In this document: positions 1-64,000 of the stretch, one piece after another | How the letters are laid out: the number at the start of each line of letters is the position of its first letter | Numbering within the stretch: the first letter of the stretch is position 1 | Virus record (IMG/VR): IMGVR_UViG_3300020165_000007 | Span: 124,001 to 188,000 of that record | Reading direction: 5' to 3' (one strand) | DNA: 64,000 nt | The notes under the pieces: generated by a model | Told to the model about the DNA's origin: nothing | Database searches by the model: none | The model's input: the letters and a program-made list of their open reading frames with translations, nothing else | Made by a program: the position numbers and the translations under genes

Positions 1-498
1 AAACATACCTAAAGTTGTTAAAGTACCGATAGGTTTTTTCATTTTTTTCTTTGGGCTACCGAATAAATCTTCTATAACTGCATCCTCATCAATATACCCC
101 ATTCCGTCACTATTCGGACTAGGATTATTACCTGCCGGACCTTCAGTATTACCAGGACTATTACCGGCGTAAGGATTATATCCACTTTCCTTCTCTACTG
201 AGTTATCTAAATCTTCATCCTCAGATATTTCACTTTCATTCTTCATTGTTAATGCAACGTCTCCTTGGTCGGTTGCGGTTATCTGATTATTCTCACCGCT
301 ATTAGCGTCTTTATCAAACTCTTTTCTATCTGTTTCATTATCTAAATCAAAAACTTTTGTTTTTGTATTATAACTTTCAGCCTCTTTAATTAATCTATCA
401 TATAGTAAATCAATGTGAGTGTTAGACATTTTCTTAATAGTATCATAAGAAAAACCCTCCTCTAATAATGATACTATTTTTTTTTCTTTATTCTTCAT
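1..498 (-). CDS. Acidic hypothetical protein, 3' end runs off the window
   Basis: Manually read frame MKNKEKKIVSLLEEGFSY... open from ATG at 498 to position 1; overlaps the stop of the upstream gene. Confidence 0.75.
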   Translation of the reverse strand, partial: MKNKEKKIVSLLEEGFSYDTIKKMSNTHIDLLYDRLIKEAESYNTKTKVFDLDNETDRKEFDKDANSGENNQITATDQGDVALTMKNESEISEDEDLDNSVEKESGYNPYAGNSPGNTEGPAGNNPSPNSDGMGYIDEDAVIEDLFGSPKKKMKKPIGTLTTLGMF

Positions 499-898
499 GT
501 GTCATAAAACTTTTTTCATAAGAAAGAACAATATCTCTTTCATATAATTTATCTTCTACGGATTTTACTGTATCTCCGTATCTAAAGACTAATCTTTTAT
601 ACTTACTATCGACTACAAACTCAGAATCAGATTTTTCCCATCCTAAAGATATAACATCCTCAACTGCGTCATAAACAGAAAAAAAGTCAGAGTTTTGAAC
701 TAACTCTAATTCAATATCTGAGTTTCTCAAAACACCAACTTTTTTAATATATTCAACATTAGGTGGTAATGGTTTACCTGAAGCCGGTTCAGAATCCCAA
801 TCCTCACCCCATACTTCTTCTACGTCAGAGAATATAAACTCATAGATATTGTCCCCTTTATAATTGGGACCCAATTCGTTGACGTAGATTAACCTCAT
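488..898 (-). CDS. Hypothetical phage protein
   Basis: 136 aa ORF overlapping both neighbours on the same strand. Confidence 0.8.
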   Translation of the reverse strand: MRLIYVNELGPNYKGDNIYEFIFSDVEEVWGEDWDSEPASGKPLPPNVEYIKKVGVLRNSDIELELVQNSDFFSVYDAVEDVISLGWEKSDSEFVVDSKYKRLVFRYGDTVKSVEDKLYERDIVLSYEKSFMTHEE

Positions 899-2091
899 AG
901 TAATTCTCCATTAGGTGATACTTTCAATTGTTTACCATCTACTTCAAATACCAAGTTGTTCTTGTTTGTTTTACCTAAGAACTTAGAACCCTTGTTTTCC
1001 TTCATGATAAACTCTGAGGTTAATTCTTGCTCTAAAGTCTCTGACATTTCTTTAACTTCAGACTTAACTTTAACCTTGTTTACTTTTTCTGTGATAAATC
1101 TCATTACGTTCTTATCTTCAGTTTCCTTTTTTTCTTCTTCAGAAATTACGAAATACTTTGATAAAACCTTATCTACTTTAGATTCTGTGAATACTTCATC
1201 TACAACTTCTTCGATTCCGTATCCTTCACCTAATTCCTCATCACCTACAGGTTCTTCTTCCACACTCATATCCAAGTCTAAGTCCAACTCATCTTCACCA
1301 CCGGCTTCAATATCAAGTTCTCCCTCAACACCATAGTCGATTTCTTCATCTTCAAAGTTACTTAAAATATCTTCTAAGTCTTCTTCTGATAAGTTTTCTA
1401 AATTCACGGCAGATATAATTGAATTTAAAACGTACTTAATATCTTCAGAAGAAAGTCCTTCTTGAGAATCTAATGTTCTTAACTTTTGACCTAGTTTACC
1501 CGTTAATTTTTGGATTAATTTAAATGATATTTCGTCTTCCTCTGATTCAATGTCAGTTTCAGGTACATCCATATCTAAGTCTAATTCTTCTTCACCTTCA
1601 GGTGTTTCTAAATCCATGTCTAAATCTAATTCTTCTTCTTCACCTCCTAAACTCCCTAAATCTAAATCACCACCCATATCGCTCATCGAAGCTTCAGGTG
1701 ATGGTTCTGGTTCAGGTGTTGGAGTCTTAAGTACAAACTTTTTTTGTTCACCTATTAAGTCAACATTTTCACTATGTTCATGAATCCTATTCAATTCGCC
1801 AGCCATTAGATTTATTTTTTTCATGGCTTGTGAATAAGAGCGATAATATTTCCTATTCTTCATAGGATTAATATATTCTAATTCACTTTCGTTAATTCCT
1901 CTTTTAACTATGTAACCACTTTTTTCGTGTACAATACCGTAAACGTTACCATCTGCGAGTTGTATAGTGTAATCGGATTTATTTTCATTCAAATTTTGAG
2001 TGGTCTCGTTATACCGAGCAATTTCTAGGATACGTCTAATTTTACTGTCTCCTTGTAATTTTTCACTTCCTATTGGGTTTAAATCTGCCAT
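895..2091 (-). CDS. Highly acidic protein, possibly prohead core/scaffold-like
   Basis: Long E/D-rich tracts (EEELDLDMD repeats) and many LNE/ITE/FTE sites; start set at MADLNPIG; function inferred. Confidence 0.6.
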   Translation of the reverse strand: MADLNPIGSEKLQGDSKIRRILEIARYNETTQNLNENKSDYTIQLADGNVYGIVHEKSGYIVKRGINESELEYINPMKNRKYYRSYSQAMKKINLMAGELNRIHEHSENVDLIGEQKKFVLKTPTPEPEPSPEASMSDMGGDLDLGSLGGEEEELDLDMDLETPEGEEELDLDMDVPETDIESEEDEISFKLIQKLTGKLGQKLRTLDSQEGLSSEDIKYVLNSIISAVNLENLSEEDLEDILSNFEDEEIDYGVEGELDIEAGGEDELDLDLDMSVEEEPVGDEELGEGYGIEEVVDEVFTESKVDKVLSKYFVISEEEKKETEDKNVMRFITEKVNKVKVKSEVKEMSETLEQELTSEFIMKENKGSKFLGKTNKNNLVFEVDGKQLKVSPNGELL

Positions 2092-2104
2092 TTTTAATTT
2101 TTTT

Positions 2105-2287
2105 TTAAGAGAAAACACCATTACCACCTAACTGTACTAAATTACACTGAATTGATTCTGTTATTGTGTATGCTGATAGTTCGTCGTTATATTCTACAGT
2201 ATTCATACTAGGATGAACCGTAGGTGTTCCACCAGTATATAAGTTATATGTCGAATCTGCGCTATATGTACATCCCGTGATTGCCAT
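2105..2287 (-). CDS. Small hypothetical protein
   Basis: 60 aa ORF with the sense ATATTTAT motif upstream. Confidence 0.65.
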   Translation of the reverse strand: MAITGCTYSADSTYNLYTGGTPTVHPSMNTVEYNDELSAYTITESIQCNLVQLGGNGVFS

Positions 2288-2338
2288 GTTTATATTTTTT
2301 TAATAAATATACCGTAAATACATAATTTTCTATTTTAT

Positions 2339-3088
2339 TTAACTATCTGATAAATTTTCTTTGATTGAGAGTGTTTTATCAATCAATTCATTTTTATTAT
2401 CGAACAGTTTTTGTATATATCCGTTTCTACGTAAAAATTTAAAAACTAAGTTTTCATAAGAGTATTCTCCTCCTTTTTCTAACCCACCACTTCTAAATTT
2501 TTTTATTTTGTCTTTAACCGAATCTAATTTTAATAAGGCTGAATCTAAATCGATTTCTTCTTCTACATCTTCTATCGTATTATCAATAATATCCATCCAA
2601 TTTTGAGATTTAGATTCTATCTTTTTCGTATCTATTATTACTTCTTCCGGTTTTGGTTGTTTCATCCATTCATTATAAAGAACTGAATAAACACCTGTCG
2701 ACATATGAGGTTCATTCATATCTTGAACATATAACTCAACTTCATATCCTTTAACAGTAATATCATGTTGTGAATTAAAAACCGTTCTCTTTAAGTTAAA
2801 TAAATCTTTAAATATTTCTTCTTGTTCTCCTGACTCTTTAAAATCATATATTATATGTAAGTCAATATCTGAATAGTCAGACCAGTTAAAATTAGCTAAT
2901 GAACCTGTCATAGTAATATCTTGAACAAAAATATCAAATCCCAAAAAATCAATAAACTCGTTTGCAATATCTAAAAGACCATCTCTTATTTCAGGTTTCA
3001 TTTTAGACTCTTCAACATTGTCGTAGTTATCCCATATTTCAGGATTAAGAGTATCCTTAACCAAAAAACTACTAATTATTTTATCCAT
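2339..3088 (-). CDS. Pol-beta superfamily nucleotidyltransferase-like protein
   Basis: TGSLANFNWSDYSDIDLH matches the GS...DxD motif; later acidic residue in VELYVQD. Confidence 0.75.
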   Translation of the reverse strand: MDKIISSFLVKDTLNPEIWDNYDNVEESKMKPEIRDGLLDIANEFIDFLGFDIFVQDITMTGSLANFNWSDYSDIDLHIIYDFKESGEQEEIFKDLFNLKRTVFNSQHDITVKGYEVELYVQDMNEPHMSTGVYSVLYNEWMKQPKPEEVIIDTKKIESKSQNWMDIIDNTIEDVEEEIDLDSALLKLDSVKDKIKKFRSGGLEKGGEYSYENLVFKFLRRNGYIQKLFDNKNELIDKTLSIKENLSDS

Positions 3089-3335
3089 CTTTATCTATTT
3101 TTTTATAATCAAACTTTTTACCTATTTCTTTATTAAAAAAACTTCCTTGTGATTCTGCCATTCTAAACTTAGTAAAGATAGAGTGAGGCACTTCACTATA
3201 TTCATATTGTATCTCACCTTTAAACGTCACTAAAAGTTTTTGTGTCGACGTATCATACTCCACAATCTTGACTGTTGAAGAGTCAATCTCACAGATTATC
3301 TTCTTACCTAATATTCTTTCTGTTTTAATCGACAT
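3081..3335 (-). CDS. KTSC domain protein
   Basis: SSTVKIVEYD...LLVTF...YEYSEVP...AESQGSFFNKEI pattern. Confidence 0.85.
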   Translation of the reverse strand: MSIKTERILGKKIICEIDSSTVKIVEYDTSTQKLLVTFKGEIQYEYSEVPHSIFTKFRMAESQGSFFNKEIGKKFDYKKIDKDG

Positions 3336-3834
3336 TACTATTGGATATTAATATATAAGAAATAAAATCGTTGTCTTCTCCCATTGTGAGCCTTTGAACC
3401 TTGTTTAAAAATCCACTAACCTTAAAGTCCTCATTACTTATTCTTAAATCTTCCGCCGCCGCTATTTCAGCATTATTCCTTGCCTTTTTCTTTGCAATTT
3501 CACGGTCCGTTGAGTCTGCAACACCAAAATATAAAGTTTCACCATTAACGTCTATTTTACCTTCTGATTTATTCGTGTCTCGAACATCCTGAATAATTTC
3601 ATCAATGGGTTTATTGTTATACTTTTTTACTTCTACTTCTACTTCTTCTTCATCACCGTCAAGTTTATCTTTGATATTATCGACAGTGTTTTTAATCGCC
3701 TCTTTACCTTTTTGGAAACCTTTCTTTATACCATCTCTTACACCTCTAAAAATTCCTTGTTCATCAAGCTCAGATTCGTTAATACCCATTAACTCACGAT
3801 TACGTTTTACTTCATTCAATATATCCTTATTCAT
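3325..3834 (-). CDS. Hypothetical protein with NEVxRxxxLM leader
   Basis: MNKDILNEVKRNRELMGINE; TATTTATA motif upstream. Confidence 0.7.
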   Translation of the reverse strand: MNKDILNEVKRNRELMGINESELDEQGIFRGVRDGIKKGFQKGKEAIKNTVDNIKDKLDGDEEEVEVEVKKYNNKPIDEIIQDVRDTNKSEGKIDVNGETLYFGVADSTDREIAKKKARNNAEIAAAEDLRISNEDFKVSGFLNKVQRLTMGEDNDFISYILISNSNVD

Positions 3835-3867
3835 GACAATATTTTACTATAAATACTTCTATTAATA

Positions 3868-3898
3868 AAAAACCCCTCACTTTTGATGAGGGGGTTTT
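3868..3898. terminator. Intrinsic terminator hairpin
   Basis: aaaacccctca...tgagggggtttt directly downstream of the 3900..4343 gene. Confidence 0.7.
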
Positions 3899-3899
3899 A

Positions 3900-4343
3900 T
3901 TAAGAGTTAAGTTTTTTAAGTTTATCCCTATATTTTATCGAAGATTCAAAATCCTGAGATTTTATAGACTCATCTAATTTAGTTTTAATTTCCTCAATCT
4001 TTTCTTTATTCGACTCAATTTTTTTGATTTGGTCTCGTATTTTAGCGGCTGTCTCATAATCTTGTATTTCTACCGCATCTGATAATTGGGTTTTTAAAGT
4101 AAAAGTTTCATCTGTTTCTACAGTTGTTGGTTCATCCGTATATTGATATAACGTTGTGACTTGATATGTACCATCATCAGAAATAAATGTTTCTTTTTTC
4201 CATTTACCGTTTTTATCATCTCCGTGTTCTACATTTTTTTTACCTTTAATATATAAAGGGTTTGATTTATATGACCCAATCCCGTCAAAAAGAGAGTCAA
4301 AATCTGAAAATAAGTCATTAAAATTAAAATTTCTACGTAACAT
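3900..4343 (-). CDS. Protein with two C-terminal UVR (UvrB/C) coiled-coil motifs, candidate ClpC adaptor
   Basis: LSDAVEIQDYETAAKIRDQIK and LDESIKSQDFESSIKYRDKLK; N-terminus resembles sHSP-type FNDLFSDFDSLF; divergent from clpC. Confidence 0.7.
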   Translation of the reverse strand: MLRRNFNFNDLFSDFDSLFDGIGSYKSNPLYIKGKKNVEHGDDKNGKWKKETFISDDGTYQVTTLYQYTDEPTTVETDETFTLKTQLSDAVEIQDYETAAKIRDQIKKIESNKEKIEEIKTKLDESIKSQDFESSIKYRDKLKKLNS

Positions 4344-4522
4344 TTTGTTTTTTTATTATTAGTTTATTAAATTTACATTTTTATAGTTAATATCGTACCA
4401 ACATATTAAATTAACTCTAAAACTGACATTATGTCAGGTAAAGTTTAAATGATATGTCACAATGTCAACACTTGATTTAATGGTATAATATATACTATAT
4501 TTGTATAAAATTATTTAAGATT

Positions 4523-6544
4523 ATGATAGAATCGGTAGACCCAAACGAAAAAGGAGGAGGAAAAAAGAAAAAAGAAGTTAGTAACTCCAGAACTCCTGTT
4601 CTAGATAATTTTTCTAGAGATTTAATTAAGTTAGCGTCGGAAGGTAAATTAGACCCTGTTGTAGGTCGAGAAGTAGAAATAACAAGGATTGCACAAATTC
4701 TTTCTAGAAGAAAGAAAAACAATCCTATTATTGTTGGTGAACCTGGATGTGGTAAAACTGCGATAGTGGAGGGTTTAGCTATGAGAATTTTTGAGGGAGA
4801 TTGTCCTCAAAATCTGTGTGATAAAAGAATCGTATCTTTAGATATGACTTCTATAGTCGCGGGAACAAAATATAGGGGTCAGTTTGAAGAAAGAATGAAA
4901 GTTATTTTAGATGAACTCCATGATAACCATGATATTGTAGTGTTTATTGATGAGATTCATACTATTATAGGTGCGGGTAATTCCTCAGGTTCATTAGACG
5001 CTTCCAATATATTTAAACCGGCACTAGCGAGGGGTGAAATTCAATGTATCGGAGCAACAACTCTTGATGAATACCGTGAAAATATAGAGAAAGACGGGGC
5101 TTTGGAGAGACGTTTTCAAAAGGTGATGGTTGATGGGTCTACACCTGAAGAAACTATGGTTATCTTAGAGAACTTAAAGTCTAGATATGAAGACCATCAT
5201 AAAGTATCGTATAGTTATGAATCATTAGAGGCTTGTGTTTCTTTATCAGGAAGATATGTTAATGATAGAGAATTCCCTGATAAAGCGATTGATGTTATGG
5301 ATGAGGTTGGGGCTAAGGCACAAATCAATGTTAAATTTCCTGAAATTATAGAGAAACTTAGAGAGGATGCTTTTAATATAAAAGAAAAGAAAATACAAGT
5401 CGTAAAAAGTCAGAGATATGAGGAAGCGGCTCAATTAAGAGATGAAGAGAAAAAGATTCTTTCTCGTCTTGAGTTTGAAAAAGAAAAATTCGAAAGTGAT
5501 AAGGATGAGAAAAGAAAAGAGATTACCGAAGAAATGGTTTATGAGGTAGTTTCTACTATGACTAAAATTCCATTGTCTAAATTAAATGCGGATGACAAAG
5601 AATCTTTATTAAAGTTAGAAAGCAATCTTAACAATTCTGTTATTGGACAAGAAGAGGCAGTCAAAACAATATCTAAGTCTATTAGAAGAAATAGGGTCGG
5701 TATTAAAGACCCTAATAGACCCATCGGTTCGTTTATCTTTTTAGGTTCTACAGGAATTGGTAAGACTCACTTAGCTAAACAATTAGCTAAAGAAATTTTC
5801 GGGGATGAGGAATCTTTGATTAGGGTAGATATGTCAGAATATCAAGAGAAGTACTCAATGAGTAGACTTATAGGTTCTCCTCCAGGGTATGTGGGATATG
5901 ACCAAGGAGGTCAATTAACTGAAGCAGTTAAAAATAAACCATATTCTGTGGTACTATTTGATGAGATTGAAAAGGCGAATAAAGATATTTTTTCAATTCT
6001 ACTTCAAATGATGGATGATGGTCATTTAACAGATTCGTTTGGTCGTAAGATTAATTTTAAAAATTGTCTTATTATAATGACCTCAAACTTAGGGGTTAAG
6101 AAATTACAAGATTTCGGTACCGGTGTTGGGTTTGACACTAAGACTCGTATGTCAAGTAACGAAGAAATGAAAAAGTCCTTACTACAAAAGGAACTTAAAA
6201 ATCACTTTACCCCTGAGTTTTTGAATCGTGTAGATGAAGTTGTAGTTTTTAATCCCCTTAAGGAAAACGAGGTGGAAAAAATTGTTGAAATTGAACTATC
6301 AAAACTTAATCGTAGATTAGTTAAGTTGGGTTATAAGGTATCCATTGACAATAAGGTTAAAAAGTTTTTGTCTGAGGTTGGGTTTGATGAGAAGTATGGA
6401 GCAAGACCTATAAAACGGGCAATTCAAGAAAAAATCGAGGATTTAATTTCAGAAGAAGTATTAAGAGGTAATATCGTAGAAGGTAAACCCTGTAAACTTA
6501 AAATGAAAGGTAAAGAAGAGGTTGTACTAATAAAGGGGAGATAA
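4523..6544 (+). CDS. clpC: ClpC-type AAA+ unfoldase lacking the N-terminal Clp-repeat domain
   Basis: Walker A GEPGCGKT and GSTGIGKT; Walker B VFIDE and LFDEIEK; UVR M-domain QRYEEAAQLRD; GYVGY pore loop; VGF ClpP-docking loop. Confidence 0.92.
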   Translation: MIESVDPNEKGGGKKKKEVSNSRTPVLDNFSRDLIKLASEGKLDPVVGREVEITRIAQILSRRKKNNPIIVGEPGCGKTAIVEGLAMRIFEGDCPQNLCDKRIVSLDMTSIVAGTKYRGQFEERMKVILDELHDNHDIVVFIDEIHTIIGAGNSSGSLDASNIFKPALARGEIQCIGATTLDEYRENIEKDGALERRFQKVMVDGSTPEETMVILENLKSRYEDHHKVSYSYESLEACVSLSGRYVNDREFPDKAIDVMDEVGAKAQINVKFPEIIEKLREDAFNIKEKKIQVVKSQRYEEAAQLRDEEKKILSRLEFEKEKFESDKDEKRKEITEEMVYEVVSTMTKIPLSKLNADDKESLLKLESNLNNSVIGQEEAVKTISKSIRRNRVGIKDPNRPIGSFIFLGSTGIGKTHLAKQLAKEIFGDEESLIRVDMSEYQEKYSMSRLIGSPPGYVGYDQGGQLTEAVKNKPYSVVLFDEIEKANKDIFSILLQMMDDGHLTDSFGRKINFKNCLIIMTSNLGVKKLQDFGTGVGFDTKTRMSSNEEMKKSLLQKELKNHFTPEFLNRVDEVVVFNPLKENEVEKIVEIELSKLNRRLVKLGYKVSIDNKVKKFLSEVGFDEKYGARPIKRAIQEKIEDLISEEVLRGNIVEGKPCKLKMKGKEEVVLIKGR

Positions 6545-6557
6545 TTTCTCCCCTTTT
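6533..6557 (+). terminator. Intrinsic terminator
   Basis: aaggggag-ataattt-ctcccctttt. Confidence 0.7.
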
Positions 6558-6558
6558 G

Positions 6559-6590
6559 TTTGGTTTAAAGTAAATAATTTAGTATATTTG
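6559..6590 (+). promoter_or_regulatory. Bacteroidota housekeeping-sigma promoter (-33 TTTG, -7 TAnnTTTG)
   Basis: TTTG 6559-62, 20-nt spacer, TATATTTG 6583-90. Confidence 0.8.
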
Positions 6591-6608
6591 TATACAAATC
6601 AACCACAA

Positions 6609-7679
6609 ATGAATAACGAACAACTTAATCGTCTCAAAGAAGTACTTTCAATCCCAACTAAAACCTATAAGGAAGATGGAATGGTAGACTATATTATTAA
6701 TGTTCTTGAGACGATTGACGGTGTAACGTATTACAATGACCCAATGAATAACGTTTACGCCACTAAAGGTACATTACCTGATGGTGAGTTTTATCCGATG
6801 TTTGTTGCACATACTGATACGGTTCATGAACTGGTTGAAGACATTGTTGTTGAGGAGGAGAATCTCGAAAAACCACCCACTTTTGGTCGAACGTTTACTG
6901 AAGAACTAAACTTATCTCTAAAGGGATACACTCCACAAGGGAATCCAACGGGAATCGGTGGTGACGATAAATGTGGTGTTTTCTTGGCACTCGAACTCCT
7001 TCGCACTTTGTCACATGTAAAGGTCGGTCTTTTCGTATCTGAAGAGACCGGATGTCACGGCTCTAAGGAGTGTGATGTTGAGTTCCTCAAGGATGTGGGT
7101 TATGCGATTCAATTTGACGCACCTGGAAATCATTTGGTTACCGAAGTTTGTTCGGGAATTCGTTTATTTGAGAGTAATGGTGAGTTCATTAAACGCATTA
7201 CCCCCATCTTTGAAAACTCTATGGGTGTATCTCCTTACCTTCAGTCACACCCATATACTGATGTCTCACAAATTAAACAAAAAGGTGATTTTTCTTGTAT
7301 CAACTTTTCTTGTGGTTATTACAACATGCATTCAACATCTGAATTTGTAGTTGTAAAAGATGTTGAAGATGCCCTAAAACTCGCTATTGGTGTTGTAAAT
7401 GAGCTTGGTTTGAATAAGTTTGGTTACACTTACATCAAACCTACATACGATTACTACGGTCAAGGTAGTTTATTCACTAGTTATGATATTGAGGATGATG
7501 ATTACGATTATGAATCAGTAGAATGGGAAGAAAGTGATAATCATTACTTCAACATCTCAGATGATTCAATTGAAATTGAAAGTAAAATTAATGGAAATAC
7601 TGTCACTTTAAATATGAAGGATATGGCAGATTTATATCTACTTATCCGTGAGCGTTTATTGGAAAACGAAGAGATTTAA
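6609..7679 (+). CDS. M20/M28-family zinc peptidase
   Basis: AHTDTVH, GGDDKCG, EETGCHGS and GYYNMH metal-ligand motifs; start at ATG 6609. Confidence 0.85.
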   Translation: MNNEQLNRLKEVLSIPTKTYKEDGMVDYIINVLETIDGVTYYNDPMNNVYATKGTLPDGEFYPMFVAHTDTVHELVEDIVVEEENLEKPPTFGRTFTEELNLSLKGYTPQGNPTGIGGDDKCGVFLALELLRTLSHVKVGLFVSEETGCHGSKECDVEFLKDVGYAIQFDAPGNHLVTEVCSGIRLFESNGEFIKRITPIFENSMGVSPYLQSHPYTDVSQIKQKGDFSCINFSCGYYNMHSTSEFVVVKDVEDALKLAIGVVNELGLNKFGYTYIKPTYDYYGQGSLFTSYDIEDDDYDYESVEWEESDNHYFNISDDSIEIESKINGNTVTLNMKDMADLYLLIRERLLENEEI

Positions 7680-9538
7680 AACGGGTCAAAAAGTGTGTAG
7701 TTGTTCAACAATTTAATTATTGTTGTCAACTTAGCACTACCTTTTTTTATTTCATTATCTTTATTAATTATTTCAAAATTAATTTTAGAGTTTTTTGGGT
7801 TAACCCCTGTAAATATTATAGAATCTTCACTTTCTGACGATTTAATTGCGTGAGGAGTATTAAGACCAAATTTATTATTTATATACTTTAATATTCTTCT
7901 ATACTCATTAACGTCTGACACTACATTATCATCAGATTCGACATCCGATAAAACATTTTCCAACAGATTTGTCATATCACTGTTAAACGAGTCATTAAAC
8001 ACATCCAAATCCTGATATTCATTTACACTATCCATAAAGTATGTGTCTAAGTCAATATTTTGTTGGATTACGTTCTCCAACACTTGCTCTGTAGACAAGT
8101 CTTTATTGTAATCTAAATTATCCTCGTAGATATCAATAAGTTTATCAATACTGATTTTATATTGACCAAAACAACCTTCATCGTCAACCTTTGTTAATCC
8201 TATTTCATCATAAAGATTACATATTTCATCTTCAATATATTTTATTACACCTTGGTGTATAGACCTGTCCTCGGCTTCGGAATACAAATAACCAAAATCT
8301 TCATATAATTTTGGTAATTTATTTTCTATAAATTTCGATACTTTTACGTCCCAATCACCGTCAGGTTTAATTTCACTACCATCAAACGCCTCTAACAACT
8401 CAGGTTCTATTATCTCAACAATAGAACGTAATATATCTATATGTTCAGGTGTTAATACATAAAGTGGGTAACCTTCCATCATATCGTCATTAAATCTTGA
8501 TGTCTCATAAAAAAAATCTCCATTAGGGTTTTCATATGACCATAGATAATAACCTATCGCATCTTCACCGACCTCATCCTCCATAAAGTCCAAATAATTC
8601 TTAAGTTCATTACTGAAATTAAAAATTGCGTTCTCACCATCAAACCTATCAAAGAAGTGAGATGTTAATGATTCATACATAGATGTCTTAGGGTTATTTT
8701 TTACTTTCTTTAGAGTTTCGTAGTCATCCCCACGTTCCGTCAGTTTATTAATCTCTTCCTTTATTGGTGCAAATCTTTCTAATAAAAAACTAAATTTTTC
8801 CCCGTGGTCCTGTTGATTGTATACCTCAGGTGTGCCGTTACCATGAGGTACAAGTAATGCCATTTTACCGTATGTTCTGTCTGAAGATTTTTTATCTATA
8901 ATGTAATATAGTTTACCTCTTGATGTATATCTGTTAAAATAGTCGTCGTTATCAGTACTGGTGGTACACCATTTAGTACTTGCTCCGTAGTAACATGATG
9001 ATTTATGTGATAATGGACGTATTATTAAAAATCTATCGTTTTCATAAACTCTATCTACTTCTTTTTTTACTTCTTTTTCAGTCCTTATCTCATCTAAATA
9101 ATCTTCGTACTTATTAACAAAACGAAATAAATCGTGAATGGTATCAAACGAGGTAATGTCTTTTGGTTTTGACCTTATCTTTTTTTCTGTACTTTCACTA
9201 CTAAAATTTCCTTCTATATTTAAGATATTAAACATATTATCAACCTTTTCAGGTGATAATCTTTCAACAATATCATGATACTTTTTAATATTGACCCATA
9301 TAATACTTGCGACTGAAATTGGGTCCCCTCCTCCTACAACTGAAGAAGTGGGTTTATTAATTTCATCTATAAATTTTTTAACACCCCATTCAGAATACTT
9401 TTTAGTTAAGCTTGGGTCGTTATTTATAATTATTTCGGCATATTTTATCGCCTCGTCACCTAACGGTTCAAGTTGATTTCGGAACTTATCTATTATACGC
9501 TCCTTTTTACCTTCTAATAATAGAGTTATAAACTTCAT
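7676..9538 (-). CDS. Large hypothetical protein with a G-x-x-T-K-W-C motif domain (possibly PcfJ-like)
   Basis: SCYYGASTKWCTTS...YFNRY...LYYIIDK; leader MKFITLLLEG. Confidence 0.6.
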   Translation of the reverse strand: MKFITLLLEGKKERIIDKFRNQLEPLGDEAIKYAEIIINNDPSLTKKYSEWGVKKFIDEINKPTSSVVGGGDPISVASIIWVNIKKYHDIVERLSPEKVDNMFNILNIEGNFSSESTEKKIRSKPKDITSFDTIHDLFRFVNKYEDYLDEIRTEKEVKKEVDRVYENDRFLIIRPLSHKSSCYYGASTKWCTTSTDNDDYFNRYTSRGKLYYIIDKKSSDRTYGKMALLVPHGNGTPEVYNQQDHGEKFSFLLERFAPIKEEINKLTERGDDYETLKKVKNNPKTSMYESLTSHFFDRFDGENAIFNFSNELKNYLDFMEDEVGEDAIGYYLWSYENPNGDFFYETSRFNDDMMEGYPLYVLTPEHIDILRSIVEIIEPELLEAFDGSEIKPDGDWDVKVSKFIENKLPKLYEDFGYLYSEAEDRSIHQGVIKYIEDEICNLYDEIGLTKVDDEGCFGQYKISIDKLIDIYEDNLDYNKDLSTEQVLENVIQQNIDLDTYFMDSVNEYQDLDVFNDSFNSDMTNLLENVLSDVESDDNVVSDVNEYRRILKYINNKFGLNTPHAIKSSESEDSIIFTGVNPKNSKINFEIINKDNEIKKGSAKLTTIIKLLNNYTLFDPF

Positions 9539-10962
9539 TAGTCATATGCTGCACATCCTATACCACCACTGTCTTCAAAAAATCCGACACCACCACCGCT
9601 CTTAATAAAATTAAAAATCTTACGGTTTCTCCCTCCTGTTGGTTGTGTATCACTTGTTATTTTAATATCCCATTCACCAATTTTATCATCAGTACCAGGT
9701 TCACTCTTTTCTGTATCATAATCAAATTTAACAGCCAATTGTATTATACAATATTTATACTGTTCATATTCATTTGGTGAACTGTGTGGTTCTTGCCCAT
9801 TAAATGTTCTGTCACCCTCTTGTTTAAATGAATTAGGGTCACCACCACCATCAGAAAATTGATTTGGACTTGGTGGATTTGGTCCTGATGAACCGTCACC
9901 ATTTCTACCATTAGAATTTAAAGTGACATTTACTGTACTTATGTCGGGTACTAAAGAACTTAATTCATTAACTATGTAACTATATACACTTTCAGCTCTC
10001 TCTTGAGAAAGTTCTTTAAAATTCATTTGCTGAGCCTCTCCTGTATTTCTGTATCTTGACGCTGATGTCGCAATTACAAATGGGTAGTTTTCACCGTCTA
10101 CTTTATTCGCCACTGAAACTTTAGCATCTGGAAATTGTTTTAGAAAATCGGTAATATCACCTTTAAATTTTTTAGTCCACTCAACGACGCCTTGACCCAC
10201 TCTTGTTGAGTTGTTAGGGAATGGTTCACCTTCAGTTTTCTTGTCTATTGAGTGATTAACTTTAACCGCGGGTATTACAGTTTCATCTTTTTCTTCTTTT
10301 GATAACTTACCAGGTATTAGACGTATTGATTTAATATTTTTTCTACATTCACCTATATCAGGAGTACTTTCATCTTTCTTTTCAGGGTATTTTTTAGTAC
10401 ACCAATCGATAAAATATTGAATGAACCCTTCTTTATTTTCTTCTGTCATAGGAGGAACATCGGCACCTGATTGTCTTTTGTCTTTTCCTTTTACACCCTT
10501 ACTACCAGTTTTACAAGCGTTAAGTGATGACTCATTAAAGTCCGGATTTAACGAATCTTCGCCGAGAGGGAATCCGAATTTTACTTGACCTAAACGGTCA
10601 CCGTTTTGGTCTTCAATATTTCTTAACTCTTTTACAGAGTTACGATATTGGCTTTCATCTTTAAAATATGATTTAGGGATGTAATTGTAACTACTGTATA
10701 GATATTGTCCATCAACACCTCTTCTTGTTGTTGTTTTTTCCGGTAACTTTTCAGACTCTAATTCTGAAACAGGGAATCTATATTTGAAATAATATCTTGG
10801 TGAACAACTGAAATCATCACCAGCACTTTCCCAATAAATTTTACTCTTTTCATCTAATAATGAGACAAACACTCTTTCTATATTGTCAGTTTGTTCTAAA
10901 ACTAACTCCAACCCCATAATTTGTCTCATGCGGTTAACTTCATTTATAATATTACGCTTCAT
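9538..10962 (-). CDS. Leader-bearing protein with OmpA-C-like segment
   Basis: MKRNIINEVNRMRQIMGL; NFKELSQERAESVYSYI resembles the N..LS..RA..V motif. Confidence 0.55.
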   Translation of the reverse strand: MKRNIINEVNRMRQIMGLELVLEQTDNIERVFVSLLDEKSKIYWESAGDDFSCSPRYYFKYRFPVSELESEKLPEKTTTRRGVDGQYLYSSYNYIPKSYFKDESQYRNSVKELRNIEDQNGDRLGQVKFGFPLGEDSLNPDFNESSLNACKTGSKGVKGKDKRQSGADVPPMTEENKEGFIQYFIDWCTKKYPEKKDESTPDIGECRKNIKSIRLIPGKLSKEEKDETVIPAVKVNHSIDKKTEGEPFPNNSTRVGQGVVEWTKKFKGDITDFLKQFPDAKVSVANKVDGENYPFVIATSASRYRNTGEAQQMNFKELSQERAESVYSYIVNELSSLVPDISTVNVTLNSNGRNGDGSSGPNPPSPNQFSDGGGDPNSFKQEGDRTFNGQEPHSSPNEYEQYKYCIIQLAVKFDYDTEKSEPGTDDKIGEWDIKITSDTQPTGGRNRKIFNFIKSGGGVGFFEDSGGIGCAAYD

Positions 10963-11014
10963 TGTAATTTTTCTTTATAAATAGTTTGTATAAAGAAAAA
11001 CTTTCACTATCTTT

Positions 11015-11584
11015 ATGTTTATGAAGAATCTATTACCCCTCCTTTTTTGTTTGATTTCATTAACGACCACATCTCAAATTACATGGGAAGGTGCTAAATG
11101 TTATTATATTGATGATAAGGGTAATGAGGTTGAAGTTTCATGTGAAGGATATATCCCAACACCAGTACCTCAGGTAAATATTGATTCTCTTTGTTGGGAA
11201 ATGGAAAAACGTTTTGTAAATACATTAAACGAATGGAGAGTAAATCATGGATTGAATGGATTAGAATACGATGATGACATGGAATCTCTACTGACTGTGC
11301 CTTGGAATGAAAATCAGGTAAAAACAGGTAAAGTTGGTCATGGTGAAGGGTATAACAGTTTCACAAATCGGATTGATTGGGCGGGTTTTGATACTTGTGG
11401 TGAATGTTGTGGGTCTAATCATAGGTCGGATGTTAATAATGTTTCTCAGTTTTTTTTACAGTATCAAAAAAGTCCCCCACACTGGAAAATTTTAACAAAT
11501 AGTAAGTATAACTATATTTCTGTATCAGTTCTTTATGACCGAGAAACAAATACTTATTATTCTGTAGTAAATGTTCGAAAGTGA
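11015..11584 (+). CDS. Secreted CAP/SCP-domain protein
   Basis: Signal peptide; LNEWRVNHGL, GH, GEC and SPPHWKIL motifs. Confidence 0.75.
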   Translation: MFMKNLLPLLFCLISLTTTSQITWEGAKCYYIDDKGNEVEVSCEGYIPTPVPQVNIDSLCWEMEKRFVNTLNEWRVNHGLNGLEYDDDMESLLTVPWNENQVKTGKVGHGEGYNSFTNRIDWAGFDTCGECCGSNHRSDVNNVSQFFLQYQKSPPHWKILTNSKYNYISVSVLYDRETNTYYSVVNVRK

Positions 11585-11615
11585 TTTGATTGTTTAAGAT
11601 TTATATTTATATTTG
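11585..11615 (+). promoter_or_regulatory. Bacteroidota-type promoter for tmRNA
   Basis: TTTG 11585-88, 19-nt spacer, TATATTTG 11608-15. Confidence 0.75.
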
Positions 11616-11634
11616 TAGTGTTCTTTGAAAATAT

Positions 11635-12021
11635 GGGGGTGTTTTATGGATTTGACCGGTATGGTCAGGTGTAGAGTGCACGTAGTGAGAGGATACCTAT
11701 CACTTTAATCTACGGTTTCAATTTGTAACAGGCGAAACTTTCGCAAAACTTCAGGCTGTCGGTTTACTCCGCACTGAAGAGGTTTACGCTGCCTAAGGCA
11801 TCGTTTACCACGGGTCGGTCAGGACGTTAACCTTGGAACAGAAGTCCGTTGTAGTGGTGGAAAAATGACTGAACCCTAAATCGAGTCATACATCTATTGT
11901 CAGTGGAGGATGTTAAAATTCAACTGAATATTTCGGATTATTAAGAATTAATAATGAACTAAACGTGTAGGACTCTATATTTGAAATATTTGGGACCTGG
12001 GTTCGAGCCCCAGCACCTCCA
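11635..12021 (+). ncRNA. ssrA: tmRNA with tag (A)GETFAKLQAVGLLRTEEVYAA*
   Basis: 5' GGGGGTG...GGATTTGAC; 3' GACCTGGGTTCGAGCCCCAGCACCTCCA; G3-U70 acceptor pair; tag ORF 11731-11796 ends in AA-stop. Confidence 0.93.
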
Positions 12022-12027
12022 CAAATA

Positions 12028-12060
12028 AATCCCCTATTGTTTTGGCAGTAGGGGATTTTT
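12028..12060 (+). terminator. Terminator after tmRNA, overlapping the next promoter
   Basis: aatcccctattg...cagtaggggattttt; TTTG 12041 and TATATTTG 12065-72 overlap it. Confidence 0.7.
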
Positions 12061-12102
12061 GACTTATATTTGTATCACAATCACCACATAAACAATATTA
12101 AT

Positions 12103-12690
12103 ATGACTCAAGAACAAGTAATCGAAGAAGTGCAGAACTACAACGGAACCAACAATTTTATGAACTCACTCAAAAGAGGTCTTAATAAGTTTAACTCACT
12201 GACCGATAATCAAACCGCAGCAGCTATTCGTGTTATCGAGGGTGCTCGTCGTCATGAACAGGCTCAACAGCGTTTGAATATCACTTTGGTTGGTGATACC
12301 ATCAAGATTGGTCGTAAGATTGCATTGGGTATTAAAGAAGAGTATGGTCTTGAGTTTCACCCCATCCTTATCGATGTAACTGCGGTTACGGGTATGACTG
12401 ACCGAGCACTTCGGGTCAAAGGCAAGTTGACGAAAGAAAACGGAGGTGTATGTCGTTGTTGCGCTAAAACCCTTACTGATGATGTTTCTAAGTTGACAGG
12501 TATCGGTCCTGTGTGTTCTAAGTATGTTGGTGTTGCTCATCCTCGTAGCGCTTACGACACTGTCGCAATCGAGAATTATAAAAAGGATATGTCTCGAAAA
12601 ATTGATGAGATTGGTGAGTTTGAGTTTTGGATTCCTAAAAGGGCGATTGTTAAGTGGAATGGTATGGGAGGAGTGATGGTGAAGATGTGA
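12103..12690 (+). CDS. Zn-binding DUF6011-like protein
   Basis: CRCCAKTLTDDVSKLTGIGPVC motif; host-type promoter upstream. Confidence 0.65.
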   Translation: MTQEQVIEEVQNYNGTNNFMNSLKRGLNKFNSLTDNQTAAAIRVIEGARRHEQAQQRLNITLVGDTIKIGRKIALGIKEEYGLEFHPILIDVTAVTGMTDRALRVKGKLTKENGGVCRCCAKTLTDDVSKLTGIGPVCSKYVGVAHPRSAYDTVAIENYKKDMSRKIDEIGEFEFWIPKRAIVKWNGMGGVMVKM

Positions 12691-12772
12691 GAAGGGGGGG
12701 TAACACCCCCCTTTTTTGTTTTTTATATATTTGTAGATATTTATTACAATAAACTGTAAAAAAATATTTAAT

Positions 12773-13003
12773 ATGGGAACAGCAGAAATTAAAAGTCTTA
12801 TTAGACACGGATTAACCGCAATTGGTACTTTGTTGGTACTAACAGGTTTGAACACATGGATACCTTTGGTAGACTTATTAACTGAGAATTTAGATTCAGT
12901 AATAAATGCTATCGAGGTTCTAATAGGTTTAGGAATAGCGGTCTTTGGATTCTTTAGGAACAAAGAGAGATTCGAAATAGTTAAGGAGGCCGAGGCCAAA
13001 TAA
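12773..13003 (+). CDS. Small two-TM membrane protein, putative holin
   Basis: IRHGLTAIGTLLV hydrophobic helix, a second TM and a charged C-terminus. Confidence 0.55.
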   Translation: MGTAEIKSLIRHGLTAIGTLLVLTGLNTWIPLVDLLTENLDSVINAIEVLIGLGIAVFGFFRNKERFEIVKEAEAK

Positions 13004-13020
13004 TAAAAACCTTTAAAATT

Positions 13021-13052
13021 AAAACCCCCGAACAAATCGGGGGTTTTTTTTT
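13021..13052 (+). terminator. Intrinsic terminator
   Basis: aaaacccccga-acaaa-tcgggggtttttttt. Confidence 0.8.
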
Positions 13053-13094
13053 GACTAATAAATTATTATATTTTATATTATAAAAAAAAACATA

Positions 13095-13592
13095 ATGAGT
13101 AACGTACTTGTACTAAATTCTGATTTTTCACCATTAAATATCACAACTTTACATAGAGGGTTTATATTGGTGAACAAAGGTAAAGCAGAAATAGTAAAAA
13201 AGGGAGACCGTGATATCGTCACCACTATAGGTAAATTTGTTCGTCCCGTAATTATAAGGTTATTAAATTATATTAGATATCGAAGAACCTCATTAAAAGT
13301 TAATAGAAAAAGAATTTTTAAAAGAGATAAGTCTACCTGCCAATATTGCGGTTCAAAAAAAAATCTAACTATCGACCACATTATACCTCGTTCTCGTGGA
13401 GGTAAGAATACTTGGAAAAATTTGGTTACTTGTTGTTCTAGATGTAATGTTACAAAAGGTAATAAAACCCCTAACGAGTGGGGTGTTAAGTTAATAAATA
13501 GACCTCATGAACCCTCTGTATTTTCTTCCTTATTATACGAAGAAGCTGAGGTTATATGGGACGATTTTAGGAAAGGATTTTCTACTTATTGA
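13095..13592 (+). CDS. HNH endonuclease (McrA-like)
   Basis: RDKSTCQYCG...LTIDHIIPRSRGG...NLVTCCSRCNVTKG. Confidence 0.9.
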   Translation: MSNVLVLNSDFSPLNITTLHRGFILVNKGKAEIVKKGDRDIVTTIGKFVRPVIIRLLNYIRYRRTSLKVNRKRIFKRDKSTCQYCGSKKNLTIDHIIPRSRGGKNTWKNLVTCCSRCNVTKGNKTPNEWGVKLINRPHEPSVFSSLLYEEAEVIWDDFRKGFSTY

Positions 13593-13648
13593 CCGTTATA
13601 AACTATTTATAGGTGTAGTTCTTCATAAACAAGTAAACCTATAAATTA

Positions 13649-16645
13649 ATGAATTTTACTTTTTTTAATAAGGCACGCCGTATGCTTTTAATACCTTTAA
13701 TGCTCTTGTTTTCAGTAGTATTAAGGGCTCAATGTGACGTTTTTATAGAACAGGGTTCTGTAGTCGTCACTGATAATGGTAGTGGTGTCAAGTTTCAATT
13801 TGACGTTACAAACAATTCGGGTAGTGAATGGGAAGGGGACGTACTTAAGATGTATTGGTCACTTAATTCAAGTGCACCAATATGGACCATAGATTATACC
13901 TCAAACAACAATGTTGGACCCTTACCTCCTGGTCAGACTAGGACAATAACAACCCCTTGGTTCGACATTCCAAATCTCCCTTCATGGTTTCCTGAAGACC
14001 CAGGTCCTGGTGGAGTAAATGATTTATCGTGGGAAGAGTCTATGGAATGGGCGTATTATGGTTTATCTTTCCCTTTTGATGGGGCTTGGTCACAATTTAA
14101 TCTTAGGTTAGGTAGTTGTGGGTTAGCTGATGGCGCTTGGGTATATAACTCAGACGGAACACCATACTACGGACCTTTTAATACTGATTGTCCTGATGTA
14201 AATAATGATGCGTTTTGTGATTGTGATGTTAATTTCCTTGGATTTGACCCTGAAACATATGACGTAAGTATTGAAGTAGTATCACATTGGAACTGTGGCA
14301 CTTCTTTAAATACGGTGGGTCAGTCGGGACAAATGGATTATGTAAATATGGTTCAAATAGGTGCACACGTACCTGGTTGGGATTATGAATGGGGTTGTAC
14401 CGCATCTGAATATCATTTAGGATGGACATTTGATAATCCTGTATCATTTGCTGAGTATTACGCGGGTGATACAATAAATTATAATATGTTTGCTGACGAT
14501 ACATTTTATGATGATTGTTTCCAAAGTATCTTAGAGTCTGATACATTAACTTCATGTTTGGAAGTTGTATTATGGCAAATAAACTATTCGGAAACTGCGA
14601 TTATTGGTGAAATTGATGGTGGTTGGGCCCAGACGTGTGGATTATGTGCGGACCAAACACAGTTTTATCCTGACATATCAATGGAATTAAATTCTATTAA
14701 TGTATGTGATGCACCACCCCCTATTTACCCTGGTTGTACTGACCCTTTAGCAGAAAACTTTAATGGTAATGCGGGGTATGATGACGGGACTTGTACTTTT
14801 GCACCTGTATACGGTTGTCAAGACCCTATCGCTTGTAATTATAATCAACAAGCAACCGAAAATGATGACTCATGTATATATTGTGATACTCCAGAGGGAG
14901 AAGAATTATGTAATGAATATCATGGCGATAGCACTTATTGGGAGTTTTATAGTAATCTATTCGACTGTGATGATGAAGTAATATATACTCCTGACGCAGG
15001 TGGATATGTTTCATTTGTAAATGCAGTGTGTGATGACGGGATAGTTTCTAACGAAATTAGTATAATAGTAGTTAACCCTGATACGGGTAATTTTAATTCA
15101 AATGACACATTATTTGTGTATTGTGTAGAAGTACCTGAATTAGGTCTTGATACTTGTTTAAATGGTAATTTAAACGGTACTGATTGGATTGAACCTGGTG
15201 GGGGTCAGTTAATATGGACTATTAATGTACCTGATTTTATAACTCAACTAACAATTAATGTATATGATGTTGAAGGTGAGATTGATGAATATTCATATAA
15301 CAATACGTTCTTATACTTAAATAATATAAGTGACCCCGATGTATGTCTTGTTTTAGGATGTACAGACCCAATAGCGGAAAATTATAATCCGTTAGCAACT
15401 GAGGATGATGGAAGTTGTGAATATATGGTTGATTTATCATTAGATAGTATAACTATAAACGAATACTGTGACGGATTTACCCCATACTGGGTTCCTACGT
15501 TACATCTAAACAATCTAACCAATCCCGCGATAAATGAATACTGTATTAAAGTTCAAGTCTTAGGACAAACAAACGACACTATTTGTTTTAATGCGATGGG
15601 TACAACAATAAACTCATTCGGTGATATCTCTATTGAGTGGCCTAACCCCATATACTCATATGGTGTTGTTAGTGTACACGTTTTAGACGTAAATGGTGAG
15701 AGTCCTAACTCATGGGAAAATTTCGGAGAAGATGATAATATTAGTAATAATATACTTGTCCTTACAATCGGAGGTTCCGGAATTAATTGCAATGTTGCGG
15801 GATGTATCGACGATACTGCTAATAACTATAATCCTGACGCAAATGTGGATGATGGTAGTTGTACTTACGATATATTCGGATGTACCGATGAAAGCGCTAA
15901 TAATTACAATCCCAATGCGAATTTAGACGATGGTACATGTACGTATGATATTTATGGTTGTACAGATGAAGAAGCAAATAACTACAACTCAACAGCTAAC
16001 GTGGACGATGGGTCTTGTACTTATGACGTTTTCGGCTGTACAGACTCAACCGCAAATAATTATAACCTCTTAGCTACAGTCGATGACGGTTCTTGTGAAT
16101 ATGATGTATTTGGGTGTACTGATGAAAGTGCTAACAATTATAATTCACTTGCTAACGTGGATGATGGTAGTTGTACTTACGATATATTAGGGTGTACCGA
16201 TTTAAACGCTAACAATTATAATATGTTCGCAAATGTAAATGATGGGTCATGTGAATATGACGTGTTTGGATGTACTAACATGGACGCATTAAATTATAAT
16301 TTTGAAGCGACGATAGAAGATGGTACTTGTGTTTTTCCTAGTCCTTGTGATGAATTCGACGGTCAGGCATTTGCACCTAACGCATTTAGTCCTAATAATG
16401 ACGGTTTAAACGATTCTTGGGGGGTAATAACCGACGAAGAGTGTTGGAACACATGGGAAGTATCTATTTTCAATAGATGGGGTCAAGTGGTCTTTAAAAT
16501 CGATAATCCTAATGGAAGATGGGATGGAAGTTTTAATAATGGTGGGTATTACGTACAAGACGGAGTTTACGCTTACACAATTAGGGCAGTGGCATGGAAT
16601 TTGGAGGTCTTGGATACGAGTGGTTATATAACCGTTCTCAGGTAA
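13649..16645 (+). CDS. Large secreted Cys/Asp-rich repeat protein with T9SS type B C-terminal domain (gliding-motility-associated CTD)
   Basis: Signal peptide ending VLRA-Q; ten GCTD..A.NY...A..DDGSC repeats; C-terminal APNAFSPNNDGLND...IFNRWGQVVF...WDG...DGVYAY...GYITVLR. Confidence 0.88.
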   Translation: MNFTFFNKARRMLLIPLMLLFSVVLRAQCDVFIEQGSVVVTDNGSGVKFQFDVTNNSGSEWEGDVLKMYWSLNSSAPIWTIDYTSNNNVGPLPPGQTRTITTPWFDIPNLPSWFPEDPGPGGVNDLSWEESMEWAYYGLSFPFDGAWSQFNLRLGSCGLADGAWVYNSDGTPYYGPFNTDCPDVNNDAFCDCDVNFLGFDPETYDVSIEVVSHWNCGTSLNTVGQSGQMDYVNMVQIGAHVPGWDYEWGCTASEYHLGWTFDNPVSFAEYYAGDTINYNMFADDTFYDDCFQSILESDTLTSCLEVVLWQINYSETAIIGEIDGGWAQTCGLCADQTQFYPDISMELNSINVCDAPPPIYPGCTDPLAENFNGNAGYDDGTCTFAPVYGCQDPIACNYNQQATENDDSCIYCDTPEGEELCNEYHGDSTYWEFYSNLFDCDDEVIYTPDAGGYVSFVNAVCDDGIVSNEISIIVVNPDTGNFNSNDTLFVYCVEVPELGLDTCLNGNLNGTDWIEPGGGQLIWTINVPDFITQLTINVYDVEGEIDEYSYNNTFLYLNNISDPDVCLVLGCTDPIAENYNPLATEDDGSCEYMVDLSLDSITINEYCDGFTPYWVPTLHLNNLTNPAINEYCIKVQVLGQTNDTICFNAMGTTINSFGDISIEWPNPIYSYGVVSVHVLDVNGESPNSWENFGEDDNISNNILVLTIGGSGINCNVAGCIDDTANNYNPDANVDDGSCTYDIFGCTDESANNYNPNANLDDGTCTYDIYGCTDEEANNYNSTANVDDGSCTYDVFGCTDSTANNYNLLATVDDGSCEYDVFGCTDESANNYNSLANVDDGSCTYDILGCTDLNANNYNMFANVNDGSCEYDVFGCTNMDALNYNFEATIEDGTCVFPSPCDEFDGQAFAPNAFSPNNDGLNDSWGVITDEECWNTWEVSIFNRWGQVVFKIDNPNGRWDGSFNNGGYYVQDGVYAYTIRAVAWNLEVLDTSGYITVLR
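15800..16336 (+). repeat. Seven tandem 78-bp (26 aa) coding repeats
   Basis: GC[TI]D..ANNYN..AN.DDGSC.YD[VI]F units. Confidence 0.9.
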
Positions 16646-16659
16646 ACAATCGATTAAAT

Positions 16660-16690
16660 AAAAAAGTGACCTTCGGGTCACTTTTTTTTA
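16660..16690. terminator. Bidirectional terminator
   Basis: aaaaaagtgacc-ttcg-ggtcactttttt between convergent genes. Confidence 0.85.
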
Positions 16691-16759
16691 TATAAGAAAA
16701 AAGGACTGACACCGCCAGTCCTTTTCATAGATTTAATTTTACCCCCTTTTTTTAAAAGT

Positions 16760-17395
16760 TTATGAGAAGACCTTATCTCTAATGCCTCTCAATTTCGAGT
16801 CCATATTTGACTCAATGGAATCCAATAAAGATTCCAACGCCGTTGTAAACTTATCTTCAATATCTCTTTTAAATCTATCGTTATCAATTTGCTTCATCAC
16901 AATTTCTTTTGTCGTATCTGTAAGTCCTTCTAAGTATTTTTCTTCAAATTCTCTTGTGAATACATCGGCGATACTTCTCGGTAAGAACTTCTTATCCGTA
17001 AATATTTTAGAAAATTCCTCTTCTTCAATTTCTGATATTGTCTGAGACAATACATCCTTTTCAAAACCATCAATATTAAGTTTACCCTCTAAAAAAAATA
17101 ATAACTTATCTTTTAACGTGTCTATAACTTTAGAACCATCATCACCCATAATACCTTTAAGTGTCATAATTAAATCTTCATTAACTACGGATTCACTAAT
17201 ACCCATTTTTATCAAATGATTAGCCTCTAAAAATAATTTATTAAAGAATTTGGTGGTATGAATTTTAGAATTAAAGTTAACAGACTCAGATATAATACCT
17301 AATCTTCCTTTAACAATTTTAGATTCAGTAAGACTATTAAGTTTTTTAGTTTCTAATTCTATTAGATTCTTTTTAACTATGTGTTTTAGACTCAT
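16760..17395 (-). CDS. Hypothetical helical protein
   Basis: Start MSLKHIVKKNLIE, overlapping the upstream stop. Confidence 0.7.
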   Translation of the reverse strand: MSLKHIVKKNLIELETKKLNSLTESKIVKGRLGIISESVNFNSKIHTTKFFNKLFLEANHLIKMGISESVVNEDLIMTLKGIMGDDGSKVIDTLKDKLLFFLEGKLNIDGFEKDVLSQTISEIEEEEFSKIFTDKKFLPRSIADVFTREFEEKYLEGLTDTTKEIVMKQIDNDRFKRDIEDKFTTALESLLDSIESNMDSKLRGIRDKVFS

Positions 17396-18798
17396 TTTTC
17401 TTTGGGTTTCCACGCATTTATTGATTCTGTGAATTCCTTACTATTAACTCTCACTCTTTCATAAATATCTGAGTTTTCAGGTTTTTTAAGTTTAAAACCT
17501 TTTTTTTTTAAGTTTTCTAAAAATTCCTTCTGAGACTTCGTAAATTCGTTTGTAAGACCTTCCCCATTTAGTAATGACTGTAAACCTTTCTTTTCTTTAC
17601 CCTTCATAACCTCTTCAAAAGGTTGTTCTTTTTTCATCGATTGATTATGTGTGTTGATATAACTATCTCTTTGTATTTCCTCTTTTTCTCCCCCTCCAAA
17701 TTCAACTTCAGGTATCTTATCACCACCGACTATCTTAAAATCTCTATAATCAGGACCCTCATTATTAGTAATGGTAAAATATATTATACCACCGTCCAAT
17801 AATTTACCTAATCCATTCATCTGAGAATTAAAAGGAAGTTCAATATTTGCATTATTATAGTAAGAACCCAATCTAACGACAGGTTCTCCCGTTTTTTTAT
17901 CTTCACCTTTAGCGACTACTACTGACCTAATAAATGCAATATCTTCAGGATATTTTTTCATTAAATCCATAAATTCTTTATTTATTTCTTCACGGTCTTT
18001 ATCTGTAAAAACTACTTTTTGTTTTCCTTTGTCATTTGCAGTATAAAAATTAAATTCTTTTAACTTTTCATCTATTTTTTCTGGTATTGAATTTTCCATT
18101 TCATTTTCTTTTAATACGTCTTTTAACCCTTCATTAACTTTATTTGTACACCAATTAGAATCTGAAAATTCTTGCCATGAACCACTACTCGGCGGGTCTA
18201 TAAAACCCCATTTTCCACCTCTTTCTTCTATCGGTAACGGTATATTTTTTCTACCTGTTTGTGAATCAGCAAAAAAGACAATTCTCTCATCTTCGTATTG
18301 ACTGTTTGGTTCTCTTTGAACGAATATTAAAGGCCAAACTCTTCCACAAGGTATACCTTTCAAGTAATCGACCACATCTCTAAATTGTTGATTTACAGTT
18401 GAGCTTACACCGCTTTTACCTAAATTTAATTTCTCTTTTTTTAACTCTCTACCACTTTTTTGTCTTGCGGGTGGTGATGGCGGTGTTCCTCCTGGGTTAG
18501 GTTGTGTTGTCGAGCCTGTTGTAGGAGATGGCGTAGTACTACCAGTAGGAGGAGGTGTTGTACTTATCTTTTTAGTGTAGTACGCTTTTGGTGGCATTGG
18601 AGGACCTGTGACAGTATCATCTTGATATAATTTATAATCTGAAATGTTATCACCGTTAGATGTGATTTTGTTTTTTAAATTTGGTTCATTATCCGGTCCT
18701 TCCCATCCTGCACCAGAAGGTGTGCCACTTTTTTTTTCAGTTTGTCCCCAACTAGTGGATTGTTCGTTTAGTATTATTTTATTTGACATTATATTCAT
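17392..18798 (-). CDS. Multidomain protein with P/T-rich linker and a domain shared with the M23 peptidase
   Basis: KIILNEQ leader; CGRVWP...WGFID...WQEFSDSNWCTNK segment. Confidence 0.7.
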   Translation of the reverse strand: MNIMSNKIILNEQSTSWGQTEKKSGTPSGAGWEGPDNEPNLKNKITSNGDNISDYKLYQDDTVTGPPMPPKAYYTKKISTTPPPTGSTTPSPTTGSTTQPNPGGTPPSPPARQKSGRELKKEKLNLGKSGVSSTVNQQFRDVVDYLKGIPCGRVWPLIFVQREPNSQYEDERIVFFADSQTGRKNIPLPIEERGGKWGFIDPPSSGSWQEFSDSNWCTNKVNEGLKDVLKENEMENSIPEKIDEKLKEFNFYTANDKGKQKVVFTDKDREEINKEFMDLMKKYPEDIAFIRSVVVAKGEDKKTGEPVVRLGSYYNNANIELPFNSQMNGLGKLLDGGIIYFTITNNEGPDYRDFKIVGGDKIPEVEFGGGEKEEIQRDSYINTHNQSMKKEQPFEEVMKGKEKKGLQSLLNGEGLTNEFTKSQKEFLENLKKKGFKLKKPENSDIYERVRVNSKEFTESINAWKPKEK

Positions 18799-20651
18799 TT
18801 TGATTTAAAATCACCATTATCATATACATAATAAGTATCAGTTCCATTACCTTTTCTTGACACTACATACCATGTTTTACCACCGTCCTCACCTGCTTTT
18901 TTCGCAGATAAGTAATTATATACATCCTCACTTAAATTATCCCTTACGAATGATTTGAAACTATCTTCCTCATTCTTATACGTAACAATCTCGGCAGATG
19001 GTAGAAGATTACGGACCTTATTTACTATTTCCATAATTATTCCATCAAATTCACTCATGTCGTACTTTCCTTGTGAGGCTGTTTCTATAAATGCATCAAC
19101 TATAGAATAACCCATACTGTCCTGAACGCTACCTAAACCTCCAGGTACAAGCCTTTCAATAATATTAACCATAGTTCCAACAAAGCTATTAGGGTCATCT
19201 TCCCCTTTCTGTCTAAGAACATCAAAAAGAACTCCAACTCTTTCGTAGGCCCATTCACTTAATCCTTGTTTCCATATTGTATTAAAATCAATTTTAAAAT
19301 TATTTAAATCCGTATCAAACATATCGGAAAGCCCGTCTAATAATGAGTTCCAACCAGACTCAATTAAACCTCTCAGAATATCAAATACAAATATAATAAC
19401 CGATTGTGCAAACCAACCTACAAAATAACCAACAAGTGATTGTGCCAAATAAACTAATGCATATTTCAACTTTTTACCTCCAGTTTCTCCTGCGGATGTC
19501 CTAATTAAACCCAAATACTGCTTATTTAAACCTGCAAATTGATTTGTAAGCATAAATTGACCTACTGACGTTCTAGGGTCAATTAATGATTTTACGGCCT
19601 CCATTCTTTGACCTTTAGTTAATAATTGTTTTACTGTTAATAATAATTCACCTGAAAATGACTTCATAACGTCTCCCATTATTTCTCCCACACCCTCTCC
19701 GGACTTCTCCCAAGTGTCATTAAAAATACTAAAAAACGGTATTTCACCATCCCTAATTAAATTTGTTATTTCAGAATCTAAACCTGCATCGGCAAGAACT
19801 TCTGCGGCCGCTCCGTCTTTTTTAATTTCTAACTGGTTTAATAATCTTGTTATTGCAACTGCATAAGCTTCTGTAATTTCTTTAATTTTTTTATCTGAAT
19901 TTTGTTGACTTTTGGCAATTGCGACATCAGTTATGTAACCCGCATTTAATTCCTTAATTTCCTGTTTTACCTTATCAAAACTTTTTACAAACAATGTAAA
20001 GAAATCTTGAATAAATAATGTTGGAGTTTTATCATCAATAACTTTTCTGAGCTTTCTCATTTGTCTCTTACTTAGTTTAGTAGGGGCTACACCTGATAAA
20101 GTATCTACAAAACTACTTGGTTTATTAACGTATATATCTAATTGTTTTTTTACAGTATCAAAAATCCCATTTACATTAATAGGTTTTTGTGGTGAGTCAC
20201 CAACAACACGATTTAATGCCGTTACTAACTCGGTACCGGGTTTCTTCATTCCTTTTCTTAATTTTTCTAAAAATTCTCTCTCACTCATACTATTCTTTCT
20301 TTGGATATCCTTTAAAAATCCTTTATAAAATTCTAATGCAAGTTCATCGTCGTCATTTATAAGTTTACCCAATAGAGTTTTTTCAGTTTCACCCATTTCG
20401 GATACTCTACCATTAAAATCTTCTAAAATATAAATAAGACTATCAAAATTTTCTCTTTTGAACGTTGTACCACCTATTTCTATTTCTAAAAAATCACTTT
20501 TTTTAAGTGCCTTATTGACATATTTTAATATGTTATCGTATACACTGCTACCAATACTTTCTTTTAATATCGTTTTAGGTAAAGACATAATTTCCTTCAT
20601 CCTATGTATTTCAATAAGAATATTAGGGTTAGTTAAATGTAATAGGTCCAT
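18795..20651 (-). CDS. Large helical protein with a hydrophobic segment
   Basis: Leader ILIEIHRMKEIMSL...ILKE; hydrophobic YALVYLAQSLVGYFVGWFAQSVIIFVF. Confidence 0.7.
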   Translation of the reverse strand: MDLLHLTNPNILIEIHRMKEIMSLPKTILKESIGSSVYDNILKYVNKALKKSDFLEIEIGGTTFKRENFDSLIYILEDFNGRVSEMGETEKTLLGKLINDDDELALEFYKGFLKDIQRKNSMSEREFLEKLRKGMKKPGTELVTALNRVVGDSPQKPINVNGIFDTVKKQLDIYVNKPSSFVDTLSGVAPTKLSKRQMRKLRKVIDDKTPTLFIQDFFTLFVKSFDKVKQEIKELNAGYITDVAIAKSQQNSDKKIKEITEAYAVAITRLLNQLEIKKDGAAAEVLADAGLDSEITNLIRDGEIPFFSIFNDTWEKSGEGVGEIMGDVMKSFSGELLLTVKQLLTKGQRMEAVKSLIDPRTSVGQFMLTNQFAGLNKQYLGLIRTSAGETGGKKLKYALVYLAQSLVGYFVGWFAQSVIIFVFDILRGLIESGWNSLLDGLSDMFDTDLNNFKIDFNTIWKQGLSEWAYERVGVLFDVLRQKGEDDPNSFVGTMVNIIERLVPGGLGSVQDSMGYSIVDAFIETASQGKYDMSEFDGIIMEIVNKVRNLLPSAEIVTYKNEEDSFKSFVRDNLSEDVYNYLSAKKAGEDGGKTWYVVSRKGNGTDTYYVYDNGDFKSK

Positions 20652-20724
20652 AGTTTTTTATAATAAATACTTGGCAGAATAAAAAAAAATTAATATATTT
20701 GTAGAGAACAAAATTAATTCAATA

Positions 20725-20949
20725 ATGAAATACTCAGTTAAGGAAGTTGTTATTTATAAAAAAGAAACAGTAACAATAAGGGAAGTACATAAAGTTGGTA
20801 GTACTTATGCTTATGTTCTGAGTAGTGGTGAAAGTTGTTTTGAGGATGAATTACGTAAATCATCTAAAGACCGTTATGTCTCACATGTCAATAACTTAAT
20901 TAGAGAGAATATGGACGATATTTTAAAGTACTGTTTTAGTCCTGTCTAA
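20725..20949 (+). CDS. Small hypothetical protein
   Basis: 74 aa, TATATTTG promoter element upstream. Confidence 0.65.
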   Translation: MKYSVKEVVIYKKETVTIREVHKVGSTYAYVLSSGESCFEDELRKSSKDRYVSHVNNLIRENMDDILKYCFSPV

Positions 20950-22747
20950 AAACAGATGAGTCGCAGCTATATTGTGTTAGTCTCATATCTGGTTCCGACT
21001 TTCTTTTACGTAATCCATCATAAAAATATATGGTGCCGTCAATATCATAGGATATCTCTTGTTCCCTTTCAACACTACTATCGTTTTTTCTTCTATTATA
21101 TTTTATTTCTTTTGCGTTTGGGTGATTGATAACACACGGATAGTCTTCTTTAAATTTATTCTTTTTTTCTTCGTCGCTTTTTGGTTTATCATCTGTACCC
21201 GAAACTAGTTCAAATATAGTTTTATTATTAGATTCCTCTAAAGTACGTAACGCTTCATAAAGTGATTCCATTGACTCCTCAGCTACTTTATCAGGGTTTT
21301 GACCTAACGCCCTTATAGTAGACGCCCCTAAAATTGTAGTAAATATACCACCCATCTGTAATCCCATATTTAAAGTAGATTTTAAAAAGTTTGTTTCTTC
21401 AAGTATTTCAGATACGGCCTCTAAAGATTTTTTAGTTAATGGTTTTGACATACCAGACTCATTCAATTTAATAATTGCGTCGTCTACATATTTTTTAAAA
21501 TTACCCGCCTTTGTGATTAATTCTCTACTTGAGGCATAAAAAGAATAAACAAGAGACCTTTCTTCTTTTGACAGATTTTTTAACGCCGACCAAATTACTG
21601 TAGGTTTAACCTCACCTGACAAGAATTTAATATAGTTTGTTATAAATCCAATAACCCTAACGAATGATGTTTTACCTATCTTTGTCCCTAATTGTTTAAA
21701 TACTGAAGAGCCTATGTCACCGAATAAAGGTATCAAACCGATAGATAATGATATAAGTGCACCAAATTTATCATTTTTATTTTTCCATAAATCGTAAGCA
21801 TGTGCAAATTCAATAGAAAATGATGCGACTGGATTTATAAAAAACATAAGACCAGCTAATAAATCACACCAAAATTCTTCATAGGCATAATCAATACCTA
21901 TTAATTTAAATGCCCCAACATTCTTACCTTCAGTACCAAACCATTCATCAAAAATACTATCCTCACCACAAACAAGTGAAGATAATTGTTTGAAACCAAT
22001 CTCTGACATTTCAGAAGCTTCATTCCACCATATTTCTAAACCACTTGCTTGTAAAACTTCTTTTTTAGGTTGTTGGTAGATATTATTGTTATCATTTTTA
22101 TAGTATTTAAAATACCAATCAATACTAAAAGGATTATTTTTATTACTCTCAGTGTTTAGATTCTTAGATATTTTACCCCCTAATAGAGTACGATAATTAG
22201 TGCCGTTTATTTTTAGTTTTTGAGAAACGCCATTAGGGTAAATTCTCTGTAGTTGGTCATATAACGAATTTCTTAATCCACTCTCAAACTCTTCTCCGTA
22301 TTTTTCACCGTATTCATTAAACCAATCGTCCATAGTTTTATCTGATGAGTTATTAATAGGAGACTCGATAAAACTTTCATACAACTCCTTCCAGTTAGAA
22401 TTAATTGTTTTTATTACTTTAGTGTTTTCCGGAAAATACATTACTCCTTTTGGTGTGTTATACATACACCACCCTTTATACACGGGGTGTTCGACTGTTC
22501 CTGCAACTGCTAAATCAGGACTACCACAATTTTTAGGGTACCCGAAATCACTCCCTGTTATATCTTCATCCGATTGATATTGTTTAATTTTAATAGGGTC
22601 ATTCTTTATTGAGGATGATATTTTACCTACCTCAACATCTCTTAATGGTCCTGATGGTTTTTTATCTTGTTCAGATAAAACTTTAGACCTATCGTAATTC
22701 ATAAGTCTATTCATCTCCACTAACTGTATTCTAATATTTTCCTCCAT
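20936..22747 (-). CDS. Large protein with hydrophobic hairpin (pre-toxin/membrane-inserting-like)
   Basis: Leader QLVEMNRLMNYDRSKVLSEQ; GALISLSIGLIPLFGDIG resembles pre-toxin TG-type helices. Confidence 0.6.
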   Translation of the reverse strand: MEENIRIQLVEMNRLMNYDRSKVLSEQDKKPSGPLRDVEVGKISSSIKNDPIKIKQYQSDEDITGSDFGYPKNCGSPDLAVAGTVEHPVYKGWCMYNTPKGVMYFPENTKVIKTINSNWKELYESFIESPINNSSDKTMDDWFNEYGEKYGEEFESGLRNSLYDQLQRIYPNGVSQKLKINGTNYRTLLGGKISKNLNTESNKNNPFSIDWYFKYYKNDNNNIYQQPKKEVLQASGLEIWWNEASEMSEIGFKQLSSLVCGEDSIFDEWFGTEGKNVGAFKLIGIDYAYEEFWCDLLAGLMFFINPVASFSIEFAHAYDLWKNKNDKFGALISLSIGLIPLFGDIGSSVFKQLGTKIGKTSFVRVIGFITNYIKFLSGEVKPTVIWSALKNLSKEERSLVYSFYASSRELITKAGNFKKYVDDAIIKLNESGMSKPLTKKSLEAVSEILEETNFLKSTLNMGLQMGGIFTTILGASTIRALGQNPDKVAEESMESLYEALRTLEESNNKTIFELVSGTDDKPKSDEEKKNKFKEDYPCVINHPNAKEIKYNRRKNDSSVEREQEISYDIDGTIYFYDGLRKRKSEPDMRLTQYSCDSSVFRQD

Positions 22748-22759
22748 ATCAAATAAATA

Positions 22760-23440
22760 TTACGTTAAAGTATTTGATTTACCTCTATTAATTCCAGATT
22801 CCCATTTACTATTTTGGTCAATCATATTTCCCTTACCTCTACTTATATTAGAATTCCATACATTAATAGTTAATTGATTTGCAGGTCCACGAGTTAAACC
22901 TGTTTCCCATGTAGAAGTATTACTGTTTGTAGAACTAGAATCTCCTCCTGTAGTTTCTCCTCCACCTTCATCTTGTTCGTTAAACTCAGACTCTACATTA
23001 CCATATATTTCGGGATACCTAAGACCAAACATTTTAAGTAATTCACCTGCCTTAGCATTCGCTTCATCCTCTATTTTACCACCAACATTTTGTATTTTAC
23101 CTTCAAGTTCACCGTCTTCATTTTGATGATGATGAACCAATTCATGTGCGACCGACCTCATAACGTCTTGTAACGCTCTTTCTTTAGTATATACCGTAAC
23201 TTCAGCATTCTCTATATCTGCATTTTCACCGTCTTCGTACCTATAAACCGCAGTTGTATCTACTTTGGATTTATCCTCCGTGTAATCAATACGAACGTTA
23301 TTTTTTATATTTAATTCTTTAACAGTTAAATCAACAAACTTATCTAATAAAATTCTTTCATTATTATCAAATGATTCATCACCCTCATTAATACTCATAA
23401 GGGTTTTTATTCTATTGATATCTTCGTTAAGTAAATTCAT
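22760..23440 (-). CDS. HExxH metallopeptidase-like protein
   Basis: RSVAHELVHHHQ...EDEANAKAG; leader LLNEDINRIKTLMSINE. Confidence 0.65.
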   Translation of the reverse strand: MNLLNEDINRIKTLMSINEGDESFDNNERILLDKFVDLTVKELNIKNNVRIDYTEDKSKVDTTAVYRYEDGENADIENAEVTVYTKERALQDVMRSVAHELVHHHQNEDGELEGKIQNVGGKIEDEANAKAGELLKMFGLRYPEIYGNVESEFNEQDEGGGETTGGDSSSTNSNTSTWETGLTRGPANQLTINVWNSNISRGKGNMIDQNSKWESGINRGKSNTLT

Positions 23441-23457
23441 ATTCAATAAATACTACG

Positions 23458-24432
23458 TTAGAAAGAACATGACGGAACTGTAATTTTTTTTTCACTTGTT
23501 TTATTGTTTATTTTTATTACAACAGATATTTCATGAGCACCACCTGTGGTGGGACCTAATTGTGATATAGTAACATCATAATTGTAAAAGAACATTAATT
23601 CTCCCGTATCTACACCCATATTTAATAATAAAGCATCCCTATAAGAGTATCCTTCTACAAGTCTTAACCCACCACCAAATAAGAATTTACCTTTTCTAAT
23701 ATTATTATTTAATGTTAGTTGTGTGAACTGACCTTGTCGTAGTATTGAAATTGATGGTGTATAAGTCACGTCTTCATTCCTATCGGTAGATTTATCTAAG
23801 GGTATTATCACCCCTCCGTGAATATTATATTTTACTGGTAAGTAACTTTCTCCATATATTAACGTTTGGTTCGGTTGGTTTATATGTGACACACTAAATC
23901 CTGCAAACCATTTATGATTAAATAAAAGTATTCCTGTACCTACATCAAAATAATTAACTTTAAAGTTATTTAAAAAAGATTCATTTGTGTAATTAGTAAA
24001 CGCGACACCGTTAAAAGAATCTTCAAAGAACAGTTTTTTACTATCTATGAAATTTTGCTTATAACTAAATTCCAAACCAAATTTAATATTTAAATTATTA
24101 GTTAGTTTTTGTTGATTACTATAATAGGTGTTAAATGAATTTAATGAGTATATTCCATTGGCGGACCTATCATTCATCATTAATATACCGAAACCACTTT
24201 TCAAATCTCTAATATATTGTTCGTAAGTTACAACGCTAGTTACGTATTGACTACCTAATGATGGCCAATGATTTCTATATGTCATACTTAACTCAGGACA
24301 ATTCCTTGACCCAGCGAATGCGGGATTCAAGTACAAAACACTACTGTTTATTTGTGAAAATGAAACGTCTTGAGAAAAACCTATTGCAAACAAACTTAAA
24401 AACCCAAAAATTAATAAAATCTTCTTAATCAT
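23458..24432 (-). CDS. PorP/SprF-family type IX secretion outer-membrane protein
   Basis: Signal peptide then QDVSFSQ, LYLNPAFAG, YRNHWP, HINQPN, YNYDVT, GAHEISV and terminal CSF; beta-barrel-like pattern. Confidence 0.85.
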   Translation of the reverse strand: MIKKILLIFGFLSLFAIGFSQDVSFSQINSSVLYLNPAFAGSRNCPELSMTYRNHWPSLGSQYVTSVVTYEQYIRDLKSGFGILMMNDRSANGIYSLNSFNTYYSNQQKLTNNLNIKFGLEFSYKQNFIDSKKLFFEDSFNGVAFTNYTNESFLNNFKVNYFDVGTGILLFNHKWFAGFSVSHINQPNQTLIYGESYLPVKYNIHGGVIIPLDKSTDRNEDVTYTPSISILRQGQFTQLTLNNNIRKGKFLFGGGLRLVEGYSYRDALLLNMGVDTGELMFFYNYDVTISQLGPTTGGAHEISVVIKINNKTSEKKITVPSCSF

Positions 24433-24498
24433 ACCTATAAATATCAAAAAATATGTCTATTTATTTGTAGATTAACTAAATATACTTATATTTGTAAT

Positions 24499-25008
24499 AT
24501 GAAACACTACCTCACCCTTTTATCTTTAGTTTTACTCTTCTCAGGATGTTATCAATATGCGGAACATACCTACCCTACTATGGACGGCACATATATCCTT
24601 AGGTCTATTACTGTAAACAGTACAGATATATTAAATTCCGAACTTGTAGACGACGACCCTCTTTCATTAATCTACCCTAACCCTATTGGTCCTTTGGATT
24701 CCATGAAAGTAAATAAGAGTCGTATTAGTATTAGTGGTGACCGTTTATTTGCTGGATACTACTTAGAAAATGGAGGAGACCATTGGAGAGTAGAATATCC
24801 AGTTAATATTACTCAAGACTTCGTTACAGGTCGATGGGTTAATATGAATGTTTCTTATAATACCCCACAACTTAACACGTATCGTCATTACGTAATTATA
24901 GAGGATGGTTTAGAATATTTAATTTTAGAATGTCCAAAACAATATCCAGAGGGTGTTGAAGGTAATGAATATAGTTATTCATTAACTTTTTATAGGGAAG
25001 GACCTTAA
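24499..25008 (+). CDS. Putative lipoprotein
   Basis: Lipobox LFSG-C; promoter TTTG 24464 / TATATTTG 24487. Confidence 0.7.
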   Translation: MKHYLTLLSLVLLFSGCYQYAEHTYPTMDGTYILRSITVNSTDILNSELVDDDPLSLIYPNPIGPLDSMKVNKSRISISGDRLFAGYYLENGGDHWRVEYPVNITQDFVTGRWVNMNVSYNTPQLNTYRHYVIIEDGLEYLILECPKQYPEGVEGNEYSYSLTFYREGP

Positions 25009-25529
25009 TCTAGAAGGTTCTTAACCTGTTCTATATTCTTAATGAATTTTTCTGGGTTATCTATCGCCCATTGTTTAACAGACTCAGGTAGGGAAGATTT
25101 TTTTAGTTCCTGAAGTACTATTTTAACCTTATCCTTACCTATAGACTCATTTATTTCGTTACTAACCATTACGTCACCTAACATACTAAACAGCTTATGT
25201 TTTAGTTGTGGAGTTGGAGCAACAAACGTAATCTCAAAACCGTTATCGTCAGCCCATCGAATTAGTTCGTCTCCATTTAAAAATTGTTGTCTTTTTTGTG
25301 GAAATTTATCTACAAGTTTAGATGGAGAAGCTACTACCGAAACTATTTTTAAGGTGGGTGTAATAATTATTGCAATTTTTTGCTCATCCATACCAAAAAA
25401 AACTTGTTTAGTTAAAAATATTCTACCTAAAAGTTTAAGAATAAAGTCTTCATAAGAACTTTTCTCTCTTTCAGGTTTATTCGGAACATTAAATGAGCCG
25501 GATTCGTTAAGATATTTTTTATCTGCCAT
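25005..25529 (-). CDS. Hypothetical protein
   Basis: MADKKYLNES start; TATTTATA motif upstream. Confidence 0.7.
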   Translation of the reverse strand: MADKKYLNESGSFNVPNKPEREKSSYEDFILKLLGRIFLTKQVFFGMDEQKIAIIITPTLKIVSVVASPSKLVDKFPQKRQQFLNGDELIRWADDNGFEITFVAPTPQLKHKLFSMLGDVMVSNEINESIGKDKVKIVLQELKKSSLPESVKQWAIDNPEKFIKNIEQVKNLLD

Positions 25530-25547
25530 CACATCTATAAATATGCG

Positions 25548-25856
25548 TTACCTATAATCGGCGTCAGGTAATTTAGTCTCATAAATTAAATAATATTCAT
25601 TTAAAAATGAAACTAAATTATCGTTGTCAATAAAGAAGTCGTCCTCCTCTTCAAACCCTAAATCCCAATCATCATCCATATCACTAAAAATGTCAAAAGA
25701 AGTAAAGTTTTCTCCATACCCAAAATCCTGTAAGTATTGAAACTCTATGGTATCAGACCTAACTAAATCTTCTCCATCATTTCTTAATCTAAATTCTACC
25801 TCAACAACGTTATTGTCTTTATTAATAAAGTTTGTTATTATTTCTACGACTTCCAT
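25548..25856 (-). CDS. Acidic hypothetical protein
   Basis: 102 aa ORF. Confidence 0.7.
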   Translation of the reverse strand: MEVVEIITNFINKDNNVVEVEFRLRNDGEDLVRSDTIEFQYLQDFGYGENFTSFDIFSDMDDDWDLGFEEEDDFFIDNDNLVSFLNEYYLIYETKLPDADYR

Positions 25857-25902
25857 TTTTTTATTTTAAATCTTTTATTTTATTACAAATATCAAAAAAA
25901 TC

Positions 25903-26214
25903 ATGAAAAGACAATTATTAATAGACGAATATTCATTTAACGATGGAGAATTGAATATAATTTTTCAAGATGGGGATAAAAATTACCGAGAAGATAACAT
26001 AGATGAAGATATTTTCGAATCTTATATTACCGCATCAGGTAGATTAGAAGGGTTTGAAGATATGTGGGATGGGTATAGTGAGTCTCATTATACTAAAGAC
26101 TATATTATGGACTATTCCTACTGGTTAAGTGAAATTTGTGAGAGTAGTGACATTTTAGATTTTATTTACTATTATTACGAAAGTAATAAATTACCTAAAA
26201 TACTTGAAGAATGA
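25903..26214 (+). CDS. Acidic hypothetical protein
   Basis: 103 aa ORF overlapping the rmlC start. Confidence 0.7.
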   Translation: MKRQLLIDEYSFNDGELNIIFQDGDKNYREDNIDEDIFESYITASGRLEGFEDMWDGYSESHYTKDYIMDYSYWLSEICESSDILDFIYYYYESNKLPKILEE

Positions 26215-26852
26215 ATTTAATCTCCACTTCCTTTGATAACGTATATCTTATTGAGGAACCTGTCCATACTGATGATAGGGGTTTTTTTATGGAAACATGG
26301 AATGAAATAGGATACTCTAATAGAAAGTTACTTAAAGATATACCTTCACTAAAAGCGATACAGAATGACGATTCATTATTCTCAACTCTGTTTGTTCAAG
26401 ATAACCTATCTAAATCAAAATTAGGGGTCTTTAGAGGACTACATTATCAAACAGGTGACTTTCCTCAGCCCAAATTAGTTAGAGTATTAAAAGGGTCCGT
26501 AATCGATTTTATAGTTGATTTGAGAGAGGATTCTAAAACCTACGGTAAGTTTGAGTTTTTTGAATTAAATGATAAAAATAATATGAGTTTATTTATTCCC
26601 TCATACTTCGCTCACGGATTTTTATCTTTAGAAGACGATACTCTTCTTTCTTACAAGTGTGGTAGTTATTACAGTAAAGAAAGTGAAGGAAGCGTAAATT
26701 ATAATGACCCAGTCATCAGACATGTAATTAACAATAAAGACACAATTAAAGACGTTATAGAAATTAACTTACCTCATCATAATGAAAAAGATTTACTCAT
26801 ATCTGATAAAGATAAAAACGCACCAAAATTCCTTTATAGAAGGCATGAATGA
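26211..26852 (+). CDS. rmlC: dTDP-4-dehydrorhamnose 3,5-epimerase
   Basis: DDRGFFME, FVQDNLSKS, RGLHYQ, VDLR, FAHGF, YKC and SDKD motifs. Confidence 0.93.
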   Translation: MNLISTSFDNVYLIEEPVHTDDRGFFMETWNEIGYSNRKLLKDIPSLKAIQNDDSLFSTLFVQDNLSKSKLGVFRGLHYQTGDFPQPKLVRVLKGSVIDFIVDLREDSKTYGKFEFFELNDKNNMSLFIPSYFAHGFLSLEDDTLLSYKCGSYYSKESEGSVNYNDPVIRHVINNKDTIKDVIEINLPHHNEKDLLISDKDKNAPKFLYRRHE

Positions 26853-27021
26853 ATATGAATTGTTTTCACATACAGAAAAAATAATTGATTCTTTAAATAA
26901 AAAGGAACAATGCAATTCAACTTTACGATATATAGAGTTGTATTATAAAAGAACTGAAAATTTTGTACTATACAATACTTTGTTACGAAAACTTAATAAT
27001 AAAAAATCCCTCCTAATGTGA
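26845..27021 (+). CDS. Small hypothetical protein
   Basis: Start MNEYELF overlaps the rmlC stop; terminator follows. Confidence 0.5.
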   Translation: MNEYELFSHTEKIIDSLNKKEQCNSTLRYIELYYKRTENFVLYNTLLRKLNNKKSLLM

Positions 27022-27033
27022 GGGATTTTTTAT

Positions 27034-27906
27034 TTAGATAAATTTCTTAAATCTATCAAACATTTCTACTATTCGTTCTTTTTGTTTTATAAAGTCTTCC
27101 ATTAGGTCTTCGTCAACATCTTCATATGTCTCACCACATCCTTCACACACATCTTCCTCCTCAACCTCTTCGTATGTTTCACCACATCCTTCACACACAT
27201 CTTCCTCATCAACCTCTTCGTATGTTTCACCATCCATGGAACCGTCTGAATTGAAATTATAAGCCCCCATTTCACCACTATACTTTTCCTTACCGTCTAA
27301 GTCTTGATTCATATCTGAATCAACATCATCATACTCGGCAGCACTCATCTCACCCCCAAACATTTGCATGATGGAATCAATATCCATACCATAAGAATCG
27401 GAAATATCAGTTGTAGAGTCATCAAATTGTTCAGGACCTCCAGATTCAAAGTCGTAAGCTGATTCTACATCTGACACATCCATATCATCAGCCGCGTATT
27501 CTTTAACTTCCTCCTGTAATGATTTACACTTTTCACTATTCATGTTTAAGAATAATTGAGCCTGTTTCTCTGGTTTTCCACCTTCTTTTCGGGCTTTTTC
27601 AACACAGTCACATGTAACTTCACCCCCACAGTATTCAGTAAAACTACCTTTATCCATATCAACTTTCTGAATCCAATCTTTATCTTCTTCACTAACAACA
27701 GATTCGTTAACCAAATGATTTTTGTATTGACCGACCTCACCTCTGTTGTTAACGGTAATACCTTGTGAATCTGATGGACCTTCGTCCTGTAATAATGGTT
27801 GTGGACCTGATGGAATATTACCAGTAGCATATCCGTTGTAGAATGCTGAGTGTTGCTGAAGGATTGAATTTCTCTCTTCGTCTGACATTGTAGAATAACC
27901 TCTCAT
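27034..27906 (-). CDS. Acidic protein with CxxC tandem repeats, possibly head-associated
   Basis: MRGYSTMSDEERNSILQQH; VCEGCGETYEEV repeated; TATTTATA upstream. Confidence 0.7.
   Translation of the reverse strand: MRGYSTMSDEERNSILQQHSAFYNGYATGNIPSGPQPLLQDEGPSDSQGITVNNRGEVGQYKNHLVNESVVSEEDKDWIQKVDMDKGSFTEYCGGEVTCDCVEKARKEGGKPEKQAQLFLNMNSEKCKSLQEEVKEYAADDMDVSDVESAYDFESGGPEQFDDSTTDISDSYGMDIDSIMQMFGGEMSAAEYDDVDSDMNQDLDGKEKYSGEMGAYNFNSDGSMDGETYEEVDEEDVCEGCGETYEEVEEEDVCEGCGETYEDVDEDLMEDFIKQKERIVEMFDRFKKFI
27121..27232. repeat. 48-bp tandem coding repeat, about 2.3 copies
   Basis: Encodes GETYEEV[DE]EEDVCEGC units. Confidence 0.85.
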
Positions 27907-27986
27907 GACTATTTTTTTATATAAATATGTTTTACTTACAGAATAATTTGACATCTTAAATAAAGATTTGTATGTTTAAAACAAAA

Positions 27987-28235
27987 ATGGATAAAACTAA
28001 GTACTTCGATTTTGCTGAGGGAGCTGTAATGTTAGATGGTTTTGATGACTGTGTAATAGGTATTTCAGAGTCTTTCGGAGAAGAACCTCGTCTTATATAC
28101 TCCAAAATACAGATAATAAAAAAGTTAATGGAGGATATGACAGAAGACGAAGCTGTTGAATACTACTACTATAATATAGTTGGTGGTTATTTTGGTATAC
28201 AAAACCCGATTTTCATTCAAGATAATTTGGATTAA
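27987..28235 (+). CDS. Conserved small phage protein
   Basis: DGFDDCVIG...EAVEYYYYNIVGGYFG..NPIF pattern familiar from phage hypotheticals. Confidence 0.75.
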   Translation: MDKTKYFDFAEGAVMLDGFDDCVIGISESFGEEPRLIYSKIQIIKKLMEDMTEDEAVEYYYYNIVGGYFGIQNPIFIQDNLD

Positions 28236-28277
28236 TTGGTATAAAGTCGTATATTTGTTTTCACAAAAGAGAATAAT

Positions 28278-28688
28278 ATGACTGTACATGAACTTAGTGA
28301 CTACTTCAACCAATCTCCGAACATGGCAAAAGTTTATAAAGAACATAAGTCCATCGGTCGTTTGATTCGTAGTAATATGTTTAAGTACTCTAATCCTCGT
28401 CGTTGGAATAATAAGGACTTGACTTATAAAATCACGTACATTAAGGTCGACAAGAGTGAAAATTTAATAGTCAATCTCAAAGTCTCAGGTACGATGGGTA
28501 ATAATTGGGGTGGAGAAAAGGGGACTTGTGTTACTGAATATGTTAAAGTTAATTTCTCAAGTTCCCGTAGACGTAATGATGATATTCGTAGGGCGGTTCG
28601 AGAAGATGTTCAAAAGTTTTTCCGTCTTTTCGGTATGGATAGTTATAGGGTTGAGATTGGTAAGATTAAAGTGTGTAAAGAACTTTAA
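28278..28688 (+). CDS. Basic hypothetical protein
   Basis: Promoter TTTG 28226 / TATATTTG 28250. Confidence 0.75.
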   Translation: MTVHELSDYFNQSPNMAKVYKEHKSIGRLIRSNMFKYSNPRRWNNKDLTYKITYIKVDKSENLIVNLKVSGTMGNNWGGEKGTCVTEYVKVNFSSSRRRNDDIRRAVREDVQKFFRLFGMDSYRVEIGKIKVCKEL

Positions 28689-31270
28689 AGTTTTACCGTA
28701 AAATACTTAAAAGCTAACGGACCTAATTTCCTCAATTCTCGGTTAATATTATTAGTAGTTAACTCTTGCTCTTTATCTTGTAGATTTCTAAATGCTACTG
28801 ATATCATAACCTGTTGTGACTTCTCTGCAAGTTGCAACAGGTTTTCTTTTTCATCCTCATCTTCAATTTGTTGGTAACTACCCTGTAATTCTTGTATCTT
28901 TAAATATTTTTCCAAGAAGTCTCTACCGCTCCAAGTAAAATCAGGTGATTGCATCATATTAACAATACCACTATCTCTTAACGCCTTTAAAAAATCAAAG
29001 ATATAACCACCATTATCCATTTTTAGAAGGGGTAGTAATGGTTTCATTTCATCAATAAAATTTTCATTAATTGTTGTAATAGACTCAGGATATGTATCAC
29101 TAATAGTACCCTCATTTTTATCGGGGTAATCTGAATTCTTTAATATATGTCTAAGTAAGTTTAAAGAACCAATTCTTTTGTCGTTAGTATCCACAACAGT
29201 CCAAGGAACCTCACCTTTACCCAAGTCAAAAACTTTTTCTTTGTATTCTGTATAGTCATCCCACTTTTCTAAAGACTTTTCATCATTAGGTGAAAATTTC
29301 CAATATTTTAAAGGCGAAGACTTTCTTAAATCAAATCTTTTTTCTTGTGTTTTAGGTGTTATTGATAACCAAAACTTATATAAGTCAGTTCCCCTACTAA
29401 CTAAAGACTTTTCAAAATCATTAACATTATTCATAAACCCCTCATATTCTTCATCAGTTCCATATCCCATAACTGGTTCCACAATTCCTCTGTTATACCA
29501 ACTACGGTCAAAAAAAGTAATTTTACCAGGTTCAATATGTTGTTCATATCTTTTAAACCAATCCTCCCTTTCTTCAGGTGTTGGTATTCCCAAGGCAACC
29601 ACATTAAAATATTTTGGGTCTAAATATTTAGTTATGGTTCTTATCGTTGAGCCTTTACCTGCAGTGTCTCTACCTTCGAATACTACTGCGATAGATTTAC
29701 CTGTCTGCTTGATGTGTTCTTGTAATTTTAATAACTCAACTTGTAATGGTAGTAACTCTTTTTTAAATTGTTTTTTACCTATGGAAGATATCTCAGGCTC
29801 CTCGCCTCCGTAAACTAACTCATCTTCAACATTAAAATCATCATCTTCAAATTCTGACGATTTTCTATTACCGATAGAATTAACTAAGATTTCTAAATAT
29901 TCTCTGGCGTTTATTCTTGGGTTACCTGATTTTAAAAATTTTCTTTCTAAGTTTCTTATTACTAAGTTGTTTATATCCTCATCTTTTAGTTGAGATAGTA
30001 AATCTTCCATTTCTGACGGGTCAATATCTTTACTTCTTAATACGTTAGATAAATCTTCTTTAGATTCATCCATTTGACTGGGAAGGTCTATCAATCCTTT
30101 ATCTTTCATTATTCTCGCCAGTCTATCTCCATATAAATCAATAACTCTTTTTAAGAATAAATCAGGATTTTTTCTAATATATTGAATTATATCAAACCTG
30201 ACATTTTTAGAGTATTTTCCAAATAAGTCTGATATTTTGTCGTCTTTTCTATACGAGTCTTTACGATAAAACAGGTTTTTTATTTCTTTATTACTGACCT
30301 TAGGAAACGTAATAATTTTACAATCACCTCCAACCTTACCCTGTGGTAATGAAATACTATTTACACTTTTCCCACTTTTATAATTATTAATAACTAAATC
30401 AATTAAACTATCGGTGTCATTTAAACAATATGAAATATATTCATCATTTAAAATAGAAAAAATCCATTTTAGTGACTTTTCTTCACCGGACACCGCACTC
30501 TTCCCCTCTGTTTCTCCTACAACGAAAGATACTTTCATCATTAGTTTTTTATATGGATTAAACTCATCATCTTTATCCATTAAATCTATAGGTCTTTTTA
30601 AATCATCTATTTCATACCCATCCTCAACCATTTTAATTTTTGCGGCCTTAAACCCACTAGATAATGAACCTAAGTCAAATCGTTCACCTGGTTGTGTCAA
30701 TTTAACTGAGTAATAATCCTCACCGATTTTTATATCTTCTTTTCGTTGAGATATTATAGGTTTACCTCCTGTAAGTCCTGCTAATAACCCTTCAAAATTA
30801 AATCCTCTACCGTCTTTATCTTTTTTAAATGATAAGAAGTACTCATAAAATCTAATTTTATCAACTAATCTTTTTAATGTGTTTTCTAAATCAATATCTT
30901 TATTAATGTCAAAAAATGTTAGTCCTTCACTACTTAAAATCTTTTTTATCACATTACTTGAAGACATCTTTGTTTTTGGTATCGGACCTAACGTAGACAT
31001 TATTTTACTTAGAGTTGTTGATGTCGCGTCTATTTCTTCTTTAATTACATCTTGATTTTCTTTAACCCACACATCTTCATCACCAACTAAATTAAGGGTT
31101 CTACCGTTATCCCACTCAACATAATATAATGGTTCATTGCTCCATGGGTCAGACCCAATACCAATAACAGTACCTTTAGTGCCGACAGTTATTGGGGAGT
31201 AAGGGTCACTCATAACAATTAAAGTGACTCTATCACCTTTTTTTAAATTTGGGTTAATATCCATACTCAT
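28685..31270 (-). CDS. ppk2: Multidomain protein: DUF4314-like, putative PD-(D/E)xK nuclease, polyphosphate kinase 2, C-terminal domain
   Basis: QVELLKLQ, FEGRDTAGKG, FDRSWYNR and WKFSPND PPK2 motifs; N-terminal GDRV...DPY...GTKGTV...VEWDNG. Confidence 0.85.
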   Translation of the reverse strand: MSMDINPNLKKGDRVTLIVMSDPYSPITVGTKGTVIGIGSDPWSNEPLYYVEWDNGRTLNLVGDEDVWVKENQDVIKEEIDATSTTLSKIMSTLGPIPKTKMSSSNVIKKILSSEGLTFFDINKDIDLENTLKRLVDKIRFYEYFLSFKKDKDGRGFNFEGLLAGLTGGKPIISQRKEDIKIGEDYYSVKLTQPGERFDLGSLSSGFKAAKIKMVEDGYEIDDLKRPIDLMDKDDEFNPYKKLMMKVSFVVGETEGKSAVSGEEKSLKWIFSILNDEYISYCLNDTDSLIDLVINNYKSGKSVNSISLPQGKVGGDCKIITFPKVSNKEIKNLFYRKDSYRKDDKISDLFGKYSKNVRFDIIQYIRKNPDLFLKRVIDLYGDRLARIMKDKGLIDLPSQMDESKEDLSNVLRSKDIDPSEMEDLLSQLKDEDINNLVIRNLERKFLKSGNPRINAREYLEILVNSIGNRKSSEFEDDDFNVEDELVYGGEEPEISSIGKKQFKKELLPLQVELLKLQEHIKQTGKSIAVVFEGRDTAGKGSTIRTITKYLDPKYFNVVALGIPTPEEREDWFKRYEQHIEPGKITFFDRSWYNRGIVEPVMGYGTDEEYEGFMNNVNDFEKSLVSRGTDLYKFWLSITPKTQEKRFDLRKSSPLKYWKFSPNDEKSLEKWDDYTEYKEKVFDLGKGEVPWTVVDTNDKRIGSLNLLRHILKNSDYPDKNEGTISDTYPESITTINENFIDEMKPLLPLLKMDNGGYIFDFLKALRDSGIVNMMQSPDFTWSGRDFLEKYLKIQELQGSYQQIEDEDEKENLLQLAEKSQQVMISVAFRNLQDKEQELTTNNINRELRKLGPLAFKYFTVKL

Positions 31271-31333
31271 AAAAAATACCTTTTATCATAAATATACTAA
31301 ATAACCTAATATTTATATTTATAATATAAAGTT

Positions 31334-31972
31334 ATGAAGGTAATTTTAACTGAAAGTCAATTTAACACGTTATTAAAAGAGAATTACAAGGAGAAGGTCG
31401 GAGGTTCTCTAATGAATCTTAGTAAATTCTCAAATAAAGTAGTCAGAGACGCGTCAAACCAACTAAAATTTGATTTTAGATTTTTAGTCACTTATGGTGC
31501 AGGTATAGGCTCTATACTACAATCGGTATTTGATTATTTAGAAGGTAACTTTACAGGTCTGAGTGAAACTCAGTTAGCGGGATTGGCTGTTATGGCGGTA
31601 GGGGTTGTGTTTTTTGAAAATAAAGATTTAAAGTCTCAAATAAAAAATATTGAGTCGATGGGTTTAAGTTCTGAATTAGATAACGTTGTTAGTTATACTC
31701 AAAATTTAAAAAATAAATTTTCTAATATTTTAAGGGTTTTAGGTTTGTCTATTCACAGAACATCAAATATTATATCATATAGTTTTTTAATACCATTACT
31801 CTCTATTATTATAGAAATTGTAACATTACATGGTGTTGAATCTTCCCAATTTAGTATGTTAATTGAGAGTTTATTAACATCGGGTCTTATTGCCGTAGAG
31901 GGTGTAGCGTTAAGAGATATATTAATGAAGGCTGGTGATATTATTAGTCAAAAGACTGTTAATCAAAAGTAA
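31334..31972 (+). CDS. Hydrophobic protein with xxLTESQ leader
   Basis: MKVILTESQFNTLLKE; several hydrophobic helices; TATTTATA upstream. Confidence 0.7.
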   Translation: MKVILTESQFNTLLKENYKEKVGGSLMNLSKFSNKVVRDASNQLKFDFRFLVTYGAGIGSILQSVFDYLEGNFTGLSETQLAGLAVMAVGVVFFENKDLKSQIKNIESMGLSSELDNVVSYTQNLKNKFSNILRVLGLSIHRTSNIISYSFLIPLLSIIIEIVTLHGVESSQFSMLIESLLTSGLIAVEGVALRDILMKAGDIISQKTVNQK

Positions 31973-32267
31973 ATTCTTTATCCACTACATAGTAAAAGAC
32001 ATCCATAGCCCAATATAAGTTTTTGACTTTACCCTTCTCTCTTTCTTTACTTATTTTTTTAATCTTCTCTTTATCTCCTGAGATTACTCCAACAATTTTT
32101 TTACCACTAGGTAGGTCTATATGTTTATGAGTATTAATCGATATTGGTTCAGGTTTATCAAAATCCTTTAACCTCTTCACTAATTGTTTTTTACTCCCAC
32201 CATATGATAACCTACGAGTTTTACAATAATTTTTTAATTCTACTAATGAAAGTGAGTTATAATCCAT
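31959..32267 (-). CDS. SAP-domain DNA-binding protein
   Basis: SLSLVELKNYCKTRRLSYGGSKKQLVKRL. Confidence 0.75.
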   Translation of the reverse strand: MDYNSLSLVELKNYCKTRRLSYGGSKKQLVKRLKDFDKPEPISINTHKHIDLPSGKKIVGVISGDKEKIKKISKEREKGKVKNLYWAMDVFYYVVDKEFTFD

Positions 32268-32291
32268 AAAGACTAAATTACTAATTTAATC

Positions 32292-32666
32292 TCATAATTC
32301 AAAATCTTTTTTTAATTGTTCAATATCCATTCTAAGTTTTTCATCTCTTTCAATAGAATCTGTAGCACTTTCAAAGTCTACGTCTTTTTTGTTTTTAGAT
32401 GAATAATCAGTATCGGTAGAATATGCTTTATTATGTGAACCTCCCGAATCTAACCCCTTTTCTAATCTAATTAATCTTTTATGTATTTCCTTAATAGAAT
32501 TTTCTACATCTGACCAATTTTCAATACTTTGTAAAATTATAGTATCTGATAAAAATTCAGGTAAATCATAATCAACAACGTCTGATGTATTCCCGTAAAG
32601 ACCTTGTTCTTTAATAGTCTGTATAATTACTTTATTTAGTTGGGTTTCTGTTAACTTAATTTTCAT
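32292..32666 (-). CDS. Hypothetical protein with xxLTETQL leader
   Basis: MKIKLTETQLNKVIIQTIKEQ. Confidence 0.7.
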   Translation of the reverse strand: MKIKLTETQLNKVIIQTIKEQGLYGNTSDVVDYDLPEFLSDTIILQSIENWSDVENSIKEIHKRLIRLEKGLDSGGSHNKAYSTDTDYSSKNKKDVDFESATDSIERDEKLRMDIEQLKKDFEL

Positions 32667-33505
32667 CTTACTTTATATTTTTCTTTGTACTTATTAGTTA
32701 AAAAAAGTACTAGTTCATTAATATCTTCGTTATTTAGATTATGAACATTTTTATTTCTATTAAACCAATCCCTCATTGTTTTTTCTATCGGTTCTTTTCT
32801 AAGTTTGTTTACTCTTCTAAAACCTTTTAACTCTGCGGGTATTTCATGTGGCTGTTTATAATACTCTTTATCTTTAGGTCTATCATCTGAATTATCCTCA
32901 AAAGGGTCTTTTTCATCATCTGGACTTCCCCATGAGGTTTGATAAACGTGTTCTAATTCGTGCGCAATTATATCATTTAAATCCGCAATTACATCATATA
33001 AAATTTTAGGTAAACCATTAGGGTTAATTATAAGATTAATTGTTATTGTATCACCCTCATCAACTGTCTGACCATCAATTAAGTAACCGTCTTTTAGGTT
33101 AGGGTCTAACTGATATGTAAATTCTACACTAAACTCAGGTATGTTTTTAAAGTCATACTCAAATTCTTCCCCGTCTGTTATTTTTTCAGGTAAGTAATGA
33201 TTTCCTGTTTCTTTACTTTTAATAATATTAACTAATGTCCTAACAATTTCTCTTATAGGTGCGTCTGTAACTCTTCTTTCAACTACTAACCCTTCTATCA
33301 GTATCTTACCCCTTTCTTTCAAGTGTTCTTTAATTTGAAACACTAATTCTTCGACTATAGTATTTGGATTTTCGTCTTCATAAAATCCTGTTTTGATTCT
33401 GAAGTAGTTTTTACTCACTAAGGACTCTGCATAAGGAATGTTATTTGTCTTAACGACAACCATTTCCATTATACCATCATAATAATCTTTAAATTCTTCA
33501 CTCAT
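32663..33505 (-). CDS. HExxH metallopeptidase-like protein
   Basis: IAHELEHVYQ...YYKQPHEIPA; start MSEEFKD. Confidence 0.65.
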   Translation of the reverse strand: MSEEFKDYYDGIMEMVVVKTNNIPYAESLVSKNYFRIKTGFYEDENPNTIVEELVFQIKEHLKERGKILIEGLVVERRVTDAPIREIVRTLVNIIKSKETGNHYLPEKITDGEEFEYDFKNIPEFSVEFTYQLDPNLKDGYLIDGQTVDEGDTITINLIINPNGLPKILYDVIADLNDIIAHELEHVYQTSWGSPDDEKDPFEDNSDDRPKDKEYYKQPHEIPAELKGFRRVNKLRKEPIEKTMRDWFNRNKNVHNLNNEDINELVLFLTNKYKEKYKVR

Positions 33506-33989
33506 TATCCTCAAATATAATATCATTAATTTTTAATTCATAGTCTTCCATACCAATTAATCTTGCAAGTCTACCAAATTGACTATCCCAATTATAACTA
33601 CTACTTTTAAATTGTTTTTTAAAAAAATCAAATAAATCTCCAAGTTTTGAGTCCACAACTAGTGTATTAATATCAGTATCACCTAATATGACGTTTTTTA
33701 ATACAATATCGCAACTTAACGACTTATAAATTTTACCCATACTATTTATCACTGAAAACTTTTTAGGTATAAATTTAATTTCACATTTTATTTTCGTTGG
33801 TGTAGAAAATAAAAAAATCTCATCCTCCATATGTCTAAAGGTAGATAGTAGGTGTAACCTATCTTTAAAATTAACAGAATCTTTTTTTAACTCTTCAATA
33901 GTTTCATCCCTGTTTTGTATTACGTCTTTAGCGTAATAATCATCAGGTCGGTTATAAAGATAGTCGGGTAATTCAATGTCTAATTCCAT
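33498..33989 (-). CDS. Hypothetical protein
   Basis: 163 aa ORF with ATATTTAT upstream. Confidence 0.7.
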   Translation of the reverse strand: MELDIELPDYLYNRPDDYYAKDVIQNRDETIEELKKDSVNFKDRLHLLSTFRHMEDEIFLFSTPTKIKCEIKFIPKKFSVINSMGKIYKSLSCDIVLKNVILGDTDINTLVVDSKLGDLFDFFKKQFKSSSYNWDSQFGRLARLIGMEDYELKINDIIFEDNE

Positions 33990-34001
33990 AACAAATAAAT
34001 A

Positions 34002-34847
34002 TTACAAACTTTGTAACATTTCAATAAGTTTTGGATGTGGGTAAATATCAAACTTATCTTTTCTAAAATTAGTGTGTGACCATATCCCCGAACCACCCTC
34101 ATTCGCTAATGGTTGGTAGTCAAAAGGTTTCCAATTGTTTCTTTTAGCATCTGTATATAACCTTAACGCATAATTAGTATTTCTACCATGTAATCCGTCT
34201 TCGAGTAGCATTTTACCATTCATACCTAAGTACCCCTTACTATTTAAAAATTTCTGTTGTTTAAGTATAGGTAAATCCTTTATTGTATCATCATAAGATT
34301 CAAATAATTCATTAATGCCCTTACACACGTCAATATTATATTTTTCAGATAAAGTAGATATCAAATACTTAATAGACGAGATTTGTTTATCTGTATAGTT
34401 GTGATAATATCTAAATCCTCTCCAATTTTTACCTAAATCAATTACATCTTCATCAGGTACTTTAGAATTGACATATGTGAAATATTGACCGTCTTGAGAC
34501 CTCGTTAGAGGTCCGTAATTACATATTTCAATACCTATTGATTGTTTATTTAACTGTGAGTTGTTTGAATTTTTAGTCCCTAAGTGATGTGCCCAATATT
34601 TTAAATCAAAACACTCCACAATATTACCGTCCCACTTAGTGTCTCCATCTCTAGTTGATTTATTTCCTATTACAAAATGAGTCGCAACCCTTAAAGATTT
34701 ACCTCCTTTAGTTTTATCTCTATCCCACGCATACACAACCCAATCAGGTCTATGACTACCAGCAGTATGATGTAGTACTATAGATTTCTTTTCCGTTTCA
34801 TCCGGAAAAAATTCATCTTTTGGAAGGTGTAATTTATTTATCTTCAT
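34002..34847 (-). CDS. N-acetylmuramoyl-L-alanine amidase (endolysin-like) with PG-binding-like insert
   Basis: IVLHHTAG, WAHH, SIGIEI, WSH...KFDIYP; insert QKFLN..GY...EDGLHGRNT. Confidence 0.85.
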   Translation of the reverse strand: MKINKLHLPKDEFFPDETEKKSIVLHHTAGSHRPDWVVYAWDRDKTKGGKSLRVATHFVIGNKSTRDGDTKWDGNIVECFDLKYWAHHLGTKNSNNSQLNKQSIGIEICNYGPLTRSQDGQYFTYVNSKVPDEDVIDLGKNWRGFRYYHNYTDKQISSIKYLISTLSEKYNIDVCKGINELFESYDDTIKDLPILKQQKFLNSKGYLGMNGKMLLEDGLHGRNTNYALRLYTDAKRNNWKPFDYQPLANEGGSGIWSHTNFRKDKFDIYPHPKLIEMLQSL

Positions 34848-34883
34848 AATAATATTATTAGATTTGTCTTATATAATATAAAT

Positions 34884-35471
34884 ATGAAAAAAATAACTTT
34901 ATTATTTAACTTATTACTTTCATTTACCACATTATGGTCTCAAAATGAAAAAAATATTGTTACGGATATTTTTATTGTAAAATATTCTGAAACTTTAGAG
35001 CAACCTACATTTATTTTTTATGAGGTAAAGTGCCCTAACGGTAATCAATCAAGAAGTGGTCTAAACTTTAAAAAATATGAAGGAGTACATACCTCGGATA
35101 ATGACGATTACGTAGATAATATATGGGATAAAGGTCACTTAGCACCCGCAGCCGCATTTAACTGTGATTTAGAAACCTTAAAAAAAACATTTTCTTTTTT
35201 AAATTGTGCGTTACAGCATCAGTCGTTAAATAGGGGTCCTTGGAGAGAGTTAGAAGAGTTTGAGCGTAACTTATCTAAAATTTTCGATAAAGTTTTTGTT
35301 GAAATAACTTGTCATTTTAGTGAAAATTCGTTAGTATTACCAACTGGAGCAACAGTTCCTGACGGATTTAGTAAAAATATAACATTTAATAATACCATTG
35401 AATGTTTTTATTTTCCTAATTCAGATGTGTCAGGAATTGATTGGTCAGAATTTAGAATAACTAATAAATAA
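34884..35471 (+). CDS. Secreted DNA/RNA non-specific endonuclease (NucA/EndA type)
   Basis: Signal peptide; [27 protein letters not shown]. Confidence 0.85.
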
Positions 35472-35493
35472 AATAATAAAAATTAAATTAAGT

Positions 35494-37374
35494 ATGGGAA
35501 AAGTTATTGGAATCGATTTGGGTACAACTAATTCATGTGTTTCTGTAGTTGAAGCGGGTACTCCTATCGTAATAGTCAATTCTGAAGGTAGAAGAACAAC
35601 ACCTTCAATAGTTTCATTTAAAGATGGTGACCGCATTGTTGGAGATGCAGCAAAACGTCAATCTATTACAAATCCAGAGAATACAATATACTCTGTTAAA
35701 CGTTTTATCGGTAGTACCTATTCAGAGGTTTCGAAAGAAGTTAAAAAAATGCCATATAAAATATCTAAAGGTGACGGTGGAAAAGTCATAATAAATGTTA
35801 ATGATAGAGATTATGTACCACAAGAAATTTCGGCAATTGTTTTACAAAATTTGAAAAAAACTGCTGAAGATTATTTAGGAGAAAAAGTAACACAAGCCGT
35901 TATTACGGTACCTGCATATTTTAACGATTCACAAAGAAACGCAACAAAAGAAGCGGGTGAAATTGCTGGTCTTGAGGTACTTAGAATAATTAACGAACCT
36001 ACTGCAGCTGCACTATCTTACGGTTTAGATAAAGAAGGAGATAAAAAAGTTGCAGTATATGACTTAGGTGGTGGTACTTTTGACATATCTATTTTAGATA
36101 TGGGTGATGGGGTATTTGAAGTTTTATCCACTAACGGAGACACTCATTTAGGTGGAGATAACTTTGACGAGGTTTTAATTGATTGGATGATAAATAAATT
36201 TAAAGAGGAGTCGGGTATTGACGTATCTAAGGATTCTATGGCGATACAGAGACTTCGTGACGCATCTGAGAAATCTAAAATCGAATTATCATCGTCAAGT
36301 TCAACAGAGATTAATTTACCTTATCTCTCTGCAGGTTCAGAAGGTCCAAAACATTTTGTATGTAAATTAACTAGGTCTGAATTTGAAAGGATGGTAGAGG
36401 ATTTAGTAAAGAAGACCATTTCTCCTTGTCGTAAGGCGGTAAAATCGGCAAATCTAAAAGTAGATGATATTGATGAAGTAATTTTAGTAGGAGGTTCAAC
36501 AAGAATGCCATGTATACAAAATGCCGTTGAAAAGTTCTTTAAGAAGACCCCATCTAAAGGAGTTAACCCTGATGAGGTAGTCGCTATGGGTGCGTCTATA
36601 CAGGGTGGGGTACTTGCTGGTGATGTTAATGACGTTCTTTTATTGGATGTAACTCCTTTATCTTTAGGTATTGAAACAATGGGTGGTATTATGACAAGGT
36701 TAATCGAATCTAACACGACAATACCCACATCAAAATCTCAGGTATTTTCAACGGCGGTAGATAATCAACCCGCTGTTGATATTCATGTATTACAAGGTGA
36801 AAGACCTTTATCTTCAGACAATAGAACGTTAGGTAGATTCCAATTAACAGATTTACCCCCATCACCAAGAGGGATACCTCAAATAGAAGTGACGTTTGAT
36901 ATTGACGCCAACGGTATTATAAATGTAAGTGCAAAAGACAAGGCTACTGATAAGGTGCAAAATATACGTATAGAATCAGGAAATGGTTTGTCAGATGAAG
37001 AAATTGAAAGAATGAAGAAAGACTCTTTAAAGAATGAGGAGTCTGATAATAAAAAGAAATCTGAGATTGAAAAATTAAATGAGGTAGACTCTATGATTTT
37101 TCAAACCGAAAAACAGATAAAAGAATTCGGGGATAAATTAAGTGACACAGACAAAGACAATTTAAATAATAGTTTAAGTAAATTAAAATCCTCATATGAG
37201 GAAAAAGATTTTAATTCTATTGACGAGGATTTAAATTTGTTAAATGAAACATGGTCATCAATATCAACAAAATTATACGAAAATAATCAAGAAGATGATT
37301 CTAATCAATCAGATTCTTTAGATGACGATATAGATGTAAATGATGTGGAATTTGAAGAAGTAAAAACACATTAA
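35494..37374 (+). CDS. dnaK: Hsp70 chaperone DnaK
   Basis: [32 protein letters not shown] and DVEFEEV motifs. Confidence 0.97.
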
Positions 37375-37392
37375 AATTAAATAAATAAAATT

Positions 37393-37821
37393 ATGAAAGT
37401 TAAAAACGGAGACAGTGTCAAGGTCCATTATATCGGCACTTTAAATGATGGAAATGAGTTTGATAATTCATATAAAAGAGGTTCTACACTTGATTTCAAA
37501 GTAGGTGGAGGGCAAATGATTAAAGGATTTGATGACGCCATGGTTGAGATGGAAGTAGGTGATAAAAAAAGTATTAACATTAATCCTGAAGAGGCGTATG
37601 GTCCTCGTAGAGAGGAGGCGATAACTTCAGTCTCTAAAGATAATTTTCCACCTGATTTTGTAGCTAAAGAAGGTGAGATGGTACAGGGAAGTACAGAGAG
37701 CGGACAACCAATCACAGCGTTAATTTTAGAGATAAAAGATGATGAAATTATCTTAGATATGAATCATCCTTTAGCGGGAGAAGAGTTAAATTTTCAAATC
37801 GAACTTTTAGAAATAGTATAA
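37393..37821 (+). CDS. FKBP-type peptidyl-prolyl isomerase (SlyD-like, no His-rich tail)
   Basis: VKVHYIG, FDNS, PEEAYG, DMNHPLAGEELNF. Confidence 0.9.
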   Translation: MKVKNGDSVKVHYIGTLNDGNEFDNSYKRGSTLDFKVGGGQMIKGFDDAMVEMEVGDKKSININPEEAYGPRREEAITSVSKDNFPPDFVAKEGEMVQGSTESGQPITALILEIKDDEIILDMNHPLAGEELNFQIELLEIV

Positions 37822-37884
37822 TTAATTTGTTTTTATTAATTATCATCTCTATATTTATCATGAAGATTTTAATTTAAATTTAAA

Positions 37885-38094
37885 ATGAGTAAAATTTCTT
37901 ATGATGACTATTTGGGTCATGACCCATTTTTTTCACCTTGTATACATTGTGGATGTTCTGAGTTTCATATGGATTGGGATGAAATGATTTACAAATGTTC
38001 CGATTGTCAGAAACCCATAGAATCAGAAAATAACAATTATGGAAAAGAAAAAAGACCCAAAGAAGGAGTTAAAAAATTTAAAGGAGAAGACTAG
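37885..38094 (+). CDS. Small zinc-ribbon protein
   Basis: CIHCG...CSDC. Confidence 0.65.
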   Translation: MSKISYDDYLGHDPFFSPCIHCGCSEFHMDWDEMIYKCSDCQKPIESENNNYGKEKRPKEGVKKFKGED

Positions 38095-38180
38095 TCTTTT
38101 ATACTGGAAAGTTGATTATTACAATACATCAGATATTGGATATCCAGATGAAGAAACCTATTTATCTAAAAAATAGGTAT

Positions 38181-38324
38181 ATGAAATTTGATACATCATT
38201 AAGAAAGAAAATAATATTTTTTATTTTCTTTCTTATGCCAGGAGGATTTATTCTATTGTCTATTATGCTTTTTTTTGATGAATTTATTTTAAACAGAAAC
38301 CATGACGAAATTAACCCTAAGTAA
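38181..38324 (+). CDS. Small membrane protein
   Basis: IIFFIFFLMPGGFILLSIMLFF; CTATTTAT upstream. Confidence 0.45.
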   Translation: MKFDTSLRKKIIFFIFFLMPGGFILLSIMLFFDEFILNRNHDEINPK

Positions 38325-38790
38325 AATATTCTTTTTTTTAATTTTTATTTTCTCATTCCCTATGATTTCATATGAGAGAGCGAATAATATAGGGTTCAGA
38401 AACTTACGTATCAAACCTATTGAAACTAAAAGGGTTGTTCGAGTACCACAAAAAGTTGTTATCGGGATGATTCAAGTGGAAAGTAATGGTAACGATAGTG
38501 CTTACAATAAATCTGAAGAGGCTGTTGGTTGTTTACAGATAAGACCTATTATGGTAAGAGAAGTAAATCGTATTTTAAAAAAACAAGGAAAAGAACATAG
38601 GTTTAAAATGAAGGACAGGTGGGATAGAAATAAATCTTTAGATATGTTTTGGGTTTGGAAGGACTACCATCATCCAAACAGTGAAGATGAGGTAATTGCG
38701 AGAAATTGGAATGGAGGTCCCAACGGGTACATTAAAAAGTCAACGGAAAAGTATTGGGAAAAGGTTAGTAGTTGTTTGGAATATAAGTAA
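38302..38790 (+). CDS. Lysozyme-fold (SLT/destabilase-like) muralytic enzyme with N-terminal anchor
   Basis: IQVESNGN...AVGCLQIRP...ARNWNGGP...YW. Confidence 0.75.
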   Translation: MTKLTLSKIFFFLIFIFSFPMISYERANNIGFRNLRIKPIETKRVVRVPQKVVIGMIQVESNGNDSAYNKSEEAVGCLQIRPIMVREVNRILKKQGKEHRFKMKDRWDRNKSLDMFWVWKDYHHPNSEDEVIARNWNGGPNGYIKKSTEKYWEKVSSCLEYK

Positions 38791-38824
38791 TTGTTTTGTA
38801 TATTTGTAAAACAGAACAGAACAA

Positions 38825-39160
38825 ATGATTGTAGAAAAACTCACAACACGTCAGTACGGTAAACTTTTCAAACAACTTGTTGGTACTATTAAATCTAATA
38901 ATAGTAACTTTGACGGTACTATTGAAGTTACTCGTCTTCGTAAATATGATGATGTTAATCCTCAATATCACGGTGGTGAAGTAGATATTATTTACCGTGG
39001 AACTATATTGGCGGCGAATGGTAGAAATTATAATGGAAATCAGTTTGGTGGTGGAAGAATTCGTAGATATTTTCGCGCCCAATTTGGTAACCATCTTGAT
39101 ATGTACACTCGCCCTTTTGGTATTGATAAAGTAAAAATTTGTAAAATAACATTTGAATAA
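38825..39160 (+). CDS. Hypothetical protein
   Basis: Promoter TTTG 38775 / TATATTTG 38799. Confidence 0.75.
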   Translation: MIVEKLTTRQYGKLFKQLVGTIKSNNSNFDGTIEVTRLRKYDDVNPQYHGGEVDIIYRGTILAANGRNYNGNQFGGGRIRRYFRAQFGNHLDMYTRPFGIDKVKICKITFE

Positions 39161-39807
39161 TGAAAAAGTATATTGTTCGTTTTTATGGGTGGGAGGAAGA
39201 GATGAATGGATTTAATCTTTCTCAAGAGCAAGCGGATAAGCTTGATGAAGCACTTGAAAGTGGTGAATATGAATCACTTGATAGTATCGGTATGGATATT
39301 GAAGAAATTCTTGGTGTTGAATTCTTTGAAGGTGACGCATTTTCTACGACTAAGGCAAATTACTTAACTGAAAATACATACGTTTATGTTTATGATGAAA
39401 ATGAGAATGAACTATTCTCCTTTGGTTTGGATGAAATGGGTGATATTGAAGACCATAACGAAGAATACGATTATGAAGATGTAACCCAAATTGAGTTCGT
39501 TCCTGAAAAAGGTGGTGTTGAAAATACTCTTTTTGTTTCATCATCAAGTAAAGGAGGTCTTTATGAGTTTCATATTGAAAGTGACGAAGTACCAAAACCT
39601 GAAGATTTTTCTATTGTGACGGGCATGATTGAGATAATAGACTTATATTACGAGTTTATTGATAACGTTTACTTTAAGGGTGAAAAACTTGAAATTGAGG
39701 AATGGTTGGATAATCGTGGCAAAGGAATTTATCTACATTACACCAAACTTCAAGACCTTTATGATTTTTGGGAAAAAAATGGTATTAAAAATCCATACGT
39801 GGATTGA
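39160..39807 (+). CDS. Acidic hypothetical protein
   Basis: 215 aa, start overlaps the upstream stop. Confidence 0.75.
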   Translation: MKKYIVRFYGWEEEMNGFNLSQEQADKLDEALESGEYESLDSIGMDIEEILGVEFFEGDAFSTTKANYLTENTYVYVYDENENELFSFGLDEMGDIEDHNEEYDYEDVTQIEFVPEKGGVENTLFVSSSSKGGLYEFHIESDEVPKPEDFSIVTGMIEIIDLYYEFIDNVYFKGEKLEIEEWLDNRGKGIYLHYTKLQDLYDFWEKNGIKNPYVD

Positions 39808-39841
39808 CAATATTATTTTAATGTTGTATCGTAATACAACA

Positions 39842-39924
39842 GGAGGGATGCCAGAGTGGTTAATGGAGCAGTTTGCTAAACTGTCGTCGGTAACGACGCG
39901 TGGGTTCGAATCCCACTCCCTCCG
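39842..39924 (+). tRNA. tRNA-Ser(GCT)
   Basis: GGAGGGA/TCCCTCC acceptor, loop TTGCTAA, long variable arm, TTCGAAT T-loop. Confidence 0.93.
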
Positions 39925-40097
39925 CAAAAATTAAAAAATGAACTTTAAATATAACATATCAAACAATACAGAACATTTTGAATACACGGTGTATTTGACT
40001 GAAGAAGAATTCAAATCAATTAATTTCGAAAATTACTCAACTACATTTGGTTAAATGAATAATAAGTCATATATTTGTAGAACAAAACAAATAAACA

Positions 40098-40352
40098 ATG
40101 TCAAAAGAAAAACTGTATCGTAGTTCAAATGGTGACTACCTTTACTTGTTCAACTGGAAATGTGGTGGGTTCAATGACGTGTGGGCACCCAATAAGCGTG
40201 AAGCTTATAAGCGTGTAATGAAGGAGCGTAAGGAGTCGGAGGAAAAATACCCTAATCATTCTAAACTTCGTCCTGACTATGATTCAATGCGTCGTTGCAC
40301 TTATAGTGAATATCAGGAACAAAATAAAATGGGTTGGCTACTATCAATCTAA
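40098..40352 (+). CDS. Small hypothetical protein
   Basis: Promoter TTTG 40046 / TATATTTG 40070. Confidence 0.75.
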   Translation: MSKEKLYRSSNGDYLYLFNWKCGGFNDVWAPNKREAYKRVMKERKESEEKYPNHSKLRPDYDSMRRCTYSEYQEQNKMGWLLSI

Positions 40353-40358
40353 TTATAT

Positions 40359-40432
40359 GACTTCGTAGCTCAGTTGGTTAGAGCATCTCACTTTTAATGA
40401 GAGGGTCCTGGGTTCGAGTCCCAGCGGGGTTA
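40359..40432 (+). tRNA. tRNA-Lys(TTT)
   Basis: Cloverleaf; TCTCA-CTTTTAA-TGAGA. Confidence 0.92.
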
Positions 40433-40521
40433 CTTCATCTACCTAAAATTATATCAACATGAAATATTAGCAATAACAAACAAATCAGCTTAATTTAAAA
40501 TTTATAACTAATGTAAACAAA

Positions 40522-40712
40522 GACATTCTCTGAGTAGGGTAAGAATAAAGGAGAGTGTTATAACAAAACTTCTTGCGTGAGTTGGTAAGGTAGCAGCGCA
40601 AGTCTTGTCAGACGCTTACCAAGTCATGGACGAGTGGTGTAAGAAGGTTCCGTTCAAGTTAATGAGAGCGGGTAGACCCAAACAATGGTGGAGTACCAAT
40701 CAAAATCTCCAC
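40522..40712 (+). ncRNA. Candidate structured ncRNA between tRNA-Lys and tRNA-Leu
   Basis: GC-richer spacer with nested helices and no listed ORF. Confidence 0.45.
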
Positions 40713-40718
40713 TGAAAT

Positions 40719-40800
40719 ACCGATGTGGCGTAATTGGTAGCCGCGACAGTCTTAGGAACTGTTGTCGAAAGACGTGTAGGTTCGAGTCCTATCATCGGTA
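40719..40800 (+). tRNA. tRNA-Leu(TAG)
   Basis: ACAGT-CTTAGGA-ACTGT with variable arm. Confidence 0.92.
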
Positions 40801-40807
40801 CTTATAT

Positions 40808-40882
40808 GGTGACTATAGTTCAGTTGGTTAGAACGTCTGATTGTGGTTCAGAAGGTCGTCGGTTCGACTCCGATTAGTCACC
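40808..40882 (+). tRNA. tRNA-His(GTG)
   Basis: Encoded G-1, C73 and loop TTGTGGT. Confidence 0.93.
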
Positions 40883-40890
40883 CATTATAA

Positions 40891-40960
40891 GGTCAGATGT
40901 CCGATTGGAAGGTGTAGGTACGCAATACCTATAACGGTGGTTCGAATCCATCTCTGACCT
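40891..40960 (+). tRNA. tRNA-Cys(GCA) with atypical anticodon loop
   Basis: GGTCAGA/TCTGACC acceptor, U73, TAGGT-ACGCAAT-ACCTA. Confidence 0.82.
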
Positions 40961-40984
40961 CAATTTGAATGAAAACTGTAAATT

Positions 40985-41263
40985 ATGTATGACCCAAAAC
41001 AAGACCCTGCCTTTACAAATAACCCTTATCTAACAGATTATGAATTTAATTATGATTTAATGATGGACCCATGTAGTAACCCAAATCCACCTTCATGGTG
41101 TGAAGACGGTACTGGAGGTCCTTGTAATAACCCTGACCACGGACCTTATTGTGATGGTGTTCACGCAGTACCATGTGATGGTGGAATTATGATGTTATTT
41201 CTTTCTGCAATATTTGGGGTATCATTAATCAAAAAAAGATTTGTTTTATCGAGATACATGTAG
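40985..41263 (+). CDS. Small Cys/Pro-rich protein with PID-CTERM-like sorting tail
   Basis: C-terminal VPCDGG, hydrophobic helix, then KKR. Confidence 0.6.
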   Translation: MYDPKQDPAFTNNPYLTDYEFNYDLMMDPCSNPNPPSWCEDGTGGPCNNPDHGPYCDGVHAVPCDGGIMMLFLSAIFGVSLIKKRFVLSRYM

Positions 41264-41290
41264 TATATTTGTATTCGTTATTTAACATAT

Positions 41291-41364
41291 GCACCCCTAG
41301 CTCAGTTGGATAGAGCATCTGCCTTCTAAGCAGACGGTCACAGGTTCGAATCCTGTGGGGTGTA
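41291..41364 (+). tRNA. tRNA-Arg(TCT)
   Basis: TCTGC-CTTCTAA-GCAGA; own promoter at 41240-41271. Confidence 0.93.
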
Positions 41365-41431
41365 CAAAAAATCTACAATAGATTTGGTAGTTCAAAAAAG
41401 TTACTTATCTTTGTAGTGTTCTTTACAGAAT

Positions 41432-41517
41432 GCCCGGATGGTGGAAGTGGTAGACACGACAGACTTAAAATCTGTTTCGCCGAACGGTGAGTGTGGGTTC
41501 GAGTCCCACTCCGGGTA
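41432..41517 (+). tRNA. tRNA-Leu(TAA)
   Basis: ACAGA-CTTAAAA-TCTGT; promoter at 41383-41413. Confidence 0.93.
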
Positions 41518-41606
41518 CTAAGATAAAGTTCTTTGATATGATGGTATAGTAAATAAGTAAAACTTTCGCTGATGACCCCTCTGCGACAAAAAAGGGGAAC
41601 CAATAC

Positions 41607-41680
41607 GGGGACGTAGCTCAATTGGTTAGAGCATCAAGCTTATATCTTGAAGGTCGGAGGTTCGATTCCTCTCGTCCCTA
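41607..41680 (+). tRNA. tRNA-Ile(TAT)
   Basis: TCAAG-CTTATAT-CTTGA, A73, intact D and T arms. Confidence 0.85.
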
Positions 41681-41698
41681 CTAAAACTATAATAAAAT

Positions 41699-42121
41699 GG
41701 GGGGTCGTCTCTTCGTCCTGATGTGTGGCGACCTCCCGATATAACAAATCGCGTGTGAGGTGAATATGGGGCTTCGGCCCCTACCTCACACACAACAAGC
41801 CGTGTAGTCGTGAAAGGAGTGGTGACTGGAAGCGACCTGAGTACTAGAAAACTCAGACCTGTGTGAAAGCAATCTGTGGGTTGGATGCGCCGACTAAGTA
41901 GTATCTTTTGATACCTTACCCTTATTCTAGTTTGGGTGTCGTTCGGAGAGTAGTGGGTTCGAATCCCATCACATTGGCTAAATTTAAATCACTAAACCCT
42001 CCTACTGACAAGGAGGGGAGGTAAAGATGAACGGGGTATGTCAGAATCCTCAGTAATCGGTGTAACGGTTCGAATCCGTCAGGGGTATTGTCCTTGTAAC
42101 TATCGGAGTATACACCACCTC
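41699..42121 (+). ncRNA. Candidate large structured ncRNA (or two to three adjacent RNAs) with two T-loop hairpins
   Basis: Many helices, a UUCG tetraloop, two GGTTCGAATCC arms without a tRNA cloverleaf, and a kissing-loop complement. Confidence 0.65.
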
Positions 42122-42125
42122 AATT

Positions 42126-42201
42126 GCCACTATAGCTTAGTTGGTAGAGCAGCTGATTTGTAATCAGCAGGTCGGCGGTTCGAGTCCGTCTAGTGGCTCC
42201 A
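42126..42201 (+). tRNA. tRNA-Thr(TGT)
   Basis: GCTGA-TTTGTAA-TCAGC; CCA encoded. Confidence 0.94.
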
Positions 42202-42212
42202 TATAAAAAAGA

Positions 42213-42292
42213 GGGGGTATCGCATAGTGGCAATTGCGGCTGACTGTAAATCAGCTCCTTCGGGTTCGGAGGTTCGAGTCCTTCTACCCCCA
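42213..42292 (+). tRNA. tRNA-Tyr(GTA)
   Basis: GCTGA-CTGTAAA-TCAGC with variable arm. Confidence 0.93.
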
Positions 42293-42295
42293 CAT

Positions 42296-42369
42296 TCTCC
42301 CTTAGCTCAGTTGGTTAGAGCATCTGACTGTTAATCAGAGGGTCCTTGGTTCGAGCCCAAGAGGGAGAG
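42296..42369 (+). tRNA. tRNA-Asn(GTT)
   Basis: TCTGA-CTGTTAA-TCAGA, G73. Confidence 0.93.
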
Positions 42370-42448
42370 CGGCGCCTGAAGACTGAGAGAAGGGGAGTGA
42401 CTATTAATTTAGTCCTCCTCTTTTTGTATTTATAAATAAAATAATAAA

Positions 42449-43384
42449 ATGAAAATAGGATTATGGCACGAAGGGCTTGTAGGGGACGACCTACAAACCA
42501 ATGAATCAAGTTTTAGTACATATGCAAGTGAGTATGTTAAATTTGTTACTGACAATAATATAGACAGGGCATTTTTTATATTACATGACCCCAATAGTAA
42601 AGACGGTAGATACCTTAAAAACGGATGGTTTGAAAAATATTGGTTAAATAAACTACCTAAAAATTGTGAGGTAGGACTTTTAATTGATACCGAACCTGGT
42701 TCTTCATGGGTAAACTCCAACCCTATATTAACTTCAGGTGATAGTATGGAAATTGCATTTCAATATATATCAACATTAAATAACACTTCGGGTAATAAAC
42801 AAATAACGTGCGTGTCTTTTGATTCTGAGGATGTATCGGGTTCAGGTAAGTGGGGAGATGGATATTATAGTGTGGACGGAATTAAATGGATTAACAATAT
42901 GGTGGGTAAGTATATTACTAACCCAAACTTTGATTGGGGGTTTGCTGGTCAATCTAACGACCCTAACAAACTTAACAACTACAGGGAAGTATATTGGGTT
43001 GGTGAGTTACTAAATTGTGGTTGTACTGGAATTTTAGCTAAAAACGATAGTCTTAAATGTCAGTGTCCGAATACGCCTTACTGTAAAAATAAAAACGATA
43101 TAAACGGAATTTTAAATACTCCGATAGGTGATTACCTAAAAAAACCTGAATTAACTGGTTCTACAATATGGACTATGTTTTCAGTAGAAAGTACATCTAA
43201 AACTGATTGTGTATCATTACCTTACGCTAGTAACTCTAAACACCCGTGTGGTATTATGGACGCTTTTGGTGTGTGGGATAAATCGGACTTTATGTCTTTT
43301 TTAAATGAGGTTGAGTTAAAATATGGAATTAAACAAGTTATGATTTATGAGTGGCAATTCATTCCGAAAAAGTGGTTAATATAA
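42449..43384 (+). CDS. Hypothetical Cys/Trp-rich protein, possibly glycoside-hydrolase-like
   Basis: 311 aa; VSFDSED resembles a GH18-like DxE; function weakly supported. Confidence 0.55.
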   Translation: MKIGLWHEGLVGDDLQTNESSFSTYASEYVKFVTDNNIDRAFFILHDPNSKDGRYLKNGWFEKYWLNKLPKNCEVGLLIDTEPGSSWVNSNPILTSGDSMEIAFQYISTLNNTSGNKQITCVSFDSEDVSGSGKWGDGYYSVDGIKWINNMVGKYITNPNFDWGFAGQSNDPNKLNNYREVYWVGELLNCGCTGILAKNDSLKCQCPNTPYCKNKNDINGILNTPIGDYLKKPELTGSTIWTMFSVESTSKTDCVSLPYASNSKHPCGIMDAFGVWDKSDFMSFLNEVELKYGIKQVMIYEWQFIPKKWLI

Positions 43385-43565
43385 ATATTATTAACCACAA
43401 CGGCCACCCCAATACTACCCATAATCTGTCCAAGTAGTTCATAGTTATTCCTGATTTCTGAATTGGATTTTCTAATATAACCGCAACGACTATACCTAAT
43501 GTAAAGTAGATGCAAACAGTTCTAATGTTAGTTATGTCATTAATGAATAGTTCAATAAGGCTCAT
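43359..43565 (-). CDS. Small membrane protein
   Basis: Two hydrophobic helices; GTATTTAT upstream. Confidence 0.55.
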   Translation of the reverse strand: MSLIELFINDITNIRTVCIYFTLGIVVAVILENPIQKSGITMNYLDRLWVVLGWPLWLIIFILTTFSE

Positions 43566-43878
43566 ACCATAAATACTTTTTTATATCAAAATTTAATCAT
43601 ATCTTTGTATTATGACAAACGAAGATTTACAAAAACTTAAAGATAATATTTCAGAATACAGAGAAGATGAAGGATATGAGCGAACTTTTGAAAATGGAGG
43701 ACAGAATTACTATAATATCTCCTTTTACCCGATGTCTTGTTTTGGAAAACGAGGGTCGTAAGGTGATTAAACCATACCAGGTATATAAAACTTGGGTTAT
43801 TGACATTAGATAATGTATTACTATATTTACATGAGGAAAGGGTTCTTTGACATAAACAAATATTAAAATTTAAAAATC

Positions 43879-44217
43879 ATGAATACAGAAATAATGTTTT
43901 TTGTAGGGGGTATTTTAATGTCAGGTCTAATAGGTTTGGTATTTTGGGTATCTTCGAACAGAAAAGAAATAGTTAGTATTAAAGCGGAAGACGAGTCATT
44001 GTCAGACCTTTTAAAACAATTACAAAATGAAGTTAAAGACTTAGAACTAAATGTTCATAAATTCGTTGATAATATGTACAGAGATACTGATGATAAGTTC
44101 AACAATTTTGATAAAGGATTGGATAGTAGATTAGATAAAATGGAAAACCGTCTCCACACTATGTATGAAGACGGTTGTAAACCAGTTGATAAACTTAAAA
44201 CTCAGTTAAACGGGTAA
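43879..44217 (+). CDS. Membrane-anchored coiled-coil protein
   Basis: N-terminal TM followed by heptad pattern. Confidence 0.7.
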   Translation: MNTEIMFFVGGILMSGLIGLVFWVSSNRKEIVSIKAEDESLSDLLKQLQNEVKDLELNVHKFVDNMYRDTDDKFNNFDKGLDSRLDKMENRLHTMYEDGCKPVDKLKTQLNG

Positions 44218-44218
44218 A

Positions 44219-46234
44219 TTAGTTAAAGAACTCTTTCTTAATTTGATAATTACCATTAGTGTATTTTATTTTCTTAATATAAATTCCTGATGAGGTTATC
44301 TCACTTAAATTAATCTTAGCACCGTAGATATTATAGTATTCTATATTTTCTACGGTGTTTTGATTTTCAGGAATTTGTATTCCTTTAGAATTAATAATTT
44401 GTTTAACCGACTCAGGGATTTCAGTTTCTAACATCATACCATTCTCACACTGTAGACCAAATACGGAAATAAAGTCTAATATATCGTCAACACCAATAAT
44501 ACTATCCTGATTAAAATCTAACGGACTACATTCTACAGTTAATCCAAAGTTTTGTAGTAAAGGAAATAAGTCAGAGGTACCTACAATACCATCTTCATCT
44601 AAATCCCAAGGACAATCACCTAATGGTGGACATACATCAACAGGAGGACCCACATAAAAAGGTAATATCTCTTCATCTCCCCAATTTCCTGTTACTGTGT
44701 TTAGAGTGTCATTACCATTTATAATAGAAGTCGGACCCCCACAAGGGTAAAACATACCATTTCCAAATAAATCTTCTAAAACTAAAACATAATTTCCTTC
44801 TTCTAAACAATATGTGTTAGTTTCAACCTCACATGCGTATACTTCATTATCATAGTAACCCCCCTCATCAATTAATTCCTCAGTATCTGAGTTGTATAGA
44901 CTCCATTCGAATCCATAAGGTAAAGCATCAAATTCTATAGTAATGTCTATAAAAGTACCTTCATAATTGTTAATTTGAAGGGTATTAGTATTATTATCTT
45001 CATATATGTCACCTAATACTTCTACATTAACCTCTATATCTGAGATACCGTATTCTATATTGATATTAGGTATTATTATAACTTCACTTTCAGCAAAACC
45101 TAAATTTCCTACCCAATTAATAGAACTACTTTCACCATTTAGAGAATAATTAATAGTGGCTTCAGTTAATGTATCACCAAAACTCTGTAAGTTGAAAATT
45201 ATATCCTTTGTGGTTGAACATCCCAAATTAGGAACTGATAACCCATTAATAGAAACGTCTATCCCCCCAACGGCACCACATGCTAAATTATTATCCACAA
45301 CTCCAGGTCTAAAAGTTTCTAATTGGGATAACATTCTTAAAGTCTGTCCTTGGGTAAAACTTTCCATACAATTATCAGTAGTATAATCCATAAAATTCTC
45401 TATTAAATCACCACCACAAGCACCTCCATTTAAGGGACATCCAATGTTTCCTGTAGTGACAGGTGTATCACATACTTTATCCCCTTGTGTTTCACAGTTA
45501 GTGTTGGTAGGGGTACATGTACTTGTTTGATTAAATGTGTGAAATAACCCACAATAGTGTCCCATTTCATGAACCAGAGTTCTATTTAACCCATAACTAC
45601 CTACATTAGTAATTCCAAAAGCGTTAGTCCCCATAAATACCCCATAATTAGTTGGGGGTAAATAAGCGAACCCTAACGGACTACCAAAAGGCGCTATAAA
45701 AACATTACAATAATTATTTCTATCATATCCAATTTGATTGGATACTTGAATGTGGTTATTGTAAAAAGCCGTAGCGTCCCACTCCTCTATATTTAAATTA
45801 TCCCAATCATAATATCTAATACCTTCAATAGGTTCTCCATCAGTAGAAGCATTTGCTATACAAAAATTTATCTGTGTGTTTGCAGTAGGTACATCACTAA
45901 ATTCTCCCGCAAAATTATCATTTAAATTATCAAAAGCTTCTTGTATAAATTCCACAGGTAAATGGTAGTCAGTTCCGTAGGGTTCACCAAAATGAATTAC
46001 ATGAACTATTACAGGAATTGTAATAGGTAAATCTGATTTGTTTGAAATTCTTATCGTCTCTTCTGATTTTTTCGCTATAGATTCAAGTTTTTGGTAGCTC
46101 CTTTTAAATTTAGGGTCTTTTAGTTGCTGTTCAAATAATATATCAGTACCACATCTCGTGGGTTCCTGAGAAAATATTATGTTATTAAATAAACTAAATA
46201 AAAATACTAAAATTAAAGGTCTTAAAAATGTCAT
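44219..46234 (-). CDS. Secreted M43 (pappalysin/ulilysin-type) zinc metalloprotease with dockerin-like repeats and a CTD-like tail
   Basis: Signal peptide; RCGT cysteine switch; HEMGHYCGLFHTF; Met-turn NFMDY; DLDEDGIVGTSD/DFNQDSIIGVDD; YYNIYGAKI...GIYIKK tail. Confidence 0.88.
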   Translation of the reverse strand: MTFLRPLILVFLFSLFNNIIFSQEPTRCGTDILFEQQLKDPKFKRSYQKLESIAKKSEETIRISNKSDLPITIPVIVHVIHFGEPYGTDYHLPVEFIQEAFDNLNDNFAGEFSDVPTANTQINFCIANASTDGEPIEGIRYYDWDNLNIEEWDATAFYNNHIQVSNQIGYDRNNYCNVFIAPFGSPLGFAYLPPTNYGVFMGTNAFGITNVGSYGLNRTLVHEMGHYCGLFHTFNQTSTCTPTNTNCETQGDKVCDTPVTTGNIGCPLNGGACGGDLIENFMDYTTDNCMESFTQGQTLRMLSQLETFRPGVVDNNLACGAVGGIDVSINGLSVPNLGCSTTKDIIFNLQSFGDTLTEATINYSLNGESSSINWVGNLGFAESEVIIIPNINIEYGISDIEVNVEVLGDIYEDNNTNTLQINNYEGTFIDITIEFDALPYGFEWSLYNSDTEELIDEGGYYDNEVYACEVETNTYCLEEGNYVLVLEDLFGNGMFYPCGGPTSIINGNDTLNTVTGNWGDEEILPFYVGPPVDVCPPLGDCPWDLDEDGIVGTSDLFPLLQNFGLTVECSPLDFNQDSIIGVDDILDFISVFGLQCENGMMLETEIPESVKQIINSKGIQIPENQNTVENIEYYNIYGAKINLSEITSSGIYIKKIKYTNGNYQIKKEFFN

Positions 46235-46396
46235 TACTTATGGTAGAGTAGATTGTACTACTCGTATATAAATAGATTTATTTTTTAAGTTATCCATGTA
46301 GGATTATTCCTATTAAAATAACTTTGATAAATGATTATTTTTTACTATATTTAATTAGTTGGATTTATATCCATAAACTTTTTAAAACTTATAAAA

Positions 46397-46621
46397 ATGA
46401 AAAATTTAATATTTTTATCCGCTGTCGCTTTATTGTCTTCATGTGGAACGGTAAATGAAGAAACTGAAGTTACTATTACAGACACTACTAATCAATGTTG
46501 TGATACTACTGTAGTTGACACAACAGTAGTTAACATTTTTGACCCAACAGGTATTAGTAACGTTCAAGAACTTCTTGACACTTTATCTAATATGCCCGAA
46601 GGAACTATAGTTAAAGATTAA
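46397..46621 (+). CDS. Small lipoprotein
   Basis: Lipobox LLSS-C, then a T/D-rich stalk. Confidence 0.7.
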   Translation: MKNLIFLSAVALLSSCGTVNEETEVTITDTTNQCCDTTVVDTTVVNIFDPTGISNVQELLDTLSNMPEGTIVKD

Positions 46622-46764
46622 TAACCGATGTCGAAAAAAAACTACGAAGATTTATACCAAGGAAGAAGAAAGAATCAACTAGAATTTAGTTATAAAGTGG
46701 TTATTCTTGGGTACTATGGAATTATCCTTAGTATTTTATGTTTTATGTTATATCATTATTTGTA

Positions 46765-47313
46765 ATGAAACGTACTAAAATAATAAATTTGTTCGCGGGA
46801 CCTGGGGCTGGTAAATCAACCATAGCCTCAGGTCTTTTTCACGAAATGAAAAAACGTCATATTAAATGTGACGCCCCTTATGAGTTTCCAAAAGAACTTG
46901 CTTGGAATGAATCTAATAAAGAAATAAAAGACCAGCTTTACGTCATCGCAAATCAACATAGGGGTATTGTTAGGTCTTATGGTATTGTTGATTACATTAT
47001 TTTAGATTCTCCTTTACTATTATCGTTAGCGTATAGAGATAATTACACTTCAGAATATCCCGCGAATTTATATGGGGAAAGTTTTGAGCGTATGATGTTA
47101 GATATTCATAACAAATATGATAATATTAATATATTTTTAGATAGACCTGAAAATATACACGAATATGAAGGTAGGTTTCATAATGAAGATATGTCAAAAA
47201 AACTAGATAGAAGAATAATTTCTATTTTAGAAGTTAACAACATCCCTTTTATAAAAATGAAAGTTGATAAAAATACTATAGATAGTATTTTAAATTTAAT
47301 CAATTATCCTTGA
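46765..47313 (+). CDS. NadR/AAA_28-like P-loop kinase
   Basis: INLFAGPGAGKST...DSPLLLS...GRFH. Confidence 0.8.
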   Translation: MKRTKIINLFAGPGAGKSTIASGLFHEMKKRHIKCDAPYEFPKELAWNESNKEIKDQLYVIANQHRGIVRSYGIVDYIILDSPLLLSLAYRDNYTSEYPANLYGESFERMMLDIHNKYDNINIFLDRPENIHEYEGRFHNEDMSKKLDRRIISILEVNNIPFIKMKVDKNTIDSILNLINYP

Positions 47314-50300
47314 GCCTCAGTCCAAGATATTCTACATTTTACATTACCCGCTTGTGAACCGTTATTCTTAGCGAATATTGTTAAGGTGTCTGGACCGTCA
47401 GGGAAAGAGTTAGGACCCCCTAAAACACTATTACTTAAATCTCTAACGTCTGATATGTCAAGAGTGGATGATGTGGCTCTCGTACCACCTTCGTCTGTAA
47501 GGAACAGTCCTATAACATCACCACCAATAACCTCAGTATTATCTGTGTGGTCAACGTACTGTGATATACTTCCATTACCCGCAGCATCCCAATTACTTTC
47601 AGTTTCGAATAATGTTGATTCTCCGTTTATTTTAACAGTTATCGTAAACTGACCTGTAGCAACAACACCTATTGTTTTTAGTGTGACTAAAGAACGATTG
47701 ATTAAGTTTCTAACTCCATAAAACCCTGGAATACCATAATCAACGCTAGGTGCTAATCGAATTGTTAATAACGCCTCTTCATTCCCCGCAGTAATTGTTT
47801 TATTACCCGCATTTGACGCAGTAAATAAGTATGATTTATCCACATCAAATTTACCGTCCATAATTACTGAGACACCCCAGTGACTTAAAGTAGGTGAAAA
47901 GTTTTGATTAACGGATAACCAAGTATCATTAACAGAACCTGTAGTATTTCCTGCTGATAAAAACCCTACATTTCTATTAACTAAATTAAGTGTAGTATTA
48001 TCACCAGATTCACTTCCTTTAGTATATTCTATATATTCATTATTAATGTTTATAGTACCGGCACTTGGTAAATAATACGCATCTTCAGTAAGTATGTCTA
48101 ATGTTGTTGATGAGGTGGTCATTGAAGATTTTAAGTAACCGCTTTTAGAAACTGTATTAATTTCAAATCTAGCAGGTAAGTTACCTGTCCTCATATAAGC
48201 CTCTGTGTTAAGATTATTATTTACAAATTCATGAAAGTAGAACACTTCTCCTTGCGTTCCTCTCATACCGTACCTAATTTTACCCGCACCGTACCATGAA
48301 TAATCTAGGAATACCATTTGCATTTTTGATGCGTCAAATACATAACCAGAAGGACCGCTACCATCTAAAACATCTAAATTAAAGTCAGACCTTTTAACCC
48401 TTTGTTCTACAGTCTTAACGAGTTTTATTCTCTCTACTGTCGAACCTTTATAGTCAGGTGCTACTGTTATCTGAGTGTCACTATCAATGGATGTTATATA
48501 ATAAGCTTGACCTTTAATAACTACAAAATCACCTTCATATAGTTGTGTGGTAAATTTAGTGCCGTCACCTGTAACTATAGATGAATCTGTCGTTGCAGTT
48601 ATAAATCCTGATATCTGAGTAGTACTATTTCTTTTTACGCAGTATAACTCATCCCCATCATGCTCAAAGAATAATCCGTTCTGTTGGTCGAATAGACCTG
48701 ACCTTACAACTGCATCATTCCACTCATTTACAATAATTCTAATAAGACCACCAGGATTAGTATCGGTAGGTACACTTCCTGAATCTATTGGTATTTGTAG
48801 TGAAAAATCTTTAGGACTTGATACTCCATTTATAGATGTGCCACTAACGTTGTATGGGTTTGAACCGCCACTAACAGTAAATCCTTCTAATGTTATTTTA
48901 ATCGATTCTAAATAATCTCCAGGTAGTTTAAATCCGTGTACTTGGTCAGTCTCAATAAACATATCATAATATGGATATGTTGTAGCGTCGTAATTACTTG
49001 TATCTACACTGTACAGAAATACATCATAAGTTGGTTTAAATAGGATACCAGTACTGAACTGTATACCTTTACCTGATTGGTATCTAAAGTACCCTCTAGT
49101 CTGCCTTACAATTTGACAATTAGGTGAATATCCCTCAGGGCTAATTTGAACCCCTCCATCAAAGTATCTATGTATTGCACTTCCATTATTTCTAACATAA
49201 ACTTTAGTTGTGGAATCCGAAACTGTATTAGAGTTCGTATAGTCGCTATCAGACGCACCTAAGAACTCAACTTCAGTATTACTTAATACTTTAGTGATTT
49301 CAAAAGAACCTATCCAATCCGTATCCGAAGATGCGGAATCCACCACATAAATAGTAGAACCTATAAATAATGAGTGGTTGGTTGAAAATGTGACTTTGAG
49401 GTTACGTCCTCCACTAACACGAGATACGGAGGTAAGAGGTAGTTCGGAGGAAAAATAAAACCCTCCAGTATAAATGACAGTATAATCAGTTTTTTGGTTA
49501 CCTACATATGTTGTTGGCGAGTTAGGGATTATACCAAACGAAGTCGAACCTGAAGTACTTACAATTAGGAAAGATGTGTCTAAATATGTAGGGTCTTTAG
49601 TTTCTTTGAAAATGATGGGTTGACCAACATAGAAAGGAATTGTTGGTGCTACCGTTACTGTAACTTGCAGACCGTCTCTTGATATAGTATCTAGATTTAA
49701 TGAAAACGCTTGTCTTGTAAAATATGGTGATGTGGTATTAACTGTCGGTGACCACGATAATATTCGTTCAGATGTTCTTGGGTCGTCTAAAGCGACTATA
49801 GTTGCCGCAGAACCGAACTTCTCGTAATGACACTCAATTTTATTTTGACCTTCAAAAAACTTGACGTAAACAATTTTATCAACTTGGCTTTGTGTACTAG
49901 AACCATTAGGGGCATACTCTGCTTTCCAAATAAACACCCTATTTGGTGAAGTACCTGTACTACGTTTGGAGTATTTAGCTACCTCCATATCAGTACCAAA
50001 CATCTTCAATATTGGTCCATATGCGGTATTTCCAGGGTAAGACGATTGACCTATATTTGAAATGTCTCCGTTACCCGTTGCTCTAGTTCCAAAAAATAAC
50101 ACACCGTTATTATTACCCCTTACAGTATTAAATGTAAAACCATTGACAGTAACATTAAACCCTATACTTCCATTTCTAGATGCTGAAGTATCATTATTGT
50201 CAGGATTACTAAAGTTTTCTATCGTGGTAAAACTCGCACTTTCTAAAGAAGTGTCGTAAGTAATACTAGTCGTATTTGCTGGTGTTACTAAAGTCGAGGG

Positions 50301-50765
50301 TGATATTGATGTTATTTGTTCCGCGGTAAATGCTGGTTCGTTAGCTTTTTGATATATACCAGGTATGTTAGCTTGTAGTTGAACAGTTTCCCATTTTGTA
50401 GGTTGTAAAGAATATTCAAAGTCGGTATCAATAAGTGATTGTGGATTACTTACTCTCATCTTATCCACAGGGTCACTATATGGACCATCGGGTACTATTT
50501 TTTGACCTCCCTTATCAGCATATATTTGTAAATAATCAGTATCAGACATGGTCGATGTGTCATACTCTAAAGTCAATGTAGTAAGATTTGTGTCTTTGTC
50601 ATAAGTGGCGCTACCTCCTCTACCTTGTTGTGCAAAATTATATATTATAAGGTTATCGGTCGTGTTAGTTATTAATAACCATTCTTTTACATTGTAGTTA
50701 CCTCTAACTATAATTTTTTTCTCACTTGCATCGAAAGTGTAATTTTCTAATAATGTTTTAGCCAT
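47304..50765 (-). CDS. Large virion structural protein (tail/baseplate-associated)
   Basis: 1153 aa, beta-rich and S/T/G-rich; YTFDAS N-terminus, RVSNPQSLIDTDFEY, RYQSGKG and WYGAG motifs seen in large-phage structural proteins. Confidence 0.7.
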   Translation of the reverse strand: MAKTLLENYTFDASEKKIIVRGNYNVKEWLLITNTTDNLIIYNFAQQGRGGSATYDKDTNLTTLTLEYDTSTMSDTDYLQIYADKGGQKIVPDGPYSDPVDKMRVSNPQSLIDTDFEYSLQPTKWETVQLQANIPGIYQKANEPAFTAEQITSISPSTLVTPANTTSITYDTSLESASFTTIENFSNPDNNDTSASRNGSIGFNVTVNGFTFNTVRGNNNGVLFFGTRATGNGDISNIGQSSYPGNTAYGPILKMFGTDMEVAKYSKRSTGTSPNRVFIWKAEYAPNGSSTQSQVDKIVYVKFFEGQNKIECHYEKFGSAATIVALDDPRTSERILSWSPTVNTTSPYFTRQAFSLNLDTISRDGLQVTVTVAPTIPFYVGQPIIFKETKDPTYLDTSFLIVSTSGSTSFGIIPNSPTTYVGNQKTDYTVIYTGGFYFSSELPLTSVSRVSGGRNLKVTFSTNHSLFIGSTIYVVDSASSDTDWIGSFEITKVLSNTEVEFLGASDSDYTNSNTVSDSTTKVYVRNNGSAIHRYFDGGVQISPEGYSPNCQIVRQTRGYFRYQSGKGIQFSTGILFKPTYDVFLYSVDTSNYDATTYPYYDMFIETDQVHGFKLPGDYLESIKITLEGFTVSGGSNPYNVSGTSINGVSSPKDFSLQIPIDSGSVPTDTNPGGLIRIIVNEWNDAVVRSGLFDQQNGLFFEHDGDELYCVKRNSTTQISGFITATTDSSIVTGDGTKFTTQLYEGDFVVIKGQAYYITSIDSDTQITVAPDYKGSTVERIKLVKTVEQRVKRSDFNLDVLDGSGPSGYVFDASKMQMVFLDYSWYGAGKIRYGMRGTQGEVFYFHEFVNNNLNTEAYMRTGNLPARFEINTVSKSGYLKSSMTTSSTTLDILTEDAYYLPSAGTININNEYIEYTKGSESGDNTTLNLVNRNVGFLSAGNTTGSVNDTWLSVNQNFSPTLSHWGVSVIMDGKFDVDKSYLFTASNAGNKTITAGNEEALLTIRLAPSVDYGIPGFYGVRNLINRSLVTLKTIGVVATGQFTITVKINGESTLFETESNWDAAGNGSISQYVDHTDNTEVIGGDVIGLFLTDEGGTRATSSTLDISDVRDLSNSVLGGPNSFPDGPDTLTIFAKNNGSQAGNVKCRISWTEAQG

Positions 50766-50771
50766 ATTTTC

Positions 50772-50849
50772 TTTAGTATTATGACATAGCTATTGATATA
50801 GCTATGTTTGTTTAGTATTATGACATGGCTATTGTCATAGCCATGTTTG
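50772..50849. repeat. Two tandem 39-bp copies, each a perfect 10-bp inverted repeat
   Basis: ACATAGCTAT-tgat-ATAGCTATGT and ACATGGCTAT-tgtc-ATAGCCATGT. Confidence 0.9.
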
Positions 50850-51201
50850 TATTATCCATTAGGTCACCGTATAAGACCCAATTATCGGTTGATAGTTGTT
50901 TTAATTTGACAACCGAACCTTCTTTTTCGGTCATTAGGTCTGCTTTTGATGTGATTGTTACACCCTGAGCACCCACAAAAGTAATCTGACCTGTATTTGA
51001 TTGCTCTATTGTTATTTCACCTGACGATGTAAACTCTACTGATGAGTTCGCAGGAACAGTAAACACTGAATCAGTAGTTCCTAAATATTCTATGTATCCT
51101 CCAACATCATCATTTGTAAACTGATATGTTGACCTATCACTTACAGTTGTTATGCTTGATGGAATTGGTTTTATTTCTACACCCGATATTTTAAGCCCCA
51201 T
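50818..51201 (-). CDS. Small tail-fibre-like structural protein
   Basis: TVPANSSVEF...IEQSNTGQITF..GVTI...WVLYGDL pattern. Confidence 0.65.
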   Translation of the reverse strand: MGLKISGVEIKPIPSSITTVSDRSTYQFTNDDVGGYIEYLGTTDSVFTVPANSSVEFTSSGEITIEQSNTGQITFVGAQGVTITSKADLMTEKEGSVVKLKQLSTDNWVLYGDLMDNTNMAMTIAMS

Positions 51202-51294
51202 ATAATTACTCCTTTTTAATAAGTACCTTAAAAACCATAATAAAAAATTTTTTATTTAAAATATTATACTTATATTTGTATTTGTATTCAAACC

Positions 51295-51368
51295 GCGCCC
51301 ATAGCTCAGTTGGTTAGAGCATCCGACTCATAATCGGCAGGTCCTAGGTTCAAGTCCTAGTGGGCGCA
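51295..51368 (+). tRNA. tRNA with CAT anticodon (likely Ile2/lysidine type; elongator Met possible)
   Basis: CCGA-CTCATAA-TCGG; C4-G69 and C5-G68 pairs; no initiator features. Confidence 0.85.
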
Positions 51369-51381
51369 CAAACACATTACG

Positions 51382-51858
51382 ATGAATATTTTTATTTTAG
51401 ATACCGATGTTAAAAAATGTGCTGAATATCATAACGACAAACATGTCGTTAAGATGATACTTGAAAGCGCACAACTATTATGTGGAGTTCATCACATGAC
51501 AGAATCTAGTATGGATTACGTACCATATAAGTTATCTCATAAAAATCATCCTTGCTCGATATGGGCTCGTGAAAATATGTCAAACTACTTATGGTTATGT
51601 GAACTTGGTCTTGAACTATGTAAGGAATATACATACCGTTACGGTCGTCGACACAAATCACAGGAGGTTATTGAATGGTGTATTGAAAATCGTCCTAAAA
51701 TACCTGAAGATGATTTTACTACCCCACCTAAGGCAATGCCTGAAGAATATAAAGTAAATGATGTTGTCCAGTCATATCGTAATTACTATATAGGTGAGAA
51801 AAAATCTTTTAGTAAATGGAAAAATAGAGATTCACCTGTTTGGTTTAATCTAAATTAG
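51382..51858 (+). CDS. Pyrimidine-dimer DNA glycosylase/endonuclease V-like protein
   Basis: MNIFILD...HNDKHVVKMILESAQLL...HKNHPCSIW...PKAMP...YRNYY. Confidence 0.8.
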   Translation: MNIFILDTDVKKCAEYHNDKHVVKMILESAQLLCGVHHMTESSMDYVPYKLSHKNHPCSIWARENMSNYLWLCELGLELCKEYTYRYGRRHKSQEVIEWCIENRPKIPEDDFTTPPKAMPEEYKVNDVVQSYRNYYIGEKKSFSKWKNRDSPVWFNLN

Positions 51859-51968
51859 TAATTACATTTACGTAAAATAAACTATTATGATTTACATAGC
51901 TAATTTAATACTTACAATTTATGCGGTGACGATTACTTACTCTGTTATAAAATTAATCAAAATAAATA

Positions 51969-52328
51969 ATGAATAAATACTTTCAATTTTCAGGTACTAT
52001 TAATGGTACAAATTACTTTCTAAGAAATCTGTTGTCTACTTTTATCGCATTTGGCGGAGGGTGGATGATTGGTTATGGGTTGGCTACAGAAGCCACATAT
52101 CTTTTTATGTTGGGGTTATTACTACTACTTCCAACTATATGGTTTAATATCTGTACAATATTTAAAAGGTCAAACGCTTTATTTCCACAACAAGCGATAT
52201 GGATTACAGTCGGTATGATAACCTTTCAGGTACTCGGAGAGATTAATGAATTATTTTCTATCGTCCCTCTTATTATGGGATTGATTCTTTTGTTTAAAAA
52301 TTCTAATATAGAAACACACGAAGGTTAA
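51969..52328 (+). CDS. DUF805-like membrane protein
   Basis: [10 protein letters not shown] start, multiple TMs, KR motif. Confidence 0.6.
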
Positions 52329-52335
52329 ACCTTTA

Positions 52336-52420
52336 GGAGAGATGGCAGAGCGGTCGAATGCGACGGTCTTGAAAACCGTTGTACCGAAAGGTACCGGGGG
52401 TTCGAATCCCTCTCTCTCCA
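52336..52420 (+). tRNA. tRNA-Ser(TGA)
   Basis: ACGGT-CTTGAAA-ACCGT; GTACC-GAAA-GGTAC variable arm. Confidence 0.93.
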
Positions 52421-52441
52421 CATAATTTAAAAATTAAAAAA

Positions 52442-53113
52442 ATGGAATACGGAGAAGATTTTAAAAAGTATGCAATGAGTGACCATAATATCTCATCATT
52501 TAATATGGATTATTATGAAAAACAAATTAAAGGTTCACTCACACCATATATTCTTGAAGAAAGGGAAATGAGAGTTACTCAGATGGATATATTCTCTAGA
52601 TTAATGAGGGACCGTGTATTGTGGGTGGCCGGTGGTGTTGATGACCGTATGTCAACAGTGGTCCAAGCTCAACTAATGTATCTTGACTCTGTAGATAATT
52701 TAGATATTACAATGCATATCGATTCTCCAGGTGGTTCAGTTAAATCTGGTTTGTCTATGGTAGATGTGATGCAGTATATTAAATCGGACATTGTTACTGT
52801 AAATACGGGAATGGCAGCTTCTATGGGTTCAGTACTATTAGGTGCGGGGACTAAAGGAAAAAGGTCGTCACTAAGATTTTCAAAGACAATGTTACACCAA
52901 TCTAGCGGAGGGGCTTATGGAAATATTCAAGACGCTAGAATTAATTTTGAAGAGTGGGAAAAAGTTAATAAAATTCTTTTTGAATTACTCGGAGAGTTCT
53001 GTGGTAAAGACCCAAAACAGGTTATTGAAGACTCCTCAAGGGACTTTTGGATGGACGCTAATGAAGCACTTGAGTATGGTATTATCGATGAGGTGATAAA
53101 AGTTAAGTCGTAA
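52442..53113 (+). CDS. clpP: ATP-dependent Clp protease proteolytic subunit
   Basis: DIFSRLMRDR, IDSPGGSV, GMAASMG (catalytic Ser), MLHQ (His), RDFWM (Asp); start at MEYGEDF. Confidence 0.95.
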   Translation: MEYGEDFKKYAMSDHNISSFNMDYYEKQIKGSLTPYILEEREMRVTQMDIFSRLMRDRVLWVAGGVDDRMSTVVQAQLMYLDSVDNLDITMHIDSPGGSVKSGLSMVDVMQYIKSDIVTVNTGMAASMGSVLLGAGTKGKRSSLRFSKTMLHQSSGGAYGNIQDARINFEEWEKVNKILFELLGEFCGKDPKQVIEDSSRDFWMDANEALEYGIIDEVIKVKS

Positions 53114-53199
53114 TCTTTAAAATATTTTAGTAAGAATATTGTTATACTTAGAATTTTAATATATTTATCGTGTGTATAATAACGTTAATATAGTAAAAA

Positions 53200-53823
53200 A
53201 TGGATTTTATAAAAATTTTAGAGGTGTTACTTACTTCAATTACTTCAATTGTAGTAGCTTTGGTCGGTGCTGGGTTTTTTAAGAGATATAATGATAAAAA
53301 AACAAAATTAGAATCTAAGGGTACTTTACTCGCTCAAATTAAAAAGGATGAGATAGTTCATTTAGCGATAAGAGATGTCAGACGTAGATATAATGCGGAT
53401 AGAGTTTATGTATGGCAATTTCATAACGGAGGGTATTTCTACACTTCATCCCCTATGCAAAAATTATCAATAACCTATGAAAGGTGTTCCCAAGGACTAG
53501 AAAGAAAATCTGAAAAAAATCAAAATCATTTAATAACTAACTTTACCACGTATATAAAAGATGTGATGGACGGTAAAATGTATTTTCCAGATATAACAAA
53601 ATTACAAGATATTGGATTGAGGTCATTGGCACAATCTCAAGGAACTACTTCTCATTGCGCGACTCCTATTTACGATAAACAAGGCCATTTAATAGCTTTG
53701 TTATGTTTAGATTGGGTTTGGAGTGATATACCCTCTGAATTTTTAAAAAAGGACGGAACGTTCACACAAGATTTTATAGATGAGTTTAGTAAAGATTCTG
53801 ACACATTAGACCCTTACTTATGA
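53200..53823 (+). CDS. N-terminal TM plus GAF-like domain, candidate T4-T-like holin
   Basis: TM helix, then ADRVYVWQFHNG...PIYDKQGHLIALLCLDW. Confidence 0.55.
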   Translation: MDFIKILEVLLTSITSIVVALVGAGFFKRYNDKKTKLESKGTLLAQIKKDEIVHLAIRDVRRRYNADRVYVWQFHNGGYFYTSSPMQKLSITYERCSQGLERKSEKNQNHLITNFTTYIKDVMDGKMYFPDITKLQDIGLRSLAQSQGTTSHCATPIYDKQGHLIALLCLDWVWSDIPSEFLKKDGTFTQDFIDEFSKDSDTLDPYL

Positions 53824-54053
53824 ATGTATTAAACGCATATAAAAAAAATTACAGTATAATAAAAGTTATTATATTATTATCTATATTATCTGTAGTTAAT
53901 ACGTTAGAGGGGTTTTTATACGCCGAGTATGGGTTTTCTAATGTATTTATATTTACAGAAATATTTAGCTTTGCACTTACTATGATAATAGTGCTTGGAA
54001 TATGGTGTGGGTGGGAAAAAGATAAATGTACTACTTACACTAAAGATAAATAA
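53820..54053 (+). CDS. Small two-TM membrane protein
   Basis: Two hydrophobic helices; overlaps the upstream stop. Confidence 0.55.
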   Translation: MNVLNAYKKNYSIIKVIILLSILSVVNTLEGFLYAEYGFSNVFIFTEIFSFALTMIIVLGIWCGWEKDKCTTYTKDK

Positions 54054-54055
54054 CT

Positions 54056-54883
54056 TTAGTAAGCTCGTATACTAACCTCAGGATTATTACTTCCGTATGT
54101 TGATGGTTTTTTTTGAATTCTATACCTTGGGTGATTTAATGTGATACCCTCTAATCTTATTGAAACGAAATTTGTGTCATACCCTCCCCATTCGTCTTCG
54201 AATAGTATAGTATCTGCAGTGTTATCAATAAGCATAATCTCACTATCGTACTTCTCAGATATTGTTTTAAAGTCGTTTACTGAATTATATTTACCTATAT
54301 TATTTTTAACTTCATCAACAAATTCACTATTTTGAGTAAGTACTGTTGAATAAACGATATCGATAGATTCCTCATTATCATCAATTTCTCCATCTCCTTC
54401 ACATTCAGGACATTCATAATTTCCATCTCCTGAACACGCATCACAGTAAACATACTCATCTCCATTACAATCTGAACATGACTCATCATCGTCATCACTA
54501 CCACACTTATCACATGGTACTTGACCATCTCCACCACACTCATCACACTCTACTTGACCCTCACCTCCACAATAATCACAATCAGACTTATTAAAATACT
54601 CATAACCATCGGATTCCATAGTATCAATCATAAATATGTTATCTGTTTTTCTAACTGCTTCGATATCCGTATCACCATTTAATAAGTTATAAGCCGCAAA
54701 TATACCTCTAACCATTACAATATCTTCAGTGTTTTCTAAAATATTAAAAGTTATAACGTTTTTTAAAGATACTTGAGCGATATACGATACTGAAGGTTTT
54801 TTACCTTTAATTCCTTTATTTAATAGTTCCATAGAGACCAATTGAGCCAAAACTTTACCTATTTTTAAAATATTTTCTTCCAT
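54056..54883 (-). CDS. Protein with DnaJ-type CxxCxGxG zinc-finger repeats, no J-domain
   Basis: CDYCGGEG, CDECGGDG, CDKCG, CSDCNGD, CDACSGDG, CPECEGDG. Confidence 0.75.
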   Translation of the reverse strand: MEENILKIGKVLAQLVSMELLNKGIKGKKPSVSYIAQVSLKNVITFNILENTEDIVMVRGIFAAYNLLNGDTDIEAVRKTDNIFMIDTMESDGYEYFNKSDCDYCGGEGQVECDECGGDGQVPCDKCGSDDDDESCSDCNGDEYVYCDACSGDGNYECPECEGDGEIDDNEESIDIVYSTVLTQNSEFVDEVKNNIGKYNSVNDFKTISEKYDSEIMLIDNTADTILFEDEWGGYDTNFVSIRLEGITLNHPRYRIQKKPSTYGSNNPEVSIRAY

Positions 54884-54934
54884 AACCTAATAATACTATA
54901 AATAGTAAGTATTTATATAATATACGATAGTAAA

Positions 54935-55174
54935 ATGGGTCATATTAGAAAAAATATTAAAAGGGTTTTAAAAGAGTACGATAAAGAGGAATTATTTGAC
55001 TACACACCAAATTTTTCCGCGGATGAATTACTCAAGTATATAGAATCAGAATGGGACGTAGAGATGTTGAGTTTAGTTAACTCAAAAATAAATGAGAGGA
55101 TTGATTTCTTAAACCGTATTGCTGACATGAGTGCCAAGAAAGAAGTTAAAGGTTTTAAAAGATATGAAGATTAA
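54935..55174 (+). CDS. Small protein with IKRVLKE leader
   Basis: MGHIRKNIKRVLKE; GTATTTATA upstream. Confidence 0.7.
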   Translation: MGHIRKNIKRVLKEYDKEELFDYTPNFSADELLKYIESEWDVEMLSLVNSKINERIDFLNRIADMSAKKEVKGFKRYED

Positions 55175-56087
55175 ATTAATCGATATACTATTAGAAGAAG
55201 TTACTGAGTCTCAACTACTACCGTCACCAATCGGACCTACTAGTGAAACTTCTTCGTTTGGTTCTCGTTCTATCGGTGGAGTAAGGGGTCAACATAACGG
55301 TATAGATTTACACTCACCTGTGGGTACTCAGATACTTAATCCGGCTAGTGGTAGAGTTATAACAGCAAAAAAAGTCGATGAGACATGGAATGAAGTACTT
55401 ATTAGAACAGAAAACAAACCTAATGGTAATGATAGGTGTGGTTCTCGTGTTGTCATAGAACATACATCAGGAATACTAAACGGTCTAAAAACTATTTACT
55501 GTCATTTGTCAGAAATAAATGTGGGTAAGGGTGATGTTATTGAAGAAGGTCAATTAATTGGTCTTACAGGTGGTAAACGTAATAGTAAAGGGTCAGGTAG
55601 AACTATCGGTCCACACTTACATTTAGGGGTTAAAAATAATAATGAACCTTTAGACCCTAAAAACTACTTTTCATTCAAACGGGGAGGTCTTGGAGTGTCA
55701 TCCGTACAAAGTAATAGTACAAATACAGGAACCACTAAAAGTTCACCTATAATACCTTCGGAGTACATTAAAAATAATTTAAAAAAGAAGGCCATAGGTA
55801 AAAATAAAGTTGAAGTAAATAATCAACTTAAAGACCTTAAAAATTACCTTTTCTACGATATTAAGTGTGCAAGAGCGTTTCCTGTAATATATGTACAATG
55901 GGAACCTAACCCACAAAATGAACCTGAACGGGTTGTATTATTTGGGGATTTGCAAGATGGTACACCTTATCAAGTGATTCCTGTAGAAAAAAGAGGTGGT
56001 GAGTGGGGATTTATTGATTCTTCTGTAGGTGAATGGCAAGAATTTTCAGAATCTAATTGGTGTACGAATAAGTACAGACTTAAGTAA
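55164..56087 (+). CDS. M23-family peptidoglycan endopeptidase with novel C-terminal domain
   Basis: HNGID, YCHL and GPHLH motifs; start MKIKLIDILLEE. Confidence 0.88.
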   Translation: MKIKLIDILLEEVTESQLLPSPIGPTSETSSFGSRSIGGVRGQHNGIDLHSPVGTQILNPASGRVITAKKVDETWNEVLIRTENKPNGNDRCGSRVVIEHTSGILNGLKTIYCHLSEINVGKGDVIEEGQLIGLTGGKRNSKGSGRTIGPHLHLGVKNNNEPLDPKNYFSFKRGGLGVSSVQSNSTNTGTTKSSPIIPSEYIKNNLKKKAIGKNKVEVNNQLKDLKNYLFYDIKCARAFPVIYVQWEPNPQNEPERVVLFGDLQDGTPYQVIPVEKRGGEWGFIDSSVGEWQEFSESNWCTNKYRLK

Positions 56088-56329
56088 GTAAAACCTAAAA
56101 CCGTTAATTTATTGTTTTTATTTAATAATGTGATAGGTTACTAACTATACTATTTTTAAGTTTTTAATATATTTATATGTAAATTCATAAACTTAAAAAG
56201 TATTACTGAATGGTTTAAACATATTTTTATTAAAATAATTTTGTTTATAACCAATCCCTACCCTATATTTACTAAAAACAATTACACTGTAGAAATACTC
56301 GTATATTTACTTTTTATAAAAAATTAAAA

Positions 56330-56545
56330 ATGATGGAAAAGACTGGTAGTATTAAGTTTCTTAACCAAGAAATTAAAAAGCTTGAAAAAATCAGAAGTGA
56401 ACTTCAGGAGAGATGTCTCCATAAAGAAACGTCAATTAAATTTATAACTACGGATACTACTCCAAGACTTATCTGTAGTAATTGTGATAAATCTATCGGA
56501 TATCCTGATAAGGAACAGTTAGACGTATTTCTTACAGGTCGGTAG
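56330..56545 (+). CDS. Small Zn-binding hypothetical protein
   Basis: CLH...CSNC. Confidence 0.6.
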   Translation: MMEKTGSIKFLNQEIKKLEKIRSELQERCLHKETSIKFITTDTTPRLICSNCDKSIGYPDKEQLDVFLTGR

Positions 56546-56803
56546 CGTTTTTTGTTTTTATGTCCTAATATTATTACGTATAACCGATTTTAAGGTTGTT
56601 ATTTAAACTATCTTTATCTTTACATATACCGATAAGGTTTATGTTAGTTTCGTTTAATAACGACTCTCTTTTTGTGCCTAACTGTATTATATTTTGATAC
56701 TTACTGGTGACTCCGTAATTTTTATTTATAATTATTACATAAAAAATAAACCCCCCACTATTGTGGAGGGTTTATTACTATTCTAAAATACTTTTACTTA
56801 AAG

Positions 56804-56983
56804 TCAAAGGAGAATACCTTTATTTAAAATCAAAGGAGACTCATCCTTGTTTGATTTAACATAAAACAGTTTTTCTGTTTCTTCAATAATCAATTCCTTA
56901 TTACTGTAACGTCTTGGGTAGTTTTTGTAAACATACTCCGTAACTTTTTCTTTGACTTCCTTGTCCATTGTAATTGTTTCCAT
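56804..56983 (-). CDS. Small hypothetical protein (59 aa, not in the ORF track)
   Basis: METITMDKEVKEKV...NKGILL*; hairpin terminator near 56746-56773 follows. Confidence 0.6.
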   Translation of the reverse strand: METITMDKEVKEKVTEYVYKNYPRRYSNKELIIEETEKLFYVKSNKDESPLILNKGILL

Positions 56984-56997
56984 TTTCTTTTTTTATT

Positions 56998-57366
56998 TTA
57001 ATAATTTAGTGTTGTTGCTTCCATTTTCCAATTACCATACCGACTATACTCTTCGTTAGGTTCTCCAACCTCTAACCAAGTTTCGGCACCCTTCTCACGG
57101 CTATCGTCAAAAACTTCCATCTCTGGCCACTCATCAAAAATCAATAGAGAGGCATCATCCTCATCATCAAAGTTTCCTTTGTTTTCTTCAAACCAATCAT
57201 AATCATCTTTAATCTCTTCAAGATACTCCAACAACTCTTCGGCGGTATTACCCTCATACGCGGGAGTACATTTACGAAGTGATTCAACGTCGACTTCAAT
57301 AGGTTCGGAAGCCTGTGCTATCCGATAAGATTCGCAAAAGCGAACATAAACTTTTTCTTCTGACAT
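56998..57366 (-). CDS. Acidic hypothetical protein
   Basis: Minus-strand promoter TTTG (57419-22), 20-nt spacer, TACATTTG (57391-98). Confidence 0.75.
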   Translation of the reverse strand: MSEEKVYVRFCESYRIAQASEPIEVDVESLRKCTPAYEGNTAEELLEYLEEIKDDYDWFEENKGNFDDEDDASLLIFDEWPEMEVFDDSREKGAETWLEVGEPNEEYSRYGNWKMEATTLNY

Positions 57367-57435
57367 TTTTGTTTTATTTTTTGTTCAGTACAAATGTAAA
57401 ACAAAAATCCCTTACAGACAAATAATTTTTAATAA

Positions 57436-58239
57436 TTAATCTCTTTGTGTACTAGAACTATAATTAACCCCTTCTTTCCATCCGTATTCGCTGAGTATTT
57501 TTTTCATCTCATTTTCAATTTCTCTTTGCACACTATAAGTATAACAAGGGTGAATATCTCTCCATCTTGGGTGTATTTGCACTTCACTATTGTAACTTTT
57601 CCTAACTCGGAAAACTATACTATGAATACAATTATGAGTATCTAAGTCCTTTATTCGTTTCCTAATTTCTTTTCTAAATACGTTTTTTATATAACTTTCT
57701 ATACCACTTATTACGTGTCTTTTTATAACGATACTGGCCTCTTGAGGGAAATATCTTCTAAAAAATGAGTTTAGTCTGTTATCTATTATGTTTGTGGTAC
57801 GAGCCCAATTGCCGTCTGTTTGAAGTGCCTTTTCCAAATCAATAGTTGGTGTTATAGAATATGGGTCACTTCTGGATGTATTTTTTTTAACATCAGGAAA
57901 GTTAAACGATAACCAATCAGGATATAAACTTGGGTTTTGTCTTTTATCCATCACAATAAACGCACTTGCATAATCTATGACAGTGGAAGTAATTTTATTT
58001 CTTTCCCTACGTACAGTATCATATAATTTTTGATTAGCAGTACGGTATTGTTTTTGTAATTCATCGTACTTTTCTCTACTAATTTTACGGTTTGTTGTCT
58101 TATGTCTATACACCTTTTCCTCCCATTGCCAACGGTAAGAATATAACCTATCCTTAATTTTTTTAACTCTCTTATCAAGACGGTCAATATAGTCTTGGTT
58201 CACCTTAAGAACCGACATTTCATTTAATTGTTCAGACAT
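57436..58239 (-). CDS. Basic hypothetical protein
   Basis: MSEQLNE start, R/K-rich. Confidence 0.7.
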   Translation of the reverse strand: MSEQLNEMSVLKVNQDYIDRLDKRVKKIKDRLYSYRWQWEEKVYRHKTTNRKISREKYDELQKQYRTANQKLYDTVRRERNKITSTVIDYASAFIVMDKRQNPSLYPDWLSFNFPDVKKNTSRSDPYSITPTIDLEKALQTDGNWARTTNIIDNRLNSFFRRYFPQEASIVIKRHVISGIESYIKNVFRKEIRKRIKDLDTHNCIHSIVFRVRKSYNSEVQIHPRWRDIHPCYTYSVQREIENEMKKILSEYGWKEGVNYSSSTQRD

Positions 58240-58576
58240 TACAAAACTTATTTAAATCAATTTTTAGTGTTTCTAACTCATTTTCATCGACAATACTACC
58301 AGGTACTAAATTGTAACCATCATTTCTTGTTAATTTTTTAGAACTACACCTATATGTTATTGAATGTGATTTATTACCCTTACTCACTAAGTCTGCACTT
58401 ATCAAATCACCCTCTCCTACGATATTTTCTAATTCCAATCTTCCGTCAAATTGTACATCGAGTCCTTTTTGAAATCCCACGTCATAACCTGTTTTAGCAA
58501 AATTAATAACTTGCTCATTTAGGTTATAAAGACCCCTAATTTTACTCTTTTCTAACTCAGTAATCGTAAACTTCAT
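58232..58576 (-). CDS. Hypothetical protein with ITExEKxxI...LNEQ leader
   Basis: MKFTITELEKSKIRGLYNLNEQ. Confidence 0.7.
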   Translation of the reverse strand: MKFTITELEKSKIRGLYNLNEQVINFAKTGYDVGFQKGLDVQFDGRLELENIVGEGDLISADLVSKGNKSHSITYRCSSKKLTRNDGYNLVPGSIVDENELETLKIDLNKFCNV

Positions 58577-58588
58577 ATATTATAAATA

Positions 58589-58984
58589 TTACCAACCTAT
58601 TAAACGGCTAACAGGTAATTTAAAAGTTTTTTCAAACCATTTTTTATATAATTCCTCAAATTTATTACCTAAATACCCTATTTCCGTTGAAAAATAATCT
58701 TTTGAGTAATAGAGTAGTGGAAAATCTCCTTCCATAAACTCGTTATTTGTAAAAGTAACGTTTTCTAAGTATTTTGGGTCATATAAGGCGAACCAGTCAT
58801 TAATCTCAGGTAATGAATCGACATCGTCTTTAAAAAACTGTAAAACGTCCTTTTTACCGTCAATAAACTTATTAAATTCACCAACATCACTTAAATCCCA
58901 CACATTTGTTACGGGTTTTTCGTGTTTTTTCATTAATTTGTCAAAAGCTGAAACTAATTGTGACTGTTCTATCAGTATTTCCAT
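58589..58984 (-). CDS. Hypothetical protein
   Basis: MEILIEQSQL leader; C-terminal KWFEKTFKLPV. Confidence 0.7.
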   Translation of the reverse strand: MEILIEQSQLVSAFDKLMKKHEKPVTNVWDLSDVGEFNKFIDGKKDVLQFFKDDVDSLPEINDWFALYDPKYLENVTFTNNEFMEGDFPLLYYSKDYFSTEIGYLGNKFEELYKKWFEKTFKLPVSRLIGW

Positions 58985-59024
58985 ACATATAAATATATTT
59001 TTATTTATATTTATAAATAAAAAA

Positions 59025-59192
59025 ATGAAAAAGATTTATGAGTTTAGAGATGAGTTAATGAGAAGAAAAATTGAAGGGTTCGCACAGTTCTATATAGACG
59101 AAAAAGGAAAGTACTTTTCAATTGATGAATTTATTAAAGAAGTTGACGAATTAAGGGTATGTAGTTGTCCCCCAACTGTAAATAAGGACTGA
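59025..59192 (+). CDS. Small hypothetical protein
   Basis: ATG 59025 after ATATTTATA. Confidence 0.5.
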   Translation: MKKIYEFRDELMRRKIEGFAQFYIDEKGKYFSIDEFIKEVDELRVCSCPPTVNKD

Positions 59193-59255
59193 TTACCTTT
59201 GATTTATGTATTAAATTTACTATATTTGTAGTATTAAACTAAAAAAATACTTATT

Positions 59256-59690
59256 ATGAAAAAATACCTTTTTATTACCTTATCAGTTATAATTTTATTC
59301 GGATGTACAAAAGAAACTTACCTCACCGAACCATTAATCACCCCACAAGTCGATAGTTTAACCAATAATCAGGAAGAGTTGAGTAATATTGAACTTTTCA
59401 ACAGTATGAACCGAGATGTCGAGGTTGAATTGACTTTTTATGGTAACTTAGGTGTTGGTGCTCTAGTTATGGCTCCTACTTGGACAGATACAGTATTAAC
59501 TCCTATTTACACCACGGTAGTAGACACTACAGAAACTTATACTTTAGGGGTCGGTGAGAGCTTCACAATTATGGTACAATCATTTAATAGCTGTTACGTT
59601 CAACTGGATGTAACTTTAGATGATAACGAAACCTATTCACTATATGACGATAGTAATACTGGTTATCTATACCACACCCTACAAAACTAA
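59256..59690 (+). CDS. Putative lipoprotein
   Basis: Lipobox LFG-C followed by TKE; promoter TTTG 59198 / TATATTTG 59221. Confidence 0.75.
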   Translation: MKKYLFITLSVIILFGCTKETYLTEPLITPQVDSLTNNQEELSNIELFNSMNRDVEVELTFYGNLGVGALVMAPTWTDTVLTPIYTTVVDTTETYTLGVGESFTIMVQSFNSCYVQLDVTLDDNETYSLYDDSNTGYLYHTLQN

Positions 59691-59746
59691 TTTAAGACCC
59701 ATAACCTTTTTACCGATTGTAAGTGTCCTTAAACCGTAAAATCTGT

Positions 59747-60775
59747 TTATACCCCTCTATTGTCCATTACTGACCACACTTTTAGAGTCATATCACCTCT
59801 TAAAAGTGCCGCAATTAGTCTTCCTACCCCCCAATATAACTCTCCATTAACCATTGTTGACGGTTCTGCAGTTTTTGGGTCATAATTAATGTATTCTTCG
59901 TATCTTTCGGGATTTTGGTCGAATATTTCACCAGATTTTAGACCAAATTTACTTCCAATTTCGGTATCTGAGATGTGTTGTACGTCTTCTAACTCCAGTC
60001 TATACTTTGGGTTGGTCTTAATCATCTCCATAACATGTCTTGGAGTCCTTCCGATTGACTCTTTTACTGAATCTGTCTGTAATAAGTTCAATAAATTCAT
60101 AGTTATTGGGTAATTTGGGTCTAGCTCCCAATTTTTTATCAAATTTATGTCACTTTTTGACCCTTCAGGTCTTTCATCGATGATTTCTCTCTGAAATTCA
60201 TCAGGAAAACGGTCTAAAATCTCGACCCACTTGTTATTTCCCTGTTCTATGGCTTTTTTTTTGTAACTTTCGAGGTTAATTTCAGACATTTTACTCTCAG
60301 AAATAACGTTCATCATATTTTTTATACGATTTACATCCTCAGATATCTGTTCCATATCAATTATATTCCAATCACCCTCTCGGTCCAGCCAGTCGACATC
60401 AACCTCTTCTCCTTCATCATAACAAGGGTCACAATTATTTAAGGCGTTTTTTAAGTCATACTCATCATACGCTTCAACCTCATCTTGGTACGTTCTTCTT
60501 ACTACCTCAGTACCTGAAAATTCAGTTCTTATCTTATATTTTTTGAGTTTTGGTATGATAATATCTTTATCTTCCATGTTACCCCAATCATCAAAAGTTT
60601 CTTTATTTTGAAACAATAATGCTGTTAAAAAATCGTGGTTTCCCACAATTGATGTTAAAGGGTGTGGTATCGGATAGTCGTAAATGTCGTAGTTTGAACT
60701 GTTCTCCCAAGGGTCTTTGTCCTTATACAATAATTTAGCAATACTCAGTACCTTATTAAAGTGACTTTTATCCAT
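59747..60775 (-). CDS. Two-module protein with an internal leader motif and a ParB/Srx-like C-terminus
   Basis: Start MDKSHF; internal ISEDVNRIKNMMNVISE; ELYWGVGRLIAALLRG. Confidence 0.6.
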   Translation of the reverse strand: MDKSHFNKVLSIAKLLYKDKDPWENSSNYDIYDYPIPHPLTSIVGNHDFLTALLFQNKETFDDWGNMEDKDIIIPKLKKYKIRTEFSGTEVVRRTYQDEVEAYDEYDLKNALNNCDPCYDEGEEVDVDWLDREGDWNIIDMEQISEDVNRIKNMMNVISESKMSEINLESYKKKAIEQGNNKWVEILDRFPDEFQREIIDERPEGSKSDINLIKNWELDPNYPITMNLLNLLQTDSVKESIGRTPRHVMEMIKTNPKYRLELEDVQHISDTEIGSKFGLKSGEIFDQNPERYEEYINYDPKTAEPSTMVNGELYWGVGRLIAALLRGDMTLKVWSVMDNRGV

Positions 60776-60810
60776 AACAGTAAAAAAATTCCCTATTAGA
60801 AGGATTTTTA

Positions 60811-61062
60811 TTAATCTTCGTCTTCGTCTTCGTCTTCTTCGTGACCACCTTCTAAGTCCAAGACTAATTTCTGACCACTGCAAGAACACTCACCATCTTT
60901 TAATAACATTGCGATATGGTCCAAAGTGATTTCAATTGCATCACCTTCTTCTTCGTCTTCTACTTCCATATCCATGTCCATTTCGACTTCTCCTTGCTCT
61001 GCAAGAACTCTTTTTACAATATTTTCTAAATCTGATTCCTTAAGTTTAATAATTTTTTTCAT
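60811..61062 (-). CDS. Small acidic protein with KLKESDL leader
   Basis: MKKIIKLKESDLENIVKRVLAEQ. Confidence 0.75.
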   Translation of the reverse strand: MKKIIKLKESDLENIVKRVLAEQGEVEMDMDMEVEDEEEGDAIEITLDHIAMLLKDGECSCSGQKLVLDLEGGHEEDEDEDED

Positions 61063-61487
61063 GATGTAAGTATTTTATTTAGTGCTAATATGTTATTTAA
61101 ATTATTTTTATAATTCTGAATCGCCTGTGCCATCTCATTAGACATTCCATCAACATTCGGAACAACTCTATCGATATTTTTCAAAGCATTTTTAACATCA
61201 TTATCCATACTTCTAACTAATGATTTAAGTTCTGCCTTTACCTTTTCTTCCTTTGGGTTTTGACCTTTTGGTAGTTCTTTTGGTTTTCCTGTTTTTACGT
61301 AACTTTTCTTAGTATCTCTAAAAGATTTTCTGTTTTGTTGTCTTGCTTTTACTGCTCCAACACCTCCGGCAACTTTTGCTTTTAATCTATCAACAACCTG
61401 TTCGGTAGCCTCTTCTTCTTGCTCCGCAAGAACTCTTTTTATGATATTTTCTAAATCTGATTCCTTAAGTTTTATAATTTTTGCCAT
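61059..61487 (-). CDS. Protein with KLKESDL leader
   Basis: MAKIIKLKESDLENIIKRVLAEQ. Confidence 0.75.
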   Translation of the reverse strand: MAKIIKLKESDLENIIKRVLAEQEEEATEQVVDRLKAKVAGGVGAVKARQQNRKSFRDTKKSYVKTGKPKELPKGQNPKEEKVKAELKSLVRSMDNDVKNALKNIDRVVPNVDGMSNEMAQAIQNYKNNLNNILALNKILTS

Positions 61488-61578
61488 AATAGTATTTTTA
61501 TTATAAATATAAGACTTATGTAAAAACTTTAAAGTTTTTTGGCGATTACAGAACCTTTACATTACTTTATACATTTTA

Positions 61579-62331
61579 TTATGATTCGAAATGTAATTTT
61601 ATACAAGACTCATGGAATGGGAAGAACTTATTCATCCTGTTTTTCACCGATTTTTCTACTCTATCAATCACCCACGAAGCATCCTGAAAATAACGAAGTG
61701 TGACACTATGTGGTTCCGCGTGTATGTCAAAATCTTTACCCATATCCTCATAAAATACAAATGAGTGTTCACTCACAGGGCTTATTACCATATGTACTAT
61801 TAAATCACACCCTTCTTTTTCTGAAGATACTATCTCCACACTATCGACTTGCCATACACCGTTTACGGACTCATTTACATCGGTTTCACCATCCCAATAT
61901 ATTCTATTGTCTTCAACATAGTTGTTTTCAAATGCATCTTTATTTAGTTTATCTCTTATAAGATTCTCAAGTTTATTGAATTCTACAGACTCATTAAATA
62001 AACCAAATTCACTTTTATAATACCCTTTGTTACCATCCAACGATATCTCATCATCAATCTCTTTCATTTTATTTTCTAAGTATTCACTAACATCAGATGG
62101 AAGATTTTCATCGTCTATCATACCATACTTTTTCAAAGAATTTCTAATATTACTAAACTCATTTTGAATTTTGTAATGTTCCGACCATATAGAATCCGGA
62201 GCGTCTGTAACTCTAAGTATTTCAGATTCAGTAAATCCGTTTTCTAAAAATAAAGACCTTAATTTTCTATATAATACGTATAGATTACTATCTAAGTCAG
62301 TTTGTATAATAAATTTTAGTGATGGTGACAT
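61579..62331 (-). CDS. Hypothetical protein
   Basis: 250 aa ORF with internal LFNES. Confidence 0.7.
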   Translation of the reverse strand: MSPSLKFIIQTDLDSNLYVLYRKLRSLFLENGFTESEILRVTDAPDSIWSEHYKIQNEFSNIRNSLKKYGMIDDENLPSDVSEYLENKMKEIDDEISLDGNKGYYKSEFGLFNESVEFNKLENLIRDKLNKDAFENNYVEDNRIYWDGETDVNESVNGVWQVDSVEIVSSEKEGCDLIVHMVISPVSEHSFVFYEDMGKDFDIHAEPHSVTLRYFQDASWVIDRVEKSVKNRMNKFFPFHESCIKLHFES

Positions 62332-62336
62332 ATTAA

Positions 62337-62750
62337 TTATTCATTACTTAATACTACAGGTAAAATAGCCGTTAATACGGTGGTTAATATTGTGACATTA
62401 CGTGTGTTTCTTAATCTTTTTATTTTATCCTCTTTAGATACAATTTCTAAAGATTGGTAAGTAGTCTTATCAATTAAACCTTGATTTATGAACATCAAAG
62501 AATCTGTAGTCGTTTTAAATTTATCAATTAATATATTGTTCTGTTCTACAATACTATTCAAATCATTTACTTGAGATAAAAGGGAGTCTACTTCCATTTT
62601 ACACAAATCATACTTAATTAAATCACTAGCGATTTGTTTGGCTTGGATTGTTGGAATGCAAACTAAGTCTTCACTCACTGTATCGCTTTGCGAAAAAATC
62701 GGAAAGCTCATTATGAGACATATTGTCGATACCATTAAGTGTCTTATCAT
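62337..62750 (-). CDS. Signal-peptide coiled-coil protein with hydrophobic C-terminus (spanin-like partner)
   Basis: Overlaps the 3' end of the upstream TM/coiled-coil gene. Confidence 0.55.
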   Translation of the reverse strand: MIRHLMVSTICLIMSFPIFSQSDTVSEDLVCIPTIQAKQIASDLIKYDLCKMEVDSLLSQVNDLNSIVEQNNILIDKFKTTTDSLMFINQGLIDKTTYQSLEIVSKEDKIKRLRNTRNVTILTTVLTAILPVVLSNE

Positions 62751-63048
62751 AATCTTTTTTTAACTTATCTATCTGTTTATTCCTGTTTTGAATTGTAGTG
62801 TTTAAACTATCTACCTTCGACTCGGTTTCAACTAAAGTAACCTCTAAACGTTCTTTTAATTTAGTTGCGTCATCAACTTTATCCTGTAACTTGTCTTTCT
62901 CTTCTTCTAATAAAGAATCAAATCTTTCTTCAGCAGCCATAACAGCCTTATCTACAAAATTTTTAGTCATGGACCAAACCGCAACTCCGCCTAATATACC
63001 TCCTATTAGTAATCCGACTCCTAAGGAAATTAACCTAACATTTTTCAT
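62671..63048 (-). CDS. N-terminal TM coiled-coil protein (i-spanin-like)
   Basis: LGVGLLIGGILGGVAVW followed by a long heptad repeat. Confidence 0.55.
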   Translation of the reverse strand: MKNVRLISLGVGLLIGGILGGVAVWSMTKNFVDKAVMAAEERFDSLLEEEKDKLQDKVDDATKLKERLEVTLVETESKVDSLNTTIQNRNKQIDKLKKDYDKTLNGIDNMSHNELSDFFAKRYSE

Positions 63049-63063
63049 ACTTCACCATATGAT

Positions 63064-63756
63064 TTATGCCTTCATCATCGAGGATGGAAAATCGGGTTTA
63101 GATGGAAAATCAGGTTTGTTAATCTTATCTCTTGGTGGTACTTTACCTCCTTCAAAACATTGTCCTATACCAACACATTGTAGCAAACCTTTTATTTTAT
63201 CTTCATCAATACAGAAATCCTCTTTTAGTCCTCCCATAAACTTAGATATACATCCTTGTACTTTCTCACAGTCCACATTGATACCACCGTCTTTAACTGG
63301 TACAGTACCTATTTGACCACCACCTTTACACTTATCACAAATTTCTTTAGGGATACAACCTAATTCACATAATTTACCTGTAGTTTCAGGTCCGATACCA
63401 CCGTCAACTTTAAGTCCATTTTTTCCTTGAAATACTTCAACAACATCCTTAGTCATACTTCCAAAGATACCATCAACAACTAATGGTTGTAGAGGTTCGA
63501 TACCACATGCGTTTAACGCTTCTTGAAATAACTTAACCAACTCACCTTTAGCACCTCTCTTAAGTTGTCCTTTACCGACCAATACTTGACAAAATTCGTC
63601 AGCAATTGGTAAGTATTTTTTTACAGGTACTTCTTTTTTTGGTGGAGCGTCGGTCATTGGTGGAGATACGACTTTCTCTTGTTCATTTAATAAACCCTTA
63701 TATAGACTCTGTATACTCAGTTTTTCATTTTCGGATAGTATGATTCTTTTTCCCAT
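63064..63756 (-). CDS. Peptidoglycan-binding-domain protein with leader
   Basis: LKRGAKGELVKLFQEAL...VDGIFG...FQGKNGLKVDGGIGPET; leader MGKRIILSENEK...LLNEQ. Confidence 0.8.
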   Translation of the reverse strand: MGKRIILSENEKLSIQSLYKGLLNEQEKVVSPPMTDAPPKKEVPVKKYLPIADEFCQVLVGKGQLKRGAKGELVKLFQEALNACGIEPLQPLVVDGIFGSMTKDVVEVFQGKNGLKVDGGIGPETTGKLCELGCIPKEICDKCKGGGQIGTVPVKDGGINVDCEKVQGCISKFMGGLKEDFCIDEDKIKGLLQCVGIGQCFEGGKVPPRDKINKPDFPSKPDFPSSMMKA

Positions 63757-63831
63757 AATATTAAGTTTTACTATAAATACTTTTATAAATGAAAAATCCC
63801 CATTAATGAGGATTTTTCTTAATTAAAACAT

Positions 63832-63975
63832 TTATTTTTCATTCTTAAGTTCATCTCTTACGTCCCAATAATGTTCTCTAAGTCTTCTACCGAGTTGTTG
63901 CTCATTAAGCTTTTCATCTATAATCCATTTTGTTATTACGGAAATAGGTAGGTGGTGATATTCTTTATTACTCAT
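63832..63975 (-). CDS. Small hypothetical protein (47 aa)
   Basis: MSNKEYHHLP...LKNEK*; hairpin near 63792-63817 follows. Confidence 0.5.
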   Translation of the reverse strand: MSNKEYHHLPISVITKWIIDEKLNEQQLGRRLREHYWDVRDELKNEK

Positions 63976-64000
63976 TTTCTACTCTATTAATAATTTGTGG

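Follow-up and report, generated by a model that had tools for sequence, protein, structure and literature searches.

Phage tRNA arrays are usually annotated as a series of tRNAs with junk spacers in between. In the array described here one such spacer, the 444 bases between tRNA-Ile(UAU) and tRNA-Thr(UGU), holds conserved folded RNAs absent from Rfam, and the question raised by this locus is what those RNAs are and what a phage might gain from them. An earlier note, made from the letters of the sequence, had described one ornate structured RNA with two T-loop arms, and had offered three readings of it: a divergent member of the GOLLD and ROOL RNAs, a new class, or tRNA-mimic decoys.

The phage and its tRNA array

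The window, that is the whole stretch of 64,000 bases analysed here, corresponds to positions 124001-188000 of a 270,383-base IMG/VR virus contig. The contig is that of a marine or estuarine jumbo phage with a GC content of 33%, and near-identical DNA is present in seawater, estuary and marine-sediment metagenomes. Its genetic code is standard: ORFs of at least 150 aa cover 84.7% of the contig, and an alternative code was rejected, as reading through TAG (85.6%) or TGA (86.1%) adds about one point of coverage. Amongst the proteins encoded in the window are a DnaK-like chaperone, which shares 57-64% identity with its counterparts in huge phages and bacteria, as well as a Lon-like ATP-dependent protease and an M43 metallopeptidase (ORFs at 35494-37374, 4523-6544 and 44219-46234).

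Eleven tRNA genes form a single array at 39842-42370; two more lie further downstream, and the window also contains a tmRNA gene. The tRNAs of the array that flank the region gave 11 matches to RF00005 at 47-74 bits; the tRNA at 40891-40960 (+) was found by Rfam only (47 bits), is missed by ARAGORN and may be non-canonical or degenerate. A promoter-like site (TTGACA-17-TATCGT, 10/12) is located at 39804-39832 (+), 10 bases 5' of the first tRNA of the array, and a search for such a site inside the Ile-Thr gap found none. Two small ORFs within the array, at 40098-40352 and 40985-41263 (+), would encode 84 and 92 aa and have no Pfam match. The tmRNA, at 11635-12024 (+), is full-length (Rfam 97 bits, E 1e-36) although not called by ARAGORN, and the phage genome bearing it lacks an SmpB gene.

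The structured part of the Ile-Thr gap spans about 420 nt and has a GC content of 40-56%, compared with 33% for the genome. Elsewhere in the array the spacers are far plainer. The window contains 16 sites with the T-loop consensus GGTTCGANNCC, against 0.13 expected by chance; 13 of these are in tRNA or tmRNA genes, two are in the Ile-Thr gap and one, at 63494, was discarded as it falls inside an ORF. When positions 39700-42500 were compared with all 4227 Rfam families using cmscan, nothing was found in the region at gathering scores or at E<=10, the GOLLD, ROOL, tRNA and group I intron models included, and the suggestion of a new class thus fits.

Relatives of the region

With positions 41600-42200 as the query, blastn against cultured phages returned matches to the flanking tRNAs only. 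IMG/VR contained three identical contigs and one diverged contig, L005, from which, together with the window, a covariance model (R1) was built. A scan of metagenomes with a 22-base pattern taken from the most conserved hairpin produced 40 loci, all of them matched by R1; the model scores 150-228 bits in 42 loci, which represent 27 distinct versions of Unit 1, the part of the region by which the set was collected.

Searches beyond this set were negative within their scope. Distant phage relatives, on contigs found via two proteins, carry no copy, and the Unit 2 pattern was found in viral contigs of this phage only. The extra matches of the 16-mer GATGCGCCGACTAAGT in viral contigs proved to be chance occurrences in coding DNA, and, for the 3' block pattern in genome_contigs, 86 of the matches listed were examined in their context and proved to be chance or ordinary tRNAs; of 132 loci of that pattern, again among the matches listed, 100 were scored with R1 and none exceeded 17 bits. 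Bacterial and archaeal genomes yielded no true relative among the matches listed. To date the RNA family has been seen in a single phage lineage.

Four modules in the Ile-Thr gap

The pairings pointed out in the earlier note are indeed present: the 11-bp helix 41699-709/41727-737; GTGTGAGGT/ACCTCACAC around GGGGC-TTCG-GCCCC (41754-41789); AGCC (41798) and GGCT (41976-79), which bracket 182 nt (its unit of about 180 nt); within that unit, the hairpin CTGAGT/ACTCAG (41837-56) and the T-arm GTGGG-TTCGAAT-CCCAT (41953-69); the hairpin CCCTCCT/AGGAGGG at 41997-42017, the loop of which, ACTGACA, complements TGTCAG at 42039-44; and GAGGT/ACCTC (42018-22/42117-21) with GGTGT/ACACC (42059-63/42112-16), enclosing ACGG-TTCGAAT-CCGT (42065-79). 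The Ile-Thr gap is, however, made up of four separate conserved folded non-coding RNA modules and not of one ornate RNA, since HP2 and Unit 2 are each missing from some variants and have been lost independently of each other. The modules and the neighbouring genes are:

41607-41681 (+), tRNA-Ile(UAU), upstream neighbour of Unit 1 in all variants with an upstream flank
41699-41737 (+), HP1, an 11-bp hairpin with a conserved 17-nt loop
41754-41789 (+), HP2, an optional long hairpin capped by GGGGC-UUCG-GCCCC
41798-41979 (+), Unit 1, a tRNA-like structured RNA of 182 bases
41997-42121 (+), Unit 2, optional; its core (42018-42121) exists in two versions
42126-42201 (+), tRNA-Thr(UGU), next tRNA downstream in all but one variant with a downstream flank

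Wherever the flank in question is present among the 42 loci, Unit 1 lies downstream of tRNA-Ile(UAU) and is followed by tRNA-Thr(UGU) in all but L005, where tRNA-Gly takes that place. The claim that the RNA is non-coding was borne out, as one-base indels in loops among the variants exclude coding and the region is free of overlapping ORFs of more than 55 aa. For the entire gap (441 nt) the z of the fold energy is only -2.0, so the case rests on comparative evidence and not on thermodynamics. The homologues asked for by the earlier note could be collected as 27 variants, across which helices are kept via compensatory changes in all four modules, in support of folding. Much of this covariation traces to a few lineages, chiefly L005 and the split between types A and B of Unit 2, and all-against-all covariation was not used as evidence because it is swamped by clade structure.

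HP1 was present in all 22 distinct upstream spacers recovered, with a fold z of -3.7 (0/200 shuffles as good) and one stem pair that is U.G, C-G or A-U among the variants. HP2 (fold z -5.9) is missing from five of these 22 spacers (L005, L033, L049, L030 and L055), and where present shows a compensatory change of GGGGC/GCCCC to GGGAC/GTCCC, i.e., G-C to A-U. Neither hairpin is followed by a U-tract and so neither looks like a terminator.

Insertions and remnants are also seen at these loci. An HNH-type ORF (CPNCH), probably a homing endonuclease, lies between Unit 1 and tRNA-Thr in L048 (186-612) and also in L033. A 150-base insertion between HP1 and HP2 in L056 (436-699) has inverted-repeat ends which resemble the base of HP1 (GGGG.../...CCTCCC), thus suggesting a mobile or duplicating hairpin element. 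L005 carries at 5790-5840 a remnant of tRNA-Asn in which an internal deletion joins the D-loop to the T-loop, an indication that tRNA genes decay in these arrays.

Parts of Unit 1

Unit 1 is present as a single copy in the phage genome and consists of the following elements:

41807-41836 (+), H2, a D-arm-like hairpin GUCGU/GCGAC with a 20-nt loop containing an invariant GG
41837-41856 (+), H4, a hairpin whose stem has 6 bp and whose 8-nt loop, ACUAGAAA, is complementary to that of H10
41858-41977 (+), inner cloverleaf of the second alternative fold, 120 bases; CC and GUGUGA pair with UCACAU and GG
41869-41888 (+), V2, a D-arm-like hairpin with a hypervariable loop of 9-10 nt (41875-41883) in which GG is always kept
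41890-41946 (+), V3, in which CCGA/UCGG closes a Y-shaped insert of H9 and H10
41901-14 (+), H9, a small hairpin inside V3 with compensatory changes
41917-38 (+), H10, a small hairpin inside V3 with the loop UUAUUCUAGUUU and compensatory changes
41953-41969 (+), T hairpin, GGG/CCC and flanking pairs, loop UUCGAAU

The T arm is that expected of a tRNA (U54 U55 C56 R57 A58): UUCGA, at T-loop positions 54-58, is invariant in the 27 variants, and positions 59 and 60 vary, as they do in tRNAs. Its stem has 3-5 bp, with a U.U in 19 of the 27. H2 is paired in 100% of cells and includes a U.G to U-A change. A 7-nt anticodon loop with U33 on a 5-bp stem is absent; in its place stand either the 8-nt loop ACUAGAAA or, in V3, a 48-nt Y-shaped insert of two hairpins, and Unit 1 therefore cannot decode. 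The earlier statement that there is neither D-arm nor anticodon cloverleaf goes too far, as Unit 1 has D-arm-like hairpins and cloverleaf-like four-way junctions. By its T-loop, acceptor-like helix and D-arm-like hairpins, Unit 1 most likely derives from a tRNA or mimics one.

A feature newly seen here, absent from the earlier note, is that the loops of H4 and H10 form a perfect 7-base complement (41843-49 with 41925-31), which 1.4% of composition-preserving shuffles match. The core of the H10 loop, CUAGU, is invariant, the invariance of H4 is partly forced by the metagenome search pattern, and the loop position after ACUAG varies between A, G and U. Between the window and L005, Unit 1 differs at 31/183 positions, a divergence close to that of third codon positions in a neighbouring gene (identity 0.78-0.81), and all 16 of the changes in paired columns keep the pair; such compatibility at nearly the divergence of third codon positions implies selection on structure and not on sequence.

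The highest mutual information in the Unit 1 alignment links the V2 hypervariable loop (41875-41883) with T-loop position 59 (41963), the combinations being C-G in 11 variants, U-A in 4, A-U in 4 and others in 8. Either a tertiary contact or mere common descent could account for it, and it should be regarded as a lead only. Taken with the GG kept in that loop, the sequences hint, likewise as a lead only, that an elbow of D-loop and T-loop may be under diversifying pressure.

A G.U at the third position of the inner acceptor-like helix (41861/41974), seen in 25/26 variants, may recall the alanine identity pair of tRNA-Ala and tmRNA. Two candidate features were dropped. H6 (CCCA with an upstream TGGG), from the first two-sequence fold, fails in 12/27 variants, its upstream strand being the hypervariable hairpin loop, and a tmRNA-like tag frame from GCA at 41869 is ruled out by one-base indels.

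Two alternative cloverleaves

The 3' tail of Unit 1, UCACAUUGGCU, has two possible pairing partners. Joined to the 5' end, AGCCGUGU, it forms an outer cloverleaf that has tRNA-like spacing, an 8-base 'anticodon' loop and a variable arm of about 100 bases. With CCUGUGUGA, an internal copy of the 5'-end motif, it forms the inner cloverleaf, which closes V2, V3 and the T hairpin and in which the H9/H10 insert replaces the anticodon loop. Pairing was counted over 26 variants on a MAFFT alignment made without reference to any structure. The inner fold has 99.6% of 1170 cells paired and seven pairs with compensatory changes, the covariation of H5 coming from a single sequence (L005); the outer fold has 96.0% of cells paired and five compensatory pairs, its second pair being broken in 9/26 variants. 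For neither fold does any of 500 shuffles come up to these figures, and slid controls stand at 27-48%.

The consensus energies differ little, at -86.9 kcal/mol unconstrained (resembling the outer fold) vs -83.3 kcal/mol with the inner fold enforced. Set beside the regular tRNA arrangement, a 7-bp acceptor stem stacked on a T stem of 5 bp, each of the two acceptor-like helices is interrupted by either a bulge or a U.U mismatch. Thermodynamic folding of the large arm gives different predictions from one variant to another, and shuffled sequences fold as well as the inner domain does (z -0.7). Overall the inner cloverleaf is slightly favoured over the outer, and a switch between both may be possible.

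Unit 2

41997-42017 (+), Pa, a 7-bp hairpin with the invariant loop ACUGACA
42018-22/42117-21 (+), P1, helix
42026-28/42056-58 (+), P1b, helix
42033-50 (+), Pb, a hairpin with invariant UGUCAG in its loop and a covarying stem
42059-63/42112-16 (+), P2, helix
42065-79 (+), Pc, the 'T-arm', a type A hairpin
42080-96 (+), Pd, hairpin

The kissing-loop pair suggested earlier is plausible, since both loops are invariant in 17 variants whilst their stems covary (in Pa, A-U/C-G/U.G and U-A/C-G); the Pa and Pb loops are 6-base complements (42005-10 with 42039-44), and 0.17% of shuffles do as well. P1, P1b, Pb and P2 are kept by both divergent versions of the unit through double changes. As the single A/B split supplies most of the covariation, it represents few independent events; even so, that all four helices should stay complementary by accident is unlikely. 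In type B a GNRA-like hairpin, CUGAGA-GCGAU-UCUCAG, replaces Pc and another hairpin replaces Pd. The second of the two T-loop arms listed in the earlier note is thus a replaceable cap and not a defining feature, and the swap of a T-loop hairpin for a GNRA-like one is a neat case of interchangeable RNA tertiary modules. Unit 2 is missing in seven loci, and there Unit 1 ends 14-15 nt before tRNA-Thr.

At 42011-42056 a strong Shine-Dalgarno-like run (AAGGAGGGGAGGU) precedes an ORF of nine codons that begins with the ATG at 42027; the ORF is probably not coding, because its start is ACG in type B.

Expression

Contigs over the Ile-Thr gap were found in four metatranscriptome runs. These are assembled contigs of RNA libraries, which speak for presence and linkage and not for ends or strand, and in which DNA carry-over is possible. 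One run has a 271-nt contig (41761-42031) at a depth of 21, with 0 on the downstream ORF, and in two runs the depth is 18-45 over Unit 1 vs 5-18 on the ORF. Contigs at 41656-41808 join tRNA-Ile, HP1, HP2 and Unit 1, and one contig has the short junction of Unit 1 to tRNA-Thr that is typical of loci without Unit 2. On balance we lean towards the view, a little better than even in our estimation, that the modules are co-transcribed with the tRNAs and that Unit 1, as a mimic of tRNA, owes its maturation to the enzymes that process tRNAs.

Other explanations

The modules might instead be cis-acting structures in the spacers of a polycistronic tRNA precursor which steer RNase E, III or P and exonucleases or hold them off, or order the release of tRNAs, and have no function as free RNAs. 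Their position between tRNA genes of one operon suits this explanation, as do HP1 directly after tRNA-Ile, the end of Unit 2 only 4 nt before tRNA-Thr, the optional nature of the modules with a spacing to tRNA-Thr that shrinks to 14-15 nt, and RNA contigs which cross module borders. However, simple processing hairpins need neither mutually complementary invariant loops nor a conserved T-loop, nor a nearly invariant 60-nt core with branched junctions, and the same array manages with much simpler spacers elsewhere; we thus consider it possible but rather doubtful. That the units bearing T-loops are functionless, decaying tRNA genes or recombination scars is disfavoured and appears improbable. 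The tRNA-Asn of L005 with its internal deletion shows that tRNAs do decay here, homing-endonuclease-like ORFs and hairpin insertions land in the gap, and the divergence of Unit 1 between the window and L005 is close to that of third codon positions; against this, none of the 16 paired-column changes between the two breaks a pair, 99.6% of cells are paired over 26 variants, invariant loops stand beside covarying stems, hairpins are swapped for other hairpins at the same sites, and Unit 1 is retained at one fixed site in 42/42 loci.

Two further explanations are each very unlikely. One would treat the whole 420 nt as a single large ornate RNA of the GOLLD/ROOL type, multimeric via kissing loops. 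GOLLD and ROOL RNAs do lie near phage tRNA islands and form cages (PMC12286853), and the gap offers two loop-loop complements, one of them on the palindrome CUAG, but natural variants lose HP2 and Unit 2 independently, the region of about 420 nt is around half the size of ROOL or GOLLD (approximately 580-800 nt or more), and the lack of any match to a GOLLD or ROOL covariance model at E<=10 disposes of the divergent member proposed earlier. The other holds Unit 1 to be a decoding tRNA from which an intron or insertion is removed, or a tRNA whose 8-nt anticodon loop serves in suppression or frameshifting. Its 5' part has a spacing that would be appropriate (7-nt acceptor strand, UA, 4-5-bp D stem, 1 nt, 5-6-bp stem), the 8-nt loop includes CUA and UAG, and ARAGORN can be forced to an intron-containing call at relaxed thresholds; yet ARAGORN finds no tRNA in the region at default thresholds with or without introns, in agreement with the earlier non-tRNA claim, the relaxed call uses a helix missing from other variants, there is no match to a tRNA or group I intron model, the position after ACUAG varies as noted, and the genome uses the standard code. 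The relaxed ARAGORN calls (Val, Ser and Pro) were rejected, their helices not being conserved. Scarcely credible, and disfavoured, is a YrlA-type, Y-RNA-like tRNA mimic working with Ro60/Rsr: YrlA RNAs occur in phages and mimic the D and T arms of tRNA, and one of them is an RNase P substrate to which CCA is added (PMC4201824), but the Rfam YrlA model reaches only E 1.6 and does so on true tRNAs outside the region, there is no TROVE/Ro60 gene in the phage genome, and YrlA ends on the anticodon side where Unit 1 ends on the acceptor side.

A proposed tRNA mimic within the tRNA operon

Returning to the tRNA mimic matured within the operon, the modules of the Ile-Thr gap would be transcribed as part of the phage tRNA operon, with HP1, HP2 and Unit 2 as accessory folded modules, Unit 2 presumably being a compact fold locked by its 6-bp loop-loop contact. 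RNase P and the CCA-adding enzyme both recognise the stack of acceptor and T arm. From this recognition and the YrlA precedent (PMC4201824) we infer both the maturation of Unit 1 and its role as a mimic: the likeness to acceptor and T arm may let host RNase P, 3' trimming, CCA addition and T-loop modification excise and stabilise it, and the mature RNA might then bind or titrate some tRNA-recognising factor. The mimic part of the earlier 'tRNA-mimic decoys' thus fits Unit 1, and 'decoy' goes a step further than the data. Amongst the genes of the 270-kb phage genome no obvious Ro60, CCA-adding enzyme, RtcB or SmpB was seen, so any partner is probably a host factor.

A bolder extension, to which we attach a low probability, would make Unit 1 a bistable tRNA mimic whose tail switches between the cloverleaves and whose hypervariable, D-loop-like loop is driven to diversify by selection, in an arms race against some host defence or enzyme that binds tRNA, the palindromic CUAG loops and the kissing loops of Unit 2 perhaps allowing defined RNA-RNA assemblies to form. 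The region would then be a modular equivalent, on a small scale, of the RNA cages beside other phage tRNA islands. Should Unit 1 be a stable tRNA mimic, it would join the Y RNAs as a second family of tRNA look-alikes carried by phages, and offer a tractable case in which to ask what phages gain from mimicry, e.g., the titration of host tRNA-targeting defences or enzymes.

Comparison with known systems

The region is not a GOLLD, ROOL, tmRNA, Y RNA, group I intron or decoding tRNA. With GOLLD and ROOL it shares the character of an elaborate phage RNA beside a tRNA island with loop-mediated contacts, but here there are separable modules, half the size or less, with no model match. The tRNA-like domain of tmRNA (RF00023) also has an acceptor stem and T arm with a large insert in place of the anticodon arm; Unit 1, however, lacks a conserved reading frame (its loops have indels) and a series of pseudoknots. 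The tmRNA models (RF00023 / RF04321) gave only a 15-nt T-loop match in the region, at 10.9 bits vs a gathering score of 47, and ARAGORN -m called no tmRNA there. The tRNA model RF00005 has no match in 41699-42121 at E<=10, and the same is true of the group I intron model on the region, where the insert is some 50-100 nt. Allo-tRNAs, which have 8/4 or 9/3 acceptor/T branches, are found in phage tRNA clusters, and some have been proposed to be regulatory RNAs (PMC5389517). They resemble the inner cloverleaf with its acceptor-like helix of 8-9 pairs and 4-bp T stem, but keep a normal anticodon arm and decode, whereas Unit 1 is without a 7-nt anticodon loop.

The YrlA RNAs (RF02553) are likewise non-decoding RNAs with tRNA-like D and T arms, some of them phage-encoded; the present region differs in topology and is without a model match, a Ro60 gene or a Ro60-binding helix (RF02553 gave only the E 1.6 matches on true tRNAs, and PF05731 is missing from the 270-kb genome). 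In phage T4 the small stable RNAs C and D (species 1 and 2) are non-tRNA RNAs which lie within the tRNA cluster and are cut from the same precursors as the tRNAs. The likeness, drawn here by description only, is that of non-tRNA RNAs encoded inside a phage tRNA cluster; the present units differ in being larger and branched, with loop-loop complements, and in their confinement to a marine jumbo-phage lineage. The region belongs among the structured or tRNA-like RNAs associated with phage tRNA arrays and matches no described RNA family, and by analogy its way of working would appear closest to that of the small stable RNAs from the tRNA cluster of T4 and of the tRNA-mimicking Y RNAs.
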